Origin: a virus
IMG/VR virus record: IMGVR_UViG_3300047666_001259
Coordinates: 1 to 64,000 of that record
DNA length: 64,000 nt
Reading direction: 5' to 3' (one strand)
The notes below the pieces were generated by a model that saw only the letters and a list, made by a program, of their open reading frames with translations, ran no database searches and had not been told where the DNA came from. Position numbers and translations under genes: made by a program. This document shows positions 1 through 64,000 of this stretch, one piece after another (positions within the stretch are counted from its first letter, which is position 1; each line of letters opens with the position of its first letter).

Positions 1-1028
1 AAACATTTCTGAACACCTTTTTCAGTTAAACCTTTACGAAGAACACTTTCATTGATTGGTTGATCAAATGGTGCAGAAGATTTCATTTTTCTTTTCTGAG
101 TTCCCCCACCGAATGGGGCATCATAAGCAAAACCTCCAGCTGATCCAGCTCCACCCCCTGCTGATGTCATCTCATCAATTTCATCTGGAAATTTTTTATC
201 AGCTTGAGCTACACGAGGTCTTTTTTTAGTTGCGTGTGGATTTGCGTTTGGATTCGCATTTGGCTCTTCGTTTGGATACTGCTTTTCAGCTTGAGCTACA
301 CGAGGTCTTTTCTTTAATTCCTCTAATTCCTCTTCCTCTTGAATTTTCGATCTAATCAAAGCATCCTCTTTAGCTTGCTCTTCCTCATCAATTCCATCCG
401 ACTCGAACAAATTATCCATACTGCTTAAGAATGAATTAACATCTCCTATCACAATACTTTCTACAACTGATTGTGTTACGTCAGTTTCAACTCTATCATC
501 GACTCCGATTTTAGATTGGGTTAAATAAGCCGCTTCTTTCTTAGCTGCCTCGTCTAATATTTTCTTCATGTCTTTTTTGAATTTTTTCATGTCTGATAAG
601 CTCATATGTAAGTCTTCGTGTACGAAGAAACCTCCATCAAACTCTCTGTGACCTTGGAATACCGCTTTTTCAGTAGTTCGGTAAATCATGTGGATTATCT
701 CATTTTCAGCATCGATTTGAAAGCTTGACTCAACAAACATTCTCTTTCCACCGTAAGAAATCTGCTTCTCTAGGTAAGAGTTGGTTTTACTGCCAACTTT
801 AACATTACACTTCCCACCTTCTCCAAGACCTGCTCCGTAAACGTTTCCGTCACCATATTCTCCTGCGTGAGTTTCCGTGCATTCAATCCCTAAAGCTTTG
901 AAAGCCCTCATAGAGGCTTCTTCCATTGTTTCTTTAAGAAAAGTATAGACTTCCTGCTTCATTTTTTGATTCTTTTCAAAATCTTCATTACGAGGCACAA
1001 AACCTTTTGGATAAGTATTATTTTTCAT
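1..1028 (-). CDS. Hypothetical protein, probably head/virion-associated; 3' end runs off the window
   Basis: Not in the ORF track. ATG at 1028 (MKNNTYPKGF...); the distal part reads ...EIDEMTSAGGGAGSAGGFAYDAPFG... towards position 1. TATTTA motif at 1046-1051. Confidence 0.8.
   Translation of the reverse strand, partial: MKNNTYPKGFVPRNEDFEKNQKMKQEVYTFLKETMEEASMRAFKALGIECTETHAGEYGDGNVYGAGLGEGGKCNVKVGSKTNSYLEKQISYGGKRMFVESSFQIDAENEIIHMIYRTTEKAVFQGHREFDGGFFVHEDLHMSLSDMKKFKKDMKKILDEAAKKEAAYLTQSKIGVDDRVETDVTQSVVESIVIGDVNSFLSSMDNLFESDGIDEEEQAKEDALIRSKIQEEEELEELKKRPRVAQAEKQYPNEEPNANPNANPHATKKRPRVAQADKKFPDEIDEMTSAGGGAGSAGGFAYDAPFGGGTQKRKMKSSAPFDQPINESVLRKGLTEKGVQKC
199..311. repeat. 26-bp direct repeat inside the first CDS (KRPRVAQA twice)
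   Basis: tcagcttgagctacacgaggtctttt at 199-224 and 286-311. Confidence 0.9.
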
Positions 1029-1121
1029 CTGAATGCGTTTTAAACTAAATAGTTGAAAATTAGCATTTGTAACATTTTTATAGATTTTGCGTTATAAATA
1101 GAAATAGCAGCGAACATCATT

Positions 1122-1457
1122 ATGGCAACCTTACTAACGAAAGACCTTACAAGGGAATCGACTGAAGTGGTCGATGACAGAAATTTGATTGTTACCCTTA
1201 CAGAGGATCAAGAAATAGAAATGCGACTTAAAGGCGCACGATCTGATCCTAAAAGTATCGGTATACTTGAGCTTTATGAAAATTTATCTGGAGGAAGTCC
1301 TAAAGAGAGTCCTCAAGGTTCTTGTAAGTCTGACAACGGAAGATTGATGGTAAGTCTTTATGACCTTAGAAGTGCGAATGCGATTTCTACTCTGTCTTAT
1401 GAAGATAAAGTAAAGTTTGAGAAAATTATTGTTGATTTGATTAGTATTAACTTCTAA
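1122..1457 (+). CDS. Hypothetical protein
   Basis: 111-aa ORF with normal composition. Confidence 0.7.
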   Translation: MATLLTKDLTRESTEVVDDRNLIVTLTEDQEIEMRLKGARSDPKSIGILELYENLSGGSPKESPQGSCKSDNGRLMVSLYDLRSANAISTLSYEDKVKFEKIIVDLISINF

Positions 1458-1770
1458 TCATTCCTTTTTTGATCCAGACTTTCCAAGTTTCTTCAGATTC
1501 TCCTTGAATGCCCGGGTTATCTAGGTACATCGAATCCTTATACATATATCCTAGAAATCTCTTTGTTTCTTTGATTTCATATTTGACCTTATGATCATCA
1601 TAGTAGTAATCGAACTCTATATTTAAGTCTCGATTAATTTCATTAACAGGAACTTTATATGATTTTCTTCCATACACAGGTTTAGCATATAGCCAGAAAT
1701 TGTAGTTCCATGCTAGGTTTTTTAAATAAAATCTGATACGGGAGTGTTTCCAAATGTTTTTTAGTTCCAT
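1447..1770 (-). CDS. Hypothetical protein
   Basis: ORF-track ORF with start reassigned to MELKNIW (1770), which overlaps the upstream stop. Confidence 0.65.
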   Translation of the reverse strand: MELKNIWKHSRIRFYLKNLAWNYNFWLYAKPVYGRKSYKVPVNEINRDLNIEFDYYYDDHKVKYEIKETKRFLGYMYKDSMYLDNPGIQGESEETWKVWIKKGMIRS

Positions 1771-2003
1771 AGGGGAGTCACGTCTATTGATGACATAAGG
1801 AAATATATCAAAAATAAACCAAAAATCAAAAGAGCGGCAAACACAAACCAACTAATTACTGTGATTCTAATTCTTTCCATTGGAGAAGAACTTTCGTAGC
1901 TTGCTGCTTTTCTTGTTTCCTTCCAATCAATCAGTAGGAGTCTAAATACAAGAATATCAATTACTAGCAGGATCATCATGATCCCCTTGAGTACTATTAC
2001 CAT
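1761..2003 (-). CDS. Small two-TM membrane protein
   Basis: Two hydrophobic stretches; packed in an operon. Confidence 0.6.
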   Translation of the reverse strand: MVIVLKGIMMILLVIDILVFRLLLIDWKETRKAASYESSSPMERIRITVISWFVFAALLIFGLFLIYFLMSSIDVTPLWN

Positions 2004-2220
2004 CTTTGTTATCTTGTGAAAGTTGGGTGATAAAAAAAGAAACCTGATCTATCGAGATTTCTGTTATTGCCAACTTATCAATTTGTTCTTTTAACTTTTC
2101 TTCCGTGACAGGGAAAACACCATGATTGTTGATCATAGTGTTCACAACATTCATAGTGTTATCTTTATCTGTCAAGTACGAGAGGCGTAACCTCTCAAGT
2201 ATTTCAATCTTATTCTTCAT
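1957..2220 (-). CDS. Hypothetical protein
   Basis: Start reassigned to MKNKIEIL (2220), coupled to the upstream stop. Confidence 0.65.
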   Translation of the reverse strand: MKNKIEILERLRLSYLTDKDNTMNVVNTMINNHGVFPVTEEKLKEQIDKLAITEISIDQVSFFITQLSQDNKDGNSTQGDHDDPASN

Positions 2221-2806
2221 TTTCCATAAACTGATCAAATCCGTTTGCGTTAACGGCATTCTTTGCAGCTTTCTTTGCTTGCTTCATTAATTCTTCAACC
2301 TGAGTTGCAGCTTGGTGAACAAGGTCTGTACTGTTCATCACTTTTTCTGCTCCAAAGAATCTCATGTTATCCGTGAACTCTCTTGAATCATAGGTGTTCT
2401 TTCTATATTTAACAGTGCCATCTTCTTTCTCATCGATGTTGATCCCGCACATCAATTTGTCTAACTGGATTACTTTATTCACTGAATCTAAATCTTTCCA
2501 AACTGGCTGGTAAAGACAAATGATATAATCAAAACTATCATCAATTACCTTTTCCATTTCTGATCTAGCAATTACACTTCCGATTACATACCTACCACCT
2601 TCTTTCTTTGAAGAAGTTGTGTACAAGAACTTTAATCTCTCTGGATCAATGTTTTCGTTGTAAGGTGAATGTTCTGTAATGAAATTACAAATCTCCCGTA
2701 GCTCATCGTCTGCATCTGCAAACTCAATGCTAGCTTCCATGTCTGGGGTTATTGTCGTTCCTCCTAATTCCGCAATGATTGCGCTACTTCCAAATATTGT
2801 ACTCAT
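2210..2806 (-). CDS. Phage metallopeptidase-like protein (PF18894-like) lacking HExxH
   Basis: LKFLY..KKEGGRYVIG..FDYII.LYQPVW..LD...DSREF...RFFG matches the family layout; the HELxH position reads KLMCG. Confidence 0.55.
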   Translation of the reverse strand: MSTIFGSSAIIAELGGTTITPDMEASIEFADADDELREICNFITEHSPYNENIDPERLKFLYTTSSKKEGGRYVIGSVIARSEMEKVIDDSFDYIICLYQPVWKDLDSVNKVIQLDKLMCGINIDEKEDGTVKYRKNTYDSREFTDNMRFFGAEKVMNSTDLVHQAATQVEELMKQAKKAAKNAVNANGFDQFMENEE

Positions 2807-2834
2807 CTTCTCTAATTTTTTGAATGATTTTAGA

Positions 2835-2842
2835 CAAAGGTA
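2835..2842 (-). promoter_or_regulatory. Bacteroidota sigma70 -7 element (TACCTTTG)
   Basis: Matches TAnnTTTG, 28 nt upstream of ATG 2806. Confidence 0.6.
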
Positions 2843-2853
2843 CAAAAATTTGT

Positions 2854-3147
2854 TTAATCGGAGTAAATTATTTCACTATCACCCTTCCCGCACTTACATT
2901 CCGTACACTTACAGCTCTTGCTAATATTTGGTGGTGGTACAGGTAAAATTGGTTGTGGTGAGTGGTGAGGGGTATCATATAACATCCCTCTTAATGCGCT
3001 AGTTTGGGGTTTAAAAGTTTTTTCTCCCCAAACCGAAACTCCTTCGACATAAACTTTTTCTCTTAACAACACCACAGCTTCTGCTGCGGTGATTTTTCCA
3101 TCTTCGAGTAGCTTTTCTACTACGTCTGCTTTTGTGACTTCTTTCAT
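2854..3147 (-). CDS. Hypothetical protein with Cys-rich C-terminus
   Basis: 97 aa; LLEDGKITAAEAVVLL at the N-terminus, CKCTECKC at the C-terminus. Confidence 0.65.
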   Translation of the reverse strand: MKEVTKADVVEKLLEDGKITAAEAVVLLREKVYVEGVSVWGEKTFKPQTSALRGMLYDTPHHSPQPILPVPPPNISKSCKCTECKCGKGDSEIIYSD

Positions 3148-3193
3148 TTGCTTTGCTTTTAACTAATATACTCTAATTGACTTAAAAAATCAA

Positions 3194-3721
3194 TTAGGAA
3201 TTCTGCTCTCTATTTTTAACTTTACTCCAAGCTGAATGTGTTCTTTCTGAGCTGTTCATTGGATCGCCAAAAATTCCCATTCCTTTACCTTCTCCAGCGC
3301 CTCCAGACTTCTGAAGGTTTTGCTTTGTTCTGTTGTTGTTTTGGTTCAATCGATCTAATTCTGATTCAACCCACTTTCTACCCTCGTCACCTCCATGAAG
3401 ACCCCAAGTTTGAAGAAGACCAGATGTTTCCATTGTTTTTCCAGCTTGTTGCTCTTGTTGGACAGCGTTTGAATTACTTGCAAAGAATGATCTCAATCTT
3501 TTCATTTCATCAAAATTGAGTGTCTGCTTATTAGATAGGTCTTGAGCCTTTCTTTTACCACTACCTTCATTTCCTCCGTTAGTAGTCAAATCCTTCTGCT
3601 GAATAGCTCTTAAAGCATTCTGAGCAGTAGATGCAACTTGTGAATTGGGAGTGAATGTTTTGTTGTTGTTAAAATCGAATGCTTCAAATATCCTTGATCT
3701 TATTTTCTCTACTAAAGTCAT
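3194..3721 (-). CDS. Conserved phage head-associated domain protein
   Basis: GSGKRKAQDL...MKRLRSFF...WGLHGGDEGRKW resembles the G..RA.QL..KRM.SFF..W.LWGGD domain seen in phage head-gene clusters. Confidence 0.55.
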   Translation of the reverse strand: MTLVEKIRSRIFEAFDFNNNKTFTPNSQVASTAQNALRAIQQKDLTTNGGNEGSGKRKAQDLSNKQTLNFDEMKRLRSFFASNSNAVQQEQQAGKTMETSGLLQTWGLHGGDEGRKWVESELDRLNQNNNRTKQNLQKSGGAGEGKGMGIFGDPMNSSERTHSAWSKVKNREQNS

Positions 3722-3731
3722 TTTGGTTTCT

Positions 3732-4169
3732 TTATTTAATTAACCTTAACACTTCTTCCTTAATATCTATCGGGTTCTTTGCAGCGTGACCTAATCTTGA
3801 TAGATGCCAATTAATTTCGTCATAAAATCCCATATTATTAACAGGAGCGCCTGACTCTAGTGTTCTCATAAGAGATATCTTTACAGCTTCTTCTGGTCTT
3901 AATGTTGACCCAACAGAGTCTTCTGCTCCCGTGACAACATTACTTACCGTGTTTAGGGATTTCATTCCCGTATTTGTCCCACCTTGAGAGTAGAAATTTT
4001 CATTTACATCTTCAGCATTTAAGTTCTTTTTGATACGATCCATGTCTGCCCTAATTTCTTCTTCATTAAGGTGATCTGTTTCTGTTTTATAAACTTCCTG
4101 CTTACTGTTGAAAGACTTTACAAGGTCTTTCATTCTTTGACGTTCTTTATCTTGTTCTTGATTATCCAT
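3732..4169 (-). CDS. Hypothetical protein, putative virion/head
   Basis: 145-aa ORF in a late operon. Confidence 0.7.
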   Translation of the reverse strand: MDNQEQDKERQRMKDLVKSFNSKQEVYKTETDHLNEEEIRADMDRIKKNLNAEDVNENFYSQGGTNTGMKSLNTVSNVVTGAEDSVGSTLRPEEAVKISLMRTLESGAPVNNMGFYDEINWHLSRLGHAAKNPIDIKEEVLRLIK

Positions 4170-4186
4170 TTCTTTATATTATTTTT

Positions 4187-4672
4187 TTACCAAGAGACAG
4201 CACCCACTCCGAGGTCGCCCATGTACATCCTTGAAACTCTAGGAACTATTGCGTATACTTTATCTGTATCCCAAACACTAGTACCTGCTAGTGAGGCATT
4301 GTTAATTGGCATTGGATTATCATCCATTATTTGACCTGAATCGTCAATAATTTCATTCACTTCTTCTTCCGAATCTTCTTTATCATCTATTACTTCATTA
4401 GAGACTCTAATAAAATCTTTGATAAACGATGTATAAATATCTTCTTTATTGTCTTCTTTACATTTTCCAAACCAATTTTTAAATTGACTGTACTTTGTAA
4501 CAAGGCTCATCTTCTTTCCGAATGTCGTTGTAAAGTCTAATCTGATATAGTCTTCCTCAGAATCAAAAGCAACGTCAGCCACATCGGAAACGTTTGTTTC
4601 ATCGATATGTAATCTTTCGTCTGACTCTGCAAGAATACCTAAATAGTAGTCCTTGATAGAAATTTTTCCCAT
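4187..4672 (-). CDS. Hypothetical acidic protein, putative virion/head
   Basis: 161 aa; TATTTA at 4688-4693. Confidence 0.7.
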   Translation of the reverse strand: MGKISIKDYYLGILAESDERLHIDETNVSDVADVAFDSEEDYIRLDFTTTFGKKMSLVTKYSQFKNWFGKCKEDNKEDIYTSFIKDFIRVSNEVIDDKEDSEEEVNEIIDDSGQIMDDNPMPINNASLAGTSVWDTDKVYAIVPRVSRMYMGDLGVGAVSW

Positions 4673-4698
4673 GCTATCATTTTAATCTAAATAGCTAG

Positions 4699-5052
4699 TT
4701 ATTTGGATTTTTTGAGAATCTTCTCGATTATTTCAGATTTCACACTATATTTGAGAGCCAAATCATCTTCCATACGTATTTCACTCACTATTGTAGGGTG
4801 TTGCATAGCTCCTTCAGTCCTTACAGCTACTATTCTCGGTTCTCCTTGAATTCTCATATACTCTAATTTTAGAGGGACATCTTCAAACTCTATTTTAGCT
4901 TTTGAGTAAACCTCACCACTCTCGTCTTCTTGAAGAAATTTTTTGATCAAAATATTACCCTTTAAACTGTAGTGACACTTAAGGCGTTCTTCTTTAAACT
5001 CAAAGTAATCAACAAGAAAATTGTTCTTATCGTAAATGAAATAATTATTCAT
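4699..5052 (-). CDS. Hypothetical protein
   Basis: Start MNNYFIY (5052) overlaps the upstream stop. Confidence 0.65.
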   Translation of the reverse strand: MNNYFIYDKNNFLVDYFEFKEERLKCHYSLKGNILIKKFLQEDESGEVYSKAKIEFEDVPLKLEYMRIQGEPRIVAVRTEGAMQHPTIVSEIRMEDDLALKYSVKSEIIEKILKKSK

Positions 5053-7411
5053 CTTCAAAACCTTGCCAGTTATCAGACTTATCAACTGATTCGTTAACCG
5101 ATATATCTAAATTATCAGTTGTTCCGTCACCATTTAACTTTATATCGTTCAATGGCATGTAAGAGATATCGTTCTGGGTCATCCAGTCCATTACAAGCAC
5201 TCTCACACGATCTGAAGCTAGTTGGTTGTGGTAAGACTTCAGTTGATGGAATTCAAGCCCTGTATAGGCATTATAATTGAATCCAATAGTAAATCTACTC
5301 ATTTCCCCTTTCGGAATACGAGGAGACTCATCAACTAGCTTTGCAACTAGGTAATATCCAGAACTTACTTTGTTTCCGTAGTTACCTGCCGAGTGAGACA
5401 TTTCCTCACCCTCTGCAATAAAGTCTTGTACGTTATCTAAAATGATAACTCTGATATTTCCTGTATATTCTGGGTTCTCTTCAAGATACTTAAACTTGGT
5501 AGTAAACTTGGTGAACGGACTTTCTCCGCCATACTCTTGTTTAATGAAAGCGTATCTTGTAACCAAGTTATCATGATACTTCTTAAGTTTATCAAAATCC
5601 TTAATCTTATTGAAATACTTCTTACGATCATAATGCTTCGCTTGATCTGGTTTTTCAGCCAACATCTGATTGAACTCTTCAAGCATCAATAAAGCATCAT
5701 CATAAAAATTCCAATCAAAATCTCTAATCAATTCATAGTTTGTTTCGATCTCATCATCCGTCTTTGATAAGTCTGACCCCTCTTCTAATCTGTATCTCCC
5801 AAGAGTTTTTTGTCTTGCAAAAGATGTTGTTAAAGAAATCACTTGATCTAATTCTCTTAAATCCATTTTCTCACGGAAGTATATTCCTGTATTCTCATCA
5901 ATCAAATGCTTTAAGATGTCGATCTCATATTTATTCAAAATATTGATCACCTCATGCTTGTCATAGAATTTAAAATATTTCAGGAGACTTTTATAATCAG
6001 AGAAGTTTCTAAGCTTCTTGTATATCGATTTAGAAATAGAACCATCTTCAATAATTTCCATCACTGTGATACCTTCTCCTTTAGCAGTTTCTTTCTGCAT
6101 CCCTTTGTGAGCCATTTTAAGTCTAGTATTCTCGGAAGCTTTATCAATCTCTTTTTGATTTCTTACTTTCAAAACAATTTCTTTTTCTTCCGCACCCTCT
6201 TGAACTACCAACTCTTCAGTTGTTATTTTTTTCTCAACAAATTCCGTCTTTGGAATCTCATACTCGACTTCTTCACCAGTTTTCTCATCGATTCTGGTTT
6301 TCTTTTCCATTACTACACGCTTCTGAGTCTTGCCGTCCTCATCAGTATATGTTTCCATAACATTCTTCTCCACCTGAATAGTTTTAACTGTTTCTACGGT
6401 CTTCATCAAAGTTTTGGACTTGTAGACGAAATCGTGTACATCCCTATTATCTGCATCGATGTAATCATTCAGTTTATCTACATAAGTCTTTGTCAAGAAA
6501 TTGAAAATTCTTATTGGTTTAGTAATTTTCTCATCCTTCATGATTTGTTCATCTGGTAATTCACATTCCCTAATTAAATCAAACAAGAAGATAGGACTTT
6601 TTGTTAAGGCGATAGTTGAAAGATTTGAATATCTAAGAATAGAAAATAATATGATCATGATTTTAGAAATCTCATCGATCCCTGAAGTGTTCTTAATCTC
6701 TTGTAGAAGTCCACCGACAATATCAATATTACTTGTGTCACTAACAATGTCACATAAGTTATTAACAAACATATGTAAATGATGGAATCCAAAAATAATC
6801 TTGATCTCTGTTCTGAAGAAAGTTTCTATTGCCCCAGCCACGTCTTTCAGTTTTACTTCCCTAAATTTATCATCTTCAAATGATTTATAGAAAATTTGTT
6901 TGGTTTCTTTATCAACTCTTAATTGTCTATATGAAAGCTCAAACTCAATCTTCTCACCCATTGATCCTTGGGTAGTCAGTTCGGTTCCTTTTACATCTTC
7001 AATTAAAGAAACAACTTTAGGGTACACTTTCCAATAAAACAGATTAATCTCTTTATCATCTTGTTTAGTGTTAAATCCTGTAGCAAAATTTTCATCCGTA
7101 TAAAAAAGTCTTTTCTTATTTTCGGGAATCAAGTAGTTTGTGTTACATGATGGGCAGATAGCTCCATCGTTCATCGTTCTTCTTACGTCACCAAATATCC
7201 TTTCAAATTCTCCTAAGAAGTTATCATAATTACCGTTGGCGTATACAGTTTTATCATCATTGATTCCAGACACTTGTTCGCTAGATACATTATTTACGAA
7301 GTTGGTTCCACAATTGCAGAAAAATTTCTCTCCCGCTTCAGTGGATTCCGTGTAAGAAAACCTTTGAGTAAAGGTTTGTAGCTCTTGGATTTCTGATATA
7401 TTCAATTTCAT
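5045..7411 (-). CDS. PcfJ-like domain protein with N-terminal Zn ribbon
   Basis: C-terminal FIAEGEEMSHSAGNY...RFTIG...HQLKSYHNQ follows the PcfJ pattern EG..M.HCV..Y..TI..Q...N; N-terminal CNCG and CPSC. Confidence 0.65.
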   Translation of the reverse strand: MKLNISEIQELQTFTQRFSYTESTEAGEKFFCNCGTNFVNNVSSEQVSGINDDKTVYANGNYDNFLGEFERIFGDVRRTMNDGAICPSCNTNYLIPENKKRLFYTDENFATGFNTKQDDKEINLFYWKVYPKVVSLIEDVKGTELTTQGSMGEKIEFELSYRQLRVDKETKQIFYKSFEDDKFREVKLKDVAGAIETFFRTEIKIIFGFHHLHMFVNNLCDIVSDTSNIDIVGGLLQEIKNTSGIDEISKIMIILFSILRYSNLSTIALTKSPIFLFDLIRECELPDEQIMKDEKITKPIRIFNFLTKTYVDKLNDYIDADNRDVHDFVYKSKTLMKTVETVKTIQVEKNVMETYTDEDGKTQKRVVMEKKTRIDEKTGEEVEYEIPKTEFVEKKITTEELVVQEGAEEKEIVLKVRNQKEIDKASENTRLKMAHKGMQKETAKGEGITVMEIIEDGSISKSIYKKLRNFSDYKSLLKYFKFYDKHEVINILNKYEIDILKHLIDENTGIYFREKMDLRELDQVISLTTSFARQKTLGRYRLEEGSDLSKTDDEIETNYELIRDFDWNFYDDALLMLEEFNQMLAEKPDQAKHYDRKKYFNKIKDFDKLKKYHDNLVTRYAFIKQEYGGESPFTKFTTKFKYLEENPEYTGNIRVIILDNVQDFIAEGEEMSHSAGNYGNKVSSGYYLVAKLVDESPRIPKGEMSRFTIGFNYNAYTGLEFHQLKSYHNQLASDRVRVLVMDWMTQNDISYMPLNDIKLNGDGTTDNLDISVNESVDKSDNWQGFEDE

Positions 7412-7457
7412 CTTTAATAGTAGTTTTGTTGAATATAAAAACAAAAATCATAAAAAC

Positions 7458-7492
7458 AAAAAAAGCCTACTCGTTAAAGTAGGCTTTTTTTT
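7458..7492. terminator. Rho-independent terminator, bidirectional
   Basis: A7-GCCTAC-8 nt loop-GTAGGC-T8. Confidence 0.85.
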
Positions 7493-7510
7493 AATATTGT
7501 TGTGTAAGTC

Positions 7511-8176
7511 TTAAATCAAATCTTTGATCTTTCTTGCTTCGTTAATAGCGAAGTCAATTAGTTCTTTTTTGTTTAACTTACCTTCTGGCATTTGAATAGC
7601 ATCAGAAATTCTTGGCTCTGTCTCCTTTACTGAAGAATCAGGAGCTGACTCTTTAGCAACTGCTTTCTTCTGTCCAACAGTAGTAGCTTGGCTTCCTACT
7701 CCTTCCGATCCAGCTTCAACATAAGTTTTAGTACCTCCGTCTATCTCTCTGTCCATTGAGTTCATTTCAGCTTCACCATTCTCATCAAACGGAGCGCCTA
7801 AATCTGCTTTAGGTTGATCAGTTTTTGAAGTAGCATCTTTATCTTTCATACCAGCAGTAGCTGATTGGTCAGACTTAAGCTCTCCTCCAGCTTCTACCTT
7901 AACAGCAGCAGAGATGTCACCATCTGAACCTTGCTCTTTATCCATTGTGTTCATGGTCACTTTCGTAGCATCGCTAGTAGCAACGTTTGCTGACTTAGTT
8001 TCAGTAGCTGAAACTTTAGCAACTGGCTTAGCATCTGCTCCGCTAACCATTTTATTCATCTTGACTTCGGTAGGGTCTCCGTCAGACTTCATATCGGCTT
8101 CAATCAACTGCATAATTTTCTTATCAACGTATTCGTTTAATTGCTCGTTGGTTACCTTTATAGTTTTCTTTGACAT
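7511..8176 (-). CDS. Low-complexity repeat protein, putative prohead core/internal protein
   Basis: MNxM(D) three times and VEAG twice; N-terminal IKVTNEQL..LIEA; TATTTA at 8212-8217. Confidence 0.6.
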   Translation of the reverse strand: MSKKTIKVTNEQLNEYVDKKIMQLIEADMKSDGDPTEVKMNKMVSGADAKPVAKVSATETKSANVATSDATKVTMNTMDKEQGSDGDISAAVKVEAGGELKSDQSATAGMKDKDATSKTDQPKADLGAPFDENGEAEMNSMDREIDGGTKTYVEAGSEGVGSQATTVGQKKAVAKESAPDSSVKETEPRISDAIQMPEGKLNKKELIDFAINEARKIKDLI

Positions 8177-8296
8177 ATCTGTAATTTTTAAAAATATTCT
8201 TACCTTTGTAGTAAATAGGTCGAAAAAAGATTAAATTTGCAACATTGAAACTTTTTTCGTATTTTTACGTTCTAAAAGAAAAACTATTCATTTTTA

Positions 8297-8842
8297 ATGA
8301 AGAAAAAAAACGCCAGAGGTAGTAAAGAACCTCAACATCGTATCAATCAACAAATAAGATCAACAGAGGTACGAATTGTCAACGAAGGAGACACTTTTGA
8401 TAAAGGAGTTTACACACTTGATGAAGCTTTAGATATTGCTAATGATCTAAGTGTTGACCTAGTAGAGACAAATTCTAAAGCAATACCACCTGTCTGTCAA
8501 GTCGTAGAATATTCTAAATTTATCTATGAGCAAAAAAAGAAAGAGAGGGACTTAAAGGGTAAATCTCATAAAACCAAAATAAAAGAACTTCGATTCACTT
8601 CTAATACGGGAGATCACGATATTCAAGTCGCTGCTAATAAGGCAATAAAGTTTCTTGGAGATGGAGATAAAGTAAAAGCTAACCTTTTATTCAAAGGAAG
8701 AAACATTACCTTCAAAGAAAATGGAGAAAAAGTTCTTTTGAAATTTGCCCAACTTCTCGAAGACTACGGATATCCTGAGTCAATGCCTAAATTACAAGGG
8801 AAGAAAATGTTTATGACTATTAAACCTAAAGGACAAAAATGA
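8297..8842 (+). CDS. infC: Translation initiation factor IF-3
   Basis: RINQQIRSTEVR, DLVE...PPVC...YSKFIYEQKKK, KIKELRF, HDI, FL.DGDKVK..L.FKGR; full two-domain IF3. Confidence 0.95.
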   Translation: MKKKNARGSKEPQHRINQQIRSTEVRIVNEGDTFDKGVYTLDEALDIANDLSVDLVETNSKAIPPVCQVVEYSKFIYEQKKKERDLKGKSHKTKIKELRFTSNTGDHDIQVAANKAIKFLGDGDKVKANLLFKGRNITFKENGEKVLLKFAQLLEDYGYPESMPKLQGKKMFMTIKPKGQK

Positions 8843-8997
8843 GCGAAAATAATTCCCCAAAAAGCGAAACAGCTAAGTTTATAGGCTTAACTGTTTCTTG
8901 CATAGCAGTATGTACTGCTGCTTATTTTTTAGACGAACCAAAAGCTCTATGGGGCTTAGTTGGTGTTGGTTTAATTTTTAATTGGAACTCCAATTAA
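8839..8997 (+). CDS. Small membrane protein (52 aa)
   Basis: Not in the track; ATGA overlap with the infC stop; MSENNSPKSETAKFIGLTVSCIAVCTAAYFLDEPKALWGLVGVGLIFNWNSN. Confidence 0.65.
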   Translation: MSENNSPKSETAKFIGLTVSCIAVCTAAYFLDEPKALWGLVGVGLIFNWNSN

Positions 8998-9950
8998 GAT
9001 TTATTTGTCATCTTCACTGGCTTAAGAACCATATATTTGTTTTTACTAAACTCCATTAGATAATGCTGACCGTTCTGATCTTTCACTAGATTGTCGTGAT
9101 TATTATGTCTAACTTTAATTAAAAGCTGATTTTTCTTTTCTTGTTTCTTGTATTCACTTAAAACTTGAAGAGTCATTGATCTAGCTATTTCCTCCATTTG
9201 ACTTCTAGGATCATTATACTGCTGCTGTTGCTGTTGCTGAGAATACTGCATGTATTCATTCTGCTGTAAGTTTGGAGCTTGCTGACCATACTGTTGTTGC
9301 ATCATCTGTTGCTCCATTGGCATGTTAGGTTTATATCCTATGTCTTGCTGCTGTTCTTGTTGATTATAGTTGTTGTAATCAAGCTGTTGCTGTTGTGGGT
9401 GTCTTTGCTGATTTTGAAGAATCATTTGTCTCGGATCAAAATTATTAGCACCTTTCTGTGCATACATTTGATCTAAGTCAATATCATTATTCTGTTGATA
9501 CCCCATTTGAGGAACTTGGTTATAACCCATTTGTTGCTGTTGCCCTCCGCCATAAGCGTCAAGAGACCTTCTCCCACCGCTTCCACCAAACAATCCAGCA
9601 ATAGCGTCAAGTTCACTGTTTCCTGTAGATTTAGGAGGGCCAAACTTTGCAACTTCAACTTTTGGATTCCTTGTATCAAGAGGTCTGTTATCTCTACCTA
9701 CTTTAGGCTCTGGAATAGCGTTGAAAGTAGCAGCGCCTTGAGGCATTGATTGCTGACCACCACCACCTTTACTATTGGTGTTGAATCTTGTAAATTTAGA
9801 CACTTCATCTCTCATCTGCCCACTTCTTAGTTTAGCAAATCTATCACTCATTCCTCCTGCCGAAGGAGCGCCTCCTAACATTCCAGCTCCTTCAGGAATT
9901 CCGCTTTGCTTCCATCTTTCTTGTAGCATTGTCATTTTTGGGTCATTCAT
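8994..9950 (-). CDS. Q/G/M-rich low-complexity protein
   Basis: Poly-Q tracts and QMGY repeats; start MNDPK (9950). Confidence 0.75.
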   Translation of the reverse strand: MNDPKMTMLQERWKQSGIPEGAGMLGGAPSAGGMSDRFAKLRSGQMRDEVSKFTRFNTNSKGGGGQQSMPQGAATFNAIPEPKVGRDNRPLDTRNPKVEVAKFGPPKSTGNSELDAIAGLFGGSGGRRSLDAYGGGQQQQMGYNQVPQMGYQQNNDIDLDQMYAQKGANNFDPRQMILQNQQRHPQQQQLDYNNYNQQEQQQDIGYKPNMPMEQQMMQQQYGQQAPNLQQNEYMQYSQQQQQQQYNDPRSQMEEIARSMTLQVLSEYKKQEKKNQLLIKVRHNNHDNLVKDQNGQHYLMEFSKNKYMVLKPVKMTNKS

Positions 9951-10476
9951 AGTCTTCTTCGTTATCTTCTGAAATAACATCTTCAACGTCTAGTCCATAT
10001 TCGTCTAAAGATATTACTTCAAAGTCAGTTTTTGTTTTTTTATCTTTTTGGTAAGCATCACTCAATAACTCACCATTCAATTCTTCTTCCGTTTGAAACC
10101 TTACATTGGTAATTATAAATTCGTGAAGAAACTTAAATTTCTTATAAATAATGTCACCTTCTGGATTTTCGATAAAATCATTGGTTTTTTTTAAATGTAC
10201 TTCTCTTCCTTCAATGATTGAAATGAAAATATTATACTGTTCTTGATCCATTTCTAGCTTGCATGTTAAAAAATAACTTCCAGAAATATCTCTTGCTTTT
10301 CTGAATTTTACTTTCCCCACTTCTCCCTCTACCATCATCTTCAAGTCTTGATAACTTTCTTGTTCTATCTCTTGGTAAGACACGGAATCACCGTAAAATT
10401 CTTCAAACTCATTTTTACTACCTCCGAATTTAATATCTAGTAGGAGCTTTACGGTCTCTTCTTGTTTTATTGGCAT
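9943..10476 (-). CDS. Hypothetical acidic protein
   Basis: Track ORF; start uncertain, MPIKQ chosen to minimise overlap. Confidence 0.6.
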   Translation of the reverse strand: MPIKQEETVKLLLDIKFGGSKNEFEEFYGDSVSYQEIEQESYQDLKMMVEGEVGKVKFRKARDISGSYFLTCKLEMDQEQYNIFISIIEGREVHLKKTNDFIENPEGDIIYKKFKFLHEFIITNVRFQTEEELNGELLSDAYQKDKKTKTDFEVISLDEYGLDVEDVISEDNEEDYE

Positions 10477-10756
10477 ATCTGTAAATTGTTGCATCTTGTG
10501 TTTCTTCATTCCACCAAGCATAGAATCTTTCACTCCTTTTCTTACTCATGTAAAAAAGGCTTGAAATAAATTCACCAATATCAATACTTTCAATATTATC
10601 GATAAGAAATTCCTTTTCTTTTTTTATAAAGTCATCTACCTCCTCAATATCATTGAGGATTTTTCGAGACTCCTTAAAATCAAGTTCAATCCAATACCGT
10701 ATTTCTTTCCGAAAAGTGTTATGGTTTTCCATTATTTCCTGAATACTATGCTTCAT
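10430..10756 (-). CDS. Hypothetical protein
   Basis: Track ORF; ATG start MKHSIQ. Confidence 0.6.
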   Translation of the reverse strand: MKHSIQEIMENHNTFRKEIRYWIELDFKESRKILNDIEEVDDFIKKEKEFLIDNIESIDIGEFISSLFYMSKKRSERFYAWWNEETQDATIYRYANKTRRDRKAPTRY

Positions 10757-10794
10757 GTCCAACAAGGTAAGTAAAGAAATAAAAAAACTAAAGA

Positions 10795-11478
10795 TTACTT
10801 GGTAGATTCTGTCATGCCCACTGGAGCCATACCAGCTCCGACTTGAGGATTAGCATCGCTAAAGTTATCACCAGCATCACTAGCAGGGTTAGCTCCGACT
10901 TGAGCTTCAGGTTGGTTGGTTTGAATATCTACTTCGGAAGAAGATTTACTCATCTTTTCTCTCCATTCTTGTTGCCACCCACTATAGTAGTCTTGAAGGG
11001 TCGTGATGATTGCCTTGTTTTCTTGGTTTATAGCTACAGGTTGATCCGCCATAATCTTCATTCCATTTTGTAATGAGAATATCCATTTAATAGCTCCATT
11101 GTCAGGCATGTTAATACTACCTGAAGCAAAAGCCTCAGCGCCTTGAGTATTCATTAACAGTTTCATAAAATGACCGTTATCCTGAGTGTCAAATGCAATC
11201 GTTGCGTTTGGAATACTAGCAACAACTTGTTCCATAGCATTTTCAAATTCTTTTATTTCAGCAGTAGTAACCTTAGGTAAAGAATCAACAGCTTCTCTTA
11301 GGTTGAATTTTTTCTGAATCCCATCAAATGAGTTTCCGTCAAAAACAATTCTTTCAATTTCTTCCGAACTTAAATCTGGGGCATCAAAAGATGATTTCTT
11401 ATTTTTCTCCTGCATTATTCTTGATGCATTTGTAAAAATAGATTTCTGTATTTTTTCTCTTAGTTCTCTCTTTGTCAT
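10795..11478 (-). CDS. Hypothetical protein, putative virion
   Basis: 227 aa in the late operon with the endolysin. Confidence 0.7.
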   Translation of the reverse strand: MTKRELREKIQKSIFTNASRIMQEKNKKSSFDAPDLSSEEIERIVFDGNSFDGIQKKFNLREAVDSLPKVTTAEIKEFENAMEQVVASIPNATIAFDTQDNGHFMKLLMNTQGAEAFASGSINMPDNGAIKWIFSLQNGMKIMADQPVAINQENKAIITTLQDYYSGWQQEWREKMSKSSSEVDIQTNQPEAQVGANPASDAGDNFSDANPQVGAGMAPVGMTESTK

Positions 11479-11480
11479 AA

Positions 11481-11984
11481 TTAAATGTTGTTAATGAAGA
11501 ATGCTGACTTCTCCCATAAATACTTGTATTGATTAACAATAGTCTTTCTGATCATTTTTTTAACCTCTTCTTTAGTTAAGTGATCAGCAGTATCTCTTTT
11601 TTTAGAATAGTCTTGAAGAGCTTTCTTCATTTCATCCTTTACAATTCTTCTAATGTCTGTTTCAGACATTTCTTTTGTTCTAGCCTCATTTAAAGAAAGA
11701 TCAAAATCACCAATCATATCAGTGTGCATGTTAACGGTTTCAGGCTCAGGATTCATTTCATTATTAAGAGTTTCAATAATCCCTATCATAACATCCCTAA
11801 TCTCCTCAATGTCTTCGTAAGACACATAACCCCTCTCAACTCCATAGTCCATCCACACTTTGGTTAATATCTTATCAATAGCATCCCAATAATCTTCTTC
11901 ATTACCTTCCCATGCAATCCACAAAGTCTGTAGAAAACCATCCTCCTCAAAGAAGTGCATTATTTCGTTTTTAGTTGCTAACAT
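11481..11984 (-). CDS. Hypothetical protein
   Basis: 167 aa; IRRIVKDE motif; TAATG-coupled to the endolysin. Confidence 0.7.
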   Translation of the reverse strand: MLATKNEIMHFFEEDGFLQTLWIAWEGNEEDYWDAIDKILTKVWMDYGVERGYVSYEDIEEIRDVMIGIIETLNNEMNPEPETVNMHTDMIGDFDLSLNEARTKEMSETDIRRIVKDEMKKALQDYSKKRDTADHLTKEEVKKMIRKTIVNQYKYLWEKSAFFINNI

Positions 11985-12889
11985 TATCTTCCGTATTTAT
12001 TAGCTAATCTGTTTAGCATCTCGATAATTCTGTGATCAGGGTAAAGGTCGAACTTATCCTTACGGACTGAAGTATGTGACCAAATACCATCTTTCTTGTT
12101 TTTGATAACACTTGGGTCAAAATCAAACCATGAGTAATCAAAACTAGATTGTACATTAATGTTGTAGGTTCTAATTAGGTGATCTAGAAGTAATTCAGTT
12201 GCTGTGATTTGATCTTCGGTAAAAGCTTCAAAATAATGAAATCCCCTGAATTCTCTCTGTAAGGAATAAACTTTTGAAGGGTCAACTGTGGTATTGGAGA
12301 AGTTTCCCGGCCATGCGTAGAATTTATCCCCCTTCTTTTTGAGTGGCCCGTAATTACAGATTTCAATCCCAACTGAAGCTTTATCTAGTTTTCCTTTTGT
12401 TCCCTTTACGCCTAAGTGATAACTCCAATATTTTGGATTAAAACACTCAAATATATTTCCTCCGTATCCGTCAATAACATAAGCGGTGGCGATTCTTGGC
12501 TGATTGCCATCCCAGTAATCAATAACCCCTTTAGCGTTAGCGGAACCAGCCGTAAAGTGTAGGTAAAGTTGATTCTTATCGTGAACTTGCTTGATATACT
12601 GACTACTAGATAGTTTGTGGTCTCTATTTATTTCGAAGTTATACTTTTGATCTGGCAGAGGATTTCTGTTCTCTTTAGAGCTTCTCTTCTGAGCAGCTTT
12701 AAGAGCCTCAAAAGTCTCGTCTCCAATAATCCCATCATTCATTAGACCATATCTTTTCTGAAAAGCCTTAACTGATCTTTGAGTCTTCTTTCCGAAGCTA
12801 CCATCAATAACTAAATCATAGCCCAACATAGACAAAAGCTTTTGTGCTTCAGCTATCTTTTCATTTCTATCGCCTATCTGTAATAACAT
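11984..12889 (-). CDS. Endolysin: PG_binding_1 domain plus N-acetylmuramoyl-L-alanine amidase (Amidase_2)
   Basis: DGSFGKKT..VKAFQ..GL..DGIIG..T; LHFTAG, WSYHLG, SVGIEICN, WSH...KDK.D. Confidence 0.9.
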   Translation of the reverse strand: MLLQIGDRNEKIAEAQKLLSMLGYDLVIDGSFGKKTQRSVKAFQKRYGLMNDGIIGDETFEALKAAQKRSSKENRNPLPDQKYNFEINRDHKLSSSQYIKQVHDKNQLYLHFTAGSANAKGVIDYWDGNQPRIATAYVIDGYGGNIFECFNPKYWSYHLGVKGTKGKLDKASVGIEICNYGPLKKKGDKFYAWPGNFSNTTVDPSKVYSLQREFRGFHYFEAFTEDQITATELLLDHLIRTYNINVQSSFDYSWFDFDPSVIKNKKDGIWSHTSVRKDKFDLYPDHRIIEMLNRLANKYGR

Positions 12890-12982
12890 TCTTCGCTTGT
12901 TTTAAACTAAATAGTGGGATATTTCTGATATCGATACCAACCTTATGCAACAAACTACCATTTTTTACGTTATATTTATAGT

Positions 12983-13273
12983 ATGGACAGAATACAGAAG
13001 AGAATAGACGAAATAGACAACAAGCTTGATCATTATTTTTCAGAAGGTCAGAAATTATCTGGCTTGATAATAATGGCGCTTTGCACCTTGTTTTGCTTAT
13101 CTCTAGGAGAAGGGACACTATTACAGAACATGTTTATGTTCCTCAACGTTAGTTTCCTTATTGGATTTGCAATCGATTTTGGAATTACTTTCAAAAAATT
13201 CAGATACAATTCGCAAAATAAGAAAATAACAATATCTCTAAAAGACAATTTCATAAACGAAACTTTCAAATAA
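12983..13273 (+). CDS. Two-TM membrane protein
   Basis: Two hydrophobic helices; divergent from the endolysin. Confidence 0.6.
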   Translation: MDRIQKRIDEIDNKLDHYFSEGQKLSGLIIMALCTLFCLSLGEGTLLQNMFMFLNVSFLIGFAIDFGITFKKFRYNSQNKKITISLKDNFINETFK

Positions 13274-13680
13274 TGGTGACTAAACTTAAAATTCAAAACG
13301 ATCCCGATAAGCAAAAATCTATCAGAATTCTTGATATTTTTAAAAAGAAAACGGGACTTGATCTTATGGATCACTGCTTAGTGAAAGTAAGTTCTTGTAA
13401 GAAATTTGAATTGGTCTATGTCTTCTTAAACACCTCAAACCTTAACTCTCTTATTGGTGTAATTTTAGAAGAGAACATCACAATCTATGAAAAAGCGGAT
13501 TACACCGAAAGAATCGCAAACAAAGTTAAGAACGGAAAGCTTTTGCAATTCAAAAGCGAGTTTGTTTGTGAGCCGCAGATAAACGATAACTTTTCAAAAA
13601 TTATCGAAAATAACATTCCTCAAGAATTAGTTGTCAAGAAAATTGCCCTAGAAGCCTTTGGAGATTTACAATTAAATTAG
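13273..13680 (+). CDS. Hypothetical protein
   Basis: TAATG coupling; 135 aa. Confidence 0.7.
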   Translation: MVTKLKIQNDPDKQKSIRILDIFKKKTGLDLMDHCLVKVSSCKKFELVYVFLNTSNLNSLIGVILEENITIYEKADYTERIANKVKNGKLLQFKSEFVCEPQINDNFSKIIENNIPQELVVKKIALEAFGDLQLN

Positions 13681-13683
13681 GAC

Positions 13684-13709
13684 AAAAAAAAGCCAGCGTT
13701 TAACTGGCT
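13684..13709 (-). terminator. Rho-independent terminator
   Basis: AGCCAG-7 nt-CTGGCT with a T-run on the minus strand, downstream of 13734..14240. Confidence 0.7.
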
Positions 13710-13733
13710 CCCTGTTTCATATAATTAATTTCT

Positions 13734-14240
13734 TTACATTCCTGCGGTATTCGAAGTGGCTCCTGCTCCAAAGTCTGCCATTGACACTCCACTCTGTGCT
13801 TGCTTCACAAATACTTTGTAATCCATTGGTTGGATCATCTCCATGAAAGTTCTTCTAAGAACTTGAATATCACTTCTATCGGAAAAACCAAACTGCTTAA
13901 TCAAACTACTCATATCGGTAGGTAGTGCTTGCACTAATGCTTTTGAAATCTCAACATAAGCCATATCTTTAGCTTTATATGCCTGAGTCAATTGAGCAAG
14001 CTCGTTTCTTCTCATTTCAGCATACGCCTTCTTTGCTTTGCTGAATTTCCCCATTCCGAACAATTCATCAAGCTCCGCACCGTCATACATTTCGTTGACG
14101 ATAGTTTTGATCTTATCTTTTTTGATTCTAATCTCATCAAGCCTATCTTGTCCAACAGACCCTAATAGGTCTTTTTTAAGACCTTCTGCTTCTTCTTTGA
14201 TAAGTTGCTTCACAAAGCTATTTTTAAGTTTAAATTTCAT
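13734..14240 (-). CDS. Putative virion internal protein
   Basis: N-terminal KQLIKEE and LDELFG; TATTTA at 14260-14265. Confidence 0.65.
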   Translation of the reverse strand: MKFKLKNSFVKQLIKEEAEGLKKDLLGSVGQDRLDEIRIKKDKIKTIVNEMYDGAELDELFGMGKFSKAKKAYAEMRRNELAQLTQAYKAKDMAYVEISKALVQALPTDMSSLIKQFGFSDRSDIQVLRRTFMEMIQPMDYKVFVKQAQSGVSMADFGAGATSNTAGM

Positions 14241-14277
14241 GGTTACATTCGTTTTTATTTAAATAGCAACAAAAAAC

Positions 14278-16236
14278 TTATTTCCTCATCATTAAAGCCT
14301 CTTTTAATACTTGCATAATATTATCTCCTTCAATAACATTTGATTTTATGCTGTAATCTCTGTTATCTTGGACTTTCGAAACCACTTGAGCTTTTTGCTT
14401 AAGTAGTTCGTGGATAATCTCGTCTACTGTTCCTTTAGTTAAATAGGTGATAATTTGAACATTATCATGAGTAGTAGTTGCTCTGTGGATTCTATCTTCC
14501 GCCTGTTCCATGTCGGCAGGAGACCAAGCCTGACCAATGAATATTAATTTATTAGCAGAAGTTAAAGTAATACCTACACCAGCAGAGTCAATAGTTCCAG
14601 CAAAGATGTGAATGTTATCTTTCTTCTGAAAATCATTCACGGCAGCATGTTTATCTTGAGCTGACATCGTACCATCATGAACAACACAGTCATCTCCAAA
14701 CATCTCTTTCAACTGTCTGCCTGTCTCTAAGTAATTGAAGAACACAACGATCTTATCCTTTGATTCGATTATGTCATCTATCAATTCTTTCGCCTCTTTT
14801 AATTTTAGAATTTCAGTATAACTTTTAAGCTTGTGAATTTTTTCAATAAAAGTTTGCTCTCTTTCATCTTCTTCTCCTTGATCGTTGATTATAGCAACCA
14901 TTTCATCTTCTAAAGCATAATATTCCTTTTCTTGCTTTGGAGTCATCATCAAAGGAATCTCGGTAAAGGTTTTCTCTGGAATCTCAGTAAGAACATCTTT
15001 CTTACGTCTTCTCAAAAAGAAAGGAGACATTCGTTCATATAGCTCCTCAAGATTTGAGGCTCCATCATATTTCCATCCGAAAGTATCGTCAAATGCAGCT
15101 GCATATCGAACTCCAAAATCATGATATGAATTCCAAGTTTCTGGATCAAGAAAATTCAAAGGAACGAAAAGCTCAATAGGTCTGTTTTTAATAATAGTAC
15201 CTGACATTAAAATCTTCTGCTCAATCTCCCGCATAGACTTGGTGATGATTTGAGTCCACCCAGTAGTTCTTTCTTTAATTCTATGGCACTCATCGATGAT
15301 TAACAAATCATAATCAGAAGGATCAAGCCTTTCACCTTTTTTTGTTTCAAAATAAGCTACACCATTAATTCTGGACTTAAACGTGCCTTTCCCTTTACAG
15401 TTTGGGCAATCCTTATACCCTTTTTTGATATCAGTGATTTCCAAACCACATTTCTTCCACTTCTTACTTGGCTTATCATAAGCTTGACCAGAACATTTAT
15501 GTTTGTATTCTAACTTTATAAATGTTGAGACACTTTCAAAATTAGTGATATGAAACAAAGACTCTTCTTTGGAATTGTTGATCATCCCACTTTTTTTAGT
15601 AGGATGGAAATTGAAAATATGACCTTGTTCTTGAGTCCATTTCTCAATCTCTTCCCTCCACATAAGTTTTAGGGAGGCGGGGCATATTACTAATGTTTTT
15701 AATTTATGCTTAGTGGCATAAGCAATTCCTTGAGGAGTTTTTCCGACACCGGGTTGATCTCCAATGATTGCTCTTCCCTTATTGAGTTCCAAAAACCTTA
15801 GACCTTGCTTTTGGTATTTATAAAGTTCCCACCCTTCATTCAAGAAGTCGTAAGTCTCGTTTTCTATATCAAACCCATCTACTCTTTCTTTCAAAATATT
15901 TGCAATCCTTCTTTGTCTAGATTTGTATGCATTCACTAGTTCGGCAACCTCCTCCTTCATCACATTCTGAAGTTGAAACTCATATCCGTTATCACGAAGA
16001 AAGGAAATTAAGTTTCCAATCTGAACAGGTTTAACAACTCTAATCCAGTCATCAACCTCACTACCGTTTTTGTAAATCTTATCCACACGAGTAGTCATGT
16101 GACCTTTGGGGAATGATTTCAAATAAGCTAACAATCTTTTGTCATAATCAAATCTGATTTCAAAGTTCTTAACTTTCTTTTGAATATAAACAGTGGTTAG
16201 TTTTTTAACTCCCCCTTTTTTGGCTTTCCTTGGCAT
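14278..16236 (-). CDS. SNF2-family (SMARCAL1/HARP-like) helicase with Zn-ribbon insert
   Basis: GDQPGVGKT, ICPASLK..W, DECH, MSGT, GVGITLT, W.PA.MEQAEDRIHR. Confidence 0.9.
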   Translation of the reverse strand: MPRKAKKGGVKKLTTVYIQKKVKNFEIRFDYDKRLLAYLKSFPKGHMTTRVDKIYKNGSEVDDWIRVVKPVQIGNLISFLRDNGYEFQLQNVMKEEVAELVNAYKSRQRRIANILKERVDGFDIENETYDFLNEGWELYKYQKQGLRFLELNKGRAIIGDQPGVGKTPQGIAYATKHKLKTLVICPASLKLMWREEIEKWTQEQGHIFNFHPTKKSGMINNSKEESLFHITNFESVSTFIKLEYKHKCSGQAYDKPSKKWKKCGLEITDIKKGYKDCPNCKGKGTFKSRINGVAYFETKKGERLDPSDYDLLIIDECHRIKERTTGWTQIITKSMREIEQKILMSGTIIKNRPIELFVPLNFLDPETWNSYHDFGVRYAAAFDDTFGWKYDGASNLEELYERMSPFFLRRRKKDVLTEIPEKTFTEIPLMMTPKQEKEYYALEDEMVAIINDQGEEDEREQTFIEKIHKLKSYTEILKLKEAKELIDDIIESKDKIVVFFNYLETGRQLKEMFGDDCVVHDGTMSAQDKHAAVNDFQKKDNIHIFAGTIDSAGVGITLTSANKLIFIGQAWSPADMEQAEDRIHRATTTHDNVQIITYLTKGTVDEIIHELLKQKAQVVSKVQDNRDYSIKSNVIEGDNIMQVLKEALMMRK

Positions 16237-16558
16237 CTCTTGCTTTTTTTAAATTCTCAATTTTCCTCGCATGCTTTGTTTTCACGTTCTCAATTTTTTG
16301 TAATTCTTTTTCGATTTCCAATTCAATCAAGTCACGCTTTCTTTCTTTTCCAAGATCGAGTTGCACTTTTGATCTAGTTACATCACAAATAAATTTTATC
16401 TGACCAAGATATTTCCTAGTATCTTTGGAACCCTCAATTTCATTCTTCATTGCTCTCTCGGCACGAGGTTCTAATTTATTCATGATCTCATCAATTTTGT
16501 AAACAAAATCCATGACACTATAATGGCGCATCTGCTCTAATTCTTCCAGAGTAAACAT
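16205..16558 (-). CDS. Small basic helical protein, possibly histone-H1/Hc1-like
   Basis: AERAMKNEIEGSKDTRKYL..IK...R..VQ resembles the Hc1-like N..AG.R.RK motif. Confidence 0.4.
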   Translation of the reverse strand: MFTLEELEQMRHYSVMDFVYKIDEIMNKLEPRAERAMKNEIEGSKDTRKYLGQIKFICDVTRSKVQLDLGKERKRDLIELEIEKELQKIENVKTKHARKIENLKKARDAKESQKRGS

Positions 16559-16596
16559 AATATAATTTAGTTTATTTATATAAGAAAATCAACCCC

Positions 16597-16971
16597 TTAC
16601 TTAAGGAGCTTTAAGAGTTCTTCTGGAGACTTGTCATCGATGTATTTTTTAGCTTGACCTTGCTGCATCTGTCTCTTCCGAATTATATCTCCAACCGTCA
16701 CATGTTCTCTGACAGCTATTTGAGAATCAATAGCAAACCTATCGTCTGTATAAAGATCGGGTTCAATCTTTATAAAAGCCTTCCCATTCATCTCAATATC
16801 ATTTTCCAAGGCTGTTGTCCAGAATATTCCTAGAATGTCGTCATCATTCTTAAACTGCTCCGCCAGTTCTTCGGGAGAGCTTAATAGTCTATGTGTTTTT
16901 TGATCTTTTTCGATGATAGCAAGATTACTTCTGAAATAATCCTGCACCCCTTCTTTGCTGTAGTATGACAT
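16597..16971 (-). CDS. Hypothetical protein
   Basis: 124-aa ORF. Confidence 0.7.
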   Translation of the reverse strand: MSYYSKEGVQDYFRSNLAIIEKDQKTHRLLSSPEELAEQFKNDDDILGIFWTTALENDIEMNGKAFIKIEPDLYTDDRFAIDSQIAVREHVTVGDIIRKRQMQQGQAKKYIDDKSPEELLKLLK

Positions 16972-17021
16972 TATAGAATAAATTTTTTATTCTATAATGT
17001 ATACAAAAACAATATAAAAAC

Positions 17022-17048
17022 AAAAGACCCTTAAAAATAAGAGTCTTT
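17022..17048 (-). terminator. Probable terminator
   Basis: AAAGAC(C)CTTA...TAAG(A)GTCTTT hairpin downstream of 17093..18019. Confidence 0.5.
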
Positions 17049-17092
17049 CATTGTTGCTAGTTCATTTTCATGGCTTAGCATCTTCAGTAAAT

Positions 17093-18019
17093 TTATGAAG
17101 CTTTCATAAGAAATTCAACATCAGGTGTTGATTTGAAATTGAAGTTTCTTGGCTTAACAACAGTAGTTTCAACCTTAGCGTCTGGGTGAATTCTCCAGAT
17201 CAGTAAGGATAATTGTCTGAATGAGAAGATTCTAAACCTTTCCCACCTTGTTCTTTTAACGATAATCTCAACAACTGGTTCTTTTTTATATTTTGCTGGA
17301 AGCCCCGCTAGTATTCTCATCCTATTAGCATCCTTTTCAGAAATCCAAGATTCCTCTTTAACTTCTGGTTTTGGTTTCGGAGCAGGTTTCTCTTTTTTAA
17401 GATAAGTCTCATACCAGTTTTTAAGCCTTTTCCCTAGTCTTGGCATCCTCAATTTCTTTTTAGATTTACTCTTTTTGATAATTGCATCAGCAACTTCTTT
17501 TACTGCGTGTTCAATGTTTTCTTTCTTCTCTTGAACTAACCCTTCTGCAAAAAAACTACTACCTTTTGTAACATTAGAACTCATAACGGTGTCTCGGAAA
17601 GATCGGTGTTTCTTAAAATTACCTTCGATAAACAACTTGTCTTTCGTTTTTTCAGGACTTCTTAAATCCGCCTCTCCAGAAAACAATTCACCAATTGCAT
17701 CTAACTCAGAATGTTTTGATTGTTTTAATTTGAAATCCTGATTGAAATCTCTAACGAAAACTCTGTTTCTAGGATCAATTGGTCTGGGGTCTAATGTCCC
17801 AGACTTCGATTCCATAACAGGAACAAATGCTCCTGTGAAGTTTAATTTTGCTCCCGAAACAAATTCGGAGCTTTTTTGTTTCTTAATTGCCTCGTCTTCT
17901 TTTTTAATGAATTCTTTGTAGAACTCATTATCTTTTTTTGAAAATTTGAATCTTCCCATATCTATTAACTTTTTTCCAATTTCTGGAATTTGTAAAGTTA
18001 AATAGAGTGGTTTTTCCAA
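17093..18019 (-). CDS. Lys-rich hypothetical protein
   Basis: 308 aa; contains NRMRILAGL and ELDAIGELF, the latter resembling ELDAIAGLF in 8994..9950. Confidence 0.7.
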   Translation of the reverse strand: MEKPLYLTLQIPEIGKKLIDMGRFKFSKKDNEFYKEFIKKEDEAIKKQKSSEFVSGAKLNFTGAFVPVMESKSGTLDPRPIDPRNRVFVRDFNQDFKLKQSKHSELDAIGELFSGEADLRSPEKTKDKLFIEGNFKKHRSFRDTVMSSNVTKGSSFFAEGLVQEKKENIEHAVKEVADAIIKKSKSKKKLRMPRLGKRLKNWYETYLKKEKPAPKPKPEVKEESWISEKDANRMRILAGLPAKYKKEPVVEIIVKRTRWERFRIFSFRQLSLLIWRIHPDAKVETTVVKPRNFNFKSTPDVEFLMKAS

Positions 18020-18036
18020 AAAACGGAAAAAATAAT

Positions 18037-19023
18037 TTAGAATACTCTGTTGTTTTCCTTTAAAATAAGTTTATCCTGATAGAAATTAGAATTACACAAA
18101 GAGTGCTTTCCTCCTGCTAGGGGACAAAATTTACAAGGTTTCTCATCTAGCACCGCCTGACCACGAGAGTCTAATTTTACGCTACCATCTTTGTTTAAAG
18201 TAAACTTAGCTTTTCTGAATCTTTTATCTTTATAAATGCTTTTCAACGATCTACCGAGAGCATTTATTGCTTGTTTGATTTGTATTTGAGAAGAAGGTAT
18301 ATCAACTTCCTCAACTTCTCCGAACCCTCCTTCTGGTTTCTTTTTATTCTTCAATCTATTAAGGACAATATACTTACAATCCACATCATCTAATTCAACC
18401 CCGTTCTTTCTGCACCAGAAGTATTTATAAAATCTCATTTGCATCATAAATGCCCAATCCTTTTCTTTCCAATACATATTCCATTTTTGACCAGATGTCT
18501 TCCAGTCAATGATAATATATCTACCTGTCTCTCTATCTCTAACAACTAAATCGACAAATCCTTTGAAATAAAATCTATCATATACACTTTCGTATAAAGG
18601 CTCTTCTACTGATATGATTTCATATTTCTCAACCATATCCTCTACATCAAGAGTCTTGAGTATATTTTCTCCTTGTTCAATAAAGAACTCAAGCTTATCC
18701 GTATCTTTTGCATGAACATCATAGTCTGGGATGTTATTCATCATGTCTTTAACAAACATGTCTCGGAAGTATTTAGCTCTGCGTTCTGGCCCGAATCCTT
18801 CTTCGACACCATGTTCTATAGCTTCGTGGACAGCACTTCCAAAATATAAGTGGATAGAAGGTGGTTGTTCTACTAGTTTTAAATGCTTCTCAACCAAGTG
18901 ACGGTGCGCACATTCTGTGAAAAGTTTGAATTCAGAAAATGAAATATGGATCAATCCATCTTCTTTTCCTTTTTTCATGATCTCTTCTAACTTTTCCTTT
19001 CCTTTTATTGTATGAGTCTTCAT
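18037..19023 (-). CDS. PD-(D/E)XK nuclease (RecB/AddB/Cas4-like)
   Basis: ISFS...C, FGSAVH, FKGFVDLV, IIDWKTS, Q..FY, C-terminal CKFC..C. Confidence 0.85.
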   Translation of the reverse strand: MKTHTIKGKEKLEEIMKKGKEDGLIHISFSEFKLFTECAHRHLVEKHLKLVEQPPSIHLYFGSAVHEAIEHGVEEGFGPERRAKYFRDMFVKDMMNNIPDYDVHAKDTDKLEFFIEQGENILKTLDVEDMVEKYEIISVEEPLYESVYDRFYFKGFVDLVVRDRETGRYIIIDWKTSGQKWNMYWKEKDWAFMMQMRFYKYFWCRKNGVELDDVDCKYIVLNRLKNKKKPEGGFGEVEEVDIPSSQIQIKQAINALGRSLKSIYKDKRFRKAKFTLNKDGSVKLDSRGQAVLDEKPCKFCPLAGGKHSLCNSNFYQDKLILKENNRVF

Positions 19024-19027
19024 ATGG

Positions 19028-19035
19028 CAAAGATA
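19028..19035 (-). promoter_or_regulatory. Bacteroidota -7 element (TATCTTTG) immediately before the nuclease ATG
   Basis: TAnnTTTG 4 nt from ATG 19023, implying a leaderless mRNA. Confidence 0.65.
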
Positions 19036-19058
19036 CATAAAATTAAGGTATTTATAGA

Positions 19059-19670
19059 ATGATGGACAATATTAGAAAAAATAAAACTTTGTTAGAGTAT
19101 GTTTCTGCTGAGGACAAGACTAGGCTTTACGGTAAGTCAAGCGAAAGAGTTCCTTTTAGTGTGGAGATGATGAAAGATGCTATAGAGCAGGGTAGAGAGG
19201 TTGGAGTGTTGTTTCAATCTAACAATTCTAAGTACAAAATGCCTGTGTCTAAATATCGTTTAATTCAACCTGTAGCTATGGGTAGAAATTCTAATGGTAG
19301 GATGGTTATTAGAGTTGTTCATGTTTTTGGTCAATCTGAAAAAGAGGCTAGGAGAACTGGTATAAGAAGTGCAGAGGCGGAGAATGAGTGGAGACTTTTA
19401 GGAGCCGATAACATTAAAGGAATGTGGTACACTGGCAGGTTTTATGCAGATTCAATTCCAAACTACAAATCTAATGATAGCATGATTGTTAGTCAATTAG
19501 CTTCTTATGATAGAAATAAAGCTAAATCATTTCAAGACCAATTAGTAGCTCAAGAAAAAGAGGATCAAGTTCAAGTTCAACCCCAAGAGGAGCCTCGACA
19601 GCCTGATCCAAATAAACTTCCCTTAAAGGAAAGAAAGAAATGGGTGAGAAGTTTGTTTAAGACTTTTTAA
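19059..19670 (+). CDS. WYL-like domain protein
   Basis: YRLIQPVAMG..NGRMVIR...GQS...EWRL..ADNI...TGRF...PNY..NDS. Confidence 0.55.
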   Translation: MMDNIRKNKTLLEYVSAEDKTRLYGKSSERVPFSVEMMKDAIEQGREVGVLFQSNNSKYKMPVSKYRLIQPVAMGRNSNGRMVIRVVHVFGQSEKEARRTGIRSAEAENEWRLLGADNIKGMWYTGRFYADSIPNYKSNDSMIVSQLASYDRNKAKSFQDQLVAQEKEDQVQVQPQEEPRQPDPNKLPLKERKKWVRSLFKTF

Positions 19671-20034
19671 CGATATCTGCATCAATGTCTCCTGAGACAT
19701 CATTACATCGAATCATTTTACCTGCAATATTTCCAGTAACATCTTTACAGGTTACATTATCTGAATCGATATTTCCTTCAACATTTTCACACTTTACATC
19801 GTGAGCTTTTACGTTTCCGTTAATATCTCCGTTAACTGTGGTTCTAGCGTATGAAGTCAATGCAGCTAGATCGCCTTTGAATTCAATTACTAATTTTACT
19901 TCTGGATAGTTTTTAATTGGCATGCCATTTACACTTATTCTGCTTCCGTTAGGATCAGAGTTAATAATTATGTTTTCTCCATCAACTTCGAATTCCTCTC
20001 CATTAATGATTAGTATGTTTTTTTCTTCATTCAT
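19657..20034 (-). CDS. Beta-helix repeat protein
   Basis: Repeated (V/I)xCxxVxGxI units. Confidence 0.65.
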   Translation of the reverse strand: MNEEKNILIINGEEFEVDGENIIINSDPNGSRISVNGMPIKNYPEVKLVIEFKGDLAALTSYARTTVNGDINGNVKAHDVKCENVEGNIDSDNVTCKDVTGNIAGKMIRCNDVSGDIDADIVKKS

Positions 20035-20608
20035 CTTTCACAAATTTTTTCACAATTTTTACAGCTCTCTCTTTTAATTTCCCGTAGTGAGGAGAATTAT
20101 GAGTTAAGAACTTTGTTTCTTTATGGTAGTTCTCTTGTAAATCTATATCGATAATTCTTAATGTATAGAGAGAAATTCCTCGCTTAATCTCAAAGAGGTG
20201 CTTCTTTTCTAAATAGCCATTAATTATTTCTCCTCTTTGATCTGGATTACTCCATTCGATGCCATTTGTTTTTGATTCAATTCTAACAAGGGCTTCCTGA
20301 ACTTGATGATTCCACCACGAATCTCTTTGAGCTTTACTTAGAGCCTTTCTCTTTTTTGATTTAGAAACATGCTTATCATCATCATCTCCTCTCTTTTTTC
20401 TTTCCTCTTCCTCTTTTTCTACCCTCTCTTCCTCTTCTCTAAGAACTATAGCATCTTCCAAAGCTTCCACGCCCTCCTGTAAAGCCTCAAACTCCTCTTC
20501 ATCTAAGTATTCATCTTCAATATCTAAAACCTCCTCCCGCATAAGAATAAGGTCAGCGACACTTAAGCCGTCAAAATTAAAACTTGATGGTGAGTTTTCT
20601 ATTTTCAT
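20027..20608 (-). CDS. Hypothetical acidic/coiled-coil protein
   Basis: 193 aa, coupled to the SbcDC gene. Confidence 0.7.
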   Translation of the reverse strand: MKIENSPSSFNFDGLSVADLILMREEVLDIEDEYLDEEEFEALQEGVEALEDAIVLREEEERVEKEEEERKKRGDDDDKHVSKSKKRKALSKAQRDSWWNHQVQEALVRIESKTNGIEWSNPDQRGEIINGYLEKKHLFEIKRGISLYTLRIIDIDLQENYHKETKFLTHNSPHYGKLKERAVKIVKKFVKDE

Positions 20609-23600
20609 CGAGTTACTAATTGTGTAATCCCAGCATTAGGATTGGTATTCAAGTCTTCTTCAGTAAGCTCTGTTCTATCTTTAAAAGCTTCGAAAATATA
20701 ATCGGCAGCATCTTTGATCTCATCAACGTGAGTAATAACCATCATGTTCTTATATTTCGTCTTTAAATATCTCAAAATACCTACCATCTCAGTTACGGTC
20801 TCTGGGTGCAGCGTGCCAAACCCTTCATCAATTAAAAATATAGAAGGTTTAACCACATAATTTCCTGAGATGTATCTGAAAGCATCTTTGATAGCTAAAG
20901 AAATTAGAAACTTTTGCGCTCCCGATCCACTTCCAGCAACTGGGAGCCTATCAAATTTGTTTTCCATAAAGTAAAAATATTCTTTAATATCACCTTTCTT
21001 ATCAATCTCAAGATCAACCTTATAGTTTGCCATGTGTCCAATAAGACTGTTTACTCTACTGTTCATCAACGGAAGTCTTTTTTTGATAATCATAGAAGGA
21101 ATACCATCTCTTTCGACAGCCTGAAGGTAAATTGAATATATTTTAAAATTCTTATCAGCTTCCTTAATTTTATTCAATACCACTTTACTTGTTTGAATAG
21201 TGTTTTCAAGCACACTAACGTCACCTATCATTCCATTAATTTGGTTGCTAATTGCATGAACAGCTAACTTGTACTGATCAATTGATTCCTCAATATCTGT
21301 AATGTACTTTTCAGTCTCAATATTCTTTTTCTTGTTTTCTTCGTTTTCATCGAAAACATCAAATTGGTTTTGAAAAACAGCTAAAGAATTCTTAAAGTTC
21401 TGTAAATCACCTTCAGAAGTCCTTAAATCTTTGTATTTACGGTCATACAGAGTGTTGTGTTCAATGATACTCTTTGACTTAGCAATCACATCCTTTTCTT
21501 TATTTAAAGAGTCTAATGCCCCCTCAAACTGCTTAATAGATGATATCAATAACGACAGTCTACTTTCTTTTTGATTCAAAAGATTGTTATGATTTTTATG
21601 ATCCTCCGCCTTTTCAATTAATTTCCTTTTCTCGTTAATGATTACATTCTTCTCTCCGATTAATATCTTTGTTGAACTCTCTGCTTTAGGTTTTGGTTCA
21701 GAAGTGGCATTATTACAAGTTGGACAAGGCTTTCCTTGAAATATAATTAAATCATTCTGAAGAGAAATAACTTCCGATTGAACTTCCATTATAACTTTAG
21801 AAGCACCTGAATCATCTATAACCTCTTTCCTTGGGTTCGATTCAATCCAAATTTTTAATTCTCCTTTCTCTGTTTGAGAAGAGTCTAAGAGTGATTGGTT
21901 TTTATCTATTTCAGACGAAACTGAGTCAATTGTCTTTGTTGAATCAAACGGTAATTCTCTTTTTGGATTGATATCGACCCAACCTTGAAGTTCATTCTTA
22001 ATTTTGGTTACACGATCTACCTTTTCAGTAATATCAGAAATCTTTTTTTCAATCTCTTCCTTATTCTCAAATGGAAGAATTTGAACCTTTTCTAATTTAG
22101 ACGTTAAATTGATGATTTTCTTATTTTCATCTTCACGTCTAGTTTCGTTCATTTTCTTTTCCTTCCCTAAAGAATCAAGTGTAATTCTTTTTGCTTTTAA
22201 TTCTTCTTCTTTAGTGGCAATTTCCTGTTCAATTTCTACCGCCTTACCAAGATCACTGTAGCTTTTCTTAAAAACGTTAATTTTCTTTCTGGCGTAAGCG
22301 ACTCTTTGCTTGAAAGGATCAAGTCCATTGTATTTCCAAAACAAAGAATTCTTATCTTGCTGACTTAGGTTGATGTAATCATCCTCCGAACCATGTATGT
22401 GAAGAGAGTTGATGGAAAAATCTTCATAAGAACCAATAGCTTCTTCAATCTGCTTCTTAACTTCTTTTTGCTCAGAAGTACCGCTGTCTGATTTCACTGG
22501 AACCCATTTTTCCTCGATAACCCCTTCCGTATCAACTTCTTTCCATATTTCAAATTTCCTTCTGTAAGAATTTGATCCTTTTTCTTTTTGTTCTATCCTT
22601 CTTGAGATTCTGTGGAGAACCCCATTAATAAGAAGCTCGATTGAAACAAAACCTTTGTTTGATTCTGTGTATAGGTTTACGATTGTGTTGGAGTCCTTGT
22701 TGCCCGGCACGACTTCGAACATTCCCCAAATAATTGTTCTAATAAGGTTTGATTTACCAGAGTAATTTTTTCCAAAGATTCCCAATATTCCTTGGTATCT
22801 TTGAAGGTCAATCGTCAAAGCTTTCTCAGGAAAAGAAAATAGATTTGAAAATGTAATTTTAAGAGGCTCAATATTCGTCCTATTCCGAGAGTCTTTTGTT
22901 TCGTCAATTTCTAATTCAGAATTATCAATGTCTGAAGCCAACTTAATTATATTCTTTTTCTCCTCATCGCTAATATCACCTTCAGTTTGGTCTAGCCATT
23001 CTTCAAGTAAATCAAGAAACAATAAAGACTCCCCCTCTTCAACTTCCTTTCCGTCTAATACATCGATTTCTTCTTTCTCAATTGCTTCAAATGATATATT
23101 GATTTCTTTACATCCGTATTGATTTCTAATCAGATCACGAATATACCTTTCTCTCTCTAGGGAATAATTCTCTTGATAGTCCTCATAGACTATACTGATT
23201 TTTGTTTTCTTTTTATCGTTTGAGAAATTAAGATTTTCAACTCTTTCTTCAATAGACTCTCCACGAGAGATGTTTAATTTAGCAAAACCCCAGTCGTTTA
23301 AAACATATCTTCTTTGGTGGGTAATGTTTTTCTTATTCGACAAATCCCACATCAAATACCCTTTATCGATTGACTCTCCGTAGTTATTTTGAATTAGTGA
23401 CCCACAGTAAGCAATAGTTTCATCCTCACGGAAGGTTTGATACTCATGGATGTCTCCCATCATAACAGCATCAAAATTCTTGAAAGTTTCCATATTGAAT
23501 CCATCATCTATTCTGATCTCGTACCCATTATCTCCAACAGAACCATAAAGAGTTCCGTGCCAAAAAGCAACGTAAGTTTTTCTAGCTTCAGGTGTTTCTA

Positions 23601-24069
23601 ATTTTAGAACTTCATTATCAACACAAGAATAAATCCCATAAACCAAATCTCTTCCTACATCAAAAAAGCCAGAGCTTGGGTAATAGTAGATTGAGTTCTT
23701 CCAGAAATCAACATCATCTTTATTCTCTTCCGTAACAGTGACTGCCTTCTCTCCAGCATCAAGCATTCTGGCTGTCTCTAAAATAGGAGCCATAATATCA
23801 CCTTGATCAAGGTTTTGTAAATTAAGGTCATGGTTTCCTAAAATTACATCAGTTGGTGCAATCTTGGAAAGTTCAGTTAGGAAACTAACCAAAAGGATGG
23901 ATGATTGTGGAGAGGTTTTGATTTTGTGGTGCATTAAATCACCACCAACGTATATTCTATCAGGTTTTTGATTCCTTAGGTCTTCGTAAAATCTTTCAAA
24001 TACATCTCTAAATTCATCATGTCTTGCACCAAATCGTATTTGGATGTCCGCAGTATGAGCTATCTTCAT
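20605..24069 (-). CDS. Fused Mre11/SbcD nuclease - Rad50/SbcC ATPase (gp47-gp46-like)
   Basis: ADIQ, GGDLMH, GNHD, HG, GDIH phosphoesterase motifs; Walker A GKNYSGKS; CPTC zinc hook in the coiled coil; SGAQK signature; IDEGFG Walker B; ITH. Confidence 0.92.
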   Translation of the reverse strand: MKIAHTADIQIRFGARHDEFRDVFERFYEDLRNQKPDRIYVGGDLMHHKIKTSPQSSILLVSFLTELSKIAPTDVILGNHDLNLQNLDQGDIMAPILETARMLDAGEKAVTVTEENKDDVDFWKNSIYYYPSSGFFDVGRDLVYGIYSCVDNEVLKLETPEARKTYVAFWHGTLYGSVGDNGYEIRIDDGFNMETFKNFDAVMMGDIHEYQTFREDETIAYCGSLIQNNYGESIDKGYLMWDLSNKKNITHQRRYVLNDWGFAKLNISRGESIEERVENLNFSNDKKKTKISIVYEDYQENYSLERERYIRDLIRNQYGCKEINISFEAIEKEEIDVLDGKEVEEGESLLFLDLLEEWLDQTEGDISDEEKKNIIKLASDIDNSELEIDETKDSRNRTNIEPLKITFSNLFSFPEKALTIDLQRYQGILGIFGKNYSGKSNLIRTIIWGMFEVVPGNKDSNTIVNLYTESNKGFVSIELLINGVLHRISRRIEQKEKGSNSYRRKFEIWKEVDTEGVIEEKWVPVKSDSGTSEQKEVKKQIEEAIGSYEDFSINSLHIHGSEDDYINLSQQDKNSLFWKYNGLDPFKQRVAYARKKINVFKKSYSDLGKAVEIEQEIATKEEELKAKRITLDSLGKEKKMNETRREDENKKIINLTSKLEKVQILPFENKEEIEKKISDITEKVDRVTKIKNELQGWVDINPKRELPFDSTKTIDSVSSEIDKNQSLLDSSQTEKGELKIWIESNPRKEVIDDSGASKVIMEVQSEVISLQNDLIIFQGKPCPTCNNATSEPKPKAESSTKILIGEKNVIINEKRKLIEKAEDHKNHNNLLNQKESRLSLLISSIKQFEGALDSLNKEKDVIAKSKSIIEHNTLYDRKYKDLRTSEGDLQNFKNSLAVFQNQFDVFDENEENKKKNIETEKYITDIEESIDQYKLAVHAISNQINGMIGDVSVLENTIQTSKVVLNKIKEADKNFKIYSIYLQAVERDGIPSMIIKKRLPLMNSRVNSLIGHMANYKVDLEIDKKGDIKEYFYFMENKFDRLPVAGSGSGAQKFLISLAIKDAFRYISGNYVVKPSIFLIDEGFGTLHPETVTEMVGILRYLKTKYKNMMVITHVDEIKDAADYIFEAFKDRTELTEEDLNTNPNAGITQLVTR

Positions 24070-24083
24070 TCTAAATTTTTATA

Positions 24084-24091
24084 CAAATATA
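24084..24091 (-). promoter_or_regulatory. Bacteroidota -7 element (TATATTTG)
   Basis: TAnnTTTG 14 nt upstream of the SbcDC ATG. Confidence 0.6.
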
Positions 24092-24099
24092 GGAAATTT

Positions 24100-24627
24100 T
24101 TAGCTCATTTGATCATCTAACATGACCAACATACATAAACCAACAGCATAACTGTCAGCCATATCGAAGTTTTCATCTAGGAGTTTCCTCGATCTTGGCC
24201 CGTATTTCCAATCAAGTTGTGGCTCTAATTGTGTTACTCTTTCCCAAACTAACATCTTTCCACTTTTGTCCTGACCACGCTTGATGAGACCCGGGAAGGC
24301 GGTTGCTCTAATCGTAAGTACATTCAAATGCACAGGCTCAATTCCAAAATAATTGTAAACCGCACTCGACACCATTCCGTTAAAGAAATTAAGTTTAGCA
24401 ATCGTTTGAGGATTTGACTTTCTTCCTTCAAATGACTGCAAAGGCTCTTCTATAGCAATATGCTCAATTCCTTTCATATGAGAAACTTCTTTCATGAAAG
24501 CATCTAATCTTTCCCAGTAATTTTTCTTGGAATTCATTTTTACATAACCAATCTCTGCCATTGTCCCTTCCGAGTCAAAAGTAGTGTATCCTATACAGGA
24601 GGTTGAAATATCTAGTGCTAATAACAT
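24100..24627 (-). CDS. RuvC-like Holliday junction resolvase
   Basis: LALDISTSCIG, IAIEE, DMADSYAVG. Confidence 0.85.
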   Translation of the reverse strand: MLLALDISTSCIGYTTFDSEGTMAEIGYVKMNSKKNYWERLDAFMKEVSHMKGIEHIAIEEPLQSFEGRKSNPQTIAKLNFFNGMVSSAVYNYFGIEPVHLNVLTIRATAFPGLIKRGQDKSGKMLVWERVTQLEPQLDWKYGPRSRKLLDENFDMADSYAVGLCMLVMLDDQMS

Positions 24628-24674
24628 AATCTTTAATTTTTAAGAATGTAGTTATTAGTTGGAAAAAATCAAAT

Positions 24675-24706
24675 AAAAAAGCCCCTTGATATAAGAGGCT
24701 TTTTTT
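24675..24706. terminator. Rho-independent terminator
   Basis: A6-GCCCCTT-gatat-AAGAGGC-T7, after the tail operon. Confidence 0.8.
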
Positions 24707-24723
24707 ATTCGAACCATTTCTGG

Positions 24724-25824
24724 TTATACGTCTAGTTTTAGTGTAAAAGTCAATAGACCTGTATAGCCTTTTGCTTTTGGTCTATCAAGTTTTGTGATAG
24801 CAACCAATTCATTATTTGTGTTATACAATCCAACTTCTGTTACATATGTTGTGTCAAAGTCGTTTGCTCCTTCTTGATAAGTGTTCAAGTTAGCATCGTA
24901 ATCCCAAGTTGGGTTGTTTGTAAAGAAAAACTCATTCGGAAGAGCAATGCAAACAACTGATGTCTGGTATGCAATATCGATACTGTAAAAGTTTACAGTT
25001 GATAGAGCTGAATCATCCCAGAATATATTTGTAACTCCTGAAGTTGAGTTTGCGCCTCCACCCGGGACAATCTTTCCTAGACCCCAAGGCATATTTGAAA
25101 CAATACTTGGGTGAGTAATCACCATCAAACCTTTATCTAAAGCTACAAAACCTACAGGGATATCATAATTATATCCTTGGTTTGTAGTGGTTGGATAGTT
25201 TTCAAATACAGTTGCTGCCAAATCAACATTAGTCCAAGCTCTTTGGTCTGTATTAATATCTACCGCTGCCAAGTCCTGATAAGATACAGCAGAAGGTCTG
25301 TCTAGGTAGTTTGTAGTATCCCAAGTCGAAACTGAGGATTTATTAATCACACCGCCATCTGTATAGCCTGAATAAGGTAGATTAATCCTATCACAGAATA
25401 GGAAAGTGATATTATTACCCAACAAAGGACTGTTCTGCTTTTTAGCAAAAGTCCCATAAGTACTAGAAACTAATGTTACAGAAGAAAAACTTGCACCACC
25501 GTTATTTTGTGGAACAACCCATGTAACTGACCTTCCGTCCATAATCTCATCATAAGATGTATTAGGAATAGCTGATATCAAGAATTGATCAACATTTAAT
25601 TGCTGCAATTCAGGAAAAGCCTGAGATAAAGTTGAGCCTGTCGGTAAAGTTGCTGAGGTCGCTGGCAAATTTACAGATTTGAAATAGTGTGTAAACCTTT
25701 CGTTTAGCTCAGTTCTGTCCACCAAGCTATAGACTAGCTCACTTGTAGTGACTGTCTTCAGTGTTCTTATTTCATTTCTTGTTGAAACAACACTTGAAAC
25801 TGGTTTTAAAAAATCGTTTGCCAT
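24724..25824 (-). CDS. Tail/baseplate structural protein with C-terminal tail-collar-like motif
   Basis: TYVTEVGLYN..NELVAITKLDRP..K....TFTLKLDV. Confidence 0.75.
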   Translation of the reverse strand: MANDFLKPVSSVVSTRNEIRTLKTVTTSELVYSLVDRTELNERFTHYFKSVNLPATSATLPTGSTLSQAFPELQQLNVDQFLISAIPNTSYDEIMDGRSVTWVVPQNNGGASFSSVTLVSSTYGTFAKKQNSPLLGNNITFLFCDRINLPYSGYTDGGVINKSSVSTWDTTNYLDRPSAVSYQDLAAVDINTDQRAWTNVDLAATVFENYPTTTNQGYNYDIPVGFVALDKGLMVITHPSIVSNMPWGLGKIVPGGGANSTSGVTNIFWDDSALSTVNFYSIDIAYQTSVVCIALPNEFFFTNNPTWDYDANLNTYQEGANDFDTTYVTEVGLYNTNNELVAITKLDRPKAKGYTGLLTFTLKLDV

Positions 25825-25853
25825 TTTATTCTAATTTATTTTTTTAACATTAT

Positions 25854-26447
25854 TTATCCCGCATTAGGAGCTTGGGTTCCTGTTCCTGTTCCTGTTCCTG
25901 TTCCTGTTTCAAGCCCAATTGGAACTTCAGTGTTATCAGTATCTGGCTCATTATCAATAATCCCTACATATGAAAAAGCAACTTTAAACATTCTTGAATT
26001 TTCTACTTGGTTGCTTTCTCTACCGTAAGCTGAAAAGGTTAAGTATCTTGTTCTAGCAGTTCCCGTAGTGTTAGGAGTTTGTCCGTTATCGATCCAGAGT
26101 TTAAGTGAATTAATATATGCGGTTGGAAGATTTGAAACATAATCTTTATAACCATCTACATAGCTTGAATCCTTTTTACAAAAAGTAACATAAAAAGTAC
26201 TGTCTTCATTCTGGGTAGTCTGAAAAGTGGTTGGTGGATGCAATTTCAAGAAATGCCCTCCTTCTCCCATGCTCTCTGTTAGGGGGATAATAATTTTATC
26301 ACCACCAACAAGAGTTGTGGTGTTTAAGTTCTGAGCAATAGGCCCGATCACGATGTGTGGTTCGGAAATTATCCCATTATCATAACCCGTGTAAACACGA
26401 ATTTTTCTATGCAGAATATTGTTTGGTGTTGCGTTTGGTGTTAGCAT
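25854..26447 (-). CDS. Putative structural protein with (GT)n tail
   Basis: Tail operon; ACAGGA tandem repeat encoding GTGTGTGTG. Confidence 0.65.
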   Translation of the reverse strand: MLTPNATPNNILHRKIRVYTGYDNGIISEPHIVIGPIAQNLNTTTLVGGDKIIIPLTESMGEGGHFLKLHPPTTFQTTQNEDSTFYVTFCKKDSSYVDGYKDYVSNLPTAYINSLKLWIDNGQTPNTTGTARTRYLTFSAYGRESNQVENSRMFKVAFSYVGIIDNEPDTDNTEVPIGLETGTGTGTGTGTQAPNAG

Positions 26448-26461
26448 TTTTTATCTTTTTA

Positions 26462-26971
26462 TTATCTTACTACTTGTTGGTTATTAGCAGACCCTCCATT
26501 ATTGGTTAACCCTCCATTTGGAGAGACAGGAACATTAGGAAGACCAGTTCCAGTTCCAGTTCCGCTTCCACTTCCAGTATCAGTTCCAGTTGGAAGCGCA
26601 CTTCCACCAAAATTAATATTGATTGATAACGTGTCGTCTGATACAAATGTACCTGTAACATCATAAGTCACAGCACTTGTAGCTAAATTATCAAAATTGC
26701 TATACAATAGCATTGAAGATTGCACGTAATCTACGGCAGACTTCAAACAACCTTCAGACTCTCCTGAGATATCTGGCACTTGACCCGGTAGTAGATTAAA
26801 ACCCACTGAATAATTGTGATCAGGATCACCTAAAGCGAACGATTTAATTTCAAATAAATCATTACCTTCCTCATCGAACCTGATATTTCCTTGGTTAAAT
26901 AGATACTTTCTACCTACCCCAGTGAGATAAGCAGTTCCTTGTATACTTGAACCTGATGTTACAAAACCCAT
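26462..26971 (-). CDS. Tail-collar-like N-terminal domain protein
   Basis: AYLTGVGRKYL...FEIKSFALGDPD.NY; Gly/Thr-rich tail; TATTTA at 26991-26996. Confidence 0.7.
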   Translation of the reverse strand: MGFVTSGSSIQGTAYLTGVGRKYLFNQGNIRFDEEGNDLFEIKSFALGDPDHNYSVGFNLLPGQVPDISGESEGCLKSAVDYVQSSMLLYSNFDNLATSAVTYDVTGTFVSDDTLSININFGGSALPTGTDTGSGSGTGTGTGLPNVPVSPNGGLTNNGGSANNQQVVR

Positions 26972-27004
26972 TTTCTTTTTTCTTTTTCTTTAAATAATAT
27001 CAAA

Positions 27005-29038
27005 TTAAAAATCCAATTCTAATTGATAAGTTAAATATCTAGCACTTGATTTAGGTAAAGGGTAGCTAGGTTTACCTATAGCAACCAATTGGTTGTCCCC
27101 ATTTAAAATTCCTATTTCACTAACATATGTTGTTTCATCTAGTGAATTATCAAATGTTTCGTTATTAGATGAATTTAATTCATTATCTGTTGCAATTAAA
27201 GTAATTACAGTTTTAAATACTGTAGCTCTAATCGCACACTCTACATTTCCTAAGAAAAATGTCTCATCTCCGTAATTTAAACCACCCGTTGCGGTATTCA
27301 TATTATCGGTAAAATAATCCCCTAAAGTATATGTTGATCCAGAATCATAATCTTCTTTTGAAACTATAAACTGATGTGCTTGTAGGTAAGTAGGGTCAAT
27401 TGTGTTATTACCAGTCTCTCCTGTGTAAATTCCGTTTCCTAAAACTCCGTCCGAAACAAGTTTCCATCCATCAGTAGGTACAGAATTTAAGTTTTCATAA
27501 GAAGATGTCTCCATTTCCTTTATTAATATCTGAACTTTATTTGAAGACCAGCCAGTTCCTGAGTAAGTAACAAATCCTGCCTCATTTCTTAAATAAGGAA
27601 ATGAACCAGCTGGAAAACTTACGTTTAAGTACTTTGACAATCCAACGCCATCAGTCTCCCCTTCAATCTTTTGAATATAATTACAGTGCATAGACTGCTC
27701 ATACCCTAAGGTTGCCCCAGAATTAGCAACCGTATCATTTTCTGTTCTATAAGAAATTAGATAGGTGTAATTTGATCTACAAAGTCCTGAAGAGTTTGAT
27801 GAAGTTAAAGGAGCTGCGGGAGAATCTACCAACCTAACGTTAGGTTTTGGAAGTGTCCAGTTCCTATTTGACTTATAACTCATTGCAGTTAAAAGTTCTG
27901 CATCAGTTATAACAAACATCTTCAGTTTGTGATAAACTCTACCTAGTGGGTTTGAAGTGTTTGAGGAGCCGTCATACAGAATTCTGTAAGATGTCCCTGC
28001 TACTGAATCATAATAATCTGTACTTGCTACATCTGAAAGCCTTAGGCCTGCTAGGACTCCTGTTCCCGGGTCATTATCGGCTTGATGCCAAAGCACATGA
28101 GGAATCTCCAACTTAACTGTTCCAGCAACCAGCTGTTCTGCATAAGTGTTTCCTGAACTTAGGTTTGTGTAATGAATAATTCCGATAGAACGGAAATTCT
28201 TCTCAAACCCTAAATATTGTTTCGTTCCATTGTATTCCAATGACCCGTAAGAAGTATAACCCGAAATTGAGTTTGTACTTCCAATCTCAGAAGATGTGCG
28301 AACAATATTCATGTTCCAAACTTTCGTTACCTTAGTAACTCCTGATCCCCAGTATTCTTCTACTTCTGTTTTTGGATAAACCCAATAAGGAATTTCTAAA
28401 GTTGACCCTGTTCCTAGTGTAGGGAGGTCTCGATCAACGAACATTGTTGTTCCAACTGTTTCAGTAACTCTGTACCATAAAGAAACAAATGGAGAATTAG
28501 ATAAAGAAGGAACATAGTCGTAAGTTCCCATACCTGCATACCATCTAATGTAAAGTAAATCTCCAACGTCAGCCACGTTTCCAGCTCGATCAGCCGCTAG
28601 TGCTTTTGAGGTTCCTGAAATAGTGTCATATGTAGTGTATCCCGTATGTTTATAGCTTGCGGAATCTAATTTAAACTGAGCAGATGTTACAGATGTTGCT
28701 GATGTTGTTCCAGCCTGTTGAGCTAGCCAAGCTCCGATGCTCTCTGTGTTTGCTGTTACAATGTTTCTACTTGAGAATACAGAAGCATCACCTAGCTGAT
28801 ATGCTGATGAACCATCAAAATTTGTTGACGGTAAAATAGGGTGATCATCTTTTGGAGCTAAAACTCTGTTTTCTGGAATGCAGAAAGCCGAGCTATTTCT
28901 AGCAACTCCATAATTTATCTCTCGATCTGAAAACACAGCCTTATTAAAAGTAAGACTACCAAGAGATAAAAGTCTCCTTCCAGTATCGGTCAATTTAACA
29001 TTTATAAAAGTCTGTGGCTCTTGCGGCAAGTAACTCAT
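27005..29038 (-). CDS. Tail/baseplate structural protein with both tail-collar N and C motifs
   Basis: KLTDTGRRLLSLGSL...SD.EINY and TYVSEIGILN..NQLVAIGK..LELDF. Confidence 0.75.
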   Translation of the reverse strand: MSYLPQEPQTFINVKLTDTGRRLLSLGSLTFNKAVFSDREINYGVARNSSAFCIPENRVLAPKDDHPILPSTNFDGSSAYQLGDASVFSSRNIVTANTESIGAWLAQQAGTTSATSVTSAQFKLDSASYKHTGYTTYDTISGTSKALAADRAGNVADVGDLLYIRWYAGMGTYDYVPSLSNSPFVSLWYRVTETVGTTMFVDRDLPTLGTGSTLEIPYWVYPKTEVEEYWGSGVTKVTKVWNMNIVRTSSEIGSTNSISGYTSYGSLEYNGTKQYLGFEKNFRSIGIIHYTNLSSGNTYAEQLVAGTVKLEIPHVLWHQADNDPGTGVLAGLRLSDVASTDYYDSVAGTSYRILYDGSSNTSNPLGRVYHKLKMFVITDAELLTAMSYKSNRNWTLPKPNVRLVDSPAAPLTSSNSSGLCRSNYTYLISYRTENDTVANSGATLGYEQSMHCNYIQKIEGETDGVGLSKYLNVSFPAGSFPYLRNEAGFVTYSGTGWSSNKVQILIKEMETSSYENLNSVPTDGWKLVSDGVLGNGIYTGETGNNTIDPTYLQAHQFIVSKEDYDSGSTYTLGDYFTDNMNTATGGLNYGDETFFLGNVECAIRATVFKTVITLIATDNELNSSNNETFDNSLDETTYVSEIGILNGDNQLVAIGKPSYPLPKSSARYLTYQLELDF

Positions 29039-29154
29039 TTCTTAACTTCTTTGATTTATTCTAAATAGAACTCAAAAAAAATAATACCTTTAATTTAAAA
29101 AGTAAAGGGTTTACTTTATTTTTGAGAATTATTTATACCAAAGAACTATTTCTT

Positions 29155-31650
29155 ATGCCATTTGATTTACCAAATACAGCGAGTACATTATCTCCCCATT
29201 TTTCACCGGGAGAAGACCTAAGATACTTTCCAACCACAGATCGTTCGATATCTACCGTTGGTGATTATCGTGTGCAAACTAATTTTGATCCAGAGTCAAT
29301 AGATCGAGTAATTAGAAATCTCAGTTTCGATCAATACGAATCTTTAAACTCAATGAGCATCACAGGAGCCACTTCTGCTGATACCATTAATGTTTTCGTG
29401 CAATCACAAGAACTTAATCTTGATTTTCAAAGACCTGAAAACAACACCTATTTTTCAAGCTTTAAAACAGAGGTGATAAAAGGAATAGCAGAAATAATTT
29501 CAGACTTTCCATACGCTATCTATGTAACTTCAGGCTCTACTAGCGCCAATACTCTTTATGATTTCTCTAAGGTCTATGACTTAAATACAAATGAAATTCA
29601 ATCTACTTTTAAGGTCTCAGCCGATACTATTGTCAACCAAGGAAACGTTTTACTTAATTCTGGGTATTCTTATAACAACAACAGTTTATTTAATAATTTC
29701 AATGATTACGTTGTTCAGTTTAAAAATGGAGAAGACGCAAACACTGGGTCAACTGTTCCAAGATTAACAATCCTAAACTATTCATTCTCAGCTGGAGTTT
29801 ATTTAGAACTCACAGTTAAAGGAGACTTTTTAACAGGTCAAACGTCAGGAACATCATTCTCTGAATTCTATATTGCTCCCTCTCCTAAGATAGTTTATAA
29901 ATTTAAGAAGGATATTACTCCTCTGCAAAATCAACTTTTCTTTAACGGAAAATACAAAATTGCAAACCCACTTCTAAATGATGGCTCTACGATTGAAGTA
30001 ACTTATACTTGGCCGAAGACCATTGATGGATACAACCCTAATACTTACGGAACGGAGTTCGATGTTTGGAAAGATAGCATGCTAGACTTTGCTGAGGACT
30101 TAGATTGTGACAAGACTGGAATTATGGCTCAGACTATGATCCCTGATTCTTATTTCGAATTTGATAGTGATAGTGATATCTACAAAAATGTTACCCAAGC
30201 TCAAGCTCAGGAGTTTGATATCATCAAACAATATATTGATGGTTTAGTTTATGCTCACACAGCAACATATGACGGAACAGAGTCTGTCCCAGACAAGTTC
30301 ATCTTTAAACTATCCCAGTTACTAGGGTTTGACTTATCTCCTCAATTCAATGAGGTAGACCTATTGCGTTATCTTTCGGGAGATGAAGATGGTTTAGATA
30401 ATTCAGGAGCTTATTATAACTTGCAGCTTTGGAGAAAGATTTTAACTAATATTATTTGGCTTTTAAAGAGAAAAGGAACTAGAGAGTCATTGCTTTGGAT
30501 ATTCCAGCTTATCGGTGCGCCAGAGTGCATGATTAGGTTAGATGAGATTGTATATGATATCTCTTCGGCAGCAGCTTCTGGAAATACAGGTACTTTATTA
30601 GAGAATGAATTATCTTTTAAAGTAAAAACAAACGGATATCCAGATTATAATGTTTCTCCACACATTTTTCAAGAAGGTGGAAGTGGTCGTGGAAATGGTA
30701 TGAAGTATATTGATTTCTGGAGACCACAGTTTGATCCAGTTTTGAGATTTGACAACATCAAAACCCAATCTGGAGATACAGTATATTTCGGAACTGAAAA
30801 TATTATAAACTCTAAACAACTATATGCAGCACTTGATCCAGCTCAAGCAATCGAGTGCAACGTACATGAGTGGTATCAATTAACTGGTACAGTTTGGAAC
30901 TACTGTTATTCAGATATTTCTATGTGTGATTGGGATTATCCTTTCCAATGGATTCCTAGTGATCCATATGCAGCAAAACCAACTGGAGCTACGGAACATA
31001 TTTCTGGAATGACATATCAAGAATATATGACATTCTTGTTTGCTAACAATGTTGACCCACAGACTAGAAAAACGAATGATCAAAATCATACAACTTTCTA
31101 TTATCCAGCTCTGAAGAATATTTACTTGAATTATTCTTACTTAAACAATCCACAATCGAACAGGATTACAATGAGTAAGCTTGAAAACTTTATAAAGTTA
31201 ATTGAAAGGAAGTTCTTCAATTATGGAAAACAACTTTTACCAGCCACATCAATTTTGTTGGCTCAAGGAGTGATTTATAGAAACACAGAATTTCATAGAG
31301 AAAGGTTTATCTATAAAGAAGGAGTTAATAAAGGTTCAGAATTTAGAGTAGACGTGTCTCAGCCAGAATCTCTTATCGAAATCATCGAGGTTACCAATGA
31401 GGTAGTCCAAGAGATTGAAGGAAACGTTATTTCGATTGAAGTCTCTAATGAAATTGTTCAAGAAATTGAAGGAAATGTTATCCCTATTGACGTGAGCAAT
31501 GAAATTACGATTGAAATTGAAGGAACAATTAATGGATATAATTTGATTGTAGAGATTAATGATCTTACTGAAGATTCAGAAGTTGTCTCGGAAGTAACTG
31601 CTACTCAATTATTAGAAGACTTATCTAATATCATCTCTGATCCTGAATAA
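29155..31650 (+). CDS. Baseplate wedge protein (P2 gpI/T4 gp7-like)
   Basis: LSQLLGF...WRKIL.NI.WLLKRKGTRESL.....IG; LLPAT; three acidic C-terminal repeats (EVxNEIVQEIEGNVI); TATTTA at 29130-29135. Confidence 0.7.
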   Translation: MPFDLPNTASTLSPHFSPGEDLRYFPTTDRSISTVGDYRVQTNFDPESIDRVIRNLSFDQYESLNSMSITGATSADTINVFVQSQELNLDFQRPENNTYFSSFKTEVIKGIAEIISDFPYAIYVTSGSTSANTLYDFSKVYDLNTNEIQSTFKVSADTIVNQGNVLLNSGYSYNNNSLFNNFNDYVVQFKNGEDANTGSTVPRLTILNYSFSAGVYLELTVKGDFLTGQTSGTSFSEFYIAPSPKIVYKFKKDITPLQNQLFFNGKYKIANPLLNDGSTIEVTYTWPKTIDGYNPNTYGTEFDVWKDSMLDFAEDLDCDKTGIMAQTMIPDSYFEFDSDSDIYKNVTQAQAQEFDIIKQYIDGLVYAHTATYDGTESVPDKFIFKLSQLLGFDLSPQFNEVDLLRYLSGDEDGLDNSGAYYNLQLWRKILTNIIWLLKRKGTRESLLWIFQLIGAPECMIRLDEIVYDISSAAASGNTGTLLENELSFKVKTNGYPDYNVSPHIFQEGGSGRGNGMKYIDFWRPQFDPVLRFDNIKTQSGDTVYFGTENIINSKQLYAALDPAQAIECNVHEWYQLTGTVWNYCYSDISMCDWDYPFQWIPSDPYAAKPTGATEHISGMTYQEYMTFLFANNVDPQTRKTNDQNHTTFYYPALKNIYLNYSYLNNPQSNRITMSKLENFIKLIERKFFNYGKQLLPATSILLAQGVIYRNTEFHRERFIYKEGVNKGSEFRVDVSQPESLIEIIEVTNEVVQEIEGNVISIEVSNEIVQEIEGNVIPIDVSNEITIEIEGTINGYNLIVEINDLTEDSEVVSEVTATQLLEDLSNIISDPE

Positions 31651-31652
31651 AC

Positions 31653-32177
31653 ATGACAAATAAATATTCAATAAAAAAAACAATATATAATTCCATTAGG
31701 AAAATTATATTTGAATCCGAAAGTAATAGTTATTCTTATAAAGTTTACCACTCGTCTAATGAAAAATTTAATCATTTTAAATTAGAAAAAATTACAAATT
31801 TAGGAGGCGACTTGTATGGTAAAGGTTTTTATTTCACTGATAATTTGAATTATTCAGAAAATTTTGGAAAAATAACTTATGAATGCTTAGTAACTTTAAA
31901 AAACCCTCTTAATCTAACTAATTCAAATTCAAAAAATCAACTAACTCAGTTGGTTAATTACATTAATGATATTCCTGAAAAAGACTTAGAATACATAAGT
32001 GGGTCTATTCAGAACAACAGCTTTACAACTGCTTTCAGAAAAATAAGAGATTTCATTTCATTTGAATCACTTCACGAATTGTACGATGGAGTAATTGGGT
32101 GGTCAGAAGAAGGTGGGAGAGAATACATTGTATATAATCCTAGAAACATTAAGATAATAAATTTTACGATCTTATAA
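31653..32177 (+). CDS. ADP-ribosyltransferase-like protein (ART-PolyVal-like)
   Basis: VYHSS...F..F, YGKGFYFTD, V.LKNPL, YDGVI, EYIVYNP..IK. Confidence 0.7.
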   Translation: MTNKYSIKKTIYNSIRKIIFESESNSYSYKVYHSSNEKFNHFKLEKITNLGGDLYGKGFYFTDNLNYSENFGKITYECLVTLKNPLNLTNSNSKNQLTQLVNYINDIPEKDLEYISGSIQNNSFTTAFRKIRDFISFESLHELYDGVIGWSEEGGREYIVYNPRNIKIINFTIL

Positions 32178-32185
32178 TAATTTTG

Positions 32186-32193
32186 TAACTTTG
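32186..32193 (+). promoter_or_regulatory. Bacteroidota -7 element (TAACTTTG) heading the cassette array
   Basis: TAnnTTTG 4 nt before ATG 32198; TTTA 19 nt upstream as a -33 variant. Confidence 0.65.
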
Positions 32194-32197
32194 CTTC

Positions 32198-32383
32198 ATG
32201 GAGCAAGTAGGGCAAGTACAAATATTTAGTCAAACGGACGACCCCGAAACACTACAACGTGAGATGAATGATTGGTTGGTTGATTGTGATGTGACAGTTG
32301 TTCGTGTCCTACAAACCCAATCTGGTAGAATGGATACCACCTTGACTATCACTTTATTTTACGTGAATAATCCCGAAGATTAA
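32198..32383 (+). CDS. Small hypothetical protein; its stop codon abuts the array
   Basis: 61 aa; QIF...LQREMNDWL...V..V.QT...TLFY pattern. Confidence 0.7.
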   Translation: MEQVGQVQIFSQTDDPETLQREMNDWLVDCDVTVVRVLQTQSGRMDTTLTITLFYVNNPED

Positions 32384-32451
32384 CGGTTTGTGTATGTACC
32401 GTTTGAGGTACGAAAATGGAATATAAACAGTGTTATAAAATTAAATTGATT

Positions 32452-32676
32452 ATGGGAATGTTTGATACAGTAATAGTTCCGTGTCCAGAATGTGGAACAA
32501 AAGAAGAATTTCAGAGCAAAAGTGGTGAATGTTTTTTACAAGAAGTAGAATTAAAAGACTGTCCAAGTGATATATTGTATGACGTGAATAGACACTCGCC
32601 ATACACTTGTTGTGATTGCGGTACTTTATTCGAGGTAGACACAAAATCTAAAGAAAGTACTAAAGTAGTGTTGTAG
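32452..32676 (+). CDS. Cassette gene: small Zn-ribbon protein (MGMFD..CPECG..FQSK)
   Basis: CPEC, C..C; in module B1; alternative ATG at 32416 lies inside hairpin A1. Confidence 0.75.
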   Translation: MGMFDTVIVPCPECGTKEEFQSKSGECFLQEVELKDCPSDILYDVNRHSPYTCCDCGTLFEVDTKSKESTKVVL

Positions 32677-32729
32677 ATAACGATGTACCTTTTTAAAAGC
32701 AAAACGGGCGAGTGTAAAATTTGAAAATT

Positions 32730-32882
32730 ATGGATGATAAAACGATAGCTTATTATTTACAGCACAAAGTAGAAGTAAAAGAGAATAGCTTAAAACCTAT
32801 GGATAAACGTCATAAAATACCTAAGCGCATAAAGAAGGAAATAAAAGAACTAAAAGCAATGATTGAACACTTGACGGAATAA
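32730..32882 (+). CDS. Cassette gene: 50-aa basic protein in the loop of hairpin A2
   Basis: Not in the track; MDDKTIAYYLQHKVEVKENSLKPMDKRHKIPKRIKKEIKELKAMIEHLTE. Confidence 0.65.
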   Translation: MDDKTIAYYLQHKVEVKENSLKPMDKRHKIPKRIKKEIKELKAMIEHLTE

Positions 32883-33038
32883 TTTTTTGTTTTTATACAT
32901 TGTTGTGCTTAACGAAGTGGTGTTTTAATGAAGCACAACGGTTGCAAATATGAGAAGTAAATCTTTTCATTAAAAAATAGACAAAGTAAGATTTATTTCT
33001 TATATTTAGTATCAAAAATTTTATACAAATTAAAAAAT

Positions 33039-33260
33039 ATGGAAAATACATTTGAACCAAGAAAATCCATCTCCGAAAGATATAGTTTGGAGAATATGTC
33101 TAAACAAAGAGGAATGTCTATTGATGACTATAAGTTAGAAATAGACAAACAACTCAAAATGAAACAGGATATTATTGATAAACAACTATCAAAAGGATGG
33201 ACACAGGAACAATCTGAAACTCACGCTATGAGGTGTTTGTATATTGATGGATTTTCTTGA
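33039..33260 (+). CDS. Cassette gene: hypothetical protein
   Basis: 73 aa; flanked by a perfect 15-bp inverted repeat at 33010-33024 / 33285-33299. Confidence 0.7.
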   Translation: MENTFEPRKSISERYSLENMSKQRGMSIDDYKLEIDKQLKMKQDIIDKQLSKGWTQEQSETHAMRCLYIDGFS

Positions 33261-33346
33261 CCGACATTCAAAGATTAAGAACTCATAAAATTTTTGATAT
33301 TGAATATAACGCTGAGTATATGAAACGTAAATTTTAAACAGACAAA

Positions 33347-33586
33347 ATGAATAAAACAGGATATTATATATTAGGAATACTGAGCGGTTTGACCCTATAC
33401 AAACTAATTTATGTTTTATATACATTGTTGTTGTTAGTTGATTTTACGCCTTTATACCCTTACTTAATAGATATAAACTATTATTGCGAAAAGTATACAA
33501 CTAAAAATATTGCTGAAATAGGTGCAATACTTTTGATAGTAATACCAATAGCAATATTTGTGATTAAAGAGCGCAGACTTAAGTAA
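33347..33586 (+). CDS. Cassette gene: membrane protein spanning the A4/B4 junction
   Basis: Starts in the A4 loop, reads through GTT 33427, stops in the B4 terminal repeat. Confidence 0.65.
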   Translation: MNKTGYYILGILSGLTLYKLIYVLYTLLLLVDFTPLYPYLIDINYYCEKYTTKNIAEIGAILLIVIPIAIFVIKERRLK

Positions 33587-33688
33587 AATCTATTAACTAC
33601 AATGACTACTGTATGTGGCGTAGCTTTTCGCTATGACATATAAAGTTTGTTAGCATTAGTACGGATTAATAACTAAAAACTTAATAAG

Positions 33689-33880
33689 ATGACAAAAAGA
33701 GAAAGATTAAAAGAGTGGATTAAAACTCTAAACGAAGAACAAAAAGATACTGTGATACTTGAACTTACAGACTTTGCAATAGATGCCGAGTATGTTGGTT
33801 TTTATGATACTACGAAAGTACCATATTATGATTGTACTGGAGAAAATCTAGATGGAACTGAAAGCGATGATGAAGATTAG
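33689..33880 (+). CDS. Cassette gene: hypothetical protein
   Basis: 63 aa filling module B5. Confidence 0.7.
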   Translation: MTKRERLKEWIKTLNEEQKDTVILELTDFAIDAEYVGFYDTTKVPYYDCTGENLDGTESDDED

Positions 33881-33931
33881 TATTACTGCTAACGTATAGT
33901 AATATGATTAGTGCGGATTAATAACAAGAAA

Positions 33932-34099
33932 ATGGCAAAGACACGAGAACAAAAAAGAATTGAAAATGCGGATAAAGTTTGTAGAGAACTTAGATACCAA
34001 ATAGTAGAATATGGACTAATAGGCGATTGGGATGCAATTAATAAGCATTTTAATTCTTGGATGAATAATGCTAAAAAATCTAAATACGAAAGACCTTAG
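33932..34099 (+). CDS. Cassette gene: hypothetical protein
   Basis: Start MAKTREQ after an A-rich leader; in module A6. Confidence 0.7.
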   Translation: MAKTREQKRIENADKVCRELRYQIVEYGLIGDWDAINKHFNSWMNNAKKSKYERP

Positions 34100-34136
34100 C
34101 ATTAGTACGGATTATTAACAGATAAATTATATAAAA

Positions 34137-34322
34137 ATGGAAGGAATAAAAGTAACATTAGTGCCAAATCAAGAAACAGACTACCAAGCGTTTAGATTTG
34201 ATGAATTAGGTATTACTTATTTTGAATGGTCAAAAATGAGTGAAGATGATAAAAGAATCTTGGTGTTAGAAAACATTATGGAAAATATATGCTCTCACGT
34301 TGACTCGATGGATGAGTATTAA
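34137..34322 (+). CDS. Cassette gene: hypothetical protein
   Basis: 61 aa filling module B6; stop inside the terminal repeat. Confidence 0.7.
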   Translation: MEGIKVTLVPNQETDYQAFRFDELGITYFEWSKMSEDDKRILVLENIMENICSHVDSMDEY

Positions 34323-34383
34323 TGCTAACGGATATGGTTAAGGTTAGTTGCGGGTAGAATATTAATGAATTAAATAAACAAAA

Positions 34384-34584
34384 ATGAAAGCAGATTTAGA
34401 ACAGTTGGAAAAAATGCAAGAAGACTTATTTAGGCAACAATGTGATTTAGATATACAGAAAGCAATGGTAAAACACTTTATAAAAAAGAAAGAAGACGAG
34501 CTATTAACTTTAACCGATGTTGTGGACAGTTTGCCAAGTGATAGACCTAAATTAAGACCATCTTACATTGGCGATAAAGACTAA
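34384..34584 (+). CDS. Cassette gene spanning the A7/B7 junction
   Basis: The right arm of A7 is translated as LLTLTDVV; GTT 34519 is a Val codon. Confidence 0.65.
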   Translation: MKADLEQLEKMQEDLFRQQCDLDIQKAMVKHFIKKKEDELLTLTDVVDSLPSDRPKLRPSYIGDKD

Positions 34585-34663
34585 AAAAAATAAAACAATA
34601 CGGTGTAATTGTCTACAACACCGAAATAAACTCTTGTGCGTAGCATAGAGTTTATTGAATGTT

Positions 34664-34687
34664 AAAGTGCGTTTTTATGCACTTTTT
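34664..34687 (+). terminator. Probable terminator closing the array, convergent with 34686..35558
   Basis: AAAGTGC-gtttttat-GCACTTT-TT. Confidence 0.6.
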
Positions 34688-35558
34688 AGCTATTTAAAAC
34701 AGTGTTAAATGTTTGAGTTAAATCAGGGTTTATGATTCTCTGCTTGTAATCAAGTTCTCCCGAAGTAAATTGAGATTTTCTAGTCAATAGATTGAATTCC
34801 CTAAACAAGAACCCATTTTCATCAAATACTCTGTATTTACCACTTGCATTATCACGAATAGTATTCCCATAGAGAGCGTATGAGAGCGTCTTAACAGTTT
34901 GATCGACCATTTCGATCTGAATCACTGTAGGATCGAAGGAAGTGGCTGTAATGAGTATCTTCTGCCCTGCATTACCTAAGTTCACTTGTTGTGAATTTGA
35001 AATAAGGTTTCTTTCATCAGGAGTTAGAGTTAAAAACAAGTTTGTTCCGTTTGGATCAAGAACATAAGTGCTTGAACTAGCATTGGCGTTGTTGTTGTTT
35101 GTAGAAACAGAAACAACCTCAGATGTAGTAACAATCCTGTGAAAGTTTTTTGTCTTTACTCCATTTTCATCAAAGTATTCGATCATGTAACCGATCAACG
35201 ACCCGGGACTCTGAAACTGAAGTTTTGGAATAATAATTCCTTTCTTAGAAATCTGAACCTCAGTATCTGTATTTGTTGTAATCATCGAACAATCAATAAT
35301 CGTTGTTTCAAACGACTTAGGTTTAATAAGCACAGTGTAGAAACCTAATCTGTTAAAAATTGAAGCAGGAAGCCTCAATTCGTAGACACCATCTGCTCCG
35401 ATCAGTTTCTTAAATTCATTATCTGATATTGCACCAAATAATGGAGCCATCTGAGGGTTCGTTGGAGTCTCTCTAGAGGCTGTATATGAATACAAAACAT
35501 CAACATCATTGCTGTTGACATTTGAAAGTACTTTTGTTCCGTATATTCCTACACTCAT
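34686..35558 (-). CDS. Virion structural protein (baseplate region)
   Basis: GVYELRLP...F..LGFYTVLIKP; TATTTA at 35574-35579. Confidence 0.65.
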   Translation of the reverse strand: MSVGIYGTKVLSNVNSNDVDVLYSYTASRETPTNPQMAPLFGAISDNEFKKLIGADGVYELRLPASIFNRLGFYTVLIKPKSFETTIIDCSMITTNTDTEVQISKKGIIIPKLQFQSPGSLIGYMIEYFDENGVKTKNFHRIVTTSEVVSVSTNNNNANASSSTYVLDPNGTNLFLTLTPDERNLISNSQQVNLGNAGQKILITATSFDPTVIQIEMVDQTVKTLSYALYGNTIRDNASGKYRVFDENGFLFREFNLLTRKSQFTSGELDYKQRIINPDLTQTFNTVLNS

Positions 35559-35591
35559 TTCTTTGTTTTTTTATAAATATCTGTTTAAAAA

Positions 35592-37988
35592 TTATCCACC
35601 CGTGCTTCCATCAGTTGTTTCAGATTCATCCGTAGGGTCGAATAACTCATATGGAATACTTTGCCAAGAGCCAGCCTCTCCATCAAAACCAGTTGTTATT
35701 GGACAAATAGTACTCAATAAAGTAGATAATCTAAAGTTAAAATCACTATAGTTAGTGTCATTACTATAATCATCAAGTATCACAATTCCATTCATAGTTA
35801 TCTTATGCTTATGAATTTCACCTAAGAACGTGTCGGTGCAAAGACCTCCAGACTCATAAGTAACCGCCATGTTAGTGTAAGTTGTTTGTAGATTATATCT
35901 ATTCACAAACGGGTTCACTGGAGCAGTTGTAGTAAATGTTCCTAAATTTAGAGTCTCGCCATCTTCTGATCCCTTCATCACAAAATTGTGGAATCCATTT
36001 TCAATCCCACTCACTGGAATAGTTGGGTGAATATATCTTAGCTTCATTCCATAATCTGCTCTTAAATAAATTGGTCTATTAAAAGTAAACTCCCCTAATT
36101 GAACAGTAGTCTCTCCTAGTATAGCGTTTGTGGGTAAGAAGAATTGAAATTCATTTCCTGTCACAGGAATAATAAAATCCTCTCCCGCAGGAACTGTCTG
36201 TCCGTCAAAAATAATATCATCCCCATTATTGGTAATGATCATTTCAATTTTAGAAACAAAATCTCCATCACTATCGAATCCAAAATTAAAATCAGGGAAA
36301 CTAGAGAAGCTTTGATCAAAATCTTGAGTTGCCTCATTATATTGATGACCCATTTTAACTAACCAAACATTCGATTCTTGATTTGTAGCTTCAGATGAAA
36401 GCCTCCTTAAGTGAGTAGCACTATTACCCTCTGTCATTCTACCCTTTTGCCTATAAAGGTCACCTAGATTGAAAACTACAGGCTTTGTAATTATAGTAGC
36501 ATCTACAATATTAACAGCTCCTTGAATTGGGTATACAGAAGTATCAAATTCCAATCCGAAAGGATTCTCTAAACTAACTGTAACAGATTCAATAAACTCT
36601 GGAATTTGATCAGCAAGTAATTGAATATCTACTGTCTTAGTTAATTCCCCAATTCCCCAAACAACCCTCTGAGGGCTTATTAACCTAAAGTCTGCTTCTT
36701 GGATAGCTATATTTTGTGCTGAATTTAAGTAAGAAAAAACAACATCAACACTTTCTCCTCCGAGAGAGCTAGTTTGATCTAAAGTTAATTCAAGTCTAAC
36801 TAAATCACCTTCTTGCGCATTTAATGTGAACATCAAATCACCCCTTAGTGTTTGATACATTTGCCCAAGGTCTCCAGTAAATCCTACTTTTCTAAATATT
36901 GTGTTATCAATAATTACAGCATTATGCTCTAAATTGTCACCTCCATATACATTTAAGAGAGAAGTTAACTTTATAATAATACTTTCAGGTTGTTCAACAA
37001 CCAAATCGTTATTAACAGTAAGATTTATAGTTTTAAATTGTTCTCCTATACCCCATTGAATTAAGAAATTTTCTCCAATAATAACATCATTAGGATCAGC
37101 GGTTACATATTCGACAACAACCTCAACTTCTTCTATCCCTCTGATAGAAGGTTGAGAAAGAGTTAAGGGTATGGGATACCCAGCGCCTTCGATATACTGC
37201 CCTCTGTTTTCAAGGAAAGATACACCTAGCGCATTGTTATTAAACACTACGTTTTCGTTTGTTTCTAAATTTGTATCTACGAAACACTGAAGAATACTTG
37301 AAACAACGTTGGATTCACCCGGGTTGCTTGGAGAAACATTTTCTAATATTTCAAAATATTCAGCATTCAAGTCAATAATTCCTCCCACATAAGATTCAGC
37401 CAGAATTGGCTGAATCTGAACATCAATCACATCATTACAAACTTTATAAGTCTCAATAGCTGTTTTGTCGTAATTCTTGTAGAGTTTTATCGGAAGATAA
37501 TAACTATCCTCATTCGTGTATTCATACAAATAATCACGAGTAGAGTCAATTCTACTTGCGCCCCCAATGCTAGCTGGCGCACCCGAAGGTCTCACAAACT
37601 CATTCCCATCCCAAGCAAAACTATTGTCACTCACGATTATGTTAATTGTGTTTTTTAATTGATCATCAATAAACACGGTTGGAGAAGGAGTTCCTCCAGC
37701 TACGGTTGTTTGAAAAAATTGGTTAAAAACAATTGAAAGCTTTCGGTCATCATAGAATATTTCCTTCCTCTCTGCTTCGTTAGAATTTTCGTTTAGATAT
37801 TGAATGAAATTATCGATAACAATTTGATTTTGAGAATTGTTCAAATACCCACGAATGTTAAACTCACTAGTAATACCTCCACCCAAACTTTGAGTATAGA
37901 CATAGTAATCATCACTTAATTCCAATTCGCTAACTGTAATTGGAGAGCCTGTAAAACGTGGGTTTAAGAAAAGGTCAAACTGTTGCAT
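35592..37988 (-). CDS. Structural protein with Calx-beta-like domains
   Basis: Two copies of W.IGE..KT..I....D...E..ES..I.L. Confidence 0.7.
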   Translation of the reverse strand: MQQFDLFLNPRFTGSPITVSELELSDDYYVYTQSLGGGITSEFNIRGYLNNSQNQIVIDNFIQYLNENSNEAERKEIFYDDRKLSIVFNQFFQTTVAGGTPSPTVFIDDQLKNTINIIVSDNSFAWDGNEFVRPSGAPASIGGASRIDSTRDYLYEYTNEDSYYLPIKLYKNYDKTAIETYKVCNDVIDVQIQPILAESYVGGIIDLNAEYFEILENVSPSNPGESNVVSSILQCFVDTNLETNENVVFNNNALGVSFLENRGQYIEGAGYPIPLTLSQPSIRGIEEVEVVVEYVTADPNDVIIGENFLIQWGIGEQFKTINLTVNNDLVVEQPESIIIKLTSLLNVYGGDNLEHNAVIIDNTIFRKVGFTGDLGQMYQTLRGDLMFTLNAQEGDLVRLELTLDQTSSLGGESVDVVFSYLNSAQNIAIQEADFRLISPQRVVWGIGELTKTVDIQLLADQIPEFIESVTVSLENPFGLEFDTSVYPIQGAVNIVDATIITKPVVFNLGDLYRQKGRMTEGNSATHLRRLSSEATNQESNVWLVKMGHQYNEATQDFDQSFSSFPDFNFGFDSDGDFVSKIEMIITNNGDDIIFDGQTVPAGEDFIIPVTGNEFQFFLPTNAILGETTVQLGEFTFNRPIYLRADYGMKLRYIHPTIPVSGIENGFHNFVMKGSEDGETLNLGTFTTTAPVNPFVNRYNLQTTYTNMAVTYESGGLCTDTFLGEIHKHKITMNGIVILDDYSNDTNYSDFNFRLSTLLSTICPITTGFDGEAGSWQSIPYELFDPTDESETTDGSTGG

Positions 37989-38497
37989 TACTTGTTAATT
38001 GTTATATTTAAATCATTTGCTTTAGACGTTACATTAGATAGGTTAAGTTGTTCTAAATCTAAGTCATCTATCGTTATTGTGCTACCATCTGTCAAAGTCC
38101 AAGGTAGACTGTTCTTCCCTTGAGAATCAAACCATCTCTTCACTTCTTGATTGCTGAAATTAGATATCTCTGGTCTTAAAGACCTGATATAATCTATTAT
38201 AGTCACAATTAAATCTTCGCCTTTGTTAATATGAATTTCATTTACATTATCAAAGAAACCAAACTCCATGTAAAAAGGATTTACTTCCTGTCTTTCAATC
38301 TTCTTAATAGTGTCGTCAATAACAACATCGACATAATCTATGATTTTCTCTGTTCTCAACATCGGGAACTGAATAAAGAAATCGTTTTCAGGCACTTCTG
38401 CTAGAGTTCTATCGCTTTGAACGATACCATATCCTTGCGAATACCCGCTAAAAGGTAGGGTGTTAATATAGAGTTGATATTTTCTTGAGTCTTCCAT
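37988..38497 (-). CDS. Putative structural protein
   Basis: Late operon; TATTTA at 38504-38509. Confidence 0.65.
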   Translation of the reverse strand: MEDSRKYQLYINTLPFSGYSQGYGIVQSDRTLAEVPENDFFIQFPMLRTEKIIDYVDVVIDDTIKKIERQEVNPFYMEFGFFDNVNEIHINKGEDLIVTIIDYIRSLRPEISNFSNQEVKRWFDSQGKNSLPWTLTDGSTITIDDLDLEQLNLSNVTSKANDLNITINK

Positions 38498-38517
38498 TTA
38501 CATTAAATAAGAGAATA

Positions 38518-41500
38518 TTATATTTGATAGGCAAAACCACCTAAACCATTTCTTCCGACATTTGCATCTCCAACCAAAAGATTAGGTACAATTGTTTGCG
38601 CTGTAATATAAGTGCCTAACACATCTAGTTGAATTTGTGATAATTCCAACCCAGCTAACCCCAACTCTTCTTCATCGCTAATAAAGAAGTTATTGCTTGT
38701 ATTTCCAAAAGGATTGGCGAATTCCATACCGAAGTTAGGATCATATTCAGCAAAATTAAACCCTCCTGTATTATTAGAACCTCCCCCTATTTCCTGAATA
38801 ATATCAACAAAACCATCAAGAAGTTGTTGAAATAAATCAGCAGTGTCCTCAACTGGTGTGTATTGATCGATATTTGTAACAGCAAAATCTTGAGCTAAAA
38901 ATTTTGATCTCATTCTAAGCTTATCAACTTCAATAAGCTCTCCATCCACTAAGCCTCCAAAGTTTCCATCACTATCCCCAACATCAATAACCTCCTGCAT
39001 ACTTGGGTTTCCAGCCAATGTCTCACCTTCTGAGTTATAAACCCAAACTTGATCACCATTTTCCCACCATATACTTGCATCACCATGTAAAGTGTTGGAA
39101 CCACCAGCTCTTCCAATTTTATAAAGAACATCATTGTTCAGTTTAAAATCAAAACCCCTATATCCATCTACTTCTGAAAAGTCAGCGAAAGGAATATGGA
39201 CATCTATAACTTTTTTAGTTGGAAAAGATACTATGTTCTCATCTGTACAGGGAATGACTTCAACTGAATTTGAACTCCAAAAAGAAGATTCTAAAATTTC
39301 TCCATATAGATTAAATCTGCCATAAGTTGTCAGATTTAATCTAGAGTTTGGCAAGATATTATCAGACAAAAGAGCTATGTGATTTATGTAAACTTTTTCC
39401 GAGAAAGGCATTGGAGTTCCAACATACCCTTGTTCACCTTCGTCTTCAATAAAAGTAGTAAGTATGTCTTCCGAATCAGGAATAACATTTCCTAATCCAT
39501 AAAAATTACCTCCGTTATAAATTGATCTATTCAAATAGAAGCACTCTTCATTTTCCTGATCGTAAGGAGTTAGTACGCTCCCTAACACATTAACAAGATA
39601 TTTATTTACACCTTCCTCAGAAGTTTCTAAGAAATCTGGAGGAACTACCATTGTCCTATATCCTTCTTTTGCAAAAGATATTTCATAATAACACTTTTGG
39701 TTTGCTGTGTTAGCGTATAGCTCAAAATTGACACCACTCTGACTAGAGGGGGTGTATTCTTGGATTGTTTCTAAAAGCCACCCTTCCACTGTAATTTCTA
39801 CCGTTAAGAATCCTCCACCATCTTTTGAAGAAAAGGTAATCGATGATTCATTATCATCAAAAGTTGCTTTAAAATCTTTCTCTAATCCCTGATTTTTAAT
39901 ATAGTCATATTGACCGCCATCAAGCTTTGCTTTAAACCTTACATAGTAGCTACTAAAGGCTCCCTCAGCATCAACAGGCAGTTTTGTTCCGTTAACAATA
40001 AAGTCTTTGTCTGCTGGGAAAAAATCATAATCATTAGGGTTTGTAGACCCAGTGTAAGTTGCCTTAATTTTATGAGGAACAAAATTATCGTAACTAATTT
40101 TCACTGGGAAACTCTTTTCTTCTCCCGCTAAAATCGCAATTTCCTGATCTAAACCAAAAACTGGATTCACTGGAATTACTGAATTTATCCCAGTGTTTCT
40201 AATTTTAACAATCATAGTGTCGCAGGGAAAAAATTCAGCGTTCACCCCTTGCCAAGAAGCTCCGTTCCTTAAAACTGAAGGGCTAGAATAATTAAACACA
40301 TCATTGTTAGAGAAGTTTGAGTTATAAGCCTTTCTTCCTTCGAAGAGTAGCCTGTTTTTGTAAACATCTCCAATATTGAATTTAACCTTACCTCTTTCGG
40401 TTTGATCTAAAATGTAAAGCTGAGAAACTGGAATAATTCCATTTTCTAATCTGAATTTTTCAGATAATGAAAAATTAAACTCTTCTTTAAGCTCAATTTC
40501 AACATCATCATTAACTATTATTTGTAAATCCTTGCTTATCTCATTTTCTTCCCAAGACATAGAATAAGGGAATTCAATAGACTCCCCATTTAGCAAAACG
40601 TCCATATCAGGAACAGAGCCAATATTGTAGTTGATTATGTCAGAGAAGGTCTCATCTGCATTATCTGCATTAGGATCATAAGAAGCATCAAGAGTTATTC
40701 TGTATCTTGTGTAATATTCATCACCTTCTACATCAGGGTTAAAGAAAGAAATTTCTTCCACATTAAGAATAACATGAGTTCCGATATAACTTCCACTACC
40801 AATAACTAAAGAGAAACCAGCCGTAACAATATCTAAAGCCCCAGTTGGAAGCGCTGTATAGAATGCAACATTGCCTCCAACATTTCTAAATAGTATTCCT
40901 TGAGAACCCTCTTCTCCCTCAAGAGTTTGCGATGCTACCTGACCAAAGTAATAAGAAAAATTCGTAGCAGGAGAAGCTAGGTTAAATAAACAAGTTTCAT
41001 TTCCGAAAGGAGATGCTTCGTTTAAATATATTTGCATATTGAACACTTGACCTTCTTCAATTTCATCACCAGTGGTTGAGAAAGAAATTTCTCTAGGTTT
41101 TTCTTCCTTAACGTCTAAATCCAATCTAATCCAATGCTTATTGAAAAAGAAAGAAAAATCGTTTTCAATTATAAGAGCCGACTCTCCAAAAGCATCAAAA
41201 TCAAATGTATTTGTTCCGTAAGAAACAAAATCTCCATCAACATTATAAAAAACAAGCTTTTGTTCCCAAGACTGATCCTCATAATAAAAGTCATCTGATA
41301 CTAATCGAATATAAGCAGAATCGAATGGATAGTTGTTTAATTCAATAAGATATTTTCCATTTTTTCTTCTAAAAATGTTATCTGTATCAAAAGAGTAAGT
41401 ACTACTTTGAGTTGTGGAATATAAATCAGAATAATTTGCATCTGAATATATCTCAAGAGTCAAGTTGTTGCAATCAATAATTGTAGAGGATAGTTTTCCG

Positions 41501-41670
41501 TATATTCTAAAGTTACGTGATCGATCTCTTTCTATTCTAAACTGTCTACTTAAATCGAAATCATTGTCGTATTTCTCTTTTTGAATTTCATGAAAAGTTC
41601 TCCCTAAATCTATTCTGATGAATTGATCTATATTATCGTCATTGATTAATATTTTCTTTTTATTTGCCAT
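38518..41670 (-). CDS. Large structural protein with Calx-beta-like domain
   Basis: 1050 aa, acidic; F..ER..S..FRIYGK at the N-terminus; WEENEISK.L.I.VNDD.EIE..E.F.F.L. Confidence 0.7.
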   Translation of the reverse strand: MANKKKILINDDNIDQFIRIDLGRTFHEIQKEKYDNDFDLSRQFRIERDRSRNFRIYGKLSSTIIDCNNLTLEIYSDANYSDLYSTTQSSTYSFDTDNIFRRKNGKYLIELNNYPFDSAYIRLVSDDFYYEDQSWEQKLVFYNVDGDFVSYGTNTFDFDAFGESALIIENDFSFFFNKHWIRLDLDVKEEKPREISFSTTGDEIEEGQVFNMQIYLNEASPFGNETCLFNLASPATNFSYYFGQVASQTLEGEEGSQGILFRNVGGNVAFYTALPTGALDIVTAGFSLVIGSGSYIGTHVILNVEEISFFNPDVEGDEYYTRYRITLDASYDPNADNADETFSDIINYNIGSVPDMDVLLNGESIEFPYSMSWEENEISKDLQIIVNDDVEIELKEEFNFSLSEKFRLENGIIPVSQLYILDQTERGKVKFNIGDVYKNRLLFEGRKAYNSNFSNNDVFNYSSPSVLRNGASWQGVNAEFFPCDTMIVKIRNTGINSVIPVNPVFGLDQEIAILAGEEKSFPVKISYDNFVPHKIKATYTGSTNPNDYDFFPADKDFIVNGTKLPVDAEGAFSSYYVRFKAKLDGGQYDYIKNQGLEKDFKATFDDNESSITFSSKDGGGFLTVEITVEGWLLETIQEYTPSSQSGVNFELYANTANQKCYYEISFAKEGYRTMVVPPDFLETSEEGVNKYLVNVLGSVLTPYDQENEECFYLNRSIYNGGNFYGLGNVIPDSEDILTTFIEDEGEQGYVGTPMPFSEKVYINHIALLSDNILPNSRLNLTTYGRFNLYGEILESSFWSSNSVEVIPCTDENIVSFPTKKVIDVHIPFADFSEVDGYRGFDFKLNNDVLYKIGRAGGSNTLHGDASIWWENGDQVWVYNSEGETLAGNPSMQEVIDVGDSDGNFGGLVDGELIEVDKLRMRSKFLAQDFAVTNIDQYTPVEDTADLFQQLLDGFVDIIQEIGGGSNNTGGFNFAEYDPNFGMEFANPFGNTSNNFFISDEEELGLAGLELSQIQLDVLGTYITAQTIVPNLLVGDANVGRNGLGGFAYQI

Positions 41671-41680
41671 TATTATATTC

Positions 41681-44600
41681 TTAAGCTAGATGATATGGTA
41701 TTAAATTACTAACCCCTCCATTACATGTATACCCAACATAATCAGACATAAATCTTGAGTCATACCATCCTCCTTTATTTTGTGCAGGATTAGCTATAGC
41801 CATTCCGTTTACCTCTATTGTGTGTTGACCTTTATTCCCACTAACCCAATGATCTTTACATCCTTCGCTAGAAGTCCAACTACCATCACTATAATTTGTT
41901 CTACAATTCAATAACCTTGTTCTCATGTGATAGGTCGGTATTGCGTTTTCGTCACCTCCCGTATGGTTTAAAGATACTATAGGGACTGAGAACCCTTCTG
42001 GCCCTTCGGCTTTCAAGTTATTTCCCCCATTATAAAGAGTGATATTTTTCCAAACTAAACCGTATCTTGCTTTAGTGTATTTAAAGTCATCAAAATCAAA
42101 TACTGCATTTGTCGGAAGGATTAACTCTAAGTGATTAAATGATCCAAATAAACCAAAAGGTATTGGGTATGATTGATTTGGGGTTAAAGTAATCATGCCC
42201 ATAATATCCACATCGACAACTCCTTTATTAGTGATTTCTAACGTCATAGCTTGCATGGTAAGCATATTACCCTCACTATCATTTGACCAGAACTTTCTAC
42301 CTCCAGCGCCTCCATCGTTTTTCGTCTGTGGTCTTAATCTATTTCCTGACTTACCTCTTTGAGCGTAAAACTTTCCGAACTTCAATTTTACAAACTGAGA
42401 AATTGGCACTGGGTCTGGTGAAACCAAGTTATAAGGAGATGGGTCTAATATTCTATAAATATCTAAAGAACCCTCTCTAATATTAGGGGAGTTTCCCATT
42501 TCTAAAGCAATTCTTCTTCCATCTTCAAAATTTTCAAAACTAATTGAATTACTATAAGGAGCAACGGAAGTGTAGTAGCTAGTAGTAGCTTCGCTCTCTG
42601 AGACTGTTAAGTTTGGTCTGTCAGTATCGTTTTCTAACATAGCCTCTGAACCTCCCCACCAAGGGTAACTAAACACTCTCGGCATACCTTCGGGTCTTAA
42701 CCAATACCCGTACCCACACTCAACTCTCTGATATTTCTCCCCATTTAAAACAGATGAGACACCATTATCAATCGGAAACAAAACATTTGGTTTATAACCG
42801 TTGGCATACATTTCATTCTGGTTAACTCCTTGTTCGTACTTATATAGATAATTTTGGGTCACTGTCTTAGAAAAATTGTTCTTAAACCAATTTAAACTAG
42901 CCCCAACACCTCCATCATAAGAAACCCCATAGCCTCCCGTACCACCCAAGCCAGAATCTGAATTTTCATCACTAAAGTCAGCAAACTGCCTTCCAACTAG
43001 ATCACCATCTATATACTTTGGTCGTTCAATATATTTTTTACCTTCCTCACTAAGAAGGTTGAAGTCAGGATTCATTACCACAGGCACTTTTGGAATGCTA
43101 TATTTTTCTGGATACAAAGGACTCCAAGGTTTTTCGTAAGGAAAGAACCCCTCAACACCAACTGATCCTGCGTTTGGTGTTGAGTAAGATGTATTGTTTC
43201 TGTTTAGATTAAAATGATCTCTTGTTGCATACTCAACCTCATCGAGATGAGTTTTTTCTAACCCTGTATGTCTAAATACGGCATCCTTAGAAATGTATTG
43301 TTGCGATATCTGATAACCAGCTAGCCAAACTCCTCTCTTGCCAGTTGGGTTTCCATTAGCATCAGTTCTAAACCCGTCAGGGTCATACATATTAGCTGGA
43401 ATCTTAAAAGCATGATATCCTTTAGTTCTAAATTCAGCATTCTTTTTTCTTTGAGCAAACTCATTATACCAAAATATTCTTGAATCCTCATCACGGTCAT
43501 ACATGTTGTGGATTTCAACAATTTCTTTATTTTTGATTGGATAACCTTCTTGAGACATATCTCTAACTGAAAAAGTTAGTGGTGAATTATAGCCTTTAGC
43601 CTGTAATTCCTCAATAGCTTTTCCTTCAAAAGAAATTGGAGTTGTAAAAAAGGTAACCCATTTTCTTAAATCTAGATTCACATCAATATTTACTTCCGTA
43701 TAACCTGTTTGAAATGAACCCCAGTTTGGAATAATATCTAACGGAATCTGACGGTAGAACAAACTAGGAATAGTATCTAAGTTTGGTTCGTCATTTACTG
43801 GGAATGGGAAATTGTTCAAAGCAATCTCATCCTTCGTTAGTCCTTGTTTAAATAAATCTACTTCAAACAACATTACTTGACTTCCTGTCGGAACATTGTT
43901 TAGAATGAACTCCCCATTATCGTTGGTGTATGTGAAGTGTTTGTAGTGAGAAGGGATAGTGTCAAACTCGCTACCACTTCTTAGATATTCTGAATTGTCT
44001 TGATTAAAAGACTGAGGGTCAAAGTACTCGTCTGGACTTGAACCTTCTTTTAGGTTTAAAGTAATTCTGTCACCTTGAGAATCTAAAGCTCCGAGTCTTG
44101 GGAACTGAGTTGAAGGCACAAAAACACCAACTGGCACATTGGCTAGTGGAATCCTTATTTTATTCCCTATTTCGTCTCTAATTGGCTGTAAAGCATTAAG
44201 AGTCCCCATTAGAGTCCCCGTGTCTGCCTCTTGATCAGGTAAGCTGTTGGTGAGATTATTGTAAACGTCAAGCGTATTTAAAAAATCTCTTGATCTAACA
44301 AGTTTTGTTGTAACAAATAAATCATCAATCTCTGCATCGTGAAAAAAGACAAACGACTTTGAGTCTCCCCCAAATCTTATGCTCATCTCTTCTAAAAAAG
44401 TTAATTTGAATGCATTTTTATCCTCCTCGTTAAAAACGAAATTATAAGCATTCGCATAACTATGTCCTGTGTAATATTGATCGAACTCAGTTGGTCGTAC
44501 TAAATTATTTTGAGAGTTTCTCAACCAAACCTCGTTTCCATCAAATTGATTTACGTATTGTGGAACACCCTGTTGATTCAACAGGACAATCGAAGGCACA

Positions 44601-44689
44601 CTATCTTTCTCACCCAACGGTATTTTGGTGTCGAAAAACACTACTGTTGTTCCTGTGCGTGACTTTTTAAGTAAAATTTCCTCTTGCAT
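41681..44689 (-). CDS. Large structural protein, baseplate-associated
   Basis: 1002 aa; PLANVPVGVF..TNDNGEFILNNVPTGSQ beta-sandwich motif; TATTTA at 44710-44715. Confidence 0.7.
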   Translation of the reverse strand: MQEEILLKKSRTGTTVVFFDTKIPLGEKDSVPSIVLLNQQGVPQYVNQFDGNEVWLRNSQNNLVRPTEFDQYYTGHSYANAYNFVFNEEDKNAFKLTFLEEMSIRFGGDSKSFVFFHDAEIDDLFVTTKLVRSRDFLNTLDVYNNLTNSLPDQEADTGTLMGTLNALQPIRDEIGNKIRIPLANVPVGVFVPSTQFPRLGALDSQGDRITLNLKEGSSPDEYFDPQSFNQDNSEYLRSGSEFDTIPSHYKHFTYTNDNGEFILNNVPTGSQVMLFEVDLFKQGLTKDEIALNNFPFPVNDEPNLDTIPSLFYRQIPLDIIPNWGSFQTGYTEVNIDVNLDLRKWVTFFTTPISFEGKAIEELQAKGYNSPLTFSVRDMSQEGYPIKNKEIVEIHNMYDRDEDSRIFWYNEFAQRKKNAEFRTKGYHAFKIPANMYDPDGFRTDANGNPTGKRGVWLAGYQISQQYISKDAVFRHTGLEKTHLDEVEYATRDHFNLNRNNTSYSTPNAGSVGVEGFFPYEKPWSPLYPEKYSIPKVPVVMNPDFNLLSEEGKKYIERPKYIDGDLVGRQFADFSDENSDSGLGGTGGYGVSYDGGVGASLNWFKNNFSKTVTQNYLYKYEQGVNQNEMYANGYKPNVLFPIDNGVSSVLNGEKYQRVECGYGYWLRPEGMPRVFSYPWWGGSEAMLENDTDRPNLTVSESEATTSYYTSVAPYSNSISFENFEDGRRIALEMGNSPNIREGSLDIYRILDPSPYNLVSPDPVPISQFVKLKFGKFYAQRGKSGNRLRPQTKNDGGAGGRKFWSNDSEGNMLTMQAMTLEITNKGVVDVDIMGMITLTPNQSYPIPFGLFGSFNHLELILPTNAVFDFDDFKYTKARYGLVWKNITLYNGGNNLKAEGPEGFSVPIVSLNHTGGDENAIPTYHMRTRLLNCRTNYSDGSWTSSEGCKDHWVSGNKGQHTIEVNGMAIANPAQNKGGWYDSRFMSDYVGYTCNGGVSNLIPYHLA

Positions 44690-44751
44690 TTTGTACTTTG
44701 TCTTTGATATAAATAATACATGTTAAATTTCTGAAAGTAAAGAATTTTAAT

Positions 44752-44759
44752 TATCTTTG
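44752..44759 (+). promoter_or_regulatory. Bacteroidota -7 element (TATCTTTG)
   Basis: Upstream of a plus-strand cluster of three small genes. Confidence 0.55.
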
Positions 44760-44814
44760 ATTTATTATGAGAAGCTAGCGTATTAAAAAAACAAAAATTT
44801 GAAGAAATATCATA

Positions 44815-44994
44815 ATGGAACTATCAAAAATAAATAATGTAGTTTTTGAAAACATTGATTTCAATGACTACCCAGATTACTCAGATGCTTATATATTTAG
44901 TGCTGACTATGACGGAAAACCAATGAGTAAAATAGAATTAGATTCACTTCCTAGCGAGTGGGTTTATGAACTGTTAATCAAACAATTAGACTAA
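44815..44994 (+). CDS. Small acidic phage protein (59 aa)
   Basis: Not in the track; MELSKINNVVFENIDFNDYPDYSDAYIFSADYDGKPMSKIELDSLPSEWVYELLIKQLD. Confidence 0.75.
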   Translation: MELSKINNVVFENIDFNDYPDYSDAYIFSADYDGKPMSKIELDSLPSEWVYELLIKQLD

Positions 44995-44995
44995 A

Positions 44996-45424
44996 ATGGA
45001 ATTAACAGAACAAGACAGGCAAGACCTTAAAGTAGAAATAGATCACATTTTTGACTCAGGAGCAAATAATATTCGTTTATCTGAAATGATGGATAGATTT
45101 ATCTCTCAAAAAACAGGCTCTTTAGATGTAAATTGCTTGGGCGAAACTCAAGATATGGAGTACTTAGAGAAGAATCTCCTTGCCTCTTTAAAGAAATTAC
45201 CGCATGAAATAAAATATCCAGAAGTAGATGGATTTTATAAGCACTATAAAGGTGGGGTGTATAAATTCATGTCTATGTCTGAACATACAGAGACAGGAGA
45301 AAAATTAGTCATTTACCAATCTTTATTATTCGGAAGTATCTACGCTAGACCTTTAGAAATTTGGAATGAAAGTGTAAATGTTGGATCAGAAGTAGTGCCG
45401 AGGTTCAAAAAAATGACTACTTAA
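44996..45424 (+). CDS. DUF1653-domain protein
   Basis: YKHYKGGVY......HTETGEKLVIYQSL....YARPL..W...V.....PRF. Confidence 0.85.
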   Translation: MELTEQDRQDLKVEIDHIFDSGANNIRLSEMMDRFISQKTGSLDVNCLGETQDMEYLEKNLLASLKKLPHEIKYPEVDGFYKHYKGGVYKFMSMSEHTETGEKLVIYQSLLFGSIYARPLEIWNESVNVGSEVVPRFKKMTT

Positions 45425-45428
45425 AATT

Positions 45429-45617
45429 ATGAAATGCGAAAAACATAAGAAAGGCATGATTGTACTTCATGCTTTCTCAGAAGGTGAATGTATTATTTGT
45501 GATACTCATATTGACACTGCCCACATTCCCTGCGATTTGGTTTGTCAAAAATGTAGTGAAGAAAAAAACTTATGCCATATTTGTGGTGAATCTACTGCTT
45601 GCCCTGACAAGCAATAA
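45429..45617 (+). CDS. Small Cys-rich (Zn-finger-like) protein
   Basis: CEKH, CIIC, CQKC, CHIC. Confidence 0.7.
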   Translation: MKCEKHKKGMIVLHAFSEGECIICDTHIDTAHIPCDLVCQKCSEEKNLCHICGESTACPDKQ

Positions 45618-45927
45618 CATCATCTAGCTCCTTCTTTATAGTTTCCATATATGATGCATCGAAAACATCATAAAAGAATCCTATCCTCATTGTGTGATAG
45701 GAGTTGTTTATAATATTTTTAAATTCTCTCTGATTATCTTGCTCATACCTTTGAAATGAATCCTTAGAATCTAGGACTTCAACAGGAAATCTATGAAAAA
45801 ATAACTCAAAATGATCTCCACATTCTTCTTGTAATTCAACCATTTCATTATAAGTACAGTCCGTAGGCTTAACGGTAGAGCCTAAAGTCAAACAAAAAAT
45901 CAACAGTATAAAGATTGATAGCTTCAT
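45592..45927 (-). CDS. Hypothetical protein with signal peptide
   Basis: MKLSIFILLIFCLTLGS N-terminus; coupled to the baseplate wedge gene. Confidence 0.6.
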   Translation of the reverse strand: MKLSIFILLIFCLTLGSTVKPTDCTYNEMVELQEECGDHFELFFHRFPVEVLDSKDSFQRYEQDNQREFKNIINNSYHTMRIGFFYDVFDASYMETIKKELDDVIACQGKQ

Positions 45928-47798
45928 TATAAAGAAGCTACACGGATTGAAACATCTTTTGCTACATCCATAATCTCGAACATCACCAAAGGTAAACCTC
46001 TTACTGAATTGTCTAGTAAGTCAATCTCAGTAATATAACCCCCTGTTTCAGGAATCAATTGTGTGTTTGATCCAGCTTGTGGGTGAAGAGTTTCTGAATA
46101 ACCACCATCTTGCATGTTGAAGAACTTAATCTCGACAACGTTAATCACGCCCGGTACCTCTCGGAGGGTGTCTACAATTTGAGATACGTAAATATGCTCA
46201 TTCATTTCCCATTTTTCTACATCAAAGAAATCGTTAATCTCTTTCACTGTAGCTTGCTTAATCTCTTTTGAATTAAAGTTATCTCCATCAATCAACAGAT
46301 CAACATTTATTCTAAGATTTATAATCTTTCCATCGTTGATCTCAACAAAGTCGTTTATCATTCTGTAACGAGAAATGTAATTAATCAAATTGTCTTTAAT
46401 TCTATCGGTTGAAGGAGATACTAGTTTTCCATTTCCAGCTCTGGAAATGATATGCATGATTACCTTATTCTCATCAACTTCAGCTGCAATTCTAAATGGT
46501 GATCCGAATTTTCCATCAATCTGATAGGCACGAGATGTGTAATCCCTGAGAGTAACACATCTCTCTTGAGCTGCGTGGTTAGCTGCTGTGTTGCTGACGA
46601 TTTCTTCAACAGAAGGCAATCCTCTACCCCCAAGAGCTGGAAATGGGTTACTTACTCTTGTTGAAGCTACGACTGCATCGTTAGTTCCTTGGTCGATTCC
46701 CGGGTTGGTTGAGTTGATATTACTAACCTCCTGTAAAACATTTGCCCCAACATTAGAAGTCAAACCCCCACCAGCTCTATACTTTACATAAACAGTACAA
46801 TTTGCAGGTAATTTTTTTCCTAAAGCCTTATTATCTAGTACATCTCCAATATTGATCGCACTCTGAGGCTTGAAAGGATTTTCAACCCCAATCAATGAGT
46901 CCAAATAATTCTCATAAGCATCATACGACTCTACGCCACCACCAAAAGTAATCCTACAAGAACCGTCTGCTAAAAATTCTTTCTCAAACCTTCTAGGAAC
47001 TTCTTTCCAATATCCTTGGAAATTTCCATTTGCATCTTGAACATCTGATTGCTTAAAAAATAAATCATCAGTCGGAAGAAAGTCTACTTCATACCATTTA
47101 ATCGAATCGTTGTTGAAATCTGAAAATGTTGGATTAGAATCCAACCCTAACTGCTCGTATATGATTATAGAATCTACATGAAGAACATTCTTATCAGGGA
47201 TATTGAATTTATAGAAAGGCTTATTGCCATCAGTAATTTCTCTTTTTATGATCTTAGTAACCCCTGCCTTAACCTTTTCTCTCTTTACGATTTGATATCT
47301 AAGAAGTTGTTGGTTCTGGTTTAAAACCTCATTAATAACTCTGTTTGGTATTCCGTCTTCCGAGAAGTCAGAAGAAAAATCTATATCTTCAAGAGTTTCA
47401 AAAACTTGACCACCACCAGCAACCCTTAACCCTGAACGGTATATTGGTAAATATGAAGTGTCTGGCCCGTCAGAGGTAGCTGGTACATCAATGATTATAT
47501 CAACAACTGTTACCGCAGGGCGTACACCCGGCACCCTATAACCTTTGGTTTTTGCCAACCTATAAGCATCAACTCTTTGACGAACTCCGTCTAAAAACAG
47601 TGAGTTGAATTTTTTGTCCGCAAGGTGAGAAAGAAGATCACCAACATAGGCATTCAAGTCGAGTATTGCCATGCCCGGTGATGCTACATTGAAATCTTGC
47701 CACTCATCTGGATAAAAGGCTTTTAGATAATTCTCCAAATCTGTTCTAATGGAAGAAAAATTTCTACTTAAATAATTAACTTGTACTTGATCTGACAT
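45927..47798 (-). CDS. Baseplate wedge protein (T4 gp6 / P2 gpJ-like)
   Basis: NYLSRNF..IR..L; DFN.AS.G..LDLNAYVGD; YRAGGG..SNVG; GG...S.EE; QERCVTLRDY; VPGVINV. Confidence 0.9.
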   Translation of the reverse strand: MSDQVQVNYLSRNFSSIRTDLENYLKAFYPDEWQDFNVASPGMAILDLNAYVGDLLSHLADKKFNSLFLDGVRQRVDAYRLAKTKGYRVPGVRPAVTVVDIIIDVPATSDGPDTSYLPIYRSGLRVAGGGQVFETLEDIDFSSDFSEDGIPNRVINEVLNQNQQLLRYQIVKREKVKAGVTKIIKREITDGNKPFYKFNIPDKNVLHVDSIIIYEQLGLDSNPTFSDFNNDSIKWYEVDFLPTDDLFFKQSDVQDANGNFQGYWKEVPRRFEKEFLADGSCRITFGGGVESYDAYENYLDSLIGVENPFKPQSAINIGDVLDNKALGKKLPANCTVYVKYRAGGGLTSNVGANVLQEVSNINSTNPGIDQGTNDAVVASTRVSNPFPALGGRGLPSVEEIVSNTAANHAAQERCVTLRDYTSRAYQIDGKFGSPFRIAAEVDENKVIMHIISRAGNGKLVSPSTDRIKDNLINYISRYRMINDFVEINDGKIINLRINVDLLIDGDNFNSKEIKQATVKEINDFFDVEKWEMNEHIYVSQIVDTLREVPGVINVVEIKFFNMQDGGYSETLHPQAGSNTQLIPETGGYITEIDLLDNSVRGLPLVMFEIMDVAKDVSIRVASL

Positions 47799-47811
47799 CT
47801 TCTTTTGTTTT

Positions 47812-48201
47812 TTAAACTACTGGGTTTTGAAATTGGAATGACAAATTTATCTCGTCTTCCAGTGAATTGAATACAACTATGCTGTAAACAAATCTCACTT
47901 TCAAAACGTAAGTGTTTTCATCAAATTCAAAGATTAATTCTTCTAATTTAATTTCTGGAATTACATCCTCTATAACTTGCCTAACTTCGGCTTCTAGCAT
48001 ATCCTCAGTAATATCATCCCAAGGATCAAAAATATAGTTATAGAAAGGTGAATAAACGTTAGAGCGCATGGGACGCTGACCCGGTTTCGTAGTCATCAAC
48101 GAAATCAAGTTTGTCTTAATCGCATCTCTGGTGGTTTTTGTGGTTTGAAACCTACCTCCTTGAGAAGAGTCATTAAACGGAAAAGCTATGCCTATATTCA
48201 T
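47812..48201 (-). CDS. Baseplate wedge gp25-like protein
   Basis: GIAFPF...AIKTNL..L.TT.PGQR.M......YIFDP; start MNIGI. Confidence 0.85.
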   Translation of the reverse strand: MNIGIAFPFNDSSQGGRFQTTKTTRDAIKTNLISLMTTKPGQRPMRSNVYSPFYNYIFDPWDDITEDMLEAEVRQVIEDVIPEIKLEELIFEFDENTYVLKVRFVYSIVVFNSLEDEINLSFQFQNPVV

Positions 48202-48294
48202 TTTTATACCTTTGTATTCATAATGTAAATAATGCAGCAAAAAAAATAAACTAATTAAATCTTTTTGCCACAGTATTTATAATAAAAGTTCACA

Positions 48295-49713
48295 ATGGGA
48301 ATCTACAGAATATATCCTTCCTCATCAAACACTATTGCTAACGGTAGGTATGCTACATACAACTCTAGCCAGAATGCCGTAGCCAATTTGTGGTATGGAG
48401 GTGGAATGGGTGCAAACACCTCTTTCCGTCAAAATACTTACAGTAGATTTATGATGCAATTTGACCTATCTACTTTAATGCAAAATTTTGCAGACAAGAC
48501 AATTGTTTCTGGAAGTGTATCTTCTTATAAATTAAAAATGACCAGTACTGTTGTAGGTGGTCGTGAATTAGAGAGGGAGGGAAGGATTGCAAAGTTAGAT
48601 GCAGTTATTGCTACGTCTTATGACCTTCTTGCTTTTCCGATCAATAAAGATTGGGATGAAGGTAGGGGTTATGATATTCTAGAATCTGAATTTGTATTTA
48701 CCCAATATGGTGTTCCTAGAATTACTGGTTACTCAAACTGGAATTCGGCAACGACCCTAACCGCTTGGGATGAAGATGGAATTTTTGAAGACCCATCAGC
48801 TTCTACAATTAACAACGCTACTCAACATTTTGCTTTAGGAAACGAGGATATTAATATGGACGTTACAGACATAGTTAGCTCTTGGGTTGACGCATCGGCT
48901 GCAAACAACGGTGTAGCGCTATCGTTTTTACGTCCCTACGAGCTTATAAGCTCCGATACACAGAGTTTCACGTCTTTCTTTACCCAACACACCAATACAG
49001 CTTTAAAGCCTCATATAGAGGTTAATTTCGATCAATTGATTGAAGATGATCGTTTGTATGTTTCTAATAATAGAACATCCAAGCTTTACCTCTACACTTT
49101 TAGTGGTGATTCACCAGCAAACTATGTATCAATTGGGTCGGTTGATATCACCGACAACGCTGGAACTGTAATTTATTCTGGTTTACCTGTCAATCAAACT
49201 GAAAGAGGAGTTTATTATGTGGAAGTTCTAATGAGTGGAGCTACTAGAGGTCAGAAATATAAAGACGTATGGAATGACGTTGTATTTAATGCAGGAGTAG
49301 ACTCAACAACATTTACTCAAACATTTACAATTAAAGATAATTACTACCAAAGAACTCCTTCGGTAAATGATTATTCAGTTGATATTTATGGAATTGAAAA
49401 TGGTCAGAAAATTGTAACGGGAGACAAAGTGAAAATCTTCTGCGATCTTAGGTCAAACTACCAATCTTTTAAAGCTCCTTCTAATCCATTTAGAATGTTT
49501 TATAGAATTGTGATGAATTCACAAGTAGAGGTTGTGCCTTGGAGTCAAGTGAATAGAATCGTTACGGATAATTGTCTTTCTCACTATATTGATCTAGATA
49601 CTATTTGGTTGCTTCACAACCAAAATTATAGAGTTGAATTTAAAATGCAAGAGTACGGAACCAACAGAAGGCTTCCTGAAACTCTTGAGTTTAAAGTAAT
49701 TAACCCTTTTTAA
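48295..49713 (+). CDS. Virion structural protein (DNRLRE-like beta-sandwich)
   Basis: WDEGRG, SNW, MDVTDIV..W, NNG, FF.QHTNT..KPHIEV; TATTTA at 48274-48279. Confidence 0.7.
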   Translation: MGIYRIYPSSSNTIANGRYATYNSSQNAVANLWYGGGMGANTSFRQNTYSRFMMQFDLSTLMQNFADKTIVSGSVSSYKLKMTSTVVGGRELEREGRIAKLDAVIATSYDLLAFPINKDWDEGRGYDILESEFVFTQYGVPRITGYSNWNSATTLTAWDEDGIFEDPSASTINNATQHFALGNEDINMDVTDIVSSWVDASAANNGVALSFLRPYELISSDTQSFTSFFTQHTNTALKPHIEVNFDQLIEDDRLYVSNNRTSKLYLYTFSGDSPANYVSIGSVDITDNAGTVIYSGLPVNQTERGVYYVEVLMSGATRGQKYKDVWNDVVFNAGVDSTTFTQTFTIKDNYYQRTPSVNDYSVDIYGIENGQKIVTGDKVKIFCDLRSNYQSFKAPSNPFRMFYRIVMNSQVEVVPWSQVNRIVTDNCLSHYIDLDTIWLLHNQNYRVEFKMQEYGTNRRLPETLEFKVINPF

Positions 49714-50092
49714 TAGCGGCTCTAGGCTCAAGGTCTCCTTGTAACATTCTCCTAAGGGAGCTAACAATGTCTTCTTCAAATTGTTTTACGTAATCCTGCG
49801 CCTCATTGCAATAGCTGGAAATAATCTCATAATTTCTATAAGAACTATCTGATTCAATTCCCCACAATACTCTGATCCCAGTTTCTTTAGACAAAACTTG
49901 TAAATCCATTATGTAAATTTTGTTGGAATCTTTTAGGCTTGATTTATCTAATTCTTCGAAGAAAGGAATCACCTCTTCCTCAACTTCTAAACAATCATTG
50001 TCGCTAAAAAAAACAAAGTTAACTTTATAGTTTTTTATTAAGCGCTTTATATCTCTTTTACTTGAATCCGTTATCTCGTAGTTCTGTTTCAT
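49700..50092 (-). CDS. Hypothetical protein
   Basis: Track ORF trimmed to MKQNYE. Confidence 0.5.
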   Translation of the reverse strand: MKQNYEITDSSKRDIKRLIKNYKVNFVFFSDNDCLEVEEEVIPFFEELDKSSLKDSNKIYIMDLQVLSKETGIRVLWGIESDSSYRNYEIISSYCNEAQDYVKQFEEDIVSSLRRMLQGDLEPRAAIKKG

Positions 50093-50297
50093 TTGGGTAT
50101 CCTGTTTTTTTGTAACACGTTGTACAATACTTGTAGACATTGTTGCTCTCCCCAAATTTAAGCATTTTTTCTGAATGATTACAATCATTTTGAAAAATAG
50201 TTAATTCTTCTTGAAGAATCGCCATCTGCTTTATAATTTCAGAACACCTTTCATGCCTGTTTACTTTTTGAACCTTAGGTTCGCTATTCTTTCTCAT
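50058..50297 (-). CDS. Small Zn-ribbon protein
   Basis: CNH...YCTTC..TGYP. Confidence 0.65.
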   Translation of the reverse strand: MRKNSEPKVQKVNRHERCSEIIKQMAILQEELTIFQNDCNHSEKMLKFGESNNVYKYCTTCYKKTGYPNETELRDNGFK

Positions 50298-50370
50298 GTG
50301 AGTCTAAAATACTGTAATGATAAGTACATTATAGATTTTTCTAACTCTTATGTTTCCAAAAGGAAAGGTT

Positions 50371-51306
50371 TTAGTTTATTCTTACATAAGAAGAAATTAT
50401 TCTCTGCAATTCCCCATCAACAGTGTATCTTGAGAGCTGTTCTGATAGAGACGTTGGAGCTAATGGGCTTTGTGGAGTGTGAATATGAGTCAACAACAAC
50501 CTGATCATCAAATCAAGCAATTTAATCAACTCATCACCTTTAACGGAAGGGCTTAATGAGTTAGCTAAATCTCCAAAAGAACTTAAATTATCATTTTTCT
50601 CAAACTTCGCAATACTCTTGTCTCTAAATTTACCTAAATGAGAATATAGATTAATTACTGTTGATGTAAGGTCAGATTTCGAATAAGCTTTTAACTCAAC
50701 ATCTTCATCAGTGTTTTCTTTTTGAGAAATACTAAGGAAAGCAGGTGTTTTGGTGTTTGGTTGTAAAGTTCCTTTTTCAAAAGCTCCCGCCACCAGTCTA
50801 ACTTCTTTTGATTTCAGTATTACCCAAGCATCATCACGACCTTCTAATCCTACATCAAAACCTTTAGGGATATCTAAATTACTTAAATCTTTACTTGAAA
50901 TCTGAGCTTTAGAATTTGTAGCTGTATCCTTATATATGTTCTTAGCACTAGAATAGGATTCAATCTTGTGTTGAAATTGAGAAGTGTGGACTGGCCCTGA
51001 CCAGTATCTGATTCCCGTATTATTCTTTGGGTCTTCTAAAAATACAAAGACCATTTCACCTACTCTAGGTTTAGAATAAATAAAAGAACTCTTCAAAGGT
51101 ACACACCAAGGAAGTTCATTGACATTCTTAGCCAAACGATCACGATCATCAATCCTTACTTTGATCCTACCTTGAGCCAAAGGGTCATCAACAAACTCTA
51201 CTTTAGCAGGGTAGACGTTTCTAAAATTAGCATCACCCTTGCTTGAGTAGCTTTTTTGACCCTGAATATTCAGGTTATGTCGCATCTGCTCATCAAATCC
51301 ACTCAT
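50371..51306 (-). CDS. Baseplate hub/spike protein (gp5/Vgr OB-fold)
   Basis: V..VDDPL.QGRIKVRI, LPWC.PL, PRVGE.V.VF, C-terminal HIH. Confidence 0.85.
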   Translation of the reverse strand: MSGFDEQMRHNLNIQGQKSYSSKGDANFRNVYPAKVEFVDDPLAQGRIKVRIDDRDRLAKNVNELPWCVPLKSSFIYSKPRVGEMVFVFLEDPKNNTGIRYWSGPVHTSQFQHKIESYSSAKNIYKDTATNSKAQISSKDLSNLDIPKGFDVGLEGRDDAWVILKSKEVRLVAGAFEKGTLQPNTKTPAFLSISQKENTDEDVELKAYSKSDLTSTVINLYSHLGKFRDKSIAKFEKNDNLSSFGDLANSLSPSVKGDELIKLLDLMIRLLLTHIHTPQSPLAPTSLSEQLSRYTVDGELQRIISSYVRIN

Positions 51307-51515
51307 TACAATTGATTTATTAGTTCACTATGATTGTGACTTAGTTTATTTAAATCCTCAATACTCTTTACTACCGCTAAACGAATAATTTCCTTTTTTT
51401 CAATAGTTTCCTCTTTATCAAGGTCATCACACATCTCAAGGATTAAGTCCCTCAGAGATATAATTTCTTTTTCAACATTCTTTGCTGATTTTAATATTTT
51501 ATCTTTTCCGATCAT
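51306..51515 (-). CDS. Small hypothetical protein
   Basis: Coupled to its neighbours on both sides. Confidence 0.65.
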   Translation of the reverse strand: MIGKDKILKSAKNVEKEIISLRDLILEMCDDLDKEETIEKKEIIRLAVVKSIEDLNKLSHNHSELINQL

Positions 51516-51922
51516 CTTGCTATTCCAATTCCAGTGTGAGGTGCAATTGTGGCTCCAACTACTGAGATTGGCCCACCTGCATTAGCTCCGTTTGCATTTA
51601 ACAAAGCTCCTTGATCTAATACTACATCAACTCTCATTTGACCTTGAAGGTGGTCAACAACTTCTTCGCACATCACTTTTACAAATGCCTCGAATACATT
51701 TGGTGTTCCGTCAGCAAGAACTCCTGTAGGGATTCCCGCTTCATCAAATCTTGAAACTATGGAAGAAGAAAGTAGTTGAGAGTTCAGCCCGGGTCTACCC
51801 TTTGCCATCAATATCTGTCCAATAGAAAGTCTAGGGACAGGAATCCTATCCTCTTCCAACATGAACAAAAGAAAGTTTGCCACCTCCTCTGATTTATTTA
51901 ATCCTTGATCTATTTTTAACAT
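51512..51922 (-). CDS. Putative baseplate/spike-associated protein
   Basis: RPGL...GIPTG..DG..N...GANAGGP; adjacent to the gp5-like gene. Confidence 0.6.
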   Translation of the reverse strand: MLKIDQGLNKSEEVANFLLFMLEEDRIPVPRLSIGQILMAKGRPGLNSQLLSSSIVSRFDEAGIPTGVLADGTPNVFEAFVKVMCEEVVDHLQGQMRVDVVLDQGALLNANGANAGGPISVVGATIAPHTGIGIAR

Positions 51923-51931
51923 CTTGTTTTT

Positions 51932-53197
51932 TTAAGCGGTTGGTATTGGTACTATGGTTGCTAAAGTCGATGCAGCAGCGGCAAATTTTCTTGCTTTCTC
52001 TGCCGTTTCAGCAACGTCTCCCAGCATTCCAAACCTAGCCTTTATTTTTTCAGCCTTTCTTCTTTGTCTTTCTAAGAAAGTTCTAGCAAAATAGTTTGTC
52101 ACTAATCTTTTGAAAACTTTGATTACTTCCAACAAGATAATTGCTAACAACCCTTTTAGTAGAAGGTTTAATATTCTTTCGGAGAATTCAGCTTTTTCTT
52201 GGTTGTCTGGGTCGTTTATAATAGAGCAGGGATCAGAAAGTAAACTATCCTTTGTTACATTAACTCCCGCAGGAGTTGATTGAATAGCGTCCATAATTGG
52301 ATCAATATAAGCGTAAATTATAGTAGAAAAATATCCAATCAACTTCTCTATTAATATTCTGAAGAAACTTTTACCAGCCTTATTAGCGTTCTGTTCGTTA
52401 TTAATTCCTTGTGTTTGACTTTGAACGTAATTCACCATCACCTCCATACTTTGAGCTGGAGTCACAGCTTGACCTTCTATGGTTTCTGTTCCTCCTCCTT
52501 CAAAAATAAAAGATGGGTCTTCTGGTAATTTAATCTTTATTGTCTGACAATTTATCTCAAACTCTACTTGCCCAGCCTCTAATTGTCTTTTTAAAGCTAT
52601 TCTATTGTATTCTAAATCTTGATCCTTAACAATTGCTTTGTTTGATAAATCAAAATTCGAAGCAGCGCATACAGCTGCATTAATAAGCCTATCTCTTTCA
52701 GCAGCACTAGGATTTAAATATTCTCCCGCTGGTGAGTCCTTCCCTCCAAATATCATTAAAGCTAAATCTTTAGCCATCTGTTGCTTAAAAGTTTCTAGAA
52801 AATTAGTCGGCATCACAGCACTAAAATAAGCCATGTTTTGTGACTTAAAACTTGAGGCAGTTTCTGCGTCTATTGCACCTGATTGATTGATGTTTGGTAA
52901 AGAAATCCCCTTCTTAGAGAGAGTTTCTGCCAACCCATCTAGAACAGTATCTTCTAAAAAACTTGATCCAGCACCAAAAAGCCTATCAATAAAAACCAAA
53001 AACAATACCTCAGGTTGAATACCCATACTCTCCATCACTTTGTTTAGATAATCAAACATAGAAACTTGTTGAAATTTCGGAATGTTTATCTGCTTAAACA
53101 AAGGAATGTTTAACAGGTTTTTCATCGAAGATATTTTCGATACAAGTTCTGACTGAGAACTTGTTAAAGGATTTTGGGCTGGTACGTTAAAAGCCAT
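51932..53197 (-). CDS. Hypothetical protein, late operon
   Basis: 421 aa. Confidence 0.7.
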   Translation of the reverse strand: MAFNVPAQNPLTSSQSELVSKISSMKNLLNIPLFKQINIPKFQQVSMFDYLNKVMESMGIQPEVLFLVFIDRLFGAGSSFLEDTVLDGLAETLSKKGISLPNINQSGAIDAETASSFKSQNMAYFSAVMPTNFLETFKQQMAKDLALMIFGGKDSPAGEYLNPSAAERDRLINAAVCAASNFDLSNKAIVKDQDLEYNRIALKRQLEAGQVEFEINCQTIKIKLPEDPSFIFEGGGTETIEGQAVTPAQSMEVMVNYVQSQTQGINNEQNANKAGKSFFRILIEKLIGYFSTIIYAYIDPIMDAIQSTPAGVNVTKDSLLSDPCSIINDPDNQEKAEFSERILNLLLKGLLAIILLEVIKVFKRLVTNYFARTFLERQRRKAEKIKARFGMLGDVAETAEKARKFAAAASTLATIVPIPTA

Positions 53198-53622
53198 TAT
53201 CTTTCTTTATTGTTGTCGTTATCTATTTTTCTCTTTTCTTTCTTTGATCTCCTACCGTCTCTCATGTCTTTTGCCATTTCAGCAAAAAGCTCTCTCTCTT
53301 CAAGAGTGACAGCAGAAGCTTGAGTCGATTCATCTAATTCGCTATATGCAATCTTCTGGATCGAATTTGCTATATCAATGATTGATGATGACGACTTCGA
53401 AGCAAGCTCTAAATAAGAGATTGCTGTCTTACCAAGCATGGCAATCATTTCTCCCTCATCCATTTCGTTTGCAGCCGCTCGGTACATATCCATTGATTCA
53501 TTTCTTTCTTCCATTTTAAGCTTAATGGCATAGTTCATCAGTTCGGTATAAGAGTCTTTGGTAGTTTCGACTACAGGAGTCTTACTATTACTCTCTTCTG
53601 GTGTTAAATTTTGATCTTCCAT
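53197..53622 (-). CDS. Hypothetical helical protein, late
   Basis: 141 aa; TATTTA at 53639-53644. Confidence 0.7.
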   Translation of the reverse strand: MEDQNLTPEESNSKTPVVETTKDSYTELMNYAIKLKMEERNESMDMYRAAANEMDEGEMIAMLGKTAISYLELASKSSSSIIDIANSIQKIAYSELDESTQASAVTLEERELFAEMAKDMRDGRRSKKEKRKIDNDNNKER

Positions 53623-53656
53623 ATCAATTTGTTTTTCATAAATAAAGCATTAAAAA

Positions 53657-54043
53657 TTATCTACTTTTAAGAAAATTAGTTTTCATCACAGCATATTTAA
53701 ATTCTAAGCTTCTTGTGATGTTTAATAAAGCGGGTTTACTTGCCCTAACAGGAGTCTCTCGGATTAAATATTGGATGAAGTGTTTCCTTGAGTGAATAAT
53801 CTCTTTCAATTCAGAATATGGCATTTCATTAAAGTCTTCAATTAAACTAGCCACCGTCTGAAAAAAGAAATATTTCTCATCGTTATCTGTATTCAAATAC
53901 ATATCGCAATCATGGTCTAACCCAGCTAGTATAAAATGATAAAAGCCAGCACAGTTCTGGTTATTGATCCCTGCGTGGCTTTTGTCATTAAATATAGTTC
54001 TGAGGAAAGAGTAAAAAATTGCTTGTCTTACTTCTAAATCCAT
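53657..54043 (-). CDS. Hypothetical protein
   Basis: TAATG-coupled to the sigma gene. Confidence 0.7.
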   Translation of the reverse strand: MDLEVRQAIFYSFLRTIFNDKSHAGINNQNCAGFYHFILAGLDHDCDMYLNTDNDEKYFFFQTVASLIEDFNEMPYSELKEIIHSRKHFIQYLIRETPVRASKPALLNITRSLEFKYAVMKTNFLKSR

Positions 54044-54918
54044 TATCCTTCTTCTTTCTTCTTTATAAATCCTTGTTTCTTAACTCGGTAGAAGGCTCTG
54101 ATCCTAGTTAGAGAGTAAGTGATATCTTTTCTCTGTAACCCAGTTTCTTCCGCTATCTCTTTATAAATATCAACTTTATTATAAGCTCCAATTTTATGGT
54201 GTTCCGTTAGGATATACACTAGAGCTTTTGAAACTGTGATATCATTCTTTGTCCACTTACTCTCTTCACCTTTCTCAATTTCTTCTTCAAGAAGAGATTT
54301 TATGTAGTGAAAGAGTTGGAACATGATATCCATTTCTTCTAATGGCAATCCCTCCTCATCTAAGCTCTCCAGTCTCTTCGCATCCACTTCTGGTTTATGA
54401 TCTTCATAATCCAAAAGTCTAGACTTAGTTTCGTGGGTCTTCTTTATTTCATTCATACAATAGTTCTTCGCCATTGTCCCGAAATAAGAAAAAGATTTAT
54501 GACCCTTGTAAGGATCAAAGTTTGCAAACTTGTCGTGTATGTGACCAAGACAGTCGTTGTGAGCTGTCCTTACGTCAATGTCATATCTGAAAAGTTTATA
54601 TCTATAAATGATATTCTCGACTAACCTGTTTAAAGGTTTTTCTAAATGCTTTATGTACAAGCGATTCTTCTTATCTTGTACTTCCTCGCTCATAGACCAT
54701 TCAATCTTGTCTTGAAACTCCGCCAGAGTTCCATCTTCAATTGTTGAGTCATAAGTTTCTTTCCTGTTTTCTAAGTACTGTTTCATCTTAGCAGTTAAAA
54801 ATCGAGTATCCATTTCTAAGAACACTCTCACCGCCTCTTCTGTTTCAGCTGTCCAGTATATTTTCTTCTTCTTTTTTTCAGGTATTACATTAACTATTGG
54901 TGCTGTGTTACCTGTCAT
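54043..54918 (-). CDS. Phage RNA polymerase sigma factor (gp55-like late sigma)
   Basis: YWT.ETEEAV; L..LVENII.RY; DCL......FDP.KG.KSFSYFGT.AKNY (sigma region 2); C-terminal HTH-like IAEETGL..KDI. Confidence 0.75.
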   Translation of the reverse strand: MTGNTAPIVNVIPEKKKKKIYWTAETEEAVRVFLEMDTRFLTAKMKQYLENRKETYDSTIEDGTLAEFQDKIEWSMSEEVQDKKNRLYIKHLEKPLNRLVENIIYRYKLFRYDIDVRTAHNDCLGHIHDKFANFDPYKGHKSFSYFGTMAKNYCMNEIKKTHETKSRLLDYEDHKPEVDAKRLESLDEEGLPLEEMDIMFQLFHYIKSLLEEEIEKGEESKWTKNDITVSKALVYILTEHHKIGAYNKVDIYKEIAEETGLQRKDITYSLTRIRAFYRVKKQGFIKKKEEG

Positions 54919-55366
54919 TATATTTTTTATTTTTTTTAATCTTATAAATCTCGTTCATAACATAACTTTTTATTATTGTACTGTAGTAAGAGTAAGATTT
55001 ATATCCTATGTAGGGATTAAAATTTGTAAATTTTTCATATACATAACTTAAACAATCATTATGAGCTGTTATTATATCAATGCCATAATCGGATAGCATG
55101 TAACGATAAAAAATGTTTTCTATCATTTGATTTAAAGGTTTTTCTAATTGATTTTTGTACAATCTATTTTTCTTATCTTGCACTTCTTCACTCATTGACC
55201 ATTCAATTTTCTTCTGATACGATGCTAAACTACCTTTAAGACACCTAGTTAAAAATTGAGTGTCCATCTCTAAAAACAACCTAACAGATTCTTCCGTTTC
55301 ATCTGTCCAACATATGTTGTTATTTTCAGGCGGTGCAGTTTTTTTTCGCTCTGCGTTACCTCTCAT
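54908..55366 (-). CDS. Truncated paralog of the adjacent sigma factor (region-2 part only)
   Basis: Shares WT.ETEE.VR.FLEMDT.FLT, KIEWSMSEEVQDKKNRLY, TAHNDCL, KF.NF.PY.G.KS.SY, then stops. Confidence 0.8.
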   Translation of the reverse strand: MRGNAERKKTAPPENNNICWTDETEESVRLFLEMDTQFLTRCLKGSLASYQKKIEWSMSEEVQDKKNRLYKNQLEKPLNQMIENIFYRYMLSDYGIDIITAHNDCLSYVYEKFTNFNPYIGYKSYSYYSTIIKSYVMNEIYKIKKNKKYNDR

Positions 55367-55368
55367 TT

Positions 55369-56331
55369 TTACGCTGTTTGTTCGATTAATTCTACTCTGC
55401 TTAAATCGTCATCGAAGAATACATAATCATCTAGAGCTGCTTGCGTCCAGTGTTGAATCTCTCCTTGAGTAATTCCACCATTTTCAGGCTTCAATTGTGT
55501 AAGGTGAGAAGGAATTTTAGAAGATTTATGAGTAAATGTATCGGTAGCTGTGTGTCTCAGCAAATAACCTACTCTTGGGATATTCATCACCTGAATATCG
55601 TTGTATACCATTCTCAAAAAGAATTCGTAATAGTTTGTTATTTTTAAACATCCTTTCATAGGATACATTAAACCATCTCTTTCCTCAATATTATCACTCT
55701 CCTCCACTAAAGATGACACTCGATAAAGTGCGCCTAAAGGGTGAATACAATTAAATCTACTCAATAACATATAGTCATAGTATCCTGCGGATTCAGCCAT
55801 GTTGTCTGCCCAGCAGAATTCATTAATATATGAAGTAAATGATTCAGCGATCATATTCTTGATCAAAGGTAGGAAGATTCCAACTTTAGCGTTTTCTTCA
55901 GCATATTTCTCTGCTATTTCGTACCACTTAAGAGATACTTCATCTTCACATTCAACAACCGAGAAATAATCATACCCAGAATCTACCGCTAGTTGGAACG
56001 TCTTATTAAAGATGTCCGCAAAGCTATTAATCTCGATCTGCTCAATTGTGTGATTTACCTCTGTTCCATCGAAATATTCGATTTTCTTTTCAGTTTCTTT
56101 TCCATCCTCATCTTCTCCGTCTACGAAAACAGAAATAGTAGGCTTCTTAATAACTTCAGAAATTGTCTCTAACTCGTCATCTGCAAAACCTTCGTGTAGA
56201 AATACTACATCAATGGGTTTGTCTTGCATAGAAAGTCCGTATAGACACTTATTTAAAAGCTCAATTCTTAAGTCTTTGTTGAGGTATACCCCAACAAGTG
56301 TATTAGTTTGTTTTTGCGGCTTCAAGCTCAT
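55369..56331 (-). CDS. GT-A (family 2-like) glycosyltransferase
   Basis: YFSVVECEDEV...WY, IFLP, YEFFLR..YN.....IPRVGY; start MSLKPQ. Confidence 0.65.
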   Translation of the reverse strand: MSLKPQKQTNTLVGVYLNKDLRIELLNKCLYGLSMQDKPIDVVFLHEGFADDELETISEVIKKPTISVFVDGEDEDGKETEKKIEYFDGTEVNHTIEQIEINSFADIFNKTFQLAVDSGYDYFSVVECEDEVSLKWYEIAEKYAEENAKVGIFLPLIKNMIAESFTSYINEFCWADNMAESAGYYDYMLLSRFNCIHPLGALYRVSSLVEESDNIEERDGLMYPMKGCLKITNYYEFFLRMVYNDIQVMNIPRVGYLLRHTATDTFTHKSSKIPSHLTQLKPENGGITQGEIQHWTQAALDDYVFFDDDLSRVELIEQTA

Positions 56332-57511
56332 GTGTTCTTTCAGTTTTATATTCTTTAATAATTTCAAAAATTCTTTCCTTCTCACCACTTACGGTATAAT
56401 TCTTAAGAAGGTCTTCATAGTCAGATTGGATTTGTGGAACATCCATTTCTCCAGATAACCATTTTTCCAATGCTACACCTAAAAGTTCTACCATTTGGAA
56501 TATTTCTCCGTTGTGCGCCCAGAATCCATTATTATCCTTCACATACTCTTTTGAGCCGAATGGGAACCATCCAACTACGTGAGTACCAGAAGCCATTGAT
56601 TCTAGTGGTAATGTACCAAATCCAGCAATCTCATCTGTATACATACAGAAAGCGAATTCTGAAAGTCTTTCAGCAAACTCTTCACGCTTCAAACCTCCTA
56701 GCTCCACAAATCTCACCCATCTTAGGTGTGGGTTTACAGCACGGAACATTTTAATGATGTTCATTACTTTGAGATTAGTTTCTTGACCTCTTGGGGTCAT
56801 GAAAGCCACCATAGGCTTTTTCTTTGAGATTTCCTCTGGAAGTTGAAAGACTTCTCTATCGATCCCTTGACGAATCTTCTTGATGTTCATGCCCGGCATC
56901 GTGGTGTTGATAAACTCGGTAATAGCATCCGAAACAGAAACAACGTCTCTAATTCCGAAGTTTTGCCAGCTTTGACCATCCTGCATTCCAGTAAGGACAT
57001 ATGCCCAACTTTGCGCTAACACAATTCTCTTACAAGAAACTTGTGCTGTCATTTGCATAATATTAGGGAATCCCTCAGGGATAAACATAAAGTCTTCCGA
57101 CTGAACTTGAAGTGGCGTAGTTTCAAACGTAACTACCTTACCTTCCGAGTTGATCGTCTTTGCCTCTTTGTCTCCTAATGCTTTGAATTCTATTTTACTA
57201 ATATCAAAATCAACCCAATCAGCATTAAATGTATTAAAAATGTCTACTCTCTTTTTAGCTTTCACAGACTCTTGTTGTGATAAGTTAGGGTCGTGTTGTG
57301 GCTCATACCACACCTTGATATCATATCTCTCAGATAAGTGAGATGCCAACCTTAAGAGAACGCCAACGCCACCACTAGGGGTAGGCATTGCAGGACAATA
57401 AAAATGTACAGTGAATTTATCTCCTCTGATTCTTTCTACCACCTGATCGATTAGTTCGTTACGGCTAACCTCTTCTTTTTGGACTTCTTGCTCTTGAATT
57501 TCTTCTGCCAT
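56303..57511 (-). CDS. GT-B (GT4/WsaF-like) glycosyltransferase
   Basis: PSGGV, FIPE, GIDREVF, DEIAGFGTLPLESMASG.HVVG. Confidence 0.8.
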   Translation of the reverse strand: MAEEIQEQEVQKEEVSRNELIDQVVERIRGDKFTVHFYCPAMPTPSGGVGVLLRLASHLSERYDIKVWYEPQHDPNLSQQESVKAKKRVDIFNTFNADWVDFDISKIEFKALGDKEAKTINSEGKVVTFETTPLQVQSEDFMFIPEGFPNIMQMTAQVSCKRIVLAQSWAYVLTGMQDGQSWQNFGIRDVVSVSDAITEFINTTMPGMNIKKIRQGIDREVFQLPEEISKKKPMVAFMTPRGQETNLKVMNIIKMFRAVNPHLRWVRFVELGGLKREEFAERLSEFAFCMYTDEIAGFGTLPLESMASGTHVVGWFPFGSKEYVKDNNGFWAHNGEIFQMVELLGVALEKWLSGEMDVPQIQSDYEDLLKNYTVSGEKERIFEIIKEYKTERTHELEAAKTN

Positions 57512-57536
57512 AATTGTTTTATTTGGATTACTAAGT

Positions 57537-57544
57537 CAAACTTA
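57537..57544 (-). promoter_or_regulatory. Bacteroidota -7 element (TAAGTTTG) heading the GT-GT-sigma operon
   Basis: TAnnTTTG 25 nt upstream of ATG 57511, with TTG about 20 nt further upstream. Confidence 0.6.
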
Positions 57545-57648
57545 GACAGCTAGGATTTAAAATTCAAGTTTTTTTTAAAAAAACTATTTAACCATGTTTT
57601 TTTTGATTTTCACGATCAATCTTCTTATTTTAATTAAAATTATACACA

Positions 57649-57864
57649 ATGGATTTAAATTCAGCAATTAAAGTACTTATCGACAGCACTCTTAAAGCTC
57701 AAGAAAGTGGGCTTTACTCTTGGTATGAATCAAGAGATATAGCTAACGCAGTTGACGCTATAGAAGAAATTTCTAGACAACAACAAGAAATATTAGCAGC
57801 TCAACACGTTAAAAAAGAAAACGAGCAACCAGCTATCCCGCCTGTTGCTCGTCCTCAAGAGTAA
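57649..57864 (+). CDS. Small hypothetical protein
   Basis: A..VL......AQ..G.YS..ES..IA.A conserved-looking motif. Confidence 0.7.
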   Translation: MDLNSAIKVLIDSTLKAQESGLYSWYESRDIANAVDAIEEISRQQQEILAAQHVKKENEQPAIPPVARPQE

Positions 57865-57872
57865 GTTTGATT

Positions 57873-58454
57873 TTAAAGGATTCTATACTGAGAATCCCTT
57901 TTTAGAATGAAGTCATTTTTCGTTTCAACGAAGAATGATTCTTTAATTGTGTCGTATATTACAGTTTCCTTGCTATCTTTACCTAGATCAATGTAAACTC
58001 CAACTACATTATCCCAATCTGCATTCCAGTGGTTTTTTCCGTAGATTTCTTTGTATCCATTACCTTCTAAGATAGAATTAATCTCATCGAGAGAATCTCT
58101 CACGTCACTCACCATCCCATTTCTAGCGGAAACCAGAATAGATTTCGTCTTGTTTGGGAATGACTCTAAAAGACCTTTTGAAAAGTCATCGTATTCAAAT
58201 GTGCTTTCATGCAATAACTTTTGTCTGTTGAATTCCATATCAACATGTTCAGTTAATGGCTTACCATTAACTGCTTTAACATTGTAAAGGATGCCATCAT
58301 ACTTTCCTTTCTCAAACGACCTTCTTTTAAACTTGATGGTTTTCTTAACTGTCTCGTCTTCTTTTCCTTCGTTAAGAATCTTAATTGTATTCAACGTCCT
58401 GCTTTCACGAATTCCGATTAACTCCAAATTCCTCTTTTTTCCTGTTTGTTCCAT
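57873..58454 (-). CDS. Hypothetical protein, late
   Basis: 193 aa; TATTTA at 58472-58477. Confidence 0.7.
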   Translation of the reverse strand: MEQTGKKRNLELIGIRESRTLNTIKILNEGKEDETVKKTIKFKRRSFEKGKYDGILYNVKAVNGKPLTEHVDMEFNRQKLLHESTFEYDDFSKGLLESFPNKTKSILVSARNGMVSDVRDSLDEINSILEGNGYKEIYGKNHWNADWDNVVGVYIDLGKDSKETVIYDTIKESFFVETKNDFILKRDSQYRIL

Positions 58455-58488
58455 AACTTTTTCATTTCTAATAAATAGTTAAGGAAAT

Positions 58489-58761
58489 TTATTTTTTGCC
58501 ACTTTTAATGTTATCGAGATTGATATTCAACCCACTTAACATGCCGTTATCTTGCACTTTATCATTCTGGCTTCTAATCCCTTTCTTTTGATCAGTAAAG
58601 GCTGTTTCTAGTATTGTTTCTATGATCTCGGAAGAAACCCCTATTAATCTATTTTTCATTTGGTCTGCATCTAAACCCTCTTCGTTATTATGCCAGCTTG
58701 CTATCTTAAAATAAGTTAGCTTAACAAGCTCGTCCATGTCAATCTGTATTTCTTTCATCAT
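58489..58761 (-). CDS. Hypothetical protein
   Basis: 90-aa ORF. Confidence 0.6.
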   Translation of the reverse strand: MMKEIQIDMDELVKLTYFKIASWHNNEEGLDADQMKNRLIGVSSEIIETILETAFTDQKKGIRSQNDKVQDNGMLSGLNINLDNIKSGKK

Positions 58762-59158
58762 CTATCATTTTTAAACATTTATCTATTATACTACTTTTTA
58801 TGTCATACTCCAAATTAACAACACCACCCTCTCCTTCAATTTTCTTCTCAATTCTCCATTCAGCACCCTCTTTCTTAGTGTAGTGCTTCATGGTGGAATA
58901 TTCGTTTCCTGATTCAATGATTTTCATCCAAGTATAATCTTTCGGAAGAAGTTGATATACAATCTGTTTTTTAGAAACCATAATACTTTCATACAGCTTC
59001 CCGTCTTTATGCTTTTCTATTTCTAGGTAGTTTGCAAAGTTCACTCCCGTCATTTTGGGATTAAATACATATTTATAGGAGACACCATCTTCTGCCTCAG
59101 TCGTGAAGTTGTGAGTGGTTCCCATAAAATGAGAAGAGTGATAATTAGAAGTCTTCAT
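58739..59158 (-). CDS. Hypothetical protein
   Basis: Start uncertain (59158 or 59125). Confidence 0.6.
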   Translation of the reverse strand: MKTSNYHSSHFMGTTHNFTTEAEDGVSYKYVFNPKMTGVNFANYLEIEKHKDGKLYESIMVSKKQIVYQLLPKDYTWMKIIESGNEYSTMKHYTKKEGAEWRIEKKIEGEGGVVNLEYDIKSSIIDKCLKMIDDERNTD

Positions 59159-59174
59159 ACTAAAAGATAACAAC

Positions 59175-60131
59175 GTGGCTAAGAAAAATCAAATAGAAGA
59201 CCGAAAACCTGTTTTAAGAGATGCCATGCTCTACTATTATTTAGAGTTTGAATCTGAAGTTTTAACTGGAGAAGATATCAAAAAACTTTTAAGTTATGCC
59301 GATTTAGATAAGGTTCCAGATAGGGTCATCCTTCTAAATGATATCTACTCAGAAAACCTTGACTGGAACCAACTATCCAACGCAAAAATAGCTAGACTAA
59401 TTTCTATGTTCATTGACCGTAAGGATGTCCAATTCATTCTGGATAAAGTCAATTTGAAAGAAAAAAAATTTAAGATCAGGGAAATCATTTGGTGTATAGC
59501 TAGAATGCCTGAACTTACAGAAAATACTTTTGGAATAGATTTAAAAAAACTCACAAAAAAAGATGCCTACACTCTATTGAGTCTTGGGCATGATTATTTT
59601 ATTGACAGGATCGATATATCTCGATACAGGTTCAATCCAACAGAGATATATAAAATTGTCAGATCATATCTGTTCGACAGACCAATTATGGAAAAAGTTA
59701 AATCTAATACATTAGAAGGGTTTCACGTATCTCAAGTATTAATCAATACTGGGAGAGATAATCTTGATCTTATAAAATTAGAGAAACTCACCCCAAGTCA
59801 TTGGGTAGAAGTTTTAGGGAAAAGGAAATTTTTATTTGATCTTTGTGATTTCAGTAAGTTTCTCGAAGAGGATGTAATCTTTGCTATTAAACTAGTATCA
59901 ATATTTCCCGATTATCAACCTGCTCATAATTTCATTCTAAAAAAGAAAGACACTATTGGGGATAAAGGGTGGGGTATGTTGTTAGAGTTGTTTCCAACTA
60001 AATACATAGATCACTGCGATTACGGTAGCTTGTATGAAGGTACGTGGGTTAAAGTTGTAGACAAACATCCAGAGCTTCTATCTTATAGAGCTAAAGTGGT
60101 TAAGAAGGCTCCAGAACTTCCGATAATATAA
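59175..60131 (+). CDS. Hypothetical protein with degenerate helical repeats
   Basis: 318 aa; recurring L..L....W..L...P; start uncertain. Confidence 0.65.
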   Translation: MAKKNQIEDRKPVLRDAMLYYYLEFESEVLTGEDIKKLLSYADLDKVPDRVILLNDIYSENLDWNQLSNAKIARLISMFIDRKDVQFILDKVNLKEKKFKIREIIWCIARMPELTENTFGIDLKKLTKKDAYTLLSLGHDYFIDRIDISRYRFNPTEIYKIVRSYLFDRPIMEKVKSNTLEGFHVSQVLINTGRDNLDLIKLEKLTPSHWVEVLGKRKFLFDLCDFSKFLEEDVIFAIKLVSIFPDYQPAHNFILKKKDTIGDKGWGMLLELFPTKYIDHCDYGSLYEGTWVKVVDKHPELLSYRAKVVKKAPELPII

Positions 60132-60752
60132 TTACTTCTCAGTTTCAATTATAGTAATCCCCATACTGTGAGGTGCTGGGTATTTTCCACCAAAATACGG
60201 AAACAATTTATATGTGAACCACTGGAGTAAACCAGTTGGGTTTTTATCAACTCTTTTTAACGCTCTTTCTCCATCAATATTTTTAGCTTTGAATTCATAA
60301 TAGGTTTTGAAAGCATCTAAATCCAACTCCACCCACTCTTCAGGTAAACAATCGATTAATTTTTCGTACTTTCGCTCCCCGTTAACATAGCAGTAAGTGT
60401 GAATTTCTATTTTTTGACCCATAGCTCTCCATCCAAATCTTGCGGAATTTTTATGGTGGTGACCAAAAGAGAATCCAAAAAGTTTATTGATTTGATCGTA
60501 TTGATCAGGTAGAGTATAAAGGCATTCTTTATCAAATTTCACTTTGATATTTAAGTCTTTCATTTTAAAATAAAAGAAAACCCAAACCAACGCAGTCATA
60601 ACTATAGATGCCCAGCCGTAAATATTTTCAATGTTACTATTCAAGAATATTCCTGCGGTCAAAAAAATCATTCCAAGCGGATAAAGTAATTCCTGAAACT
60701 TCAGCCCTTTAAAAAAATGTTTACCTTGCTTAATATTGAATCTCTTTTCCAT
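60132..60752 (-). CDS. Membrane-anchored beta-rich protein
   Basis: Two TM segments, then NKLFGFS.GHHH.NSARFGWR...PYFGG..PAPH; TATTTA at 60772-60777. Confidence 0.65.
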   Translation of the reverse strand: MEKRFNIKQGKHFFKGLKFQELLYPLGMIFLTAGIFLNSNIENIYGWASIVMTALVWVFFYFKMKDLNIKVKFDKECLYTLPDQYDQINKLFGFSFGHHHKNSARFGWRAMGQKIEIHTYCYVNGERKYEKLIDCLPEEWVELDLDAFKTYYEFKAKNIDGERALKRVDKNPTGLLQWFTYKLFPYFGGKYPAPHSMGITIIETEK

Positions 60753-60813
60753 CGTTCTTTGAATTTGCTAATAAATATGTATATATTATCTTAACTTTTA
60801 TTGAAAAAACAAA

Positions 60814-62019
60814 ATGATAAATTTAGAATACTGTTTAATTGAAAATCAATACAGCAAAGACAAAGAAACTATTGTCTGCATTACACGTAAGGGGGAAATA
60901 GAACTAGATAGGTCAATCACAGAAGATTTGAACTACAAGAGAGCGGTCTTGATTCTACAGAAATATGAATTCCTCGCATTAGAGAAATTATGGTTTGAAT
61001 GTTACAAGAGTGATGGTTTAGATAAAGAGCAGCTTGCGAAAGACTTTTATGATATTGGGATTGATCAATCTGAAGATTTAAAAAACCACTTAAAGGATAT
61101 GATTGAACTTACTTTTGAACTAGAAAGCGACTCTCCTGTTAAAGATAATGGTGATCCTGAGTTTTTTGTACCAGACCAAAATAGTTACACAATTAATATT
61201 GACGATAAGTCAGTAGACACTACTGACTCAAATACGTTTAATTTCACAGATATTAACTTTACCGCTAACAATACAGAAAAAGCTAAGCCAACTTACCAAG
61301 CAAGCAGAAACAGTTTGATATCCTACAAAACTCCAGAGAACAAAGAAGTTGTCTCATTCTGTTTTTATCTTTTCTTAGATGCAAAGCTTTCTGTTAACGG
61401 AGAATACTATTTCCTTTTTAGAGGAGATTTCTTTAATGAGATAGGAAGTGAATCATCCAACTTCATTAAGCCAATAAAATTAGACTTTAAAAGAATTGTG
61501 TATGACGTTAACGCTGTACAAAATAAAATTGTCTTTGAAAGCATAAAAACTTCACAAGAAATTATGGAAGACATTGATTGCCTGTTCTCCACTAAATACA
61601 AATTCTTTAAAGAGTTAAAAAATTCCAAAGGAAAAACTACAAAAGGAACGATGGATTTAGATTTCAACATTCTTGAGATCAAAGACTGTATTGATAAGGG
61701 TGCTAAAATCGTTTTTGAGACATCAATGATGGACTTTCAGACACTTTGTGTGATAAGTGACCGAGTAGAAAAAGAAATCGAAGCAGAGTTATCTGATATG
61801 ATGCCAGTAGTATTTTTACAAAAAGCTGTTGACGAACTACATGAGAAAATAAACACAAAAAGAGTAGAGGCAGCTACGGCAGAGGATTATGAAGACGCTT
61901 CCAAATACAAAGAGCTTCTTGAAGCTGTAGAGGGAAAAAGAAATATGATTTACTCTTACCCTAGTAAAGACATGCCGATGGAAGATTACTTTGAGAAATT
62001 CAAGATAGGAAAATTCTAA
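60814..62019 (+). CDS. Hypothetical protein with C-terminal UVR-like motif
   Basis: RVEAATAEDYEDASKYKELL. Confidence 0.6.
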   Translation: MINLEYCLIENQYSKDKETIVCITRKGEIELDRSITEDLNYKRAVLILQKYEFLALEKLWFECYKSDGLDKEQLAKDFYDIGIDQSEDLKNHLKDMIELTFELESDSPVKDNGDPEFFVPDQNSYTINIDDKSVDTTDSNTFNFTDINFTANNTEKAKPTYQASRNSLISYKTPENKEVVSFCFYLFLDAKLSVNGEYYFLFRGDFFNEIGSESSNFIKPIKLDFKRIVYDVNAVQNKIVFESIKTSQEIMEDIDCLFSTKYKFFKELKNSKGKTTKGTMDLDFNILEIKDCIDKGAKIVFETSMMDFQTLCVISDRVEKEIEAELSDMMPVVFLQKAVDELHEKINTKRVEAATAEDYEDASKYKELLEAVEGKRNMIYSYPSKDMPMEDYFEKFKIGKF

Positions 62020-62048
62020 AATATGGCTTGTTATTAGAATATTTTTTC

Positions 62049-62056
62049 TATATTTG
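62049..62056 (+). promoter_or_regulatory. Bacteroidota -7 element (TATATTTG)
   Basis: TTG about 19 nt upstream; precedes the MazG/thyA operon. Confidence 0.65.
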
Positions 62057-62077
62057 CTGTGACAAAAAAGCACAAGT

Positions 62078-63202
62078 ATGGATTACAAAGACTACAAGCC
62101 TTGGGTGCAAACCAAACTATCGCCCAAATTCCACTCAGACCCTGAAGATGATCGGGAGAGTGAATTGAGAACAGTTATTGAAGACTTCATTAAAGTCGGA
62201 AATCAACTAGATGTTCTTAAAAAGAACAAATTTTACGGAAGAGTTAAAGGTCATCCCAATCACGTAGAGTCAGGGGTTGAGGTTCGTCCCTCAGATTCTA
62301 ATTTTATAAAAGAATCTGAAGATGAACAGCTTCTTCATGCTATTATCGGAATGGCAACTGAAACAGTAGAAATGCTGGAGGCGATCTATGCCTCAAAATG
62401 GAAAGGAGAAGAATTCGATACAGTGAATTTCTTTGAAGAAATGGGAGACCTTGAGTTTTACCGTAGCATTCCATTTAATAACCTCGATTGGACTGAGAAA
62501 CAAGTCCGTGATACCAATTATTTCAAGTTAGAGAAAAGATATCCAGAGGGTTACACTGATAACAGTGCGAATAACCGTGATCTGGAATCAGAAAGAGAAA
62601 TTCTCGAAAAAGGTTTGTCAGAAAAAGTCACCACAATTATCGATGAACCAGTAATTCTGGTTTTCTATCTCAATGTTGGTAATTTAGAAGAATGTGATGT
62701 GCAGGAATCCATTGAAAAGATCAAGCATCAATTCCGTTTTAAAGATGAAAAATTTTTAAGTTTTTTTATTCCTGTGCGTAACCAAGATTCTAAGGTCGAA
62801 TGTATCTATCCTGTTCTCCTTGATGATACACAAAAATCAAAAGTCAAAAAAGCAATTCAGCGACTCGAAAAAGAAATACCTGAAATAAGCTATAAATTTA
62901 TTTATGTTGCCTTAACAAGTTTTGATGCATTTCATGGAATAAAAGTTCCAGCAAGATTTGAAAATTTGATGAGGGAAATTGAATCCACTTATGACGAGAT
63001 GATTGAAGGTGTGTTTACTGATTATGACGAGTACAGAAGTTTTGAAGTTGAATGCGCTTCGCAAGCAAGGCATGGTTCAAACGGAACAACTGAGTATGAA
63101 TCTCTTAAAACAGATGATTTAACTGACCTTTTTGATGTAGAAAAAGAACAGATAATAAAACTTGAAAGTTATAAATTTCTAACCTTCAGTTATGATGTCT
63201 GA
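62078..63202 (+). CDS. MazG-like nucleotide pyrophosphohydrolase fused to additional domains
   Basis: LLHAIIGMATETVEMLE..EEMGDLEFY...N..KL.KRYP.G. Confidence 0.75.
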   Translation: MDYKDYKPWVQTKLSPKFHSDPEDDRESELRTVIEDFIKVGNQLDVLKKNKFYGRVKGHPNHVESGVEVRPSDSNFIKESEDEQLLHAIIGMATETVEMLEAIYASKWKGEEFDTVNFFEEMGDLEFYRSIPFNNLDWTEKQVRDTNYFKLEKRYPEGYTDNSANNRDLESEREILEKGLSEKVTTIIDEPVILVFYLNVGNLEECDVQESIEKIKHQFRFKDEKFLSFFIPVRNQDSKVECIYPVLLDDTQKSKVKKAIQRLEKEIPEISYKFIYVALTSFDAFHGIKVPARFENLMREIESTYDEMIEGVFTDYDEYRSFEVECASQARHGSNGTTEYESLKTDDLTDLFDVEKEQIIKLESYKFLTFSYDV

Positions 63203-63599
63203 AAGAAAAATTATCGAAAAAGGTCTTATAAATGACGAGTATTTTTATCTATCTTTAATAGAGGTGGGGGCTAAAATTCCATTAAAATTTAAACCTTTAA
63301 TGGAGGAAATAAAAACTAACTTTAATGGAAGTTTTGAATATATATTTGATAATTATGAAGATTATCAAATACAAGTAGAAGTTTTCAAATCTAACAATGA
63401 TATTGAGTCATACGAGACAATAGAATATGAAGATGATTATAATGCAATACTTTCTGATTTATGGAATATTTCAGAAAATAAATTATTAAAGCTCAAAAGT
63501 TATAAAGAACTTAAAAAGAAAGATATTATTGAAAAGCTGAATGCAGCCAATGAAAGTAAAGATTTGCTTTCAACAATAAAACATCAAAAATTAAAGTAA
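63192..63599 (+). CDS. Hypothetical protein
   Basis: 135 aa. Confidence 0.65.
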
Positions 63600-63603
63600 C
63601 AAC

Positions 63604-64000
63604 ATGAACAATCTAGATAAACAATACCAAGACTTACTTCAAGATATTCTTGAAAACGGCACAAAAAAAGGAGATAGAACAGGAACAGGAACTATCTCAG
63701 TGTTCGGAAGACAAATTCGACACAACATGAAAGATGGGTTCCCTCTTTTGACTTCCAAGAAAATGGCAACCAAACAAATTATCACTGAACTTCTTTGGTT
63801 CTTACGTGGTGAGACAAATATTCAATCTCTAGTTCAAGATGGAAACTATATTTGGGTTGGTGATGCTTATAAGAAATACACCACGTACCACAATAACCAT
63901 CCAACTATCCACTCCAATAGATTTGAGATTCTTTCTAGAAAAGATTTCATCGAAAAAATCAAAACTGATAACGATTTTGCTAAACAATGGGGCGATTTAG
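63604..64000 (+). CDS. thyA: Thymidylate synthase, partial (runs off the window)
   Basis: Not in the track; [53 protein letters not shown]...[12 protein letters not shown]...IW. Confidence 0.95.

What the first reader, a model, noticed from the sequence alone, without database searches (positions are those of the whole stretch)
32380..34665. Integrase-less, integron-like cassette array made of two alternating inverted-repeat module types
Seen: the 2.3 kb parses end to end into A modules (AAC, 5-6 nt spacer, 11-20 bp arm, loop, complementary arm, 3-4 nt spacer, GTT) alternating with B modules that begin GTT and end AAC. A examples: A1 32382-32434; A3 arms 32946-32965/32988-33007; A4 arms 33316-33333/33406-33423; A5 33601-33651; A7 arms 34336-34351/34500-34515; A8 34617-34663. 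B ends are self-complementary over 9-20 nt: B2 32902-32910/32931-32939, B4 33427-33446/33584-33603, B5 33649-33662/33880-33893, B6 34096-34108/34316-34329, B7 34519-34531/34607-34619. B1 matches only over GTTAT/ATAAC. Arm sequences differ between modules, so structure is conserved rather than sequence. Eight tiny co-oriented ORFs occupy the modules. Known: integron attC sites are RYYYAAC...GTTRRRY hairpins, and a cassette's 5' TTRRRY complements its own 3' RYYYAAC. Differences here: longer B-end repeats, ORFs inside hairpin loops, a phage location, and no integrase in the window. Inference: a phage-borne gene capture and shuffling platform driven in trans by a tyrosine recombinase or HUH enzyme.
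Basis: partly seen in the sequence, partly recalled or inferred. Interest (0 to 1): 0.92.

Follow-up and report, generated by a model that had tools for sequence, protein, structure and literature searches.

The report
Integron-like gene cassettes in a phage
This 2.3-kb stretch of a large marine phage is a row of small, individually swappable gene cassettes joined by folded DNA recombination sites. Flavobacteria-type bacteria and their phages share these sites, which work like an integron but go with a simpler Xer-like recombinase, and part of this has been published.

Summary
On the + strand of 32300-34750, AAC-spacer-stem-loop-stem-spacer-GTT modules are about 12 times commoner than in shuffles.

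A covariance model built only from bacterial chromosomal modules finds five sites in the 64-kb window. All five lie in this array and on the + strand: A1, A3, A4, A5 and A7. A8 and A2 are not supported.

The whole array is missing from a close relative, with the ends at AAC boxes. Four of its units (ORF3, 5, 6, 7) occur singly in other phage contigs, and homology stops at the AAC(G) or GTT cores. The sister Polaribacter phages P12002S and P12002L differ by cassette gain, loss and replacement at AACG.

The same hairpin family forms arrays next to a 394-402-aa Xer/IntI-like tyrosine recombinase in a Polaribacter chromosome and a Bacteroidia MAG. A phage that shares the ORF3 cassette encodes a 268-aa orthologue beside its own array. 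The window's contig is only about 31% complete, so "integrase-less" may be a sampling effect.

This is not wholly new. Integrase-less attC clusters (CALINs) in virulent phages, including P12002L, are published with an IntI1 assay (PMC9892861), and rAID-1 arrays are a Bacteroidales analogue. This scan has reported the same system on at least 14 other genomes. The recombination itself is inferred here, not shown.

The parts
32378..32438 (+). It forms the left boundary of the array. Its AAC at 32382-32384 is where homology with the array-less relative L003 ends.
   Evidence: R1 E 1.3e-6; L003 comparison; loop 19 nt identical to a P12002L site. Weak thermodynamic fold.
32416..32676 (+). ORF1, a zinc-ribbon-like small protein. 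The listed ATG lies inside M1, so the ATG at 32452 after the site is the more likely start.
   Evidence: weak Zn-ribbon Pfam hits below cut-off; no relatives in viral contigs.
32703..32904 (+). Long inverted repeat (A2; arms 32712-32731 and 32879-32898) enclosing ORF2 (32730-32882). Membership of the family is uncertain.
   Evidence: R1 hits only the 3' half, 32877-32908, at E 9.
32902..32939 (+). Empty 38-nt unit B2: a perfect 9-nt GTTGTGCTT / AAGCACAAC pair with no gene between.
32933..33014 (+). Hairpin site M3 (A3), with G:T wobbles at stem positions 7 and 12. A block of 71 nt (32937-33007) is 100% identical to a 462-kb uncultured phage whose flanking genes differ.
   Evidence: R1 E 4.9e-6; + strand -9.5 against - strand -7.3 kcal/mol.
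32937..33311 (+). Complete cassette: site M3 plus ORF3 (33039-33260) plus a private 25-nt end repeat (33000-33024 with 33285-33309). The same unit occurs in phage contig L137.
   Evidence: 88.5% identity over 32924-33311; true identity runs from AACGG to TATAACG; repeat.
33304..33433 (+). Hairpin site M4 (A4), the canonical ~125-nt class, with G:T wobbles at positions 7 and 12. The ATG of ORF4 lies in its loop.
   Evidence: R1 E 1.8e-7, full-length match; + strand -9.9 against - strand -6.7 kcal/mol.
33347..33586 (+). ORF4, a predicted two-helix membrane protein. It reads through the loop, 3' arm and GTT box of M4, so whether it is a real gene is uncertain. End repeat B4 is 33427-33446 with 33584-33603; its 3' box is AAT rather than AAC.
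33597..33655 (+). Hairpin site M5 (A5), short class.
   Evidence: R1 E 1.7e-5; + strand -7.9 against - strand -3.5 kcal/mol.
33649..33893 (+). Unit B5: GTT box, leader, ORF5 (33689-33880), AAC box, with a 14-nt end repeat. The same unit occurs in phage contig L136 between different neighbours.
   Evidence: 87% identity over 33648-33897, running from TGTTAGCA to GCTAACG. The L136 copy has a perfect end repeat where the window has one T/C mismatch.
33890..34104 (+). Truncated long site with ORF6 (33932-34099) in its loop. Relatives have the complete 236-nt site. Here the 3' arm stops after GCATTA and is fused to the next unit.
   Evidence: 92% to L138/L139 and 89% to L140; R1 hits the complete sites L138 1457-1692 and L140 1456-1692.
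34103..34329 (+). ORF7 unit (ORF 34137-34322), ending at the AAC at 34327-34329. It shares its ends with the ORF5 unit.
   Evidence: 86% identity to L008 over exactly 34103-34329. The end repeat shows a compensatory change, TTAGC/GCTAA to TTGGC/GCCAA.
34323..34525 (+). Hairpin site M7 (A7), long class (arms 34336-34351 and 34500-34515), with G:T wobbles at positions 7 and 12. ORF8 (34384-34584) starts in its loop. The 5' half is 83% identical to an intergenic region of Polaribacter phage P12002S.
   Evidence: R1 E 6e-4.
34519..34619 (+). Unit B7, with a 13-nt end repeat (11 Watson-Crick plus 2 G:T).
34617..34663 (.). Hairpin A8: a perfect 10-bp stem with no strand preference. It is not a member of the site family by R1.
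   Evidence: z -4.1 on + and -4.6 on -.
34664..34688 (.). Terminator-like hairpin between the array and the convergent gene 34686-35558 (-).
   Evidence: -6.0 kcal/mol, z -4.2. The simple terminator scan did not call it.
34690..34710 (+). Right boundary of the array: an orphan 3' half-site (AAAAC AGT GTTAAAT). Homology with L003 resumes here. The 11-nt AAACAGTGTTA is also found at 32425-32435.

Best explanation
The region is an array of mobile gene cassettes joined by structured, strand-specific DNA recombination sites. The sites resemble integron attC sites. Each has an ...AAC box, an unpaired spacer, a covarying stem with two fixed G:T wobble pairs, a variable loop, a spacer and a GTT... box. 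They belong to a family shared by Bacteroidota chromosomes (mainly Flavobacteriia and Saprospiraceae) and their phages.

In chromosomes, and in at least one related phage, such arrays lie next to a small Xer/IntI-like tyrosine recombinase. The likely mechanism is that this recombinase binds the hairpin extruded by one DNA strand (the strand on which the G:T pairs form) and exchanges strands at the AAC/GTT cores. The enzyme could come from the host or from an unsampled part of this phage genome. The result is that cassettes, or the hairpins alone, are excised, inserted and swapped between co-infecting phages.

The 'private' inverted repeat at the two ends of a cassette is what remains of the lower stem of its site when the cassette is circular.

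Shown here: family membership, structural covariation, strand asymmetry, presence/absence and single-cassette sharing bounded at the cores, and linkage to a recombinase in relatives.

Inferred: which enzyme acts on this phage, single-strand folding, the exact cleavage position, circular intermediates, and what the tiny genes do. They are probably early accessory or anti-defence functions, as with the methyltransferase cassettes of P12002S/L.
For: 1. Chance is excluded.

2. R1 was built from 46 bacterial modules only. It finds five sites in the window, all in the array and all on the + strand. It finds five more in a second array of the same contig at about 80.5-83.8 kb.

3. Family stem statistics: 94.6% of cells paired; 15 of 16 pairs carry compensatory changes; covariation score 0.608 against 0.164 in shuffles (0 of 500 as high). 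One G:T pair is invariant (46/46) and a second is present in 38/46. Window sites A3, A4 and A7 carry G:T at the same two stem positions (direct reading).

4. The folding strand is antisense to the genes in 7 of 8 bacterial arrays but sense in 4 of 4 phage arrays. So the structure is tied to the site rather than to the mRNA.

5. The relative L003 (842-aa neighbour 89% identical) lacks 32390-34692 and has AAC, 13 nt, GTT in its place.

6. Single units are shared with L137, L136, L138-L140 and L008, with breakpoints at AAC(G)/GTT. The A3 hairpin alone is 100% identical in LR756500.

7. P12002S versus P12002L: four junctions lie at AACG and one lies inside the stem.

8. Recombinase next to arrays:
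- Polaribacter sp. HL-MS24, 402 aa. NF040815 scores 237.5 against a cut-off of 220; TIGR02249 scores 213.9, below its cut-off of 265.
- Bacteroidia MAG, 394 aa, followed by at least 7 sites.
- Phage contig G006, 268 aa, 44% identical to the Polaribacter enzyme, 320 nt from an array of 9 sites.

9. Published: a P12002L site of this kind recombined with attI1 under IntI1 (PMC9892861).
Against: - No recombinase in the 106-kb contig, in complete P12002S, or in the 462-kb LR756500. Many carriers must therefore rely on an enzyme supplied in trans, which is untested.
- Breakpoints are not confined to one position. Units are bounded sometimes at AAC, sometimes at GTT, and once inside a stem (bp2). The ORF6/ORF7 junction looks like an illegitimate fusion. 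Short-homology recombination therefore contributes, and could in principle explain more.
- Several window sites are decayed: A1 folds poorly, ORF6's site is truncated, and one box is AAT. Fold energies are modest (z -1.3 to -3.2).
- In phages the hairpins are on the sense strand, so an RNA-level role cannot be excluded.
- Several ORFs start inside loops and may not be genes.
- Recombinase linkage was checked in only three loci.
Confidence: 0.72

Rival explanations
1. PeSL-like regulatory junctions. The repeats would be primarily transcription or RNA-processing signals of an early operon. Cassette shuffling would then be a by-product of general or short-homology recombination between repeated motifs, with no dedicated site-specific enzyme.
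For: One P12002 junction crosses over inside the stem rather than at the core (bp2). The ORF6/ORF7 junction in the window is a microhomology fusion. Many phage junctions keep only the 5' half-site at a fairly fixed distance upstream of the ATG. PeSL precedent: PMC2839356 and PMC4122927.
Against: Sigma-70-like promoters are not enriched (21 against 20.2 expected) and no terminators were called. The same family occurs antisense to genes in 7 of 8 bacterial arrays and next to tyrosine recombinases. It has invariant G:T pairs on one strand. A related site was a substrate for IntI1 (PMC9892861).
Confidence: 0.12
2. In phages the hairpins act mainly as RNA, for example as RNase III processing or stabilising structures, or as long-range stems closing each cistron in the polycistronic early mRNA. 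DNA recombination would be only the historical origin of the repeats.
For: In all four phage arrays the stable, G:U-containing fold is on the sense strand. Cassette ends show a compensatory change between orthologous units. Start codons often lie in or just after the structures.
Against: No Rfam match. Recent cassette-level exchange between phages at the cores needs a DNA mechanism anyway. Bacterial members are antisense to their genes.
Confidence: 0.08
3. The sites are ordinary integron attC sites (a plain CALIN) serviced by canonical IntI integrases of the hosts.
For: HattCI/Infernal flagged two P12002L sites, and IntI1 recombined one of them, on the bottom strand (PMC9892861). The RYYYAAC ... 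GTT architecture, with an unpaired spacer between two paired boxes, matches attC.
Against: All three array-linked recombinases examined score below the integron-integrase cut-off: 213.9, 191.4 and 151.3 against 265, each split into two stretches. Complete integrons are reported as very rare in Bacteroidetes (PMC9024848). The markers here are fixed G:T pairs rather than extrahelical bases (the latter from general knowledge of attC). Exchange occurs at both cores, and ORFs sit inside loops.
Confidence: 0.06
4. Miniature transposon-like elements: terminal inverted repeats around each small ORF, moved by a transposase.
For: The ORF5 and ORF7 units share nearly identical 14-nt inverted ends.
Against: There is no transposase or Y1-HUH gene and no target-site duplications at unit ends. 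The ends are continuous with the hairpin sites and differ between cassettes.
Confidence: 0.02

Closest known systems
Integrons and CALINs (attC clusters lacking an integrase), including the CALINs reported in virulent phages such as Polaribacter phage P12002L (PMC9892861)
   Same: Arrays of promoter-less single-gene cassettes separated by imperfect palindromes with ...AAC and GTT... boxes, an unpaired spacer and a variable loop. Each cassette's start is complementary to its own end. Only one strand folds well. Cassettes are gained, lost and swapped at the cores. The associated enzyme is a tyrosine recombinase. A P12002L site of this kind was a substrate for IntI1.
   Different: The linked recombinases fall below the integron-integrase model cut-off and are Xer-like (268-402 aa). 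The sites are marked by two fixed G:T pairs. End repeats run to 9-25 nt. Loops can hold whole ORFs. Exchange is seen at both the AAC and GTT boxes, and hairpins move alone. In phages the genes lie on the folding strand, the opposite of the bacterial arrays. No attI or Pc was identified.
rAID-1 arrays of Bacteroidales (Ross et al., bioRxiv 10.1101/471110)
   Same: Same phylum. A conserved XerD-family recombinase is followed by long arrays of small accessory genes, with repetitive intergenic sequences that the authors liken to integrons.
   Different: rAID-1 is described for gut Bacteroidales chromosomes or mobile elements carrying immunity genes. No sequence or structure comparison of its repeats with R1 was made here. 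Phage carriage has not been described for it.
PeSL promoter/stem-loop cassettes of T4-type phages (PMC2839356, PMC4122927)
   Same: Small ORFan genes in hyperplastic regions of large lytic phages are bracketed by a repeated structured motif. Closely related phages differ by insertion, deletion or replacement at the motif.
   Different: PeSLs are an early promoter plus terminator used by homologous recombination. Here no promoter or terminator signal was detected, the motif is shared with bacterial recombinase-linked arrays, and it carries strand-specific G:T marks.

Membership tests
   Five window sites, E 1.8e-7 to 6e-4, all on the + strand and all inside 32378-34525. A8 and A2 do not match.
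   In the family, 46/46 and 38/46. Window sites A3, A4 and A7 have G:T at stem positions 7 and 12; A5 has the same two five apart; A1 keeps one (read).
   None in the 106-kb contig. But the contig is about 31% complete, and a phage sharing the ORF3 cassette has one next to its array. The feature is met in two bacterial loci.
Classical integron | Integron integrase (IntI) reaching the curated model threshold | tested here: not met
   TIGR02249 scores 213.9, 191.4 and 151.3 against a cut-off of 265 for the three array-linked recombinases. There is none in the window.
Classical integron | attI site and Pc promoter at the head of the array | not tested
   No search was made. The window array starts directly after the stop codon of ORF0.
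Classical integron | Single crossover point, so that the attC always travels with one neighbouring gene | tested here: not met
   The A3 hairpin alone is shared with LR756500. Unit B5 alone is shared with L136. A3 plus ORF3 is shared with L137.
CALIN (IntegronFinder definition) | At least two attC sites called by the IntegronFinder/HattCI models with no integrase nearby | not testable with these tools
   The attC models are not available here and Rfam has no hit. Related P12002L sites were called by HattCI/Infernal in PMC9892861.
PeSL regulatory cassettes | Early promoter consensus joined to a terminator stem-loop | tested here: not met
   Promoter-like sites number 21 against 20.2 expected; no terminator was called. 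The scan covers sigma-70-type signals only, not Bacteroidota promoters.
rAID-1 | XerD-family recombinase heading an array with repeated intergenic motifs and immunity genes | tested here: inconclusive
   The layout (recombinase first, then co-oriented cassettes) matches L129 and L135. The repeats and the recombinase were not compared with rAID-1 sequences. The cargo here is unknown.

The most novel reading that the evidence does not exclude
Flavobacteriia-type bacteria and their phages, jumbo phages included, would share a distinct cassette-exchange system parallel to integrons. Its features would be a Xer-like recombinase, hairpin sites marked by invariant G:T pairs, exchange at either core so that both genes and hairpins are modules, and loops able to carry genes. 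Phages would keep their own cassette pool in the opposite gene-to-site orientation, so that the same element also structures their early mRNAs.
Probability: 0.45. Interest if true: 0.75.

Novelty: new variant of a known kind. Interest (0 to 1): 0.6.

Why it matters
If the mechanism holds, large lytic marine phages diversify their early accessory genes by site-specific cassette exchange. These are the likely host-takeover and anti-defence genes. The machinery would be one they share with their hosts.

That would extend integron-type biology to a phylum where integrons are considered nearly absent. It would also help explain how ORFan-rich hyperplastic regions of phages turn over.

It gives a practical handle too. 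A covariance model of the site delimits cassettes, and so candidate anti-defence genes, in metagenomic phage contigs.

The specific locus adds little beyond another example. Its cassettes are tiny, of unknown function and partly decayed.

Tried and rejected
- Rfam at E<=1 and tRNA search over the region: nothing.
- Pfam and PHROGs on the nine small ORFs: only sub-threshold hits, zinc ribbon for ORF1. The ORFs are unrelated to each other.
- Y1-HUH transposase (PF01797) and tyrosine recombinase (PF00589) in the contig: none.
- The repeated 18-mer TTAGTRCGGATTAWTAAC looked at first like a phage promoter. It is confined to three copies in this array and is better read as part of the stem arm or cassette end.
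- ORF1 has no relatives in viral contigs.
- L006/L007 carry an ORF7 homologue in a different intergenic grammar, with homology limited to the gene.
- For two of the L002 cassettes my anchored end-repeat script used coordinates three bases off. Those two zero values are an error of mine, not data.
- No complex or structure prediction was attempted, because none would bear on the claim.
Full report
WHAT IS THERE. The window is the first 64 kb of a 105,908-bp IMG/VR viral contig that CheckV rates about 31% complete. It carries baseplate, helicase, SbcC-like nuclease and MazG-like genes, so it is a fragment of a large, probably jumbo, phage. Between a conserved 842-aa gene followed by a 61-aa ORF (29122-32383, +) and a convergent 290-aa gene (34686-35558, -) lie eight small co-oriented ORFs of 50-86 aa. 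None has a family assignment, and none is related to another.

CHECK OF THE OBSERVATION. A scan for AAC/spacer/stem/loop/stem/spacer/GTT finds 9 modules (7 distinct) on the + strand of 32300-34750. One hundred dinucleotide-preserving shuffles give 0.73 +/- 0.98, and the minus strand gives only 4. Eleven of the 15 arm mismatches are G opposite T. These are wobble pairs on the + strand and A/C mismatches on the other strand. As single-stranded DNA, A3, A4 and A5 fold better on the + strand: -9.5 against -7.3, -9.9 against -6.7 and -7.9 against -3.5 kcal/mol. A1 folds poorly, and A8 is a symmetric hairpin. Cassette ends anchored at GTT/AAC pair further with their own partner than with other cassettes' ends. 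ORF3 is bracketed by a 25-nt repeat at 92%.

THE SAME ELEMENTS ELSEWHERE. DNA searches hit only intergenic pieces. A 71-nt block covering hairpin A3 is 100% identical in a 462-kb uncultured phage (LR756500). The 5' half of A7 is 83% identical to an intergenic region of Polaribacter phage P12002S. Both of those phages have runs of tiny co-oriented genes separated by the same grammar: a cassette-specific stretch, then AACG, a short spacer, a stem starting (T)ATATG, a loop, a stem ending TATA(C/T), a spacer, GTT, and again a cassette-specific stretch. In LR756500 successive genes are bracketed by their own perfect 10-nt repeats, for example GTTATAGATA/TATCTATAAC followed by GTTATAAGTA/TACTTATAAC.

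A pattern scan of bacterial genomes returned more than 120 loci, overwhelmingly Bacteroidota: Saprospiraceae, Flavobacteriaceae, Crocinitomicaceae and others. Several have arrays of modules about 122 nt long.

FAMILY TEST. I aligned 46 bacterial modules and built covariance model R1 from them. In that alignment the 16-bp stem is 94.6% paired. Fifteen of its 16 pairs show compensatory changes. The covariation score is 0.608 against 0.164 in shuffles (0 of 500 as high) and at most 0.135 when the 3' partners are slid by 1-3 columns. One G:T pair is invariant (46/46) and a second occurs in 38/46.

R1 finds exactly five sites in the 64-kb window, all on the + strand and all in the array: A4, A1, A3, A5 and A7, with E-values from 1.8e-7 to 6e-4. 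A3, A4 and A7 carry G:T at the same two stem positions as the bacterial family. R1 also finds a second array at about 80.5-83.8 kb of the same contig, more than a dozen sites in each P12002 phage, and eight or more in the LR756500 locus.

EVIDENCE OF MOBILITY.
(a) A related contig (L003; 842-aa protein 89% identical) is collinear on both sides but lacks 32390-34692. In its place it has AAC, 13 nt, GTT. The window's array begins at the AAC of A1 and ends at an orphan 3' half-site.
(b) Four units of this very array occur singly in other phage contigs among unrelated neighbours.
- Hairpin A3 plus ORF3 (32924-33311, 88.5%) is in L137, with identity running from AACGG to TATAACG.
- The ORF5 unit (33648-33897, 87%) is in L136, running from TGTTAGCA to GCTAACG.
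- The ORF6 unit (33890-34104, 89-92%) is in L138-L140.
- The ORF7 unit (34103-34329, 86%) is in L008, ending exactly at AAC.
In L138-L140, ORF6 sits inside the loop of a complete 236-nt site that R1 recognises. The window copy is truncated and fused to the ORF7 unit. So 'ORFs in loops' is a genuine family trait, and this array is partly decayed. Between the window and L008 the cassette-end repeat changed TTAGC/GCTAA to TTGGC/GCCAA, a compensatory pair.
(c) The sister phages P12002S and P12002L are about 99.6% identical. In the small-gene region they differ by one 1.1-kb and one 0.85-kb insertion and two replacements. Four junctions fall right at AACG(T) and one falls inside the stem.

WHICH ENZYME. 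No tyrosine recombinase or Y1 transposase is found in the contig, in complete P12002S or in LR756500.

In the complete chromosome of Polaribacter sp. HL-MS24, eleven R1 sites with private 10-nt end repeats form an array. It abuts a 402-aa tyrosine recombinase with PF00589 and PF13495 domains. NF040815 ('XerA/integron integrase') scores 237.5 against a cut-off of 220, and the integron-integrase model TIGR02249 scores 213.9, below its cut-off of 265. A Bacteroidia MAG has a 394-aa orthologue immediately followed by at least seven sites. Two further orthologues sit at contig ends.

The phage contig that shares the ORF3 cassette encodes a 268-aa recombinase 44% identical to the Polaribacter enzyme. 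It lies 320 nt from an array of nine sites, and a second array of 13 sites lies 8 kb away. Because the window's contig is a minority of its genome, its own recombinase may simply be unsampled. Otherwise the host's would have to act in trans.

DNA OR RNA. In 7 of 8 bacterial arrays the genes lie on the strand opposite to the one that carries the G:T pairs. In all 4 phage arrays they lie on the same strand. The structure is therefore a property of the site, which fits single-stranded DNA folding as in integrons. However, in phages it will also form in the mRNA, so an added RNA-level role cannot be excluded. It also means that phage cassettes are not simply bacterial cassettes copied across.

RELATION TO WHAT IS KNOWN. 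A 2023 paper screened phage genomes with IntegronFinder and HattCI and reported integrase-less attC clusters (CALINs) in virulent phages, including P12002L. It showed that one P12002L site recombines with attI1 under IntI1, on the bottom strand only. That site's primer sequence begins with the same AACAACGGATAAAAC sequence that forms my P12002 junction bp3, in a 68-nt element repeated elsewhere in P12002L, which differs from the bp3 copy in the bases before the AAC. The other P12002L site failed (PMC9892861). IntegronFinder 2.0 reports complete integrons as very rare in Bacteroidetes (PMC9024848). rAID-1 arrays of Bacteroidales combine a XerD-family recombinase with integron-like intergenic repeats (10.1101/471110). 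PeSL cassettes of T4-type phages are the nearest phage analogue by behaviour. My text searches found no paper describing the Flavobacteriia/phage site family as such; that library is incomplete.

This scan has already reported the same system on at least 14 other genomes. Those notes gave me the leads on the recombinase and on rAID-1. I tested the recombinase linkage, the fixed G:T pair and the orientation difference myself.

VERDICT. The locus is a partly decayed, recombinase-less (in the sampled part) cassette array of an integron-like system of Bacteroidota and their phages. It departs from classical integrons in five ways: the enzyme class, the G:T marking, long private end repeats, genes inside loops, and exchange at both cores. 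The recombination chemistry is inferred. A contribution from short-homology recombination is evident at some junctions.

Noticed in passing
window 31653-32177: A 174-aa ADP-ribosyltransferase gene (ART-PolyVal, E 3.8e-12) just upstream of the array is also absent from the relative L003. It is inserted tightly between the 842-aa gene and ORF0, with no hairpin sites at its ends.
   Followed up: partly
G000 about 80,510-83,823 (L130 16510-19823), outside the window: A second array of five R1 sites on the + strand with small co-oriented ORFs and private end repeats, for example GTTATGTGTA/TACACATAAC.
   Followed up: partly
window 32425-32435 and 34698-34708: The 11-nt direct repeat AAACAGTGTTA lies at both ends of the array. 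Both copies are the 3' arm/spacer/GTT part of a site. The array-less relative has a single related copy.
   Followed up: partly
window 20605-24069 (-): A 1154-aa SbcC-like subunit of a palindrome/hairpin-specific nuclease (phrog_77, E 1.3e-37). Such nucleases are common in large phages, but this one could act on extruded hairpins.
   Followed up: no
L005 (P12002L), reverse-strand coordinates 11425 and 19451: A 68-nt site is present twice in P12002L: once at the replacement junction bp3 and once by the methyltransferase genes. The second copy matches P12002S 100% over the 68 nt. The published P12002L_attC2 primers carry the same element but differ from the bp3 copy in the bases before the AAC. 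I assigned them to the second copy by inference and did not check them against the genome.
   Followed up: partly
L006/L007 1300-1900: Phage contigs with an ORF7 homologue (90% aa) use a different junction grammar: every gene is preceded by AACAAATAAATATTATG and there are no hairpin sites.
   Followed up: no
L129 4736-6943 (-): One cassette of the Polaribacter chromosomal array encodes a 735-aa C-5 cytosine methyltransferase fused to an Arm DNA-binding domain. Methyltransferases are also the main recognisable cargo of the P12002 phage cassettes.
   Followed up: no
L133 and L134 (contig ends): In two draft genomes the array-type recombinase gene sits within about 170 nt of a contig end, as expected if the repeated sites break short-read assemblies. 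Arrays may therefore be under-represented in MAGs.
   Followed up: no

What the first reader, a model, noticed from the sequence alone, without database searches (positions are those of the whole stretch)
32390..34656. All wobble pairs favour folding of the coding strand
Seen: in manual arm alignments (A1-A5, A7, A8, B4-B7) I count about 18 positions where a left-arm G faces a right-arm T, and none where the plus strand would have A.C. Example: gtatatGaaacGtaaatt against aattTatgttTtatatac. The hairpins are therefore under selection as single-stranded plus-strand DNA or as RNA, not as double-stranded protein-binding palindromes. Known: canonical attC sites fold and recombine on the bottom strand relative to the cassette genes. 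Inference: either a reversed-polarity ssDNA recombination system or mRNA structure that processes or regulates each cassette.
Basis: partly seen in the sequence, partly recalled or inferred. Interest (0 to 1): 0.7.

Follow-up and report, generated by a model that had tools for sequence, protein, structure and literature searches.

The report
Reversed integron-like cassette sites in phage
The hairpins between the small genes of this large phage are folded-DNA recombination sites of an integron-like gene-cassette system, and fixed G-T pairs show that the strand that folds is the gene-coding strand, the opposite of bacterial integrons.

Summary
Observation confirmed. In 12 stems of the array (32390-34656) I count 148 Watson-Crick pairs, 16 plus-strand G-T pairs, no A-C pairs and 7 other mismatches.

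The wobbles are not random drift. The hairpins belong to a family found in hundreds of phage contigs: (T)AAC, 5-6 nt, a 17-20 bp stem, a loop, 2-3 nt, GTT. In 220 distinct sites G-T sits at stem position 12 in 218 and at position 7 in 168. At the other stem positions G-T outnumbers A-C 34 to 11, and pairing covaries strongly. The coding strand folds better in 142 of 145 sites.

The sites act at the DNA level. Each gene is bracketed by GTT-x...x'-AAC. Exchange maps to the 5' AAC of the G-T strand. A Xer-like tyrosine recombinase lies just 3' of such arrays (105 of 105 sites on its strand). Chryseolinea chromosomes hold the same sites, with the same G-T strand, but their cassette genes lie on the opposite strand. 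This disfavours an mRNA role for the G-T pairs.

This 106-kb contig (about 31% complete) has no recombinase.

This scan has reported the same system and polarity on other phage DNA. In print I found only two sites called CALIN attCs.

The parts
32381..32434 (+). Site W1. TAAC (its TAA is the stop of ORF 32198-32383), spacer, stem 32390-32404 / 32414-32428 with G.T at positions 7 and 12, GTT 32432-32434. The ATG of ORF 32416-32676 lies in the right arm.
   Evidence: cmsearch 34.9 bits, + strand only; pair count
32893..32939 (+). Right half-site (TTATAC att GTT) followed by a gene-less cassette: GTTGTGCTT ... AAGCACAAC, a 9-bp perfect stem with a 20-nt loop.
   Evidence: weak cmsearch hit 32815-32908 (18.8 bits)
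32937..33012 (+). Site W3. AAC, ggttgc, stem 32946-32965 / 32988-33007 (20 bp, G.T at 7 and 12). The right-hand GTT is replaced by AGT. The stretch 32926-33007 is 95% identical to huge phage LR756500.1.
33000..33310 (+). Cassette holding ORF 33039-33260, bracketed by 25-nt complementary ends 33000-33024 / 33285-33309 (23 WC, 1 G.T, 1 T.G). It ends at AAC 33308-33310.
33308..33429 (+). AAC, gctga, stem 33316-33333 / 33406-33423 (G.T at 7 and 12), att, GTT. The 72-nt loop holds the start of ORF 33347-33586.
   Evidence: cmsearch 46.8 bits; symmetric DP score 32
33601..33662 (+). Site W5. AAT (in place of AAC), gactac, stem 33612-33624 / 33630-33642 (2 G.T, 1 G.A), then GTT 33649-33651, x = AGCATTA, then GTAC.
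   Evidence: cmsearch 27.9 bits
33649..33893 (+). Cassette holding ORF 33689-33880, with ends GTTAGCATTAGTAC / GTATTACTGCTAAC (12 WC, 1 G.T, 1 other).
33891..33931 (+). Decayed site: AAC with no hairpin, followed by the shared leader TAGTGCGGATTAATAAC.
   Evidence: read from the sequence; no cmsearch hit
34066..34108 (+). Decayed site: x' TAATGCT + AAA and (C)TT + x AGCATTA form a 9-bp hairpin (34066-34074 / 34096-34104). ORF 33932-34099 reads through it.
   Evidence: read from the sequence
34095..34329 (+). Cassette holding ORF 34137-34322, with ends 34095-34108 / 34316-34329 (12 WC, 1 G.T, 1 other).
34327..34531 (+). Site W7. AAC, ggatat, stem 34336-34351 / 34500-34515 (G.T at 7 and 12, one T.T), gat, GTT 34519-34521, x = GTGGACA, GTT. 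The 148-nt loop holds the start of ORF 34384-34584. The left part is 83% identical to Polaribacter phage P12002S.
34519..34619 (+). Cassette-end stem GTTGTGGACAGTT / AATTGTCTACAAC (11 WC, 2 G.T).
34617..34663 (+). Site W6, the last of the array. AAC, accga, stem 34625-34639 / 34643-34656, gaat, GTT 34661-34663. It lies next to convergent minus-strand genes.
   Evidence: (12.7 bits, weak)

Best explanation
The hairpins are folded single-strand DNA recombination sites of an integron-like gene-cassette system that is common in phages of Bacteroidota. It is also present, with the opposite gene orientation, on Chryseolinea chromosomes.

A complete site reads, on the coding strand: AAT-x'7-AAC, 5-6 unpaired nt, a 17-20 bp stem with G.T at positions 7 and 12, a variable loop (3 to about 150 nt, which may hold a gene start), 2-3 unpaired nt, GTT-x7-GT(T/A).

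Shown:
- the structure covaries;
- the G.T strand folds better;
- each gene is bracketed by GTT-x ... x'-AAC;
- exchange has taken place at or next to the 5' AAC of the G.T strand;
- in related phages the arrays end at a conserved AAC-TATnnTATATA docking sequence about 45 nt before a short Xer-like tyrosine recombinase gene.

Inferred:
- When the coding strand is single-stranded, it folds.
- The recombinase binds the outer (R) and inner (L) stems and cuts in or beside AAC on the 5' arm, as IntI does on the attC bottom strand.
- Cassettes leave as circles, in which x' and x pair, and re-enter at another AAC. The junction is resolved by replication.
- The fixed G.T pairs make only this strand a continuous helix (the complement would carry A.C breaks), so they set strand choice and cassette orientation. 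In attC sites extrahelical bases play this role.

In the phage arrays the genes are sense to the folding strand, so each hairpin precedes its gene. This is the reverse of integrons and of the bacterial relatives. This contig carries two arrays and no recombinase, so any activity here would need an enzyme from the missing 69% of the genome or in trans.
For: Family and structure:
- A pattern scan found at least 119 IMG/VR contigs.
- The RNAalifold stem has G.U at positions 7 and 12.
- 145 sites are 98.8% paired, vs 74% in shuffles, with 660 compensatory cells.
- In 220 sites, position 12 is G.T in 218.

Strand:
- Non-fixed positions are 34 G.T vs 11 A.C.
- The plus strand is more stable in 142/145 sites.
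- The window holds 16 wobble pairs and 0 A.C.
- cmsearch hits in the window are plus-strand only and only inside the array. None occur elsewhere in the contig outside array 2.

Cassettes:
- x'-AAC, the partner of the 7 nt after GTT, is found downstream in 60/75 sites, vs 10/75 and 8/75 in controls.
- Adjacent-site complementarity is 7/8 in about 20 of 48 pairs.

Exchange point:
- Among 193 pairs with the same stem-loop type, the right spacer is identical in 70%, the left spacer in 47%, the right flank in 30% and the left flank in 2%.

Recombinase:
- It lies 3' of the array, on the same strand, in 7/7 records.
- In 80 loci fetched by the recombinase, 105/105 sites are on its strand and 104 are upstream of it.
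- A conserved docking sequence starts at TAAC.

DNA level, not RNA level:
- Chryseolinea arrays (at least 20 kb, next to a 43%-identical recombinase) keep G12.T in the nine sites inspected, but their ORFs lie on the other strand.
Against: - Nothing here shows recombination, ssDNA folding or the cut position directly.
- No recombinase was found in this 106-kb contig. 7 of 11 complete array-bearing phage records also lack one.
- A fixed mismatch is equally conserved on both strands, so the strongest counts (positions 7 and 12) do not by themselves name the strand.
- The sites were collected and aligned with a covariance model that mildly prefers G.U to A.C.
- The sequences are related, so the p-values are approximate.
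- With DNA parameters the energy gap is small (2.65 kcal/mol on average) and is absent for W1 and W6.
- In the array, each site's own outer stem is only AAC/GTT plus chance pairs.
- The right flank x is linked to the hairpin in only 30% of pairs, so some exchange on the GTT side is not excluded.
Confidence: 0.72

Rival explanations
1. The hairpins act in the mRNA, as processing, stability or translation-control structures between cistrons (like RNase III sites of phage T7). The G.U pairs reflect selection on the transcript.
For: In phages the sites are co-oriented with the genes in 116/124 cases. Stop codons overlap TAAC, and the ATG follows GTT by a median of 32 nt. Several ORFs start inside the loop or right arm (W1, W4, W7). 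The energy gap is larger with RNA parameters.
Against: The same site family, with the same G.T strand (G12.T in the nine sites inspected), lies antisense to the cassette ORFs in Chryseolinea arrays: 29 vs 12 ORFs, mirrored in a second genome, with ORFs fitting between sites. Sites occur only in small-ORF arrays, not at other intergenic regions. They are tied to a tyrosine recombinase. Each gene is bracketed by complementary ends. No terminator-like sites and no Rfam family were found. A secondary RNA role in phages is not excluded.
Confidence: 0.08
2. The non-coding (bottom) strand is the active one, as in integrons. The fixed positions are then deliberate A.C mismatches that serve as recognition marks, like the extrahelical bases of attC.
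For: Position 12 is nearly invariant (218/220). This fits recognition better than mere tolerance, and the two fixed positions are 5 bp apart.
Against: Non-fixed positions still favour G.T, 34 to 11. The bottom strand folds worse in 141-142 of 145 sites. The exchange point lies at the AAC that is 5' on the coding strand. Under the arm-then-spacer cleavage rule of tyrosine recombinases (general knowledge, not tested here), this is the strand that is cut. Position 7 is often G-C or A-T (50/220), so that mismatch is dispensable.
Confidence: 0.1
3. The sites work as double-stranded DNA: a dif-like core for a Xer-type enzyme, or inverted repeats that promote homologous shuffling as PeSL elements do in T4-type phages. 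The hairpin potential is then incidental.
For: The recombinase is Xer-like and lacks the insertion thought to be needed for ssDNA recombination by IntI (PMC7790495). The same hairpin type sits in unrelated contexts, as PeSLs do (PMC2839356).
Against: Variable stem positions covary to keep pairing (14 of 17 pairs). A duplex binding site does not require this. Strand asymmetry has no meaning in duplex DNA. Homologous exchange would not create x/x' ends specific to each gene or a sharp boundary at AAC.
Confidence: 0.06
4. The bias is an artefact of composition or of how the reader chose the arms.
Against: Scoring that treats G.T and A.C alike, with shuffles, gives about 1:1 by composition. The bias holds in 220 sites from other genomes, collected without reference to the wobble partner.
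Confidence: 0.01

Closest known systems
Integrons (IntI integrase, attI, attC-bounded cassettes), especially sedentary chromosomal integrons
   Same: Both have arrays of small, same-direction cassettes. Sites are closed by AAC...GTT, with an outer (R) stem, an unpaired spacer, an inner (L) stem and a variable loop of about 55-130 nt. Stop codons often lie inside the site. Cassette ends are complementary (core / inverse core). One site type is shared by unrelated genes. A Xer/IntI-clade tyrosine recombinase with a docking site lies at the end of the array towards which the folding strand runs 5' to 3'.
   Different: The recombinase is 268-285 aa in phages. It scores 151-192 bits on the IntI model (cut-off 265) and shows no sign of the IntI-specific insertion. 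The strand is marked by fixed G.T pairs rather than extrahelical bases. The outer stem of the circular form is 13 bp, not 7. In phages the genes are sense to the folding strand, so the hairpin precedes its gene and may contain its start. The phage recombinase gene is co-directional with the cassettes and lies downstream of them.
CALINs in virulent phages (Qi et al. 2023, PMC9892861), including Polaribacter phage P12002L
   Same: P12002L_attC1 (TGCTAAC ggctac GGCTAAACGG ... CCGTTTTAGCC att GTTAGGC) is a short member of this family. P12002S, its sister phage, carries eight model hits at E < 0.05, seven of them on the strand of its early genes. Like this contig, those phages have no annotated integrase.
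   Different: That paper treats the sites as ordinary attC sites. It found only two, predicted in divergent directions. attC1 gave no verified IntI1 recombinants. attC2, which did recombine, is not a family member by my model. The paper describes no fixed G.T, no polarity and no dedicated recombinase.
CTX-phi attP(+) / XerCD
   Same: A Xer-type recombinase acts on a folded single strand that mimics a core site with a mismatched central region. One strand is exchanged and replication resolves the junction (general knowledge).
   Different: That system integrates a whole ssDNA phage genome at dif, using host enzymes. It involves no cassette arrays.
PeSL regulatory cassettes of T4-type phages (PMC2839356, PMC4122927)
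   Same: Conserved intergenic stem-loop modules flank small genes in hyperplastic regions and recur in different gene contexts.
   Different: PeSLs are promoter-plus-terminator motifs exchanged by homologous recombination. Here there are no terminator-like sites. Instead there are gene-specific complementary ends, a sharp AAC boundary and a linked tyrosine recombinase.

Membership tests
Integron (IntI / attC / attI) | Folded sites closed by AAC...GTT, with R and L stems separated by an unpaired spacer | tested here: met
Integron (IntI / attC / attI) | The cassette start (after GTT) is complementary to the bases before the cassette's own AAC | tested here: met
   60/75 vs 10/75 and 8/75 in controls; window stems
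Integron (IntI / attC / attI) | Integrase of the IntI type, with the extra (I2) insertion in the catalytic domain | tested here: not met
   TIGR02249 scores 151-156 bits (phage) and 192 bits (Chryseolinea) against a cut-off of 265, with the match split in two. Length is 268-285 aa. The best solved relative is XerA 4a8e, and IntI4 2a3v aligns only over residues 21-180. No residue-level alignment of the insertion region was made.
Integron (IntI / attC / attI) | The folding, exchanged strand is the bottom strand relative to the cassette genes | tested here: not met
   In phages the G.T strand is the coding strand, and the exchange point is at its 5' AAC. The feature is met in the Chryseolinea relatives.
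Integron (IntI / attC / attI) | Extrahelical bases mark the strand | tested here: inconclusive
   Most stems align without gaps. Some types have one bulged T (the L009 type). The fixed features are G.T pairs.
Integron (IntI / attC / attI) | A recombinase gene and primary site adjoin the array | tested here: not met
   None in this contig. Met in related phage loci.
CALIN (attC cluster lacking an integrase) | Two or more sites close together and no integrase nearby | tested here: met
   Six model hits lie within 2.3 kb and there is no PF00589 hit in 106 kb. IntegronFinder's own attC model was not run.
cis-acting mRNA structure / Rfam family | The structure is sense to the transcript wherever the family occurs; a match to a curated RNA family | tested here: not met
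   Antisense to the ORFs in Chryseolinea. No Rfam match.
PeSL | An early promoter plus a terminator stem-loop | tested here: not met
   0 terminator-like sites, and promoter-like sites at the chance level.
IS200/IS605 or REP/RAYT hairpins | Y1 (HUH) transposase | tested here: not met
   PF01797 is absent from the contig. The linked enzyme is a tyrosine recombinase.

The most novel reading that the evidence does not exclude
A separate, widespread gene-capture system of Bacteroidota and their phages, in three respects. A short Xer-like recombinase, lacking the insertion held to be essential for IntI, recombines folded single strands. Fixed G.T wobble pairs, not bulged bases, encode which strand folds. 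Phages have turned the cassette genes round, so that each recombination hairpin leads its gene and can supply its start.
Probability: 0.6. Interest if true: 0.9.

Novelty: new variant of a known kind. Interest (0 to 1): 0.8.

Why it matters
Integrons are the textbook case of recombination on folded single-stranded DNA. Strand choice there is credited to extrahelical bases and to an IntI-specific helix.

This system shows the same cassette logic with a plain Xer-like enzyme and a different strand mark (fixed G-T pairs). It occurs in both gene orientations: canonical on Chryseolinea chromosomes and reversed in phages. That gives a natural experiment on three questions: how strand choice is encoded, how ssDNA recombination arose from Xer enzymes, and how phages stock and swap small accessory genes, which may include anti-defence genes.

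It also means that standard integron finders probably miss or mis-orient these arrays. Qi et al. predicted two such sites in divergent directions.

Tried and rejected
- Rfam on the window and on ten of the best loci found no family. There is only a weak RT-17 hit (25 bits, cut-off 40.4) next to a site in L029.
- The promoter and terminator scan found 0 terminators, and promoters at the chance level.
- My first reading (mRNA hairpins or PeSL-like modules) was dropped after the cassette-end, exchange-point, recombinase and Chryseolinea results.
- A BLAST search among all loci for clean presence/absence of single cassettes between near-identical contigs found none. So the crossover could not be placed to the base. 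It lies in or next to the invariant AAC.
- PF00589 and PF01797 were not found in the contig.
- P12002L_attC2, the only phage site of that paper from this lineage shown to recombine with IntI1, is not a member of the family. It therefore says nothing on polarity.
- Pattern matches in many MAG bins (Patescibacteria, archaea, Firmicutes) mostly failed the model or lie on short contigs that may be mis-binned phage DNA.
The 'B' units appear to be the three cassettes that share x = AGCATTA, with decayed hairpins.
Full report
**Context**

The window is the first 64 kb of a single 105,908-bp IMG/VR virus contig. CheckV estimates it at 31% complete. Its genes include a baseplate wedge protein, an SbcC-like nuclease and a helicase. 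G+C is about 35%.

Positions 32.2-34.7 kb form a plus-strand island of about ten ORFs of 50-86 codons. It lies between an ADP-ribosyltransferase (ART-PolyVal) gene and convergent minus-strand genes. A second such island lies at 80.1-84.2 kb of the contig.

**The observation**

I first scanned for stems with a score that treats G.T and A.C alike, so that detection cannot favour either. Array 1 gave 18 G.T/T.G against 7 A.C/C.A, and array 2 gave 17 against 4. Block shuffles that keep local composition gave about 1:1, and about half of those stems are expected by chance.

For sites defined by the family model, and for the cassette-end stems, an explicit count gives 148 Watson-Crick pairs, 15 G.T, 1 T.G, no A.C or C.A, and 7 other mismatches. 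So the count of about 18 to 0 is right for the real sites.

**What the hairpins are**

The sites share a layout:
- (T)AAC;
- 5-6 unpaired nt;
- an arm that usually begins GTATATG;
- a loop;
- an arm that ends ATATAC;
- 2-3 unpaired nt;
- GTT.

A pattern built on that layout left open the stem partners of G7 and G12 and the other variable stem bases. Nearly all hits are true hairpins with the pairing pattern ||||||w||||w|||||||.

An alignment of 35 representatives folds into a 17-bp stem. G.U is at position 7 in 32 of 35 and at position 12 in 35 of 35. Compensatory changes occur at nine pairs.

A covariance model built from it finds six sites in the window. All are on the plus strand and all lie inside the array. 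It finds more in array 2 and none elsewhere in the contig.

In 100 loci it finds 208 sites, in arrays of uniform orientation. On 145 distinct sites, 98.8% of cells are paired against 74% in shuffles, with 660 doubly changed cells.

No Rfam family matches.

**The wobbles are fixed features**

I pooled two sets. One was collected by the pattern. The other was collected through the recombinase, with no reference to the site sequence. Together they give 220 distinct sites in 113 clusters:
- position 12 is G.T in 218;
- position 7 is G.T in 168, A-T in 27 and G-C in 23;
- all other stem positions hold 34 G.T/T.G and 11 A.C/C.A (p = 0.0008; counted once per cluster, 31 to 11, p = 0.003).

The outer stem has a third fixed G.T (GTT-x7-GTT against AAT-x'7-AAC).

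The coding strand folds more stably in 142 of 145 sites with RNA parameters and in 141 of 145 with DNA parameters.

There is one caveat. A fixed mismatch is equally conserved on both strands, so the strand call needs other evidence.

**Cassettes**

In phages the sites are co-oriented with the flanking ORFs in 116 of 124 cases. The upstream stop codon often is the TAA of TAAC, and the next ATG follows GTT by a median of 32 nt.

The 7 nt after GTT have their reverse complement, followed directly by AAC, within 1.6 kb downstream in 60 of 75 sites (median distance 256 nt). Two controls give 10 and 8 of 75. A site's own flanks pair no better than chance.

Each gene is thus bracketed by GTT-x ... 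x'-AAC, as integron cassettes are by core and inverse-core sites. The window shows this for the cassettes at 33039, 33689, 34137 and 34384, and for a gene-less unit at 32902-32939.

**Where exchange happens**

The same stem-loop type (85% identity or more) sits in unrelated contexts. Among 193 such pairs, identity falls off as follows (background in brackets):

| Segment | Identical | Background |
|---|---|---|
| right spacer | 70% | 9% |
| left spacer | 47% | 3.7% |
| right flank x | 30% | 0.9% |
| left flank x' | 2% | 0.6% |

The break therefore lies between x' and the spacer, at the AAC that is 5' on the G.T strand.

In integrons the cut is at AA|C on the 5' arm of the folded bottom strand (general knowledge; bottom-strand preference is stated in PMC6393395 and PMC5027507). 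By that geometry the coding strand is the exchanged strand here.

**The enzyme**

Eight of 25 array-bearing records encode a tyrosine recombinase. In the seven strong cases the gene lies just 3' of an array on the same strand.

I then ran the reverse test on 80 loci fetched by that protein. All 105 model hits are on the recombinase strand and 104 are upstream of the gene. By my reading of those tables, 30 of 35 close homologues with at least 2 kb of upstream flank have sites.

The arrays end at a conserved TAAC-TATnnTATATA sequence about 45 nt before the start codon, and conservation begins at TAAC.

The protein has 268-285 residues and carries the Phage_int_SAM_4 and Phage_integrase domains. 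It is closest to XerA/XerD and falls below the IntI cut-off. Seven of 11 complete records, and the isolate Polaribacter phage P12002S, have none.

**DNA or RNA?**

Chryseolinea chromosomes carry arrays of at least 20 kb of the same sites next to a 43%-identical recombinase. G12.T is kept in the nine sites I inspected. The cassette ORFs, however, fit between the sites on the other strand. One genome has 29 against 12 ORFs of 70 codons or more, and a second genome shows the mirror image.

The G.T strand is therefore fixed relative to the site and to the recombinase end of the array, not relative to transcription. This disfavours an mRNA role as the reason for the conserved G.T pairs. It also shows that the phage arrays are reversed, both against integrons and against their own bacterial relatives.

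**What is not shown**

- There is no direct evidence of folding, cleavage or circles.
- The crossover is placed only to the invariant AAC and its neighbourhood.
- No recombinase is present in this contig.
- The model-based alignments lean slightly towards G.U.
- The sites are related sequences.

**Prior knowledge**

Qi et al. 2023 (PMC9892861) listed two sites in P12002L as CALIN attCs. Their attC1 is a short family member and gave no verified IntI1 product. Their attC2 is not a member.

I found no description of the family, its G.T code, its recombinase or its polarity in the library searched.

Earlier reports of this scan describe the same system and the same polarity on other phage DNA. My analysis was largely done before I read those and agrees with them. 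Notes on array 2 of this genome gave me the AAC...GTT lead, which I then tested.

Noticed in passing
L344 (G024:C26:168000-187999) and L343 (G025:C14:110000-129999): Chryseolinea chromosomes hold arrays of at least 20 kb, with 10-20+ model hits each, of the same site family. They abut a 423-aa Xer-like recombinase, and the cassette ORFs lie on the strand opposite to the G.T strand.
   Followed up: partly
A4 = 250 nt upstream of the recombinase start in 12 loci (L133...L184, 7760-8010): A conserved docking sequence x'-TAAC-TATnnTATATA lies about 45 nt before the recombinase ATG. Conservation begins exactly at TAAC. It may be the attI equivalent.
   Followed up: partly
window 32416, 33347, 34384: Three ORFs start inside a site (in the right arm of W1, and in the loops of W4 and W7). 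Those of W4 and W7 read through the right arm, GTT and x; that of W1 reads through the rest of its arm and GTT. Site and coding sequence therefore overlap.
   Followed up: partly
window 32926-33007 vs L001 3001-3082 (LR756500.1, 462-kb phage): 82 nt of site W3 are 95% identical to a site in an otherwise unmatched huge phage. The match ends at the right arm: the other phage has GTTGTT where the window has AGTATC.
   Followed up: partly
window 33657-33673, 33909-33925, 34103-34119: The leader motif TAGTRCGGATTAWTAAC follows x in three consecutive cassettes. GT(A/G)CGG + A/T-rich leaders also follow x in many other phages. Its role (promoter, translation start region) is unknown.
   Followed up: no
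window 29122-32177: An 842-aa ORF with no Pfam or PHROG hit is followed by a 174-aa ART-PolyVal ADP-ribosyltransferase. They lie directly upstream of the array on the same strand.
   Followed up: no
window 20605-24069: An SbcC-like subunit of a palindrome-specific nuclease is encoded by a phage that carries many long hairpin-forming sites.
   Followed up: no
L029 12566-12661 (-): A weak match to Rfam RT-17 RNA (25 bits, E = 0.015, below the 40.4 cut-off) lies just downstream of a site.
   Followed up: no
L222 (Patescibacteria SAG contig) 3606-5888: Three exact pattern matches at about 800-1400 nt spacing did not reach E <= 1e-5 with the covariance model. They may be a diverged relative or a different repeat.
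   Followed up: no

What the first reader, a model, noticed from the sequence alone, without database searches (positions are those of the whole stretch)
33308..34619. ORFs that start inside a hairpin loop and read through the putative crossover, giving swappable protein halves
Seen: ORF 33347-33586 starts in the A4 loop, translates the right arm (IYVLYT), crosses GTT 33427 and stops at a TAA in the B4 terminal repeat. ORF 34384-34584 starts in the A7 loop, translates the arm as LLTLTD, crosses GTT 34519 and ends in B7. An ATG at 32416 inside A1 is also in frame with the B1 gene. ORF 32730-32882 lies wholly within the A2 loop. Inference: recombination at the junction would swap N- and C-terminal halves, creating new chimeric microproteins rather than only reordering genes, which canonical integron cassettes do not normally do.
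Basis: partly seen in the sequence, partly recalled or inferred. Interest (0 to 1): 0.8.

Follow-up and report, generated by a model that had tools for sequence, protein, structure and literature searches.

The report
Hairpin-bounded phage gene modules shuffling protein halves
In an accessory-gene island of a marine Flavobacteriia-type phage, small genes start inside long hairpins and read in frame across the hairpin arm, and for one of them nature has joined its front half to about 60 different back halves at exactly that point, which makes this a recombination junction that builds new chimeric proteins.

Summary
Window 32168-34701 is a 2.5 kb island of alternating hairpin modules on the coding strand. 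A relative in two metagenomes lacks the whole island.

- **Structure.** ORF 33347-33586 and ORF 34384-34584 both start in an A-hairpin loop, translate the 3' arm, cross GTT and end in the B module. The stems are supported by duplex energies, by compensatory changes, and by non-Watson-Crick pairs that are all G.T on the coding strand.
- **ORF 34384-34584: swapping strongly supported.** Its front half (73-100% identical) occurs with about 60 unrelated back halves. In 72 virus-contig ORFs, 42 front and 45 back families reassort at ..LTLTD|V... Nucleotide identity drops to random right after GTT. Both halves are under purifying selection.
- **ORF 33347-33586: swapping not supported.** All 43 homologues keep both halves, and the whole A4+B4 unit moves as one piece.
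- **ATG 32416.** The in-frame start is probably incidental.
- **Mechanism.** No integrase, resolvase or Y1 transposase was found in the carrier phages. No integron integrase was found in 301 genomes of the order of a Flavobacteriales assembly, taken as a proxy for the hosts. I favour short-homology or structure-guided recombination at conserved structured boundaries, like T4 PeSLs. Related sites in Polaribacter phage P12002L were published as attC sites lacking an integrase.
- **Earlier scan notes** concern this same genome only.

The parts
32168..34701 (+). Array 1: island of alternating hairpin modules (A units and B bodies) carrying about 10 small ORFs, set between two convergent genes
   Evidence: A 37 kb marine contig and an ice-metagenome contig, about 90% identical in the flanks, join 32167 to 34702 with 31 other letters between. 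ORFs. Stems.
33308..33429 (+). A4 unit: AAC, 5-nt spacer, 5' arm 33316-33333, 72-nt loop holding the start codon, 3' arm 33406-33423, GTT at 33427
   Evidence: 18-bp stem with 2 G.T pairs. Duplex -19.7 kcal/mol. The minimum-energy fold contains the stem, z -2.4.
33347..33586 (+). ORF of 79 aa, a small protein with two hydrophobic helices. It starts in the A4 loop, reads through the arm and GTT, and stops in the B4 3' arm
   Evidence: 43 collinear homologues. One source names a homologue 'uncharacterized membrane protein'.
33425..33605 (+). B4 body with terminal inverted repeats 33425-33447 and 33583-33605
   Evidence: Duplex -18.7 kcal/mol. Homology with L090-L092 ends at 33602, which corresponds to ..CTACAAC in L091 and L092 (..CTGCCAAC in L090).
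34327..34521 (+). A7 unit: AAC, spacer, 5' arm 34336-34351, conserved leader, start codon and front-half coding in a 148-nt loop, 3' arm 34500-34515, GTT at 34519
   Evidence: The 5' part is 83% identical to Polaribacter phage P12002S. The 3'-arm 18-mer is found in 74 virus contigs and the 5'-arm 19-mer in 29. Covariation.
34384..34584 (+). ORF of 66 aa made of a front module (residues 1-45, helical, ends LTLTD) and a back module (21 aa)
   Evidence: The front module occurs with about 60 other back modules. Back-module relative in L051 with another front module.
34518..34620 (+). B7 body with inverted ends 34518-34535 and 34602-34620, ending in AAC at 34617-34619
   Evidence: Duplex -22.7 kcal/mol.
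32677..32907 (+). A2 unit with ORF 32730-32882 wholly in the loop
   Evidence: Duplex -18.2 kcal/mol between 32676-32705 and 32884-32907. ORF.
32381..32436 (+). A1 unit (weak outer stem, small inner hairpin) containing the ATG at 32416, in frame with zinc-ribbon ORF 32416-32676
   Evidence: Duplex only -10.4 kcal/mol. Zn-ribbon profile matches start at residue 12-13. High multi-copy depth in metagenomes.
32942..33012 (+). A3: compact unit without an ORF (20-bp stem, 21-nt loop)
   Evidence: 95% identical over 82 nt to a 462 kb uncultured phage. Homology begins at AACGG and ends at the last base of the 3' arm, just before GTT in that phage. Duplex -22.3 kcal/mol.
32999..33310 (+). B3 body: ORF 33039-33260 flanked by a 25-nt inverted repeat
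   Evidence: Repeat I4, 92% complementary. Both non-Watson-Crick positions are wobbles on the coding strand (read from the sequences). Duplex -24.0 kcal/mol.

Best explanation
**What the array is.** It is a chain of two kinds of palindromic module on the coding strand.
- A units run from ..AAC through a spacer, a 5' arm, a loop and a 3' arm to GTT.
- B bodies run from GTT.. to ..AAC and have their own inverted ends.
- These boundaries are conserved, strand-specifically folding elements shared by unrelated marine Flavobacteriia-type phages. Modules are exchanged between phages at them.

**The A7 type.** Here the loop carries a conserved leader, a start codon and a helical front module of about 45 residues. 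This module reads in a fixed frame through the 3' arm and GTT into a B body that has no start codon of its own. Any exchange at the junction therefore produces an in-frame chimeric small protein.

**Shown.**
- The anatomy of the modules.
- Strand-specific pairing with covariation.
- Natural reassortment of front and back halves at the junction.
- Purifying selection on both halves.

**Inferred.**
- The exchange is made by short-homology or copy-choice recombination between co-infecting phages at the conserved segments (about 75 nt and about 21 nt). Stalling or cleavage at the hairpins may help. It is not made by a dedicated integrase.
- The hairpins are kept because they act in the single strand, most likely in the mRNA (processing, stability or attenuation), as the stem-loops of T4 PeSL cassettes do.

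**ORF 33347-33586.** It has the same anatomy but is an ordinary two-helix membrane protein. Its whole A4+B4 unit moves as one piece.
For: **Reassortment at the junction**
- 72 read-through ORFs in virus contigs fall into 42 front clusters and 45 back clusters, in 50 combinations. Seven front clusters have 2-3 back partners and four back clusters have 2-3 front partners.
- Pairs with the same front half are 97-100% identical in nucleotides up to GTT and random after it. Pairs with the same back half become identical only from the 3' arm onward.
- A protein search with no nucleotide pattern gave the window's front half (73-100% identical) joined to 61 back-half clusters.
- Back modules end exactly at ..AAC, and A units begin there.

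**Translation across the junction**
- All 72 ORFs use the frame reading EQLTLTDV, although a second frame of the junction is also open.
- pN/pS is 0.25 for front halves and 0.34 for back halves.

**Pairing is real and strand-specific**
- In true array stems the non-Watson-Crick pairs are all wobbles: the totals are 28 G.T, 12 T.G and 3 C.A, and the 3 C.A (with 5 of the T.G) come from two spurious poly-T stems.
- In the rest of the genome the count is 15 A.C/C.A against 11 wobbles.
- The inner stem covaries: TTGC/GCAA in 17 units, TTTT/AAAA in 4; 0 of 5000 permutations reach the observed pairing.
- An orthologous pair about 92% identical differs by three compensatory arm changes.

**The island is accessory**
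- A close relative lacks it, and the boundary units are multi-copy in the community.

**No site-specific recombinase found**
- None in G000, in the complete P12002S genome, or in the whole 462 kb record LR756500.
- No match above the IntI family cut-off in 301 genomes of the order of a Flavobacteriales assembly, taken as a proxy for the hosts.

**Precedent**
- Shuffling at conserved promoter/stem-loop cassettes in T4-type phages (PMC2839356).
Against: - The enzyme and the strand or molecule that folds (RNA or single-stranded DNA) are not determined. No RNA run holds the stretch.
- 21 nt is short for ordinary homologous recombination. The two G.T pairs sit at fixed positions in every stem family, which looks like a recognition feature for a dedicated protein.
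- One site from the sister phage P12002L is recombined by IntI1 in E. coli (PMC9892861).
- Most evidence comes from metagenome assemblies. Misjoins at repeats are conceivable. However, the same combinations recur in independent samples, and a cultured phage shows the same architecture.
- No sigma-70-type promoter or terminator signal stands out.
Confidence: 0.6

Rival explanations
1. This is a dedicated, structure-specific single-strand recombination system. It resembles an integron but with inverted polarity. An as yet unrecognised phage or host enzyme binds the folded coding-strand hairpin and exchanges strands at AAC and/or GTT. It excises and inserts A+B cassettes and sometimes swaps bodies at GTT.
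For: - The R''-L''-loop-L'-R' layout has conserved AAC and GTT, an unpaired spacer, and cassette-specific complementarity between the two ends of each body, as expected from a split stem.
- Two G.T pairs sit at fixed positions and enforce one folding strand.
- Similarity breaks to the base at AAC| and after GTT.
- Logan contigs of the marine run X11 end at 33308 and 33602.
- The same unit type was predicted as an attC site in phage P12002L, and another P12002L site was recombined by IntI1.
Against: - No tyrosine or serine recombinase or Y1 transposase was found in the whole genome records of two carriers or in G000.
- No integron integrase was found in 301 genomes of the order of a Flavobacteriales assembly.
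- The breakpoints coincide with the edges of conserved segments, which homologous exchange would also give.
- The P12002L site of this unit type (attC1) was the one whose junction could not be verified.
Confidence: 0.27
2. This is a canonical integron cassette array lacking its integrase. It would be serviced by a host IntI that cuts the bottom strand at G|TT.
For: - GTT and AAC core boxes, stop codons inside ..TAAC, and methyltransferase cargo in the Polaribacter phages.
- The published classification of P12002L.
Against: - Wobble pairs favour the top (coding) strand. The bottom strand would carry A.C mismatches.
- Genes start inside the site, which lies upstream of its gene.
- IntI did not exceed the family cut-off in any of 301 genomes of the order of a Flavobacteriales assembly.
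- The exact junction 18-mer occurs in bacterial genomes only at about chance level: 17 hits, against roughly 17 by my own estimate (2 x 596 Gb / 4^18).
Confidence: 0.08
3. Nothing is exchanged. These are ordinary diverged paralogues with a conserved central motif, or the chimeras are assembly errors, and the hairpins are chance in AT-rich DNA.
For: - Single-sequence folding of A7 is not better than shuffles.
- The AT-rich 16-mer of A4 gives many chance hits.
Against: - Front halves that are 100% identical are joined to unrelated back halves.
- The same combinations recur in contigs from different samples.
- Covariation and wobble asymmetry.
- Stem energies lie far in the tail of random pairs.
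Confidence: 0.03

Closest known systems
attC sites in clusters lacking an integron integrase (CALINs) in virulent phages, including Polaribacter phage P12002L (Qi et al. 2023, PMC9892861)
   Same: - Tandem imperfect palindromes with ..AAC and GTT.. cores between same-strand accessory genes such as methyltransferases, and no integrase.
- P12002L_attC1 shares the ..TTTTAGCCATTGTTAGGC end with a unit in this genome's second array.
   Different: - The paper reports two predicted sites, not the full alternating A/B architecture.
- Here the folding strand is the coding strand.
- The site precedes its gene.
- Loops hold start codons, whole ORFs or, in P12002S, an HNH gene.
- The 3' arm is translated.
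- No IntI was found in the order sampled as a host proxy.
PeSL regulatory cassettes of T4-type phages (Arbiol et al. 2010, PMC2839356; Comeau et al. 2014, PMC4122927)
   Same: - Short conserved intergenic cassettes with stem-loops (containing G-T pairs).
- They flank small genes of unknown function in hyperplastic regions.
- They mediate insertion, deletion and replacement by recombination between cassettes.
   Different: - PeSLs are compact, non-coding, and contain a sigma-70 promoter.
- Here the two arms can lie 70-450 nt apart, one arm is coding, and the exchange recombines protein halves.
- No promoter was identified.
Polymorphic proteins with a constant N-terminal part and exchangeable C-terminal modules after a conserved demarcation motif (CdiA VENN, Rhs), and shufflons (named from my own knowledge, not tested here)
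   Same: A conserved, in-frame junction sequence at which many unrelated C-terminal modules are found behind one N-terminal part.
   Different: - These are proteins of 66-110 aa in phages.
- The front part also varies (42 clusters).
- The junction is one arm of a nucleic-acid hairpin that covaries with a non-coding partner.
- No toxin/immunity signature was found.

Membership tests
Integron attC site / CALIN | Inverted core boxes R'' (..AAC) and R' (GTT..) at the two ends of the site | tested here: met
   AAC lies within 13 nt upstream and GTT within 9 nt downstream of every array stem. Module edges lie exactly at AAC| and GTT|.
Integron attC site / CALIN | Inner imperfect inverted repeats (L''/L') separated from the cores by an unpaired spacer | tested here: met
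   Stems of 13-20 bp, with a 5-8 nt spacer on the 5' side and 0-5 nt on the 3' side.
Integron attC site / CALIN | The bottom strand (antisense to the cassette gene) is the strand that folds and recombines, marked by extrahelical bases | tested here: not met
   The non-Watson-Crick pairs in true array stems are all G.T/T.G on the coding strand, so the bottom strand would carry A.C mismatches. No conserved bulges were seen.
Integron attC site / CALIN | The site is non-coding and lies downstream of its cassette ORF | tested here: not met
   A4 and A7 lie upstream of the body they travel with. They contain the start codon, and their 3' arm is translated. Compact units such as 32942-33012 are non-coding.
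Integron attC site / CALIN | An integron integrase in the element or the host | tested here: not met
   PF00589 is absent from G000, P12002S and LR756500. TIGR02249 exceeded the cut-off in 0 of 301 genomes of the order of a Flavobacteriales assembly. G000 is only about 31% complete.
Integron attC site / CALIN | Recombination by IntI at G|TT | not testable with these tools
   From the literature only: P12002L_attC2 is recombined by IntI1, while attC1, the unit type seen here, was not verified.
Integron attC site / CALIN | Match to the attC covariance model (IntegronFinder/HattCI) | not tested
   The model is not available here. Rfam gave no match in 31000-36000.
PeSL-type regulatory cassette | Host-type early promoter inside the cassette | tested here: inconclusive
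   Sigma-70-like sites number 20, against 18.3 expected. The scan does not cover Bacteroidota promoters. A conserved A/T-rich leader precedes the ATG.
PeSL-type regulatory cassette | Stem-loop between small genes of unknown function in a hyperplastic region | tested here: met
   Stems. The island is absent from a close relative. The small ORFs have no Pfam or PHROG family.
PeSL-type regulatory cassette | Module exchange by recombination between cassettes | tested here: met
PeSL-type regulatory cassette | Circular excision products (mini-circles) | not testable with these tools
   Only contigs were available, not raw reads.
Polymorphic constant-N / variable-C protein systems | A conserved in-frame demarcation motif behind which C-terminal modules are exchanged | tested here: met
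   ..LTLTD|V.., with 61 back-half clusters behind one front half.
Polymorphic constant-N / variable-C protein systems | Toxin domain with a cognate immunity gene | tested here: not met
   No toxin or immunity family was found in the window's array ORFs. Many back halves are Cys-rich and look like zinc ribbons.

The most novel reading that the evidence does not exclude
Marine Flavobacteriia-type phages carry a cassette system of a new kind that needs no integrase. Top-strand hairpins act as portable expression adaptors, each holding a leader, a start codon and a helical front module in the loop. These adaptors capture gene bodies that lack a start codon, in frame at GTT. The result is a natural combinatorial generator of two-module proteins, served by an undiscovered structure-specific recombination activity.
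Probability: 0.3. Interest if true: 0.9.

Novelty: new variant of a known kind. Interest (0 to 1): 0.78.

Why it matters
Phage accessory regions are the main reservoir of genes of unknown function, and how new ones arise is an open question. Here one conserved, structured junction of about 21 nt joins two independently reassorting coding modules in a fixed frame. Dozens of natural chimeras are documented across ice, marine and sediment metagenomes and one cultured phage.

- It gives a concrete mechanism for making new small proteins by exon-like shuffling in viruses.
- It offers a cultivable model (Polaribacter phages P12002S/L) in which recombination, RNA folding and translation across the junction can be tested.
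- It revises the published reading of these sites as ordinary attC sites: opposite folding strand, site upstream of the gene, coding arm.
- If a dedicated enzyme exists, it would be a new single-strand recombination system.

Tried and rejected
- **Known RNAs.** Rfam at E<=1 over 31000-36000 gave no match. No tRNA or tmRNA in the window. So no known ribozyme, intron or small RNA.
- **Promoters and terminators.** The sigma-70 promoter and intrinsic terminator scan showed no enrichment.
- **Protein families.** Pfam and PHROGs on the ten array ORFs gave only the flanking ADP-ribosyltransferase and weak zinc-ribbon hits. The ESM Atlas was uninformative for the 66-aa ORF.
- **Intron or bypass reading.** Removing the A unit does not restore an upstream frame in general, so I dropped it.
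- **Frame constancy as a stop-codon artefact.** Rejected only after finding that a second frame of the junction is open.
- **RNA runs.** No RNA holder is listed for the stretch.
- **A4 16-mer scan.** It was mostly chance hits, including giant-virus contigs. About 19 were true units.
- **Junction 18-mer in bacterial genomes.** 17 hits, about what I estimate for chance. The one Flavobacteriales assembly contig with three copies (tandem-duplicated cassettes) looks like phage DNA.
- **Relatives of ORF 32416-32676.** None found in virus contigs.
- **The look-up of encoding contigs.** It was closed, so the context of the truncated homologue P0043 could not be read.
- **Single-sequence folding of A7.** Not significant. 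Its antisense strand folds worse, -19.3 against -25.8 kcal/mol.
Full report
**Setting**

The window is the first 64 kb of a 105,908-bp virus record judged about 31% complete, so probably a very large phage. The DNA is 31-37% G+C, with long minus-strand genes, probably structural (not checked against family libraries), on both sides of the finding.

Between two convergent genes lies a plus-strand island of about ten small ORFs. The gene at 31653-32177 is an ADP-ribosyltransferase of the ART-PolyVal family. The other convergent gene is 34686-35558.

Contigs of two metagenomes show a relative about 90% identical in the flanks. It joins 32167 directly to 34702 with 31 other letters between. The whole island 32168-34701 is therefore accessory. 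A second array of the same kind lies at about 80.1-84.2 kb of the same record.

**Checking the observation**

The island is a chain of tandem hairpins on the coding strand.
- A units consist of ..AAC, a short spacer, a 5' arm, a loop, a 3' arm and GTT.
- B bodies begin with that GTT, end in ..AAC, and carry their own inverted ends.

For A4 the arms are 33316-33333 and 33406-33423. For A7 they are 34336-34351 and 34500-34515.

Duplex energies of ten consecutive stems (A2, B2, A3, B3, A4, B4, A5, B5, A7, B7) run from -14.4 to -24.0 kcal/mol. For random segment pairs of the window the 1% quantile is -15.9 and the 0.1% quantile is -19.4. A1 is weak at -10.4.

ORF 33347-33586:
- starts in the 72-nt A4 loop;
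- translates the 3' arm;
- crosses GTT at 33427;
- stops at a TAA inside the 3' arm of B4.

ORF 34384-34584 does the same in A7 and B7. ORF 32730-32882 lies within the A2 loop.

Single-sequence folding alone is not persuasive: z is -2.4 for A4 and -0.24 for A7.

**The hairpins are real and strand-specific**

I searched for stems allowing Watson-Crick pairs and any transition mismatch, and required AAC/GTT flanks.
- The result was 16 stems in 20 kb of arrays (this genome's two arrays plus the Polaribacter phage P12002S array), against 10 in 198 kb of the remaining genome counted on both strands.
- The array totals are 28 G.T, 12 T.G and 3 C.A. The 3 C.A (and 5 of the T.G) come from two spurious poly-T stems, so the true array stems have no A.C or C.A.
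- The background has 15 A.C/C.A against 11 wobbles.

Pairing is kept by compensatory change.
- In P12002S the units before genes 0062 and 0061 differ by three double changes.
- An orthologous pair about 92% identical in the loop differs by three compensatory arm changes.
- Across 31 independent A7-type units the inner stem is TTGC/GCAA or TTTT/AAAA. None of 5000 partner permutations reaches the observed pairing.

The folded molecule is therefore the coding strand, either as RNA or as single-stranded DNA.

**Testing 'swappable halves': ORF 34384-34584**

The only phage-database DNA matches to the region are short boundary pieces.
- The A7 5' part is 83% identical to P12002S.
- The compact unit at 32942-33012 is 95% identical to a 462 kb uncultured phage. 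Homology starts at AACGG and ends at the last base of the 3' arm.

The 18-mer formed by the A7 3' arm plus GTT occurs in 74 virus contigs. The 5'-arm 19-mer occurs in 29.

In 72 of the 78 occurrences (73 of them in virus contigs, the rest in the P12002S record, the window and loci held from later scans) a complete ORF of about 70-110 aa reads through as ..LTLTD|V...
- The front halves form 42 clusters and the back halves 45, in 50 combinations.
- Seven front clusters have two or three different back partners, and four back clusters have two or three front partners.
- Pairs with the same front half are 97-100% identical in nucleotides up to GTT and random immediately after. Pairs with the same back half become identical only from the first base of the 3' arm.
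- Back modules end to the base at ..AAC in different downstream contexts, and A units start there.

A protein search that does not depend on the nucleotide junction found 187 relatives of the window's 66-aa ORF. Among the 120 best, the window's own front half (73-100% identical) is joined to 61 back-half clusters. Several of these sit behind a 100% identical front half.

The window's back half has a relative behind a different front half in L051. That front half recurs in L025 with yet another back half.

Both halves are translated sequence.
- pN/pS is 0.25 for front halves and 0.34 for back halves.
- All 72 ORFs use one frame, although a second frame of the junction has no stop.

**Testing 'swappable halves': ORF 33347-33586 and the others**

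Forty-three homologues, down to 56% identity, are collinear over both halves. The junction region is conserved as part of the first hydrophobic helix.

Three virus contigs and one marine Logan contig carry the stretch 33314-33602 as one piece in four unrelated contexts. The edges lie just after AAC plus spacer on the left and at ..CAAC on the right. For this ORF the cassette is the whole A4+B4 unit, and nothing suggests exchange at GTT.

Of about 19 genuine A4-type units elsewhere, 13 have no read-through ORF. They are followed by an empty B hairpin.

The ATG at 32416 is in frame with the zinc-ribbon gene, but three things speak against it as a start.
- Profile matches begin at residue 12-13.
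- The A1 stem is weak.
- In two A1-type copies elsewhere (one in array 2 of this genome, one in locus L052) the equivalent ATG meets a TAG in the GTT box.

**Mechanism**

No tyrosine recombinase, serine recombinase or Y1 transposase is detectable in G000, in the complete genome of P12002S, or in the whole 462 kb record LR756500.

The integron-integrase family does not exceed its cut-off in any of 301 sampled genomes of the order of a Flavobacteriales assembly that carries these cassettes, taken as a proxy for the hosts.

The junction 18-mer occurs in bacterial genomes at about the number I estimate for chance.

The observed breakpoints coincide with the edges of the conserved segments. These are about 75 nt from AAC to the start codon, and about 21 nt for the 3' arm plus GTT. 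Exchange within short homologies between co-infecting phages would give exactly this pattern. That is the mechanism shown for T4-type PeSL cassettes, which are also promoter/stem-loop units with G-T pairs in hyperplastic regions (PMC2839356).

I therefore favour recombination at conserved, functionally maintained, single-strand-folding boundary elements (confidence about 0.6).

A dedicated structure-specific activity remains a serious rival (about 0.27), for four reasons.
- The layout is attC-like.
- The two G.T pairs sit at fixed positions in every stem family.
- Each body's two ends are complementary well beyond the core.
- 21 nt is short for ordinary homologous recombination.

A canonical integron reading is unlikely. 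The strand, the polarity, the coding arm and the missing integrase all speak against it.

**Relation to what is known**

Qi et al. 2023 (PMC9892861) reported two predicted attC sites forming an integrase-less cluster in the sister phage P12002L.
- Their attC1 is a unit of the type seen here. It shares its 3' end with the unit at about 81.4 kb of this genome.
- Their attC2 is the spacer between P12002S genes 0051 and 0050, read on the antisense strand. IntI1 recombined it in E. coli.

The paper describes none of the following:
- the alternating A/B architecture;
- the coding-strand wobble bias;
- genes starting in the loops;
- protein-half reassortment.

The phenomenon works like PeSL-mediated shuffling and like polymorphic proteins with a demarcation motif, but it is a member of neither. 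I rate it a new variant of a known kind.

**Caveats**

- Most comparative evidence comes from assembled metagenomes. Misjoins at the repeats are possible in principle. However, the same combinations recur in different samples, the junction is far shorter than a read, and a cultured phage shows the same architecture.
- No expression data exist.
- The biochemical role of the small proteins is unknown. Many back halves are Cys-rich and look like zinc ribbons, and the front halves look helical.
- The scan's earlier notes concern this same stretch and the second array of the same genome, not other DNA.

Noticed in passing
window 31653-32177: The gene abutting the array is an ADP-ribosyltransferase of the ART-PolyVal family (E 4e-12). 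The array starts within its last codons.
   Followed up: partly
G000 about 80150-84200 (outside the window): A second array of the same A/B hairpin modules. It includes a read-through ORF with ..LSISGV.. and a unit that shares its 3' end with the published P12002L_attC1.
   Followed up: partly
window 32912-32930 and 34657-34683; G000 about 84180; many loci (e.g. L015, L090, L091): Small hairpins with variable, covarying stems and a conserved loop CGTTTTAATG (CGTTTTTATG at the array end). They form 'empty' B bodies and the terminal element of both arrays. This may be a terminator or a protein-binding hairpin.
   Followed up: no
L003 (P12002S) gene 0061, record 40975-41415: A complete HNH endonuclease domain sits in the 355-nt loop of an A unit and reads through the 3' arm (..LFINGV..) into a CxxC zinc-finger tail. 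A homing nuclease here could drive exchange at these units.
   Followed up: no
window 33932-34099: In the window this ORF has a 5' arm but no 3' arm. In a marine metagenome a 98% identical copy is followed by an intact 3' arm plus GTTG. The window copy has therefore lost its arm.
   Followed up: partly
window 31384-31485: Two tandem 51-nt repeats (73% identical) near the 3' end of the 842-aa ORF 29122-31650.
   Followed up: no
L192 (Flavobacteriales assembly contig), 4700-8000: Three tandem copies of an about 820-bp block of three cassettes, including an A7-type read-through ORF. This is either a real tandem amplification or an assembly artefact.
   Followed up: no
window 32309-32509: The A1 region has 7-fold excess contig depth in a marine metagenome (151 against 22). 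This unit type is therefore very abundant in other genomes, even though its outer stem is weak here.
   Followed up: no
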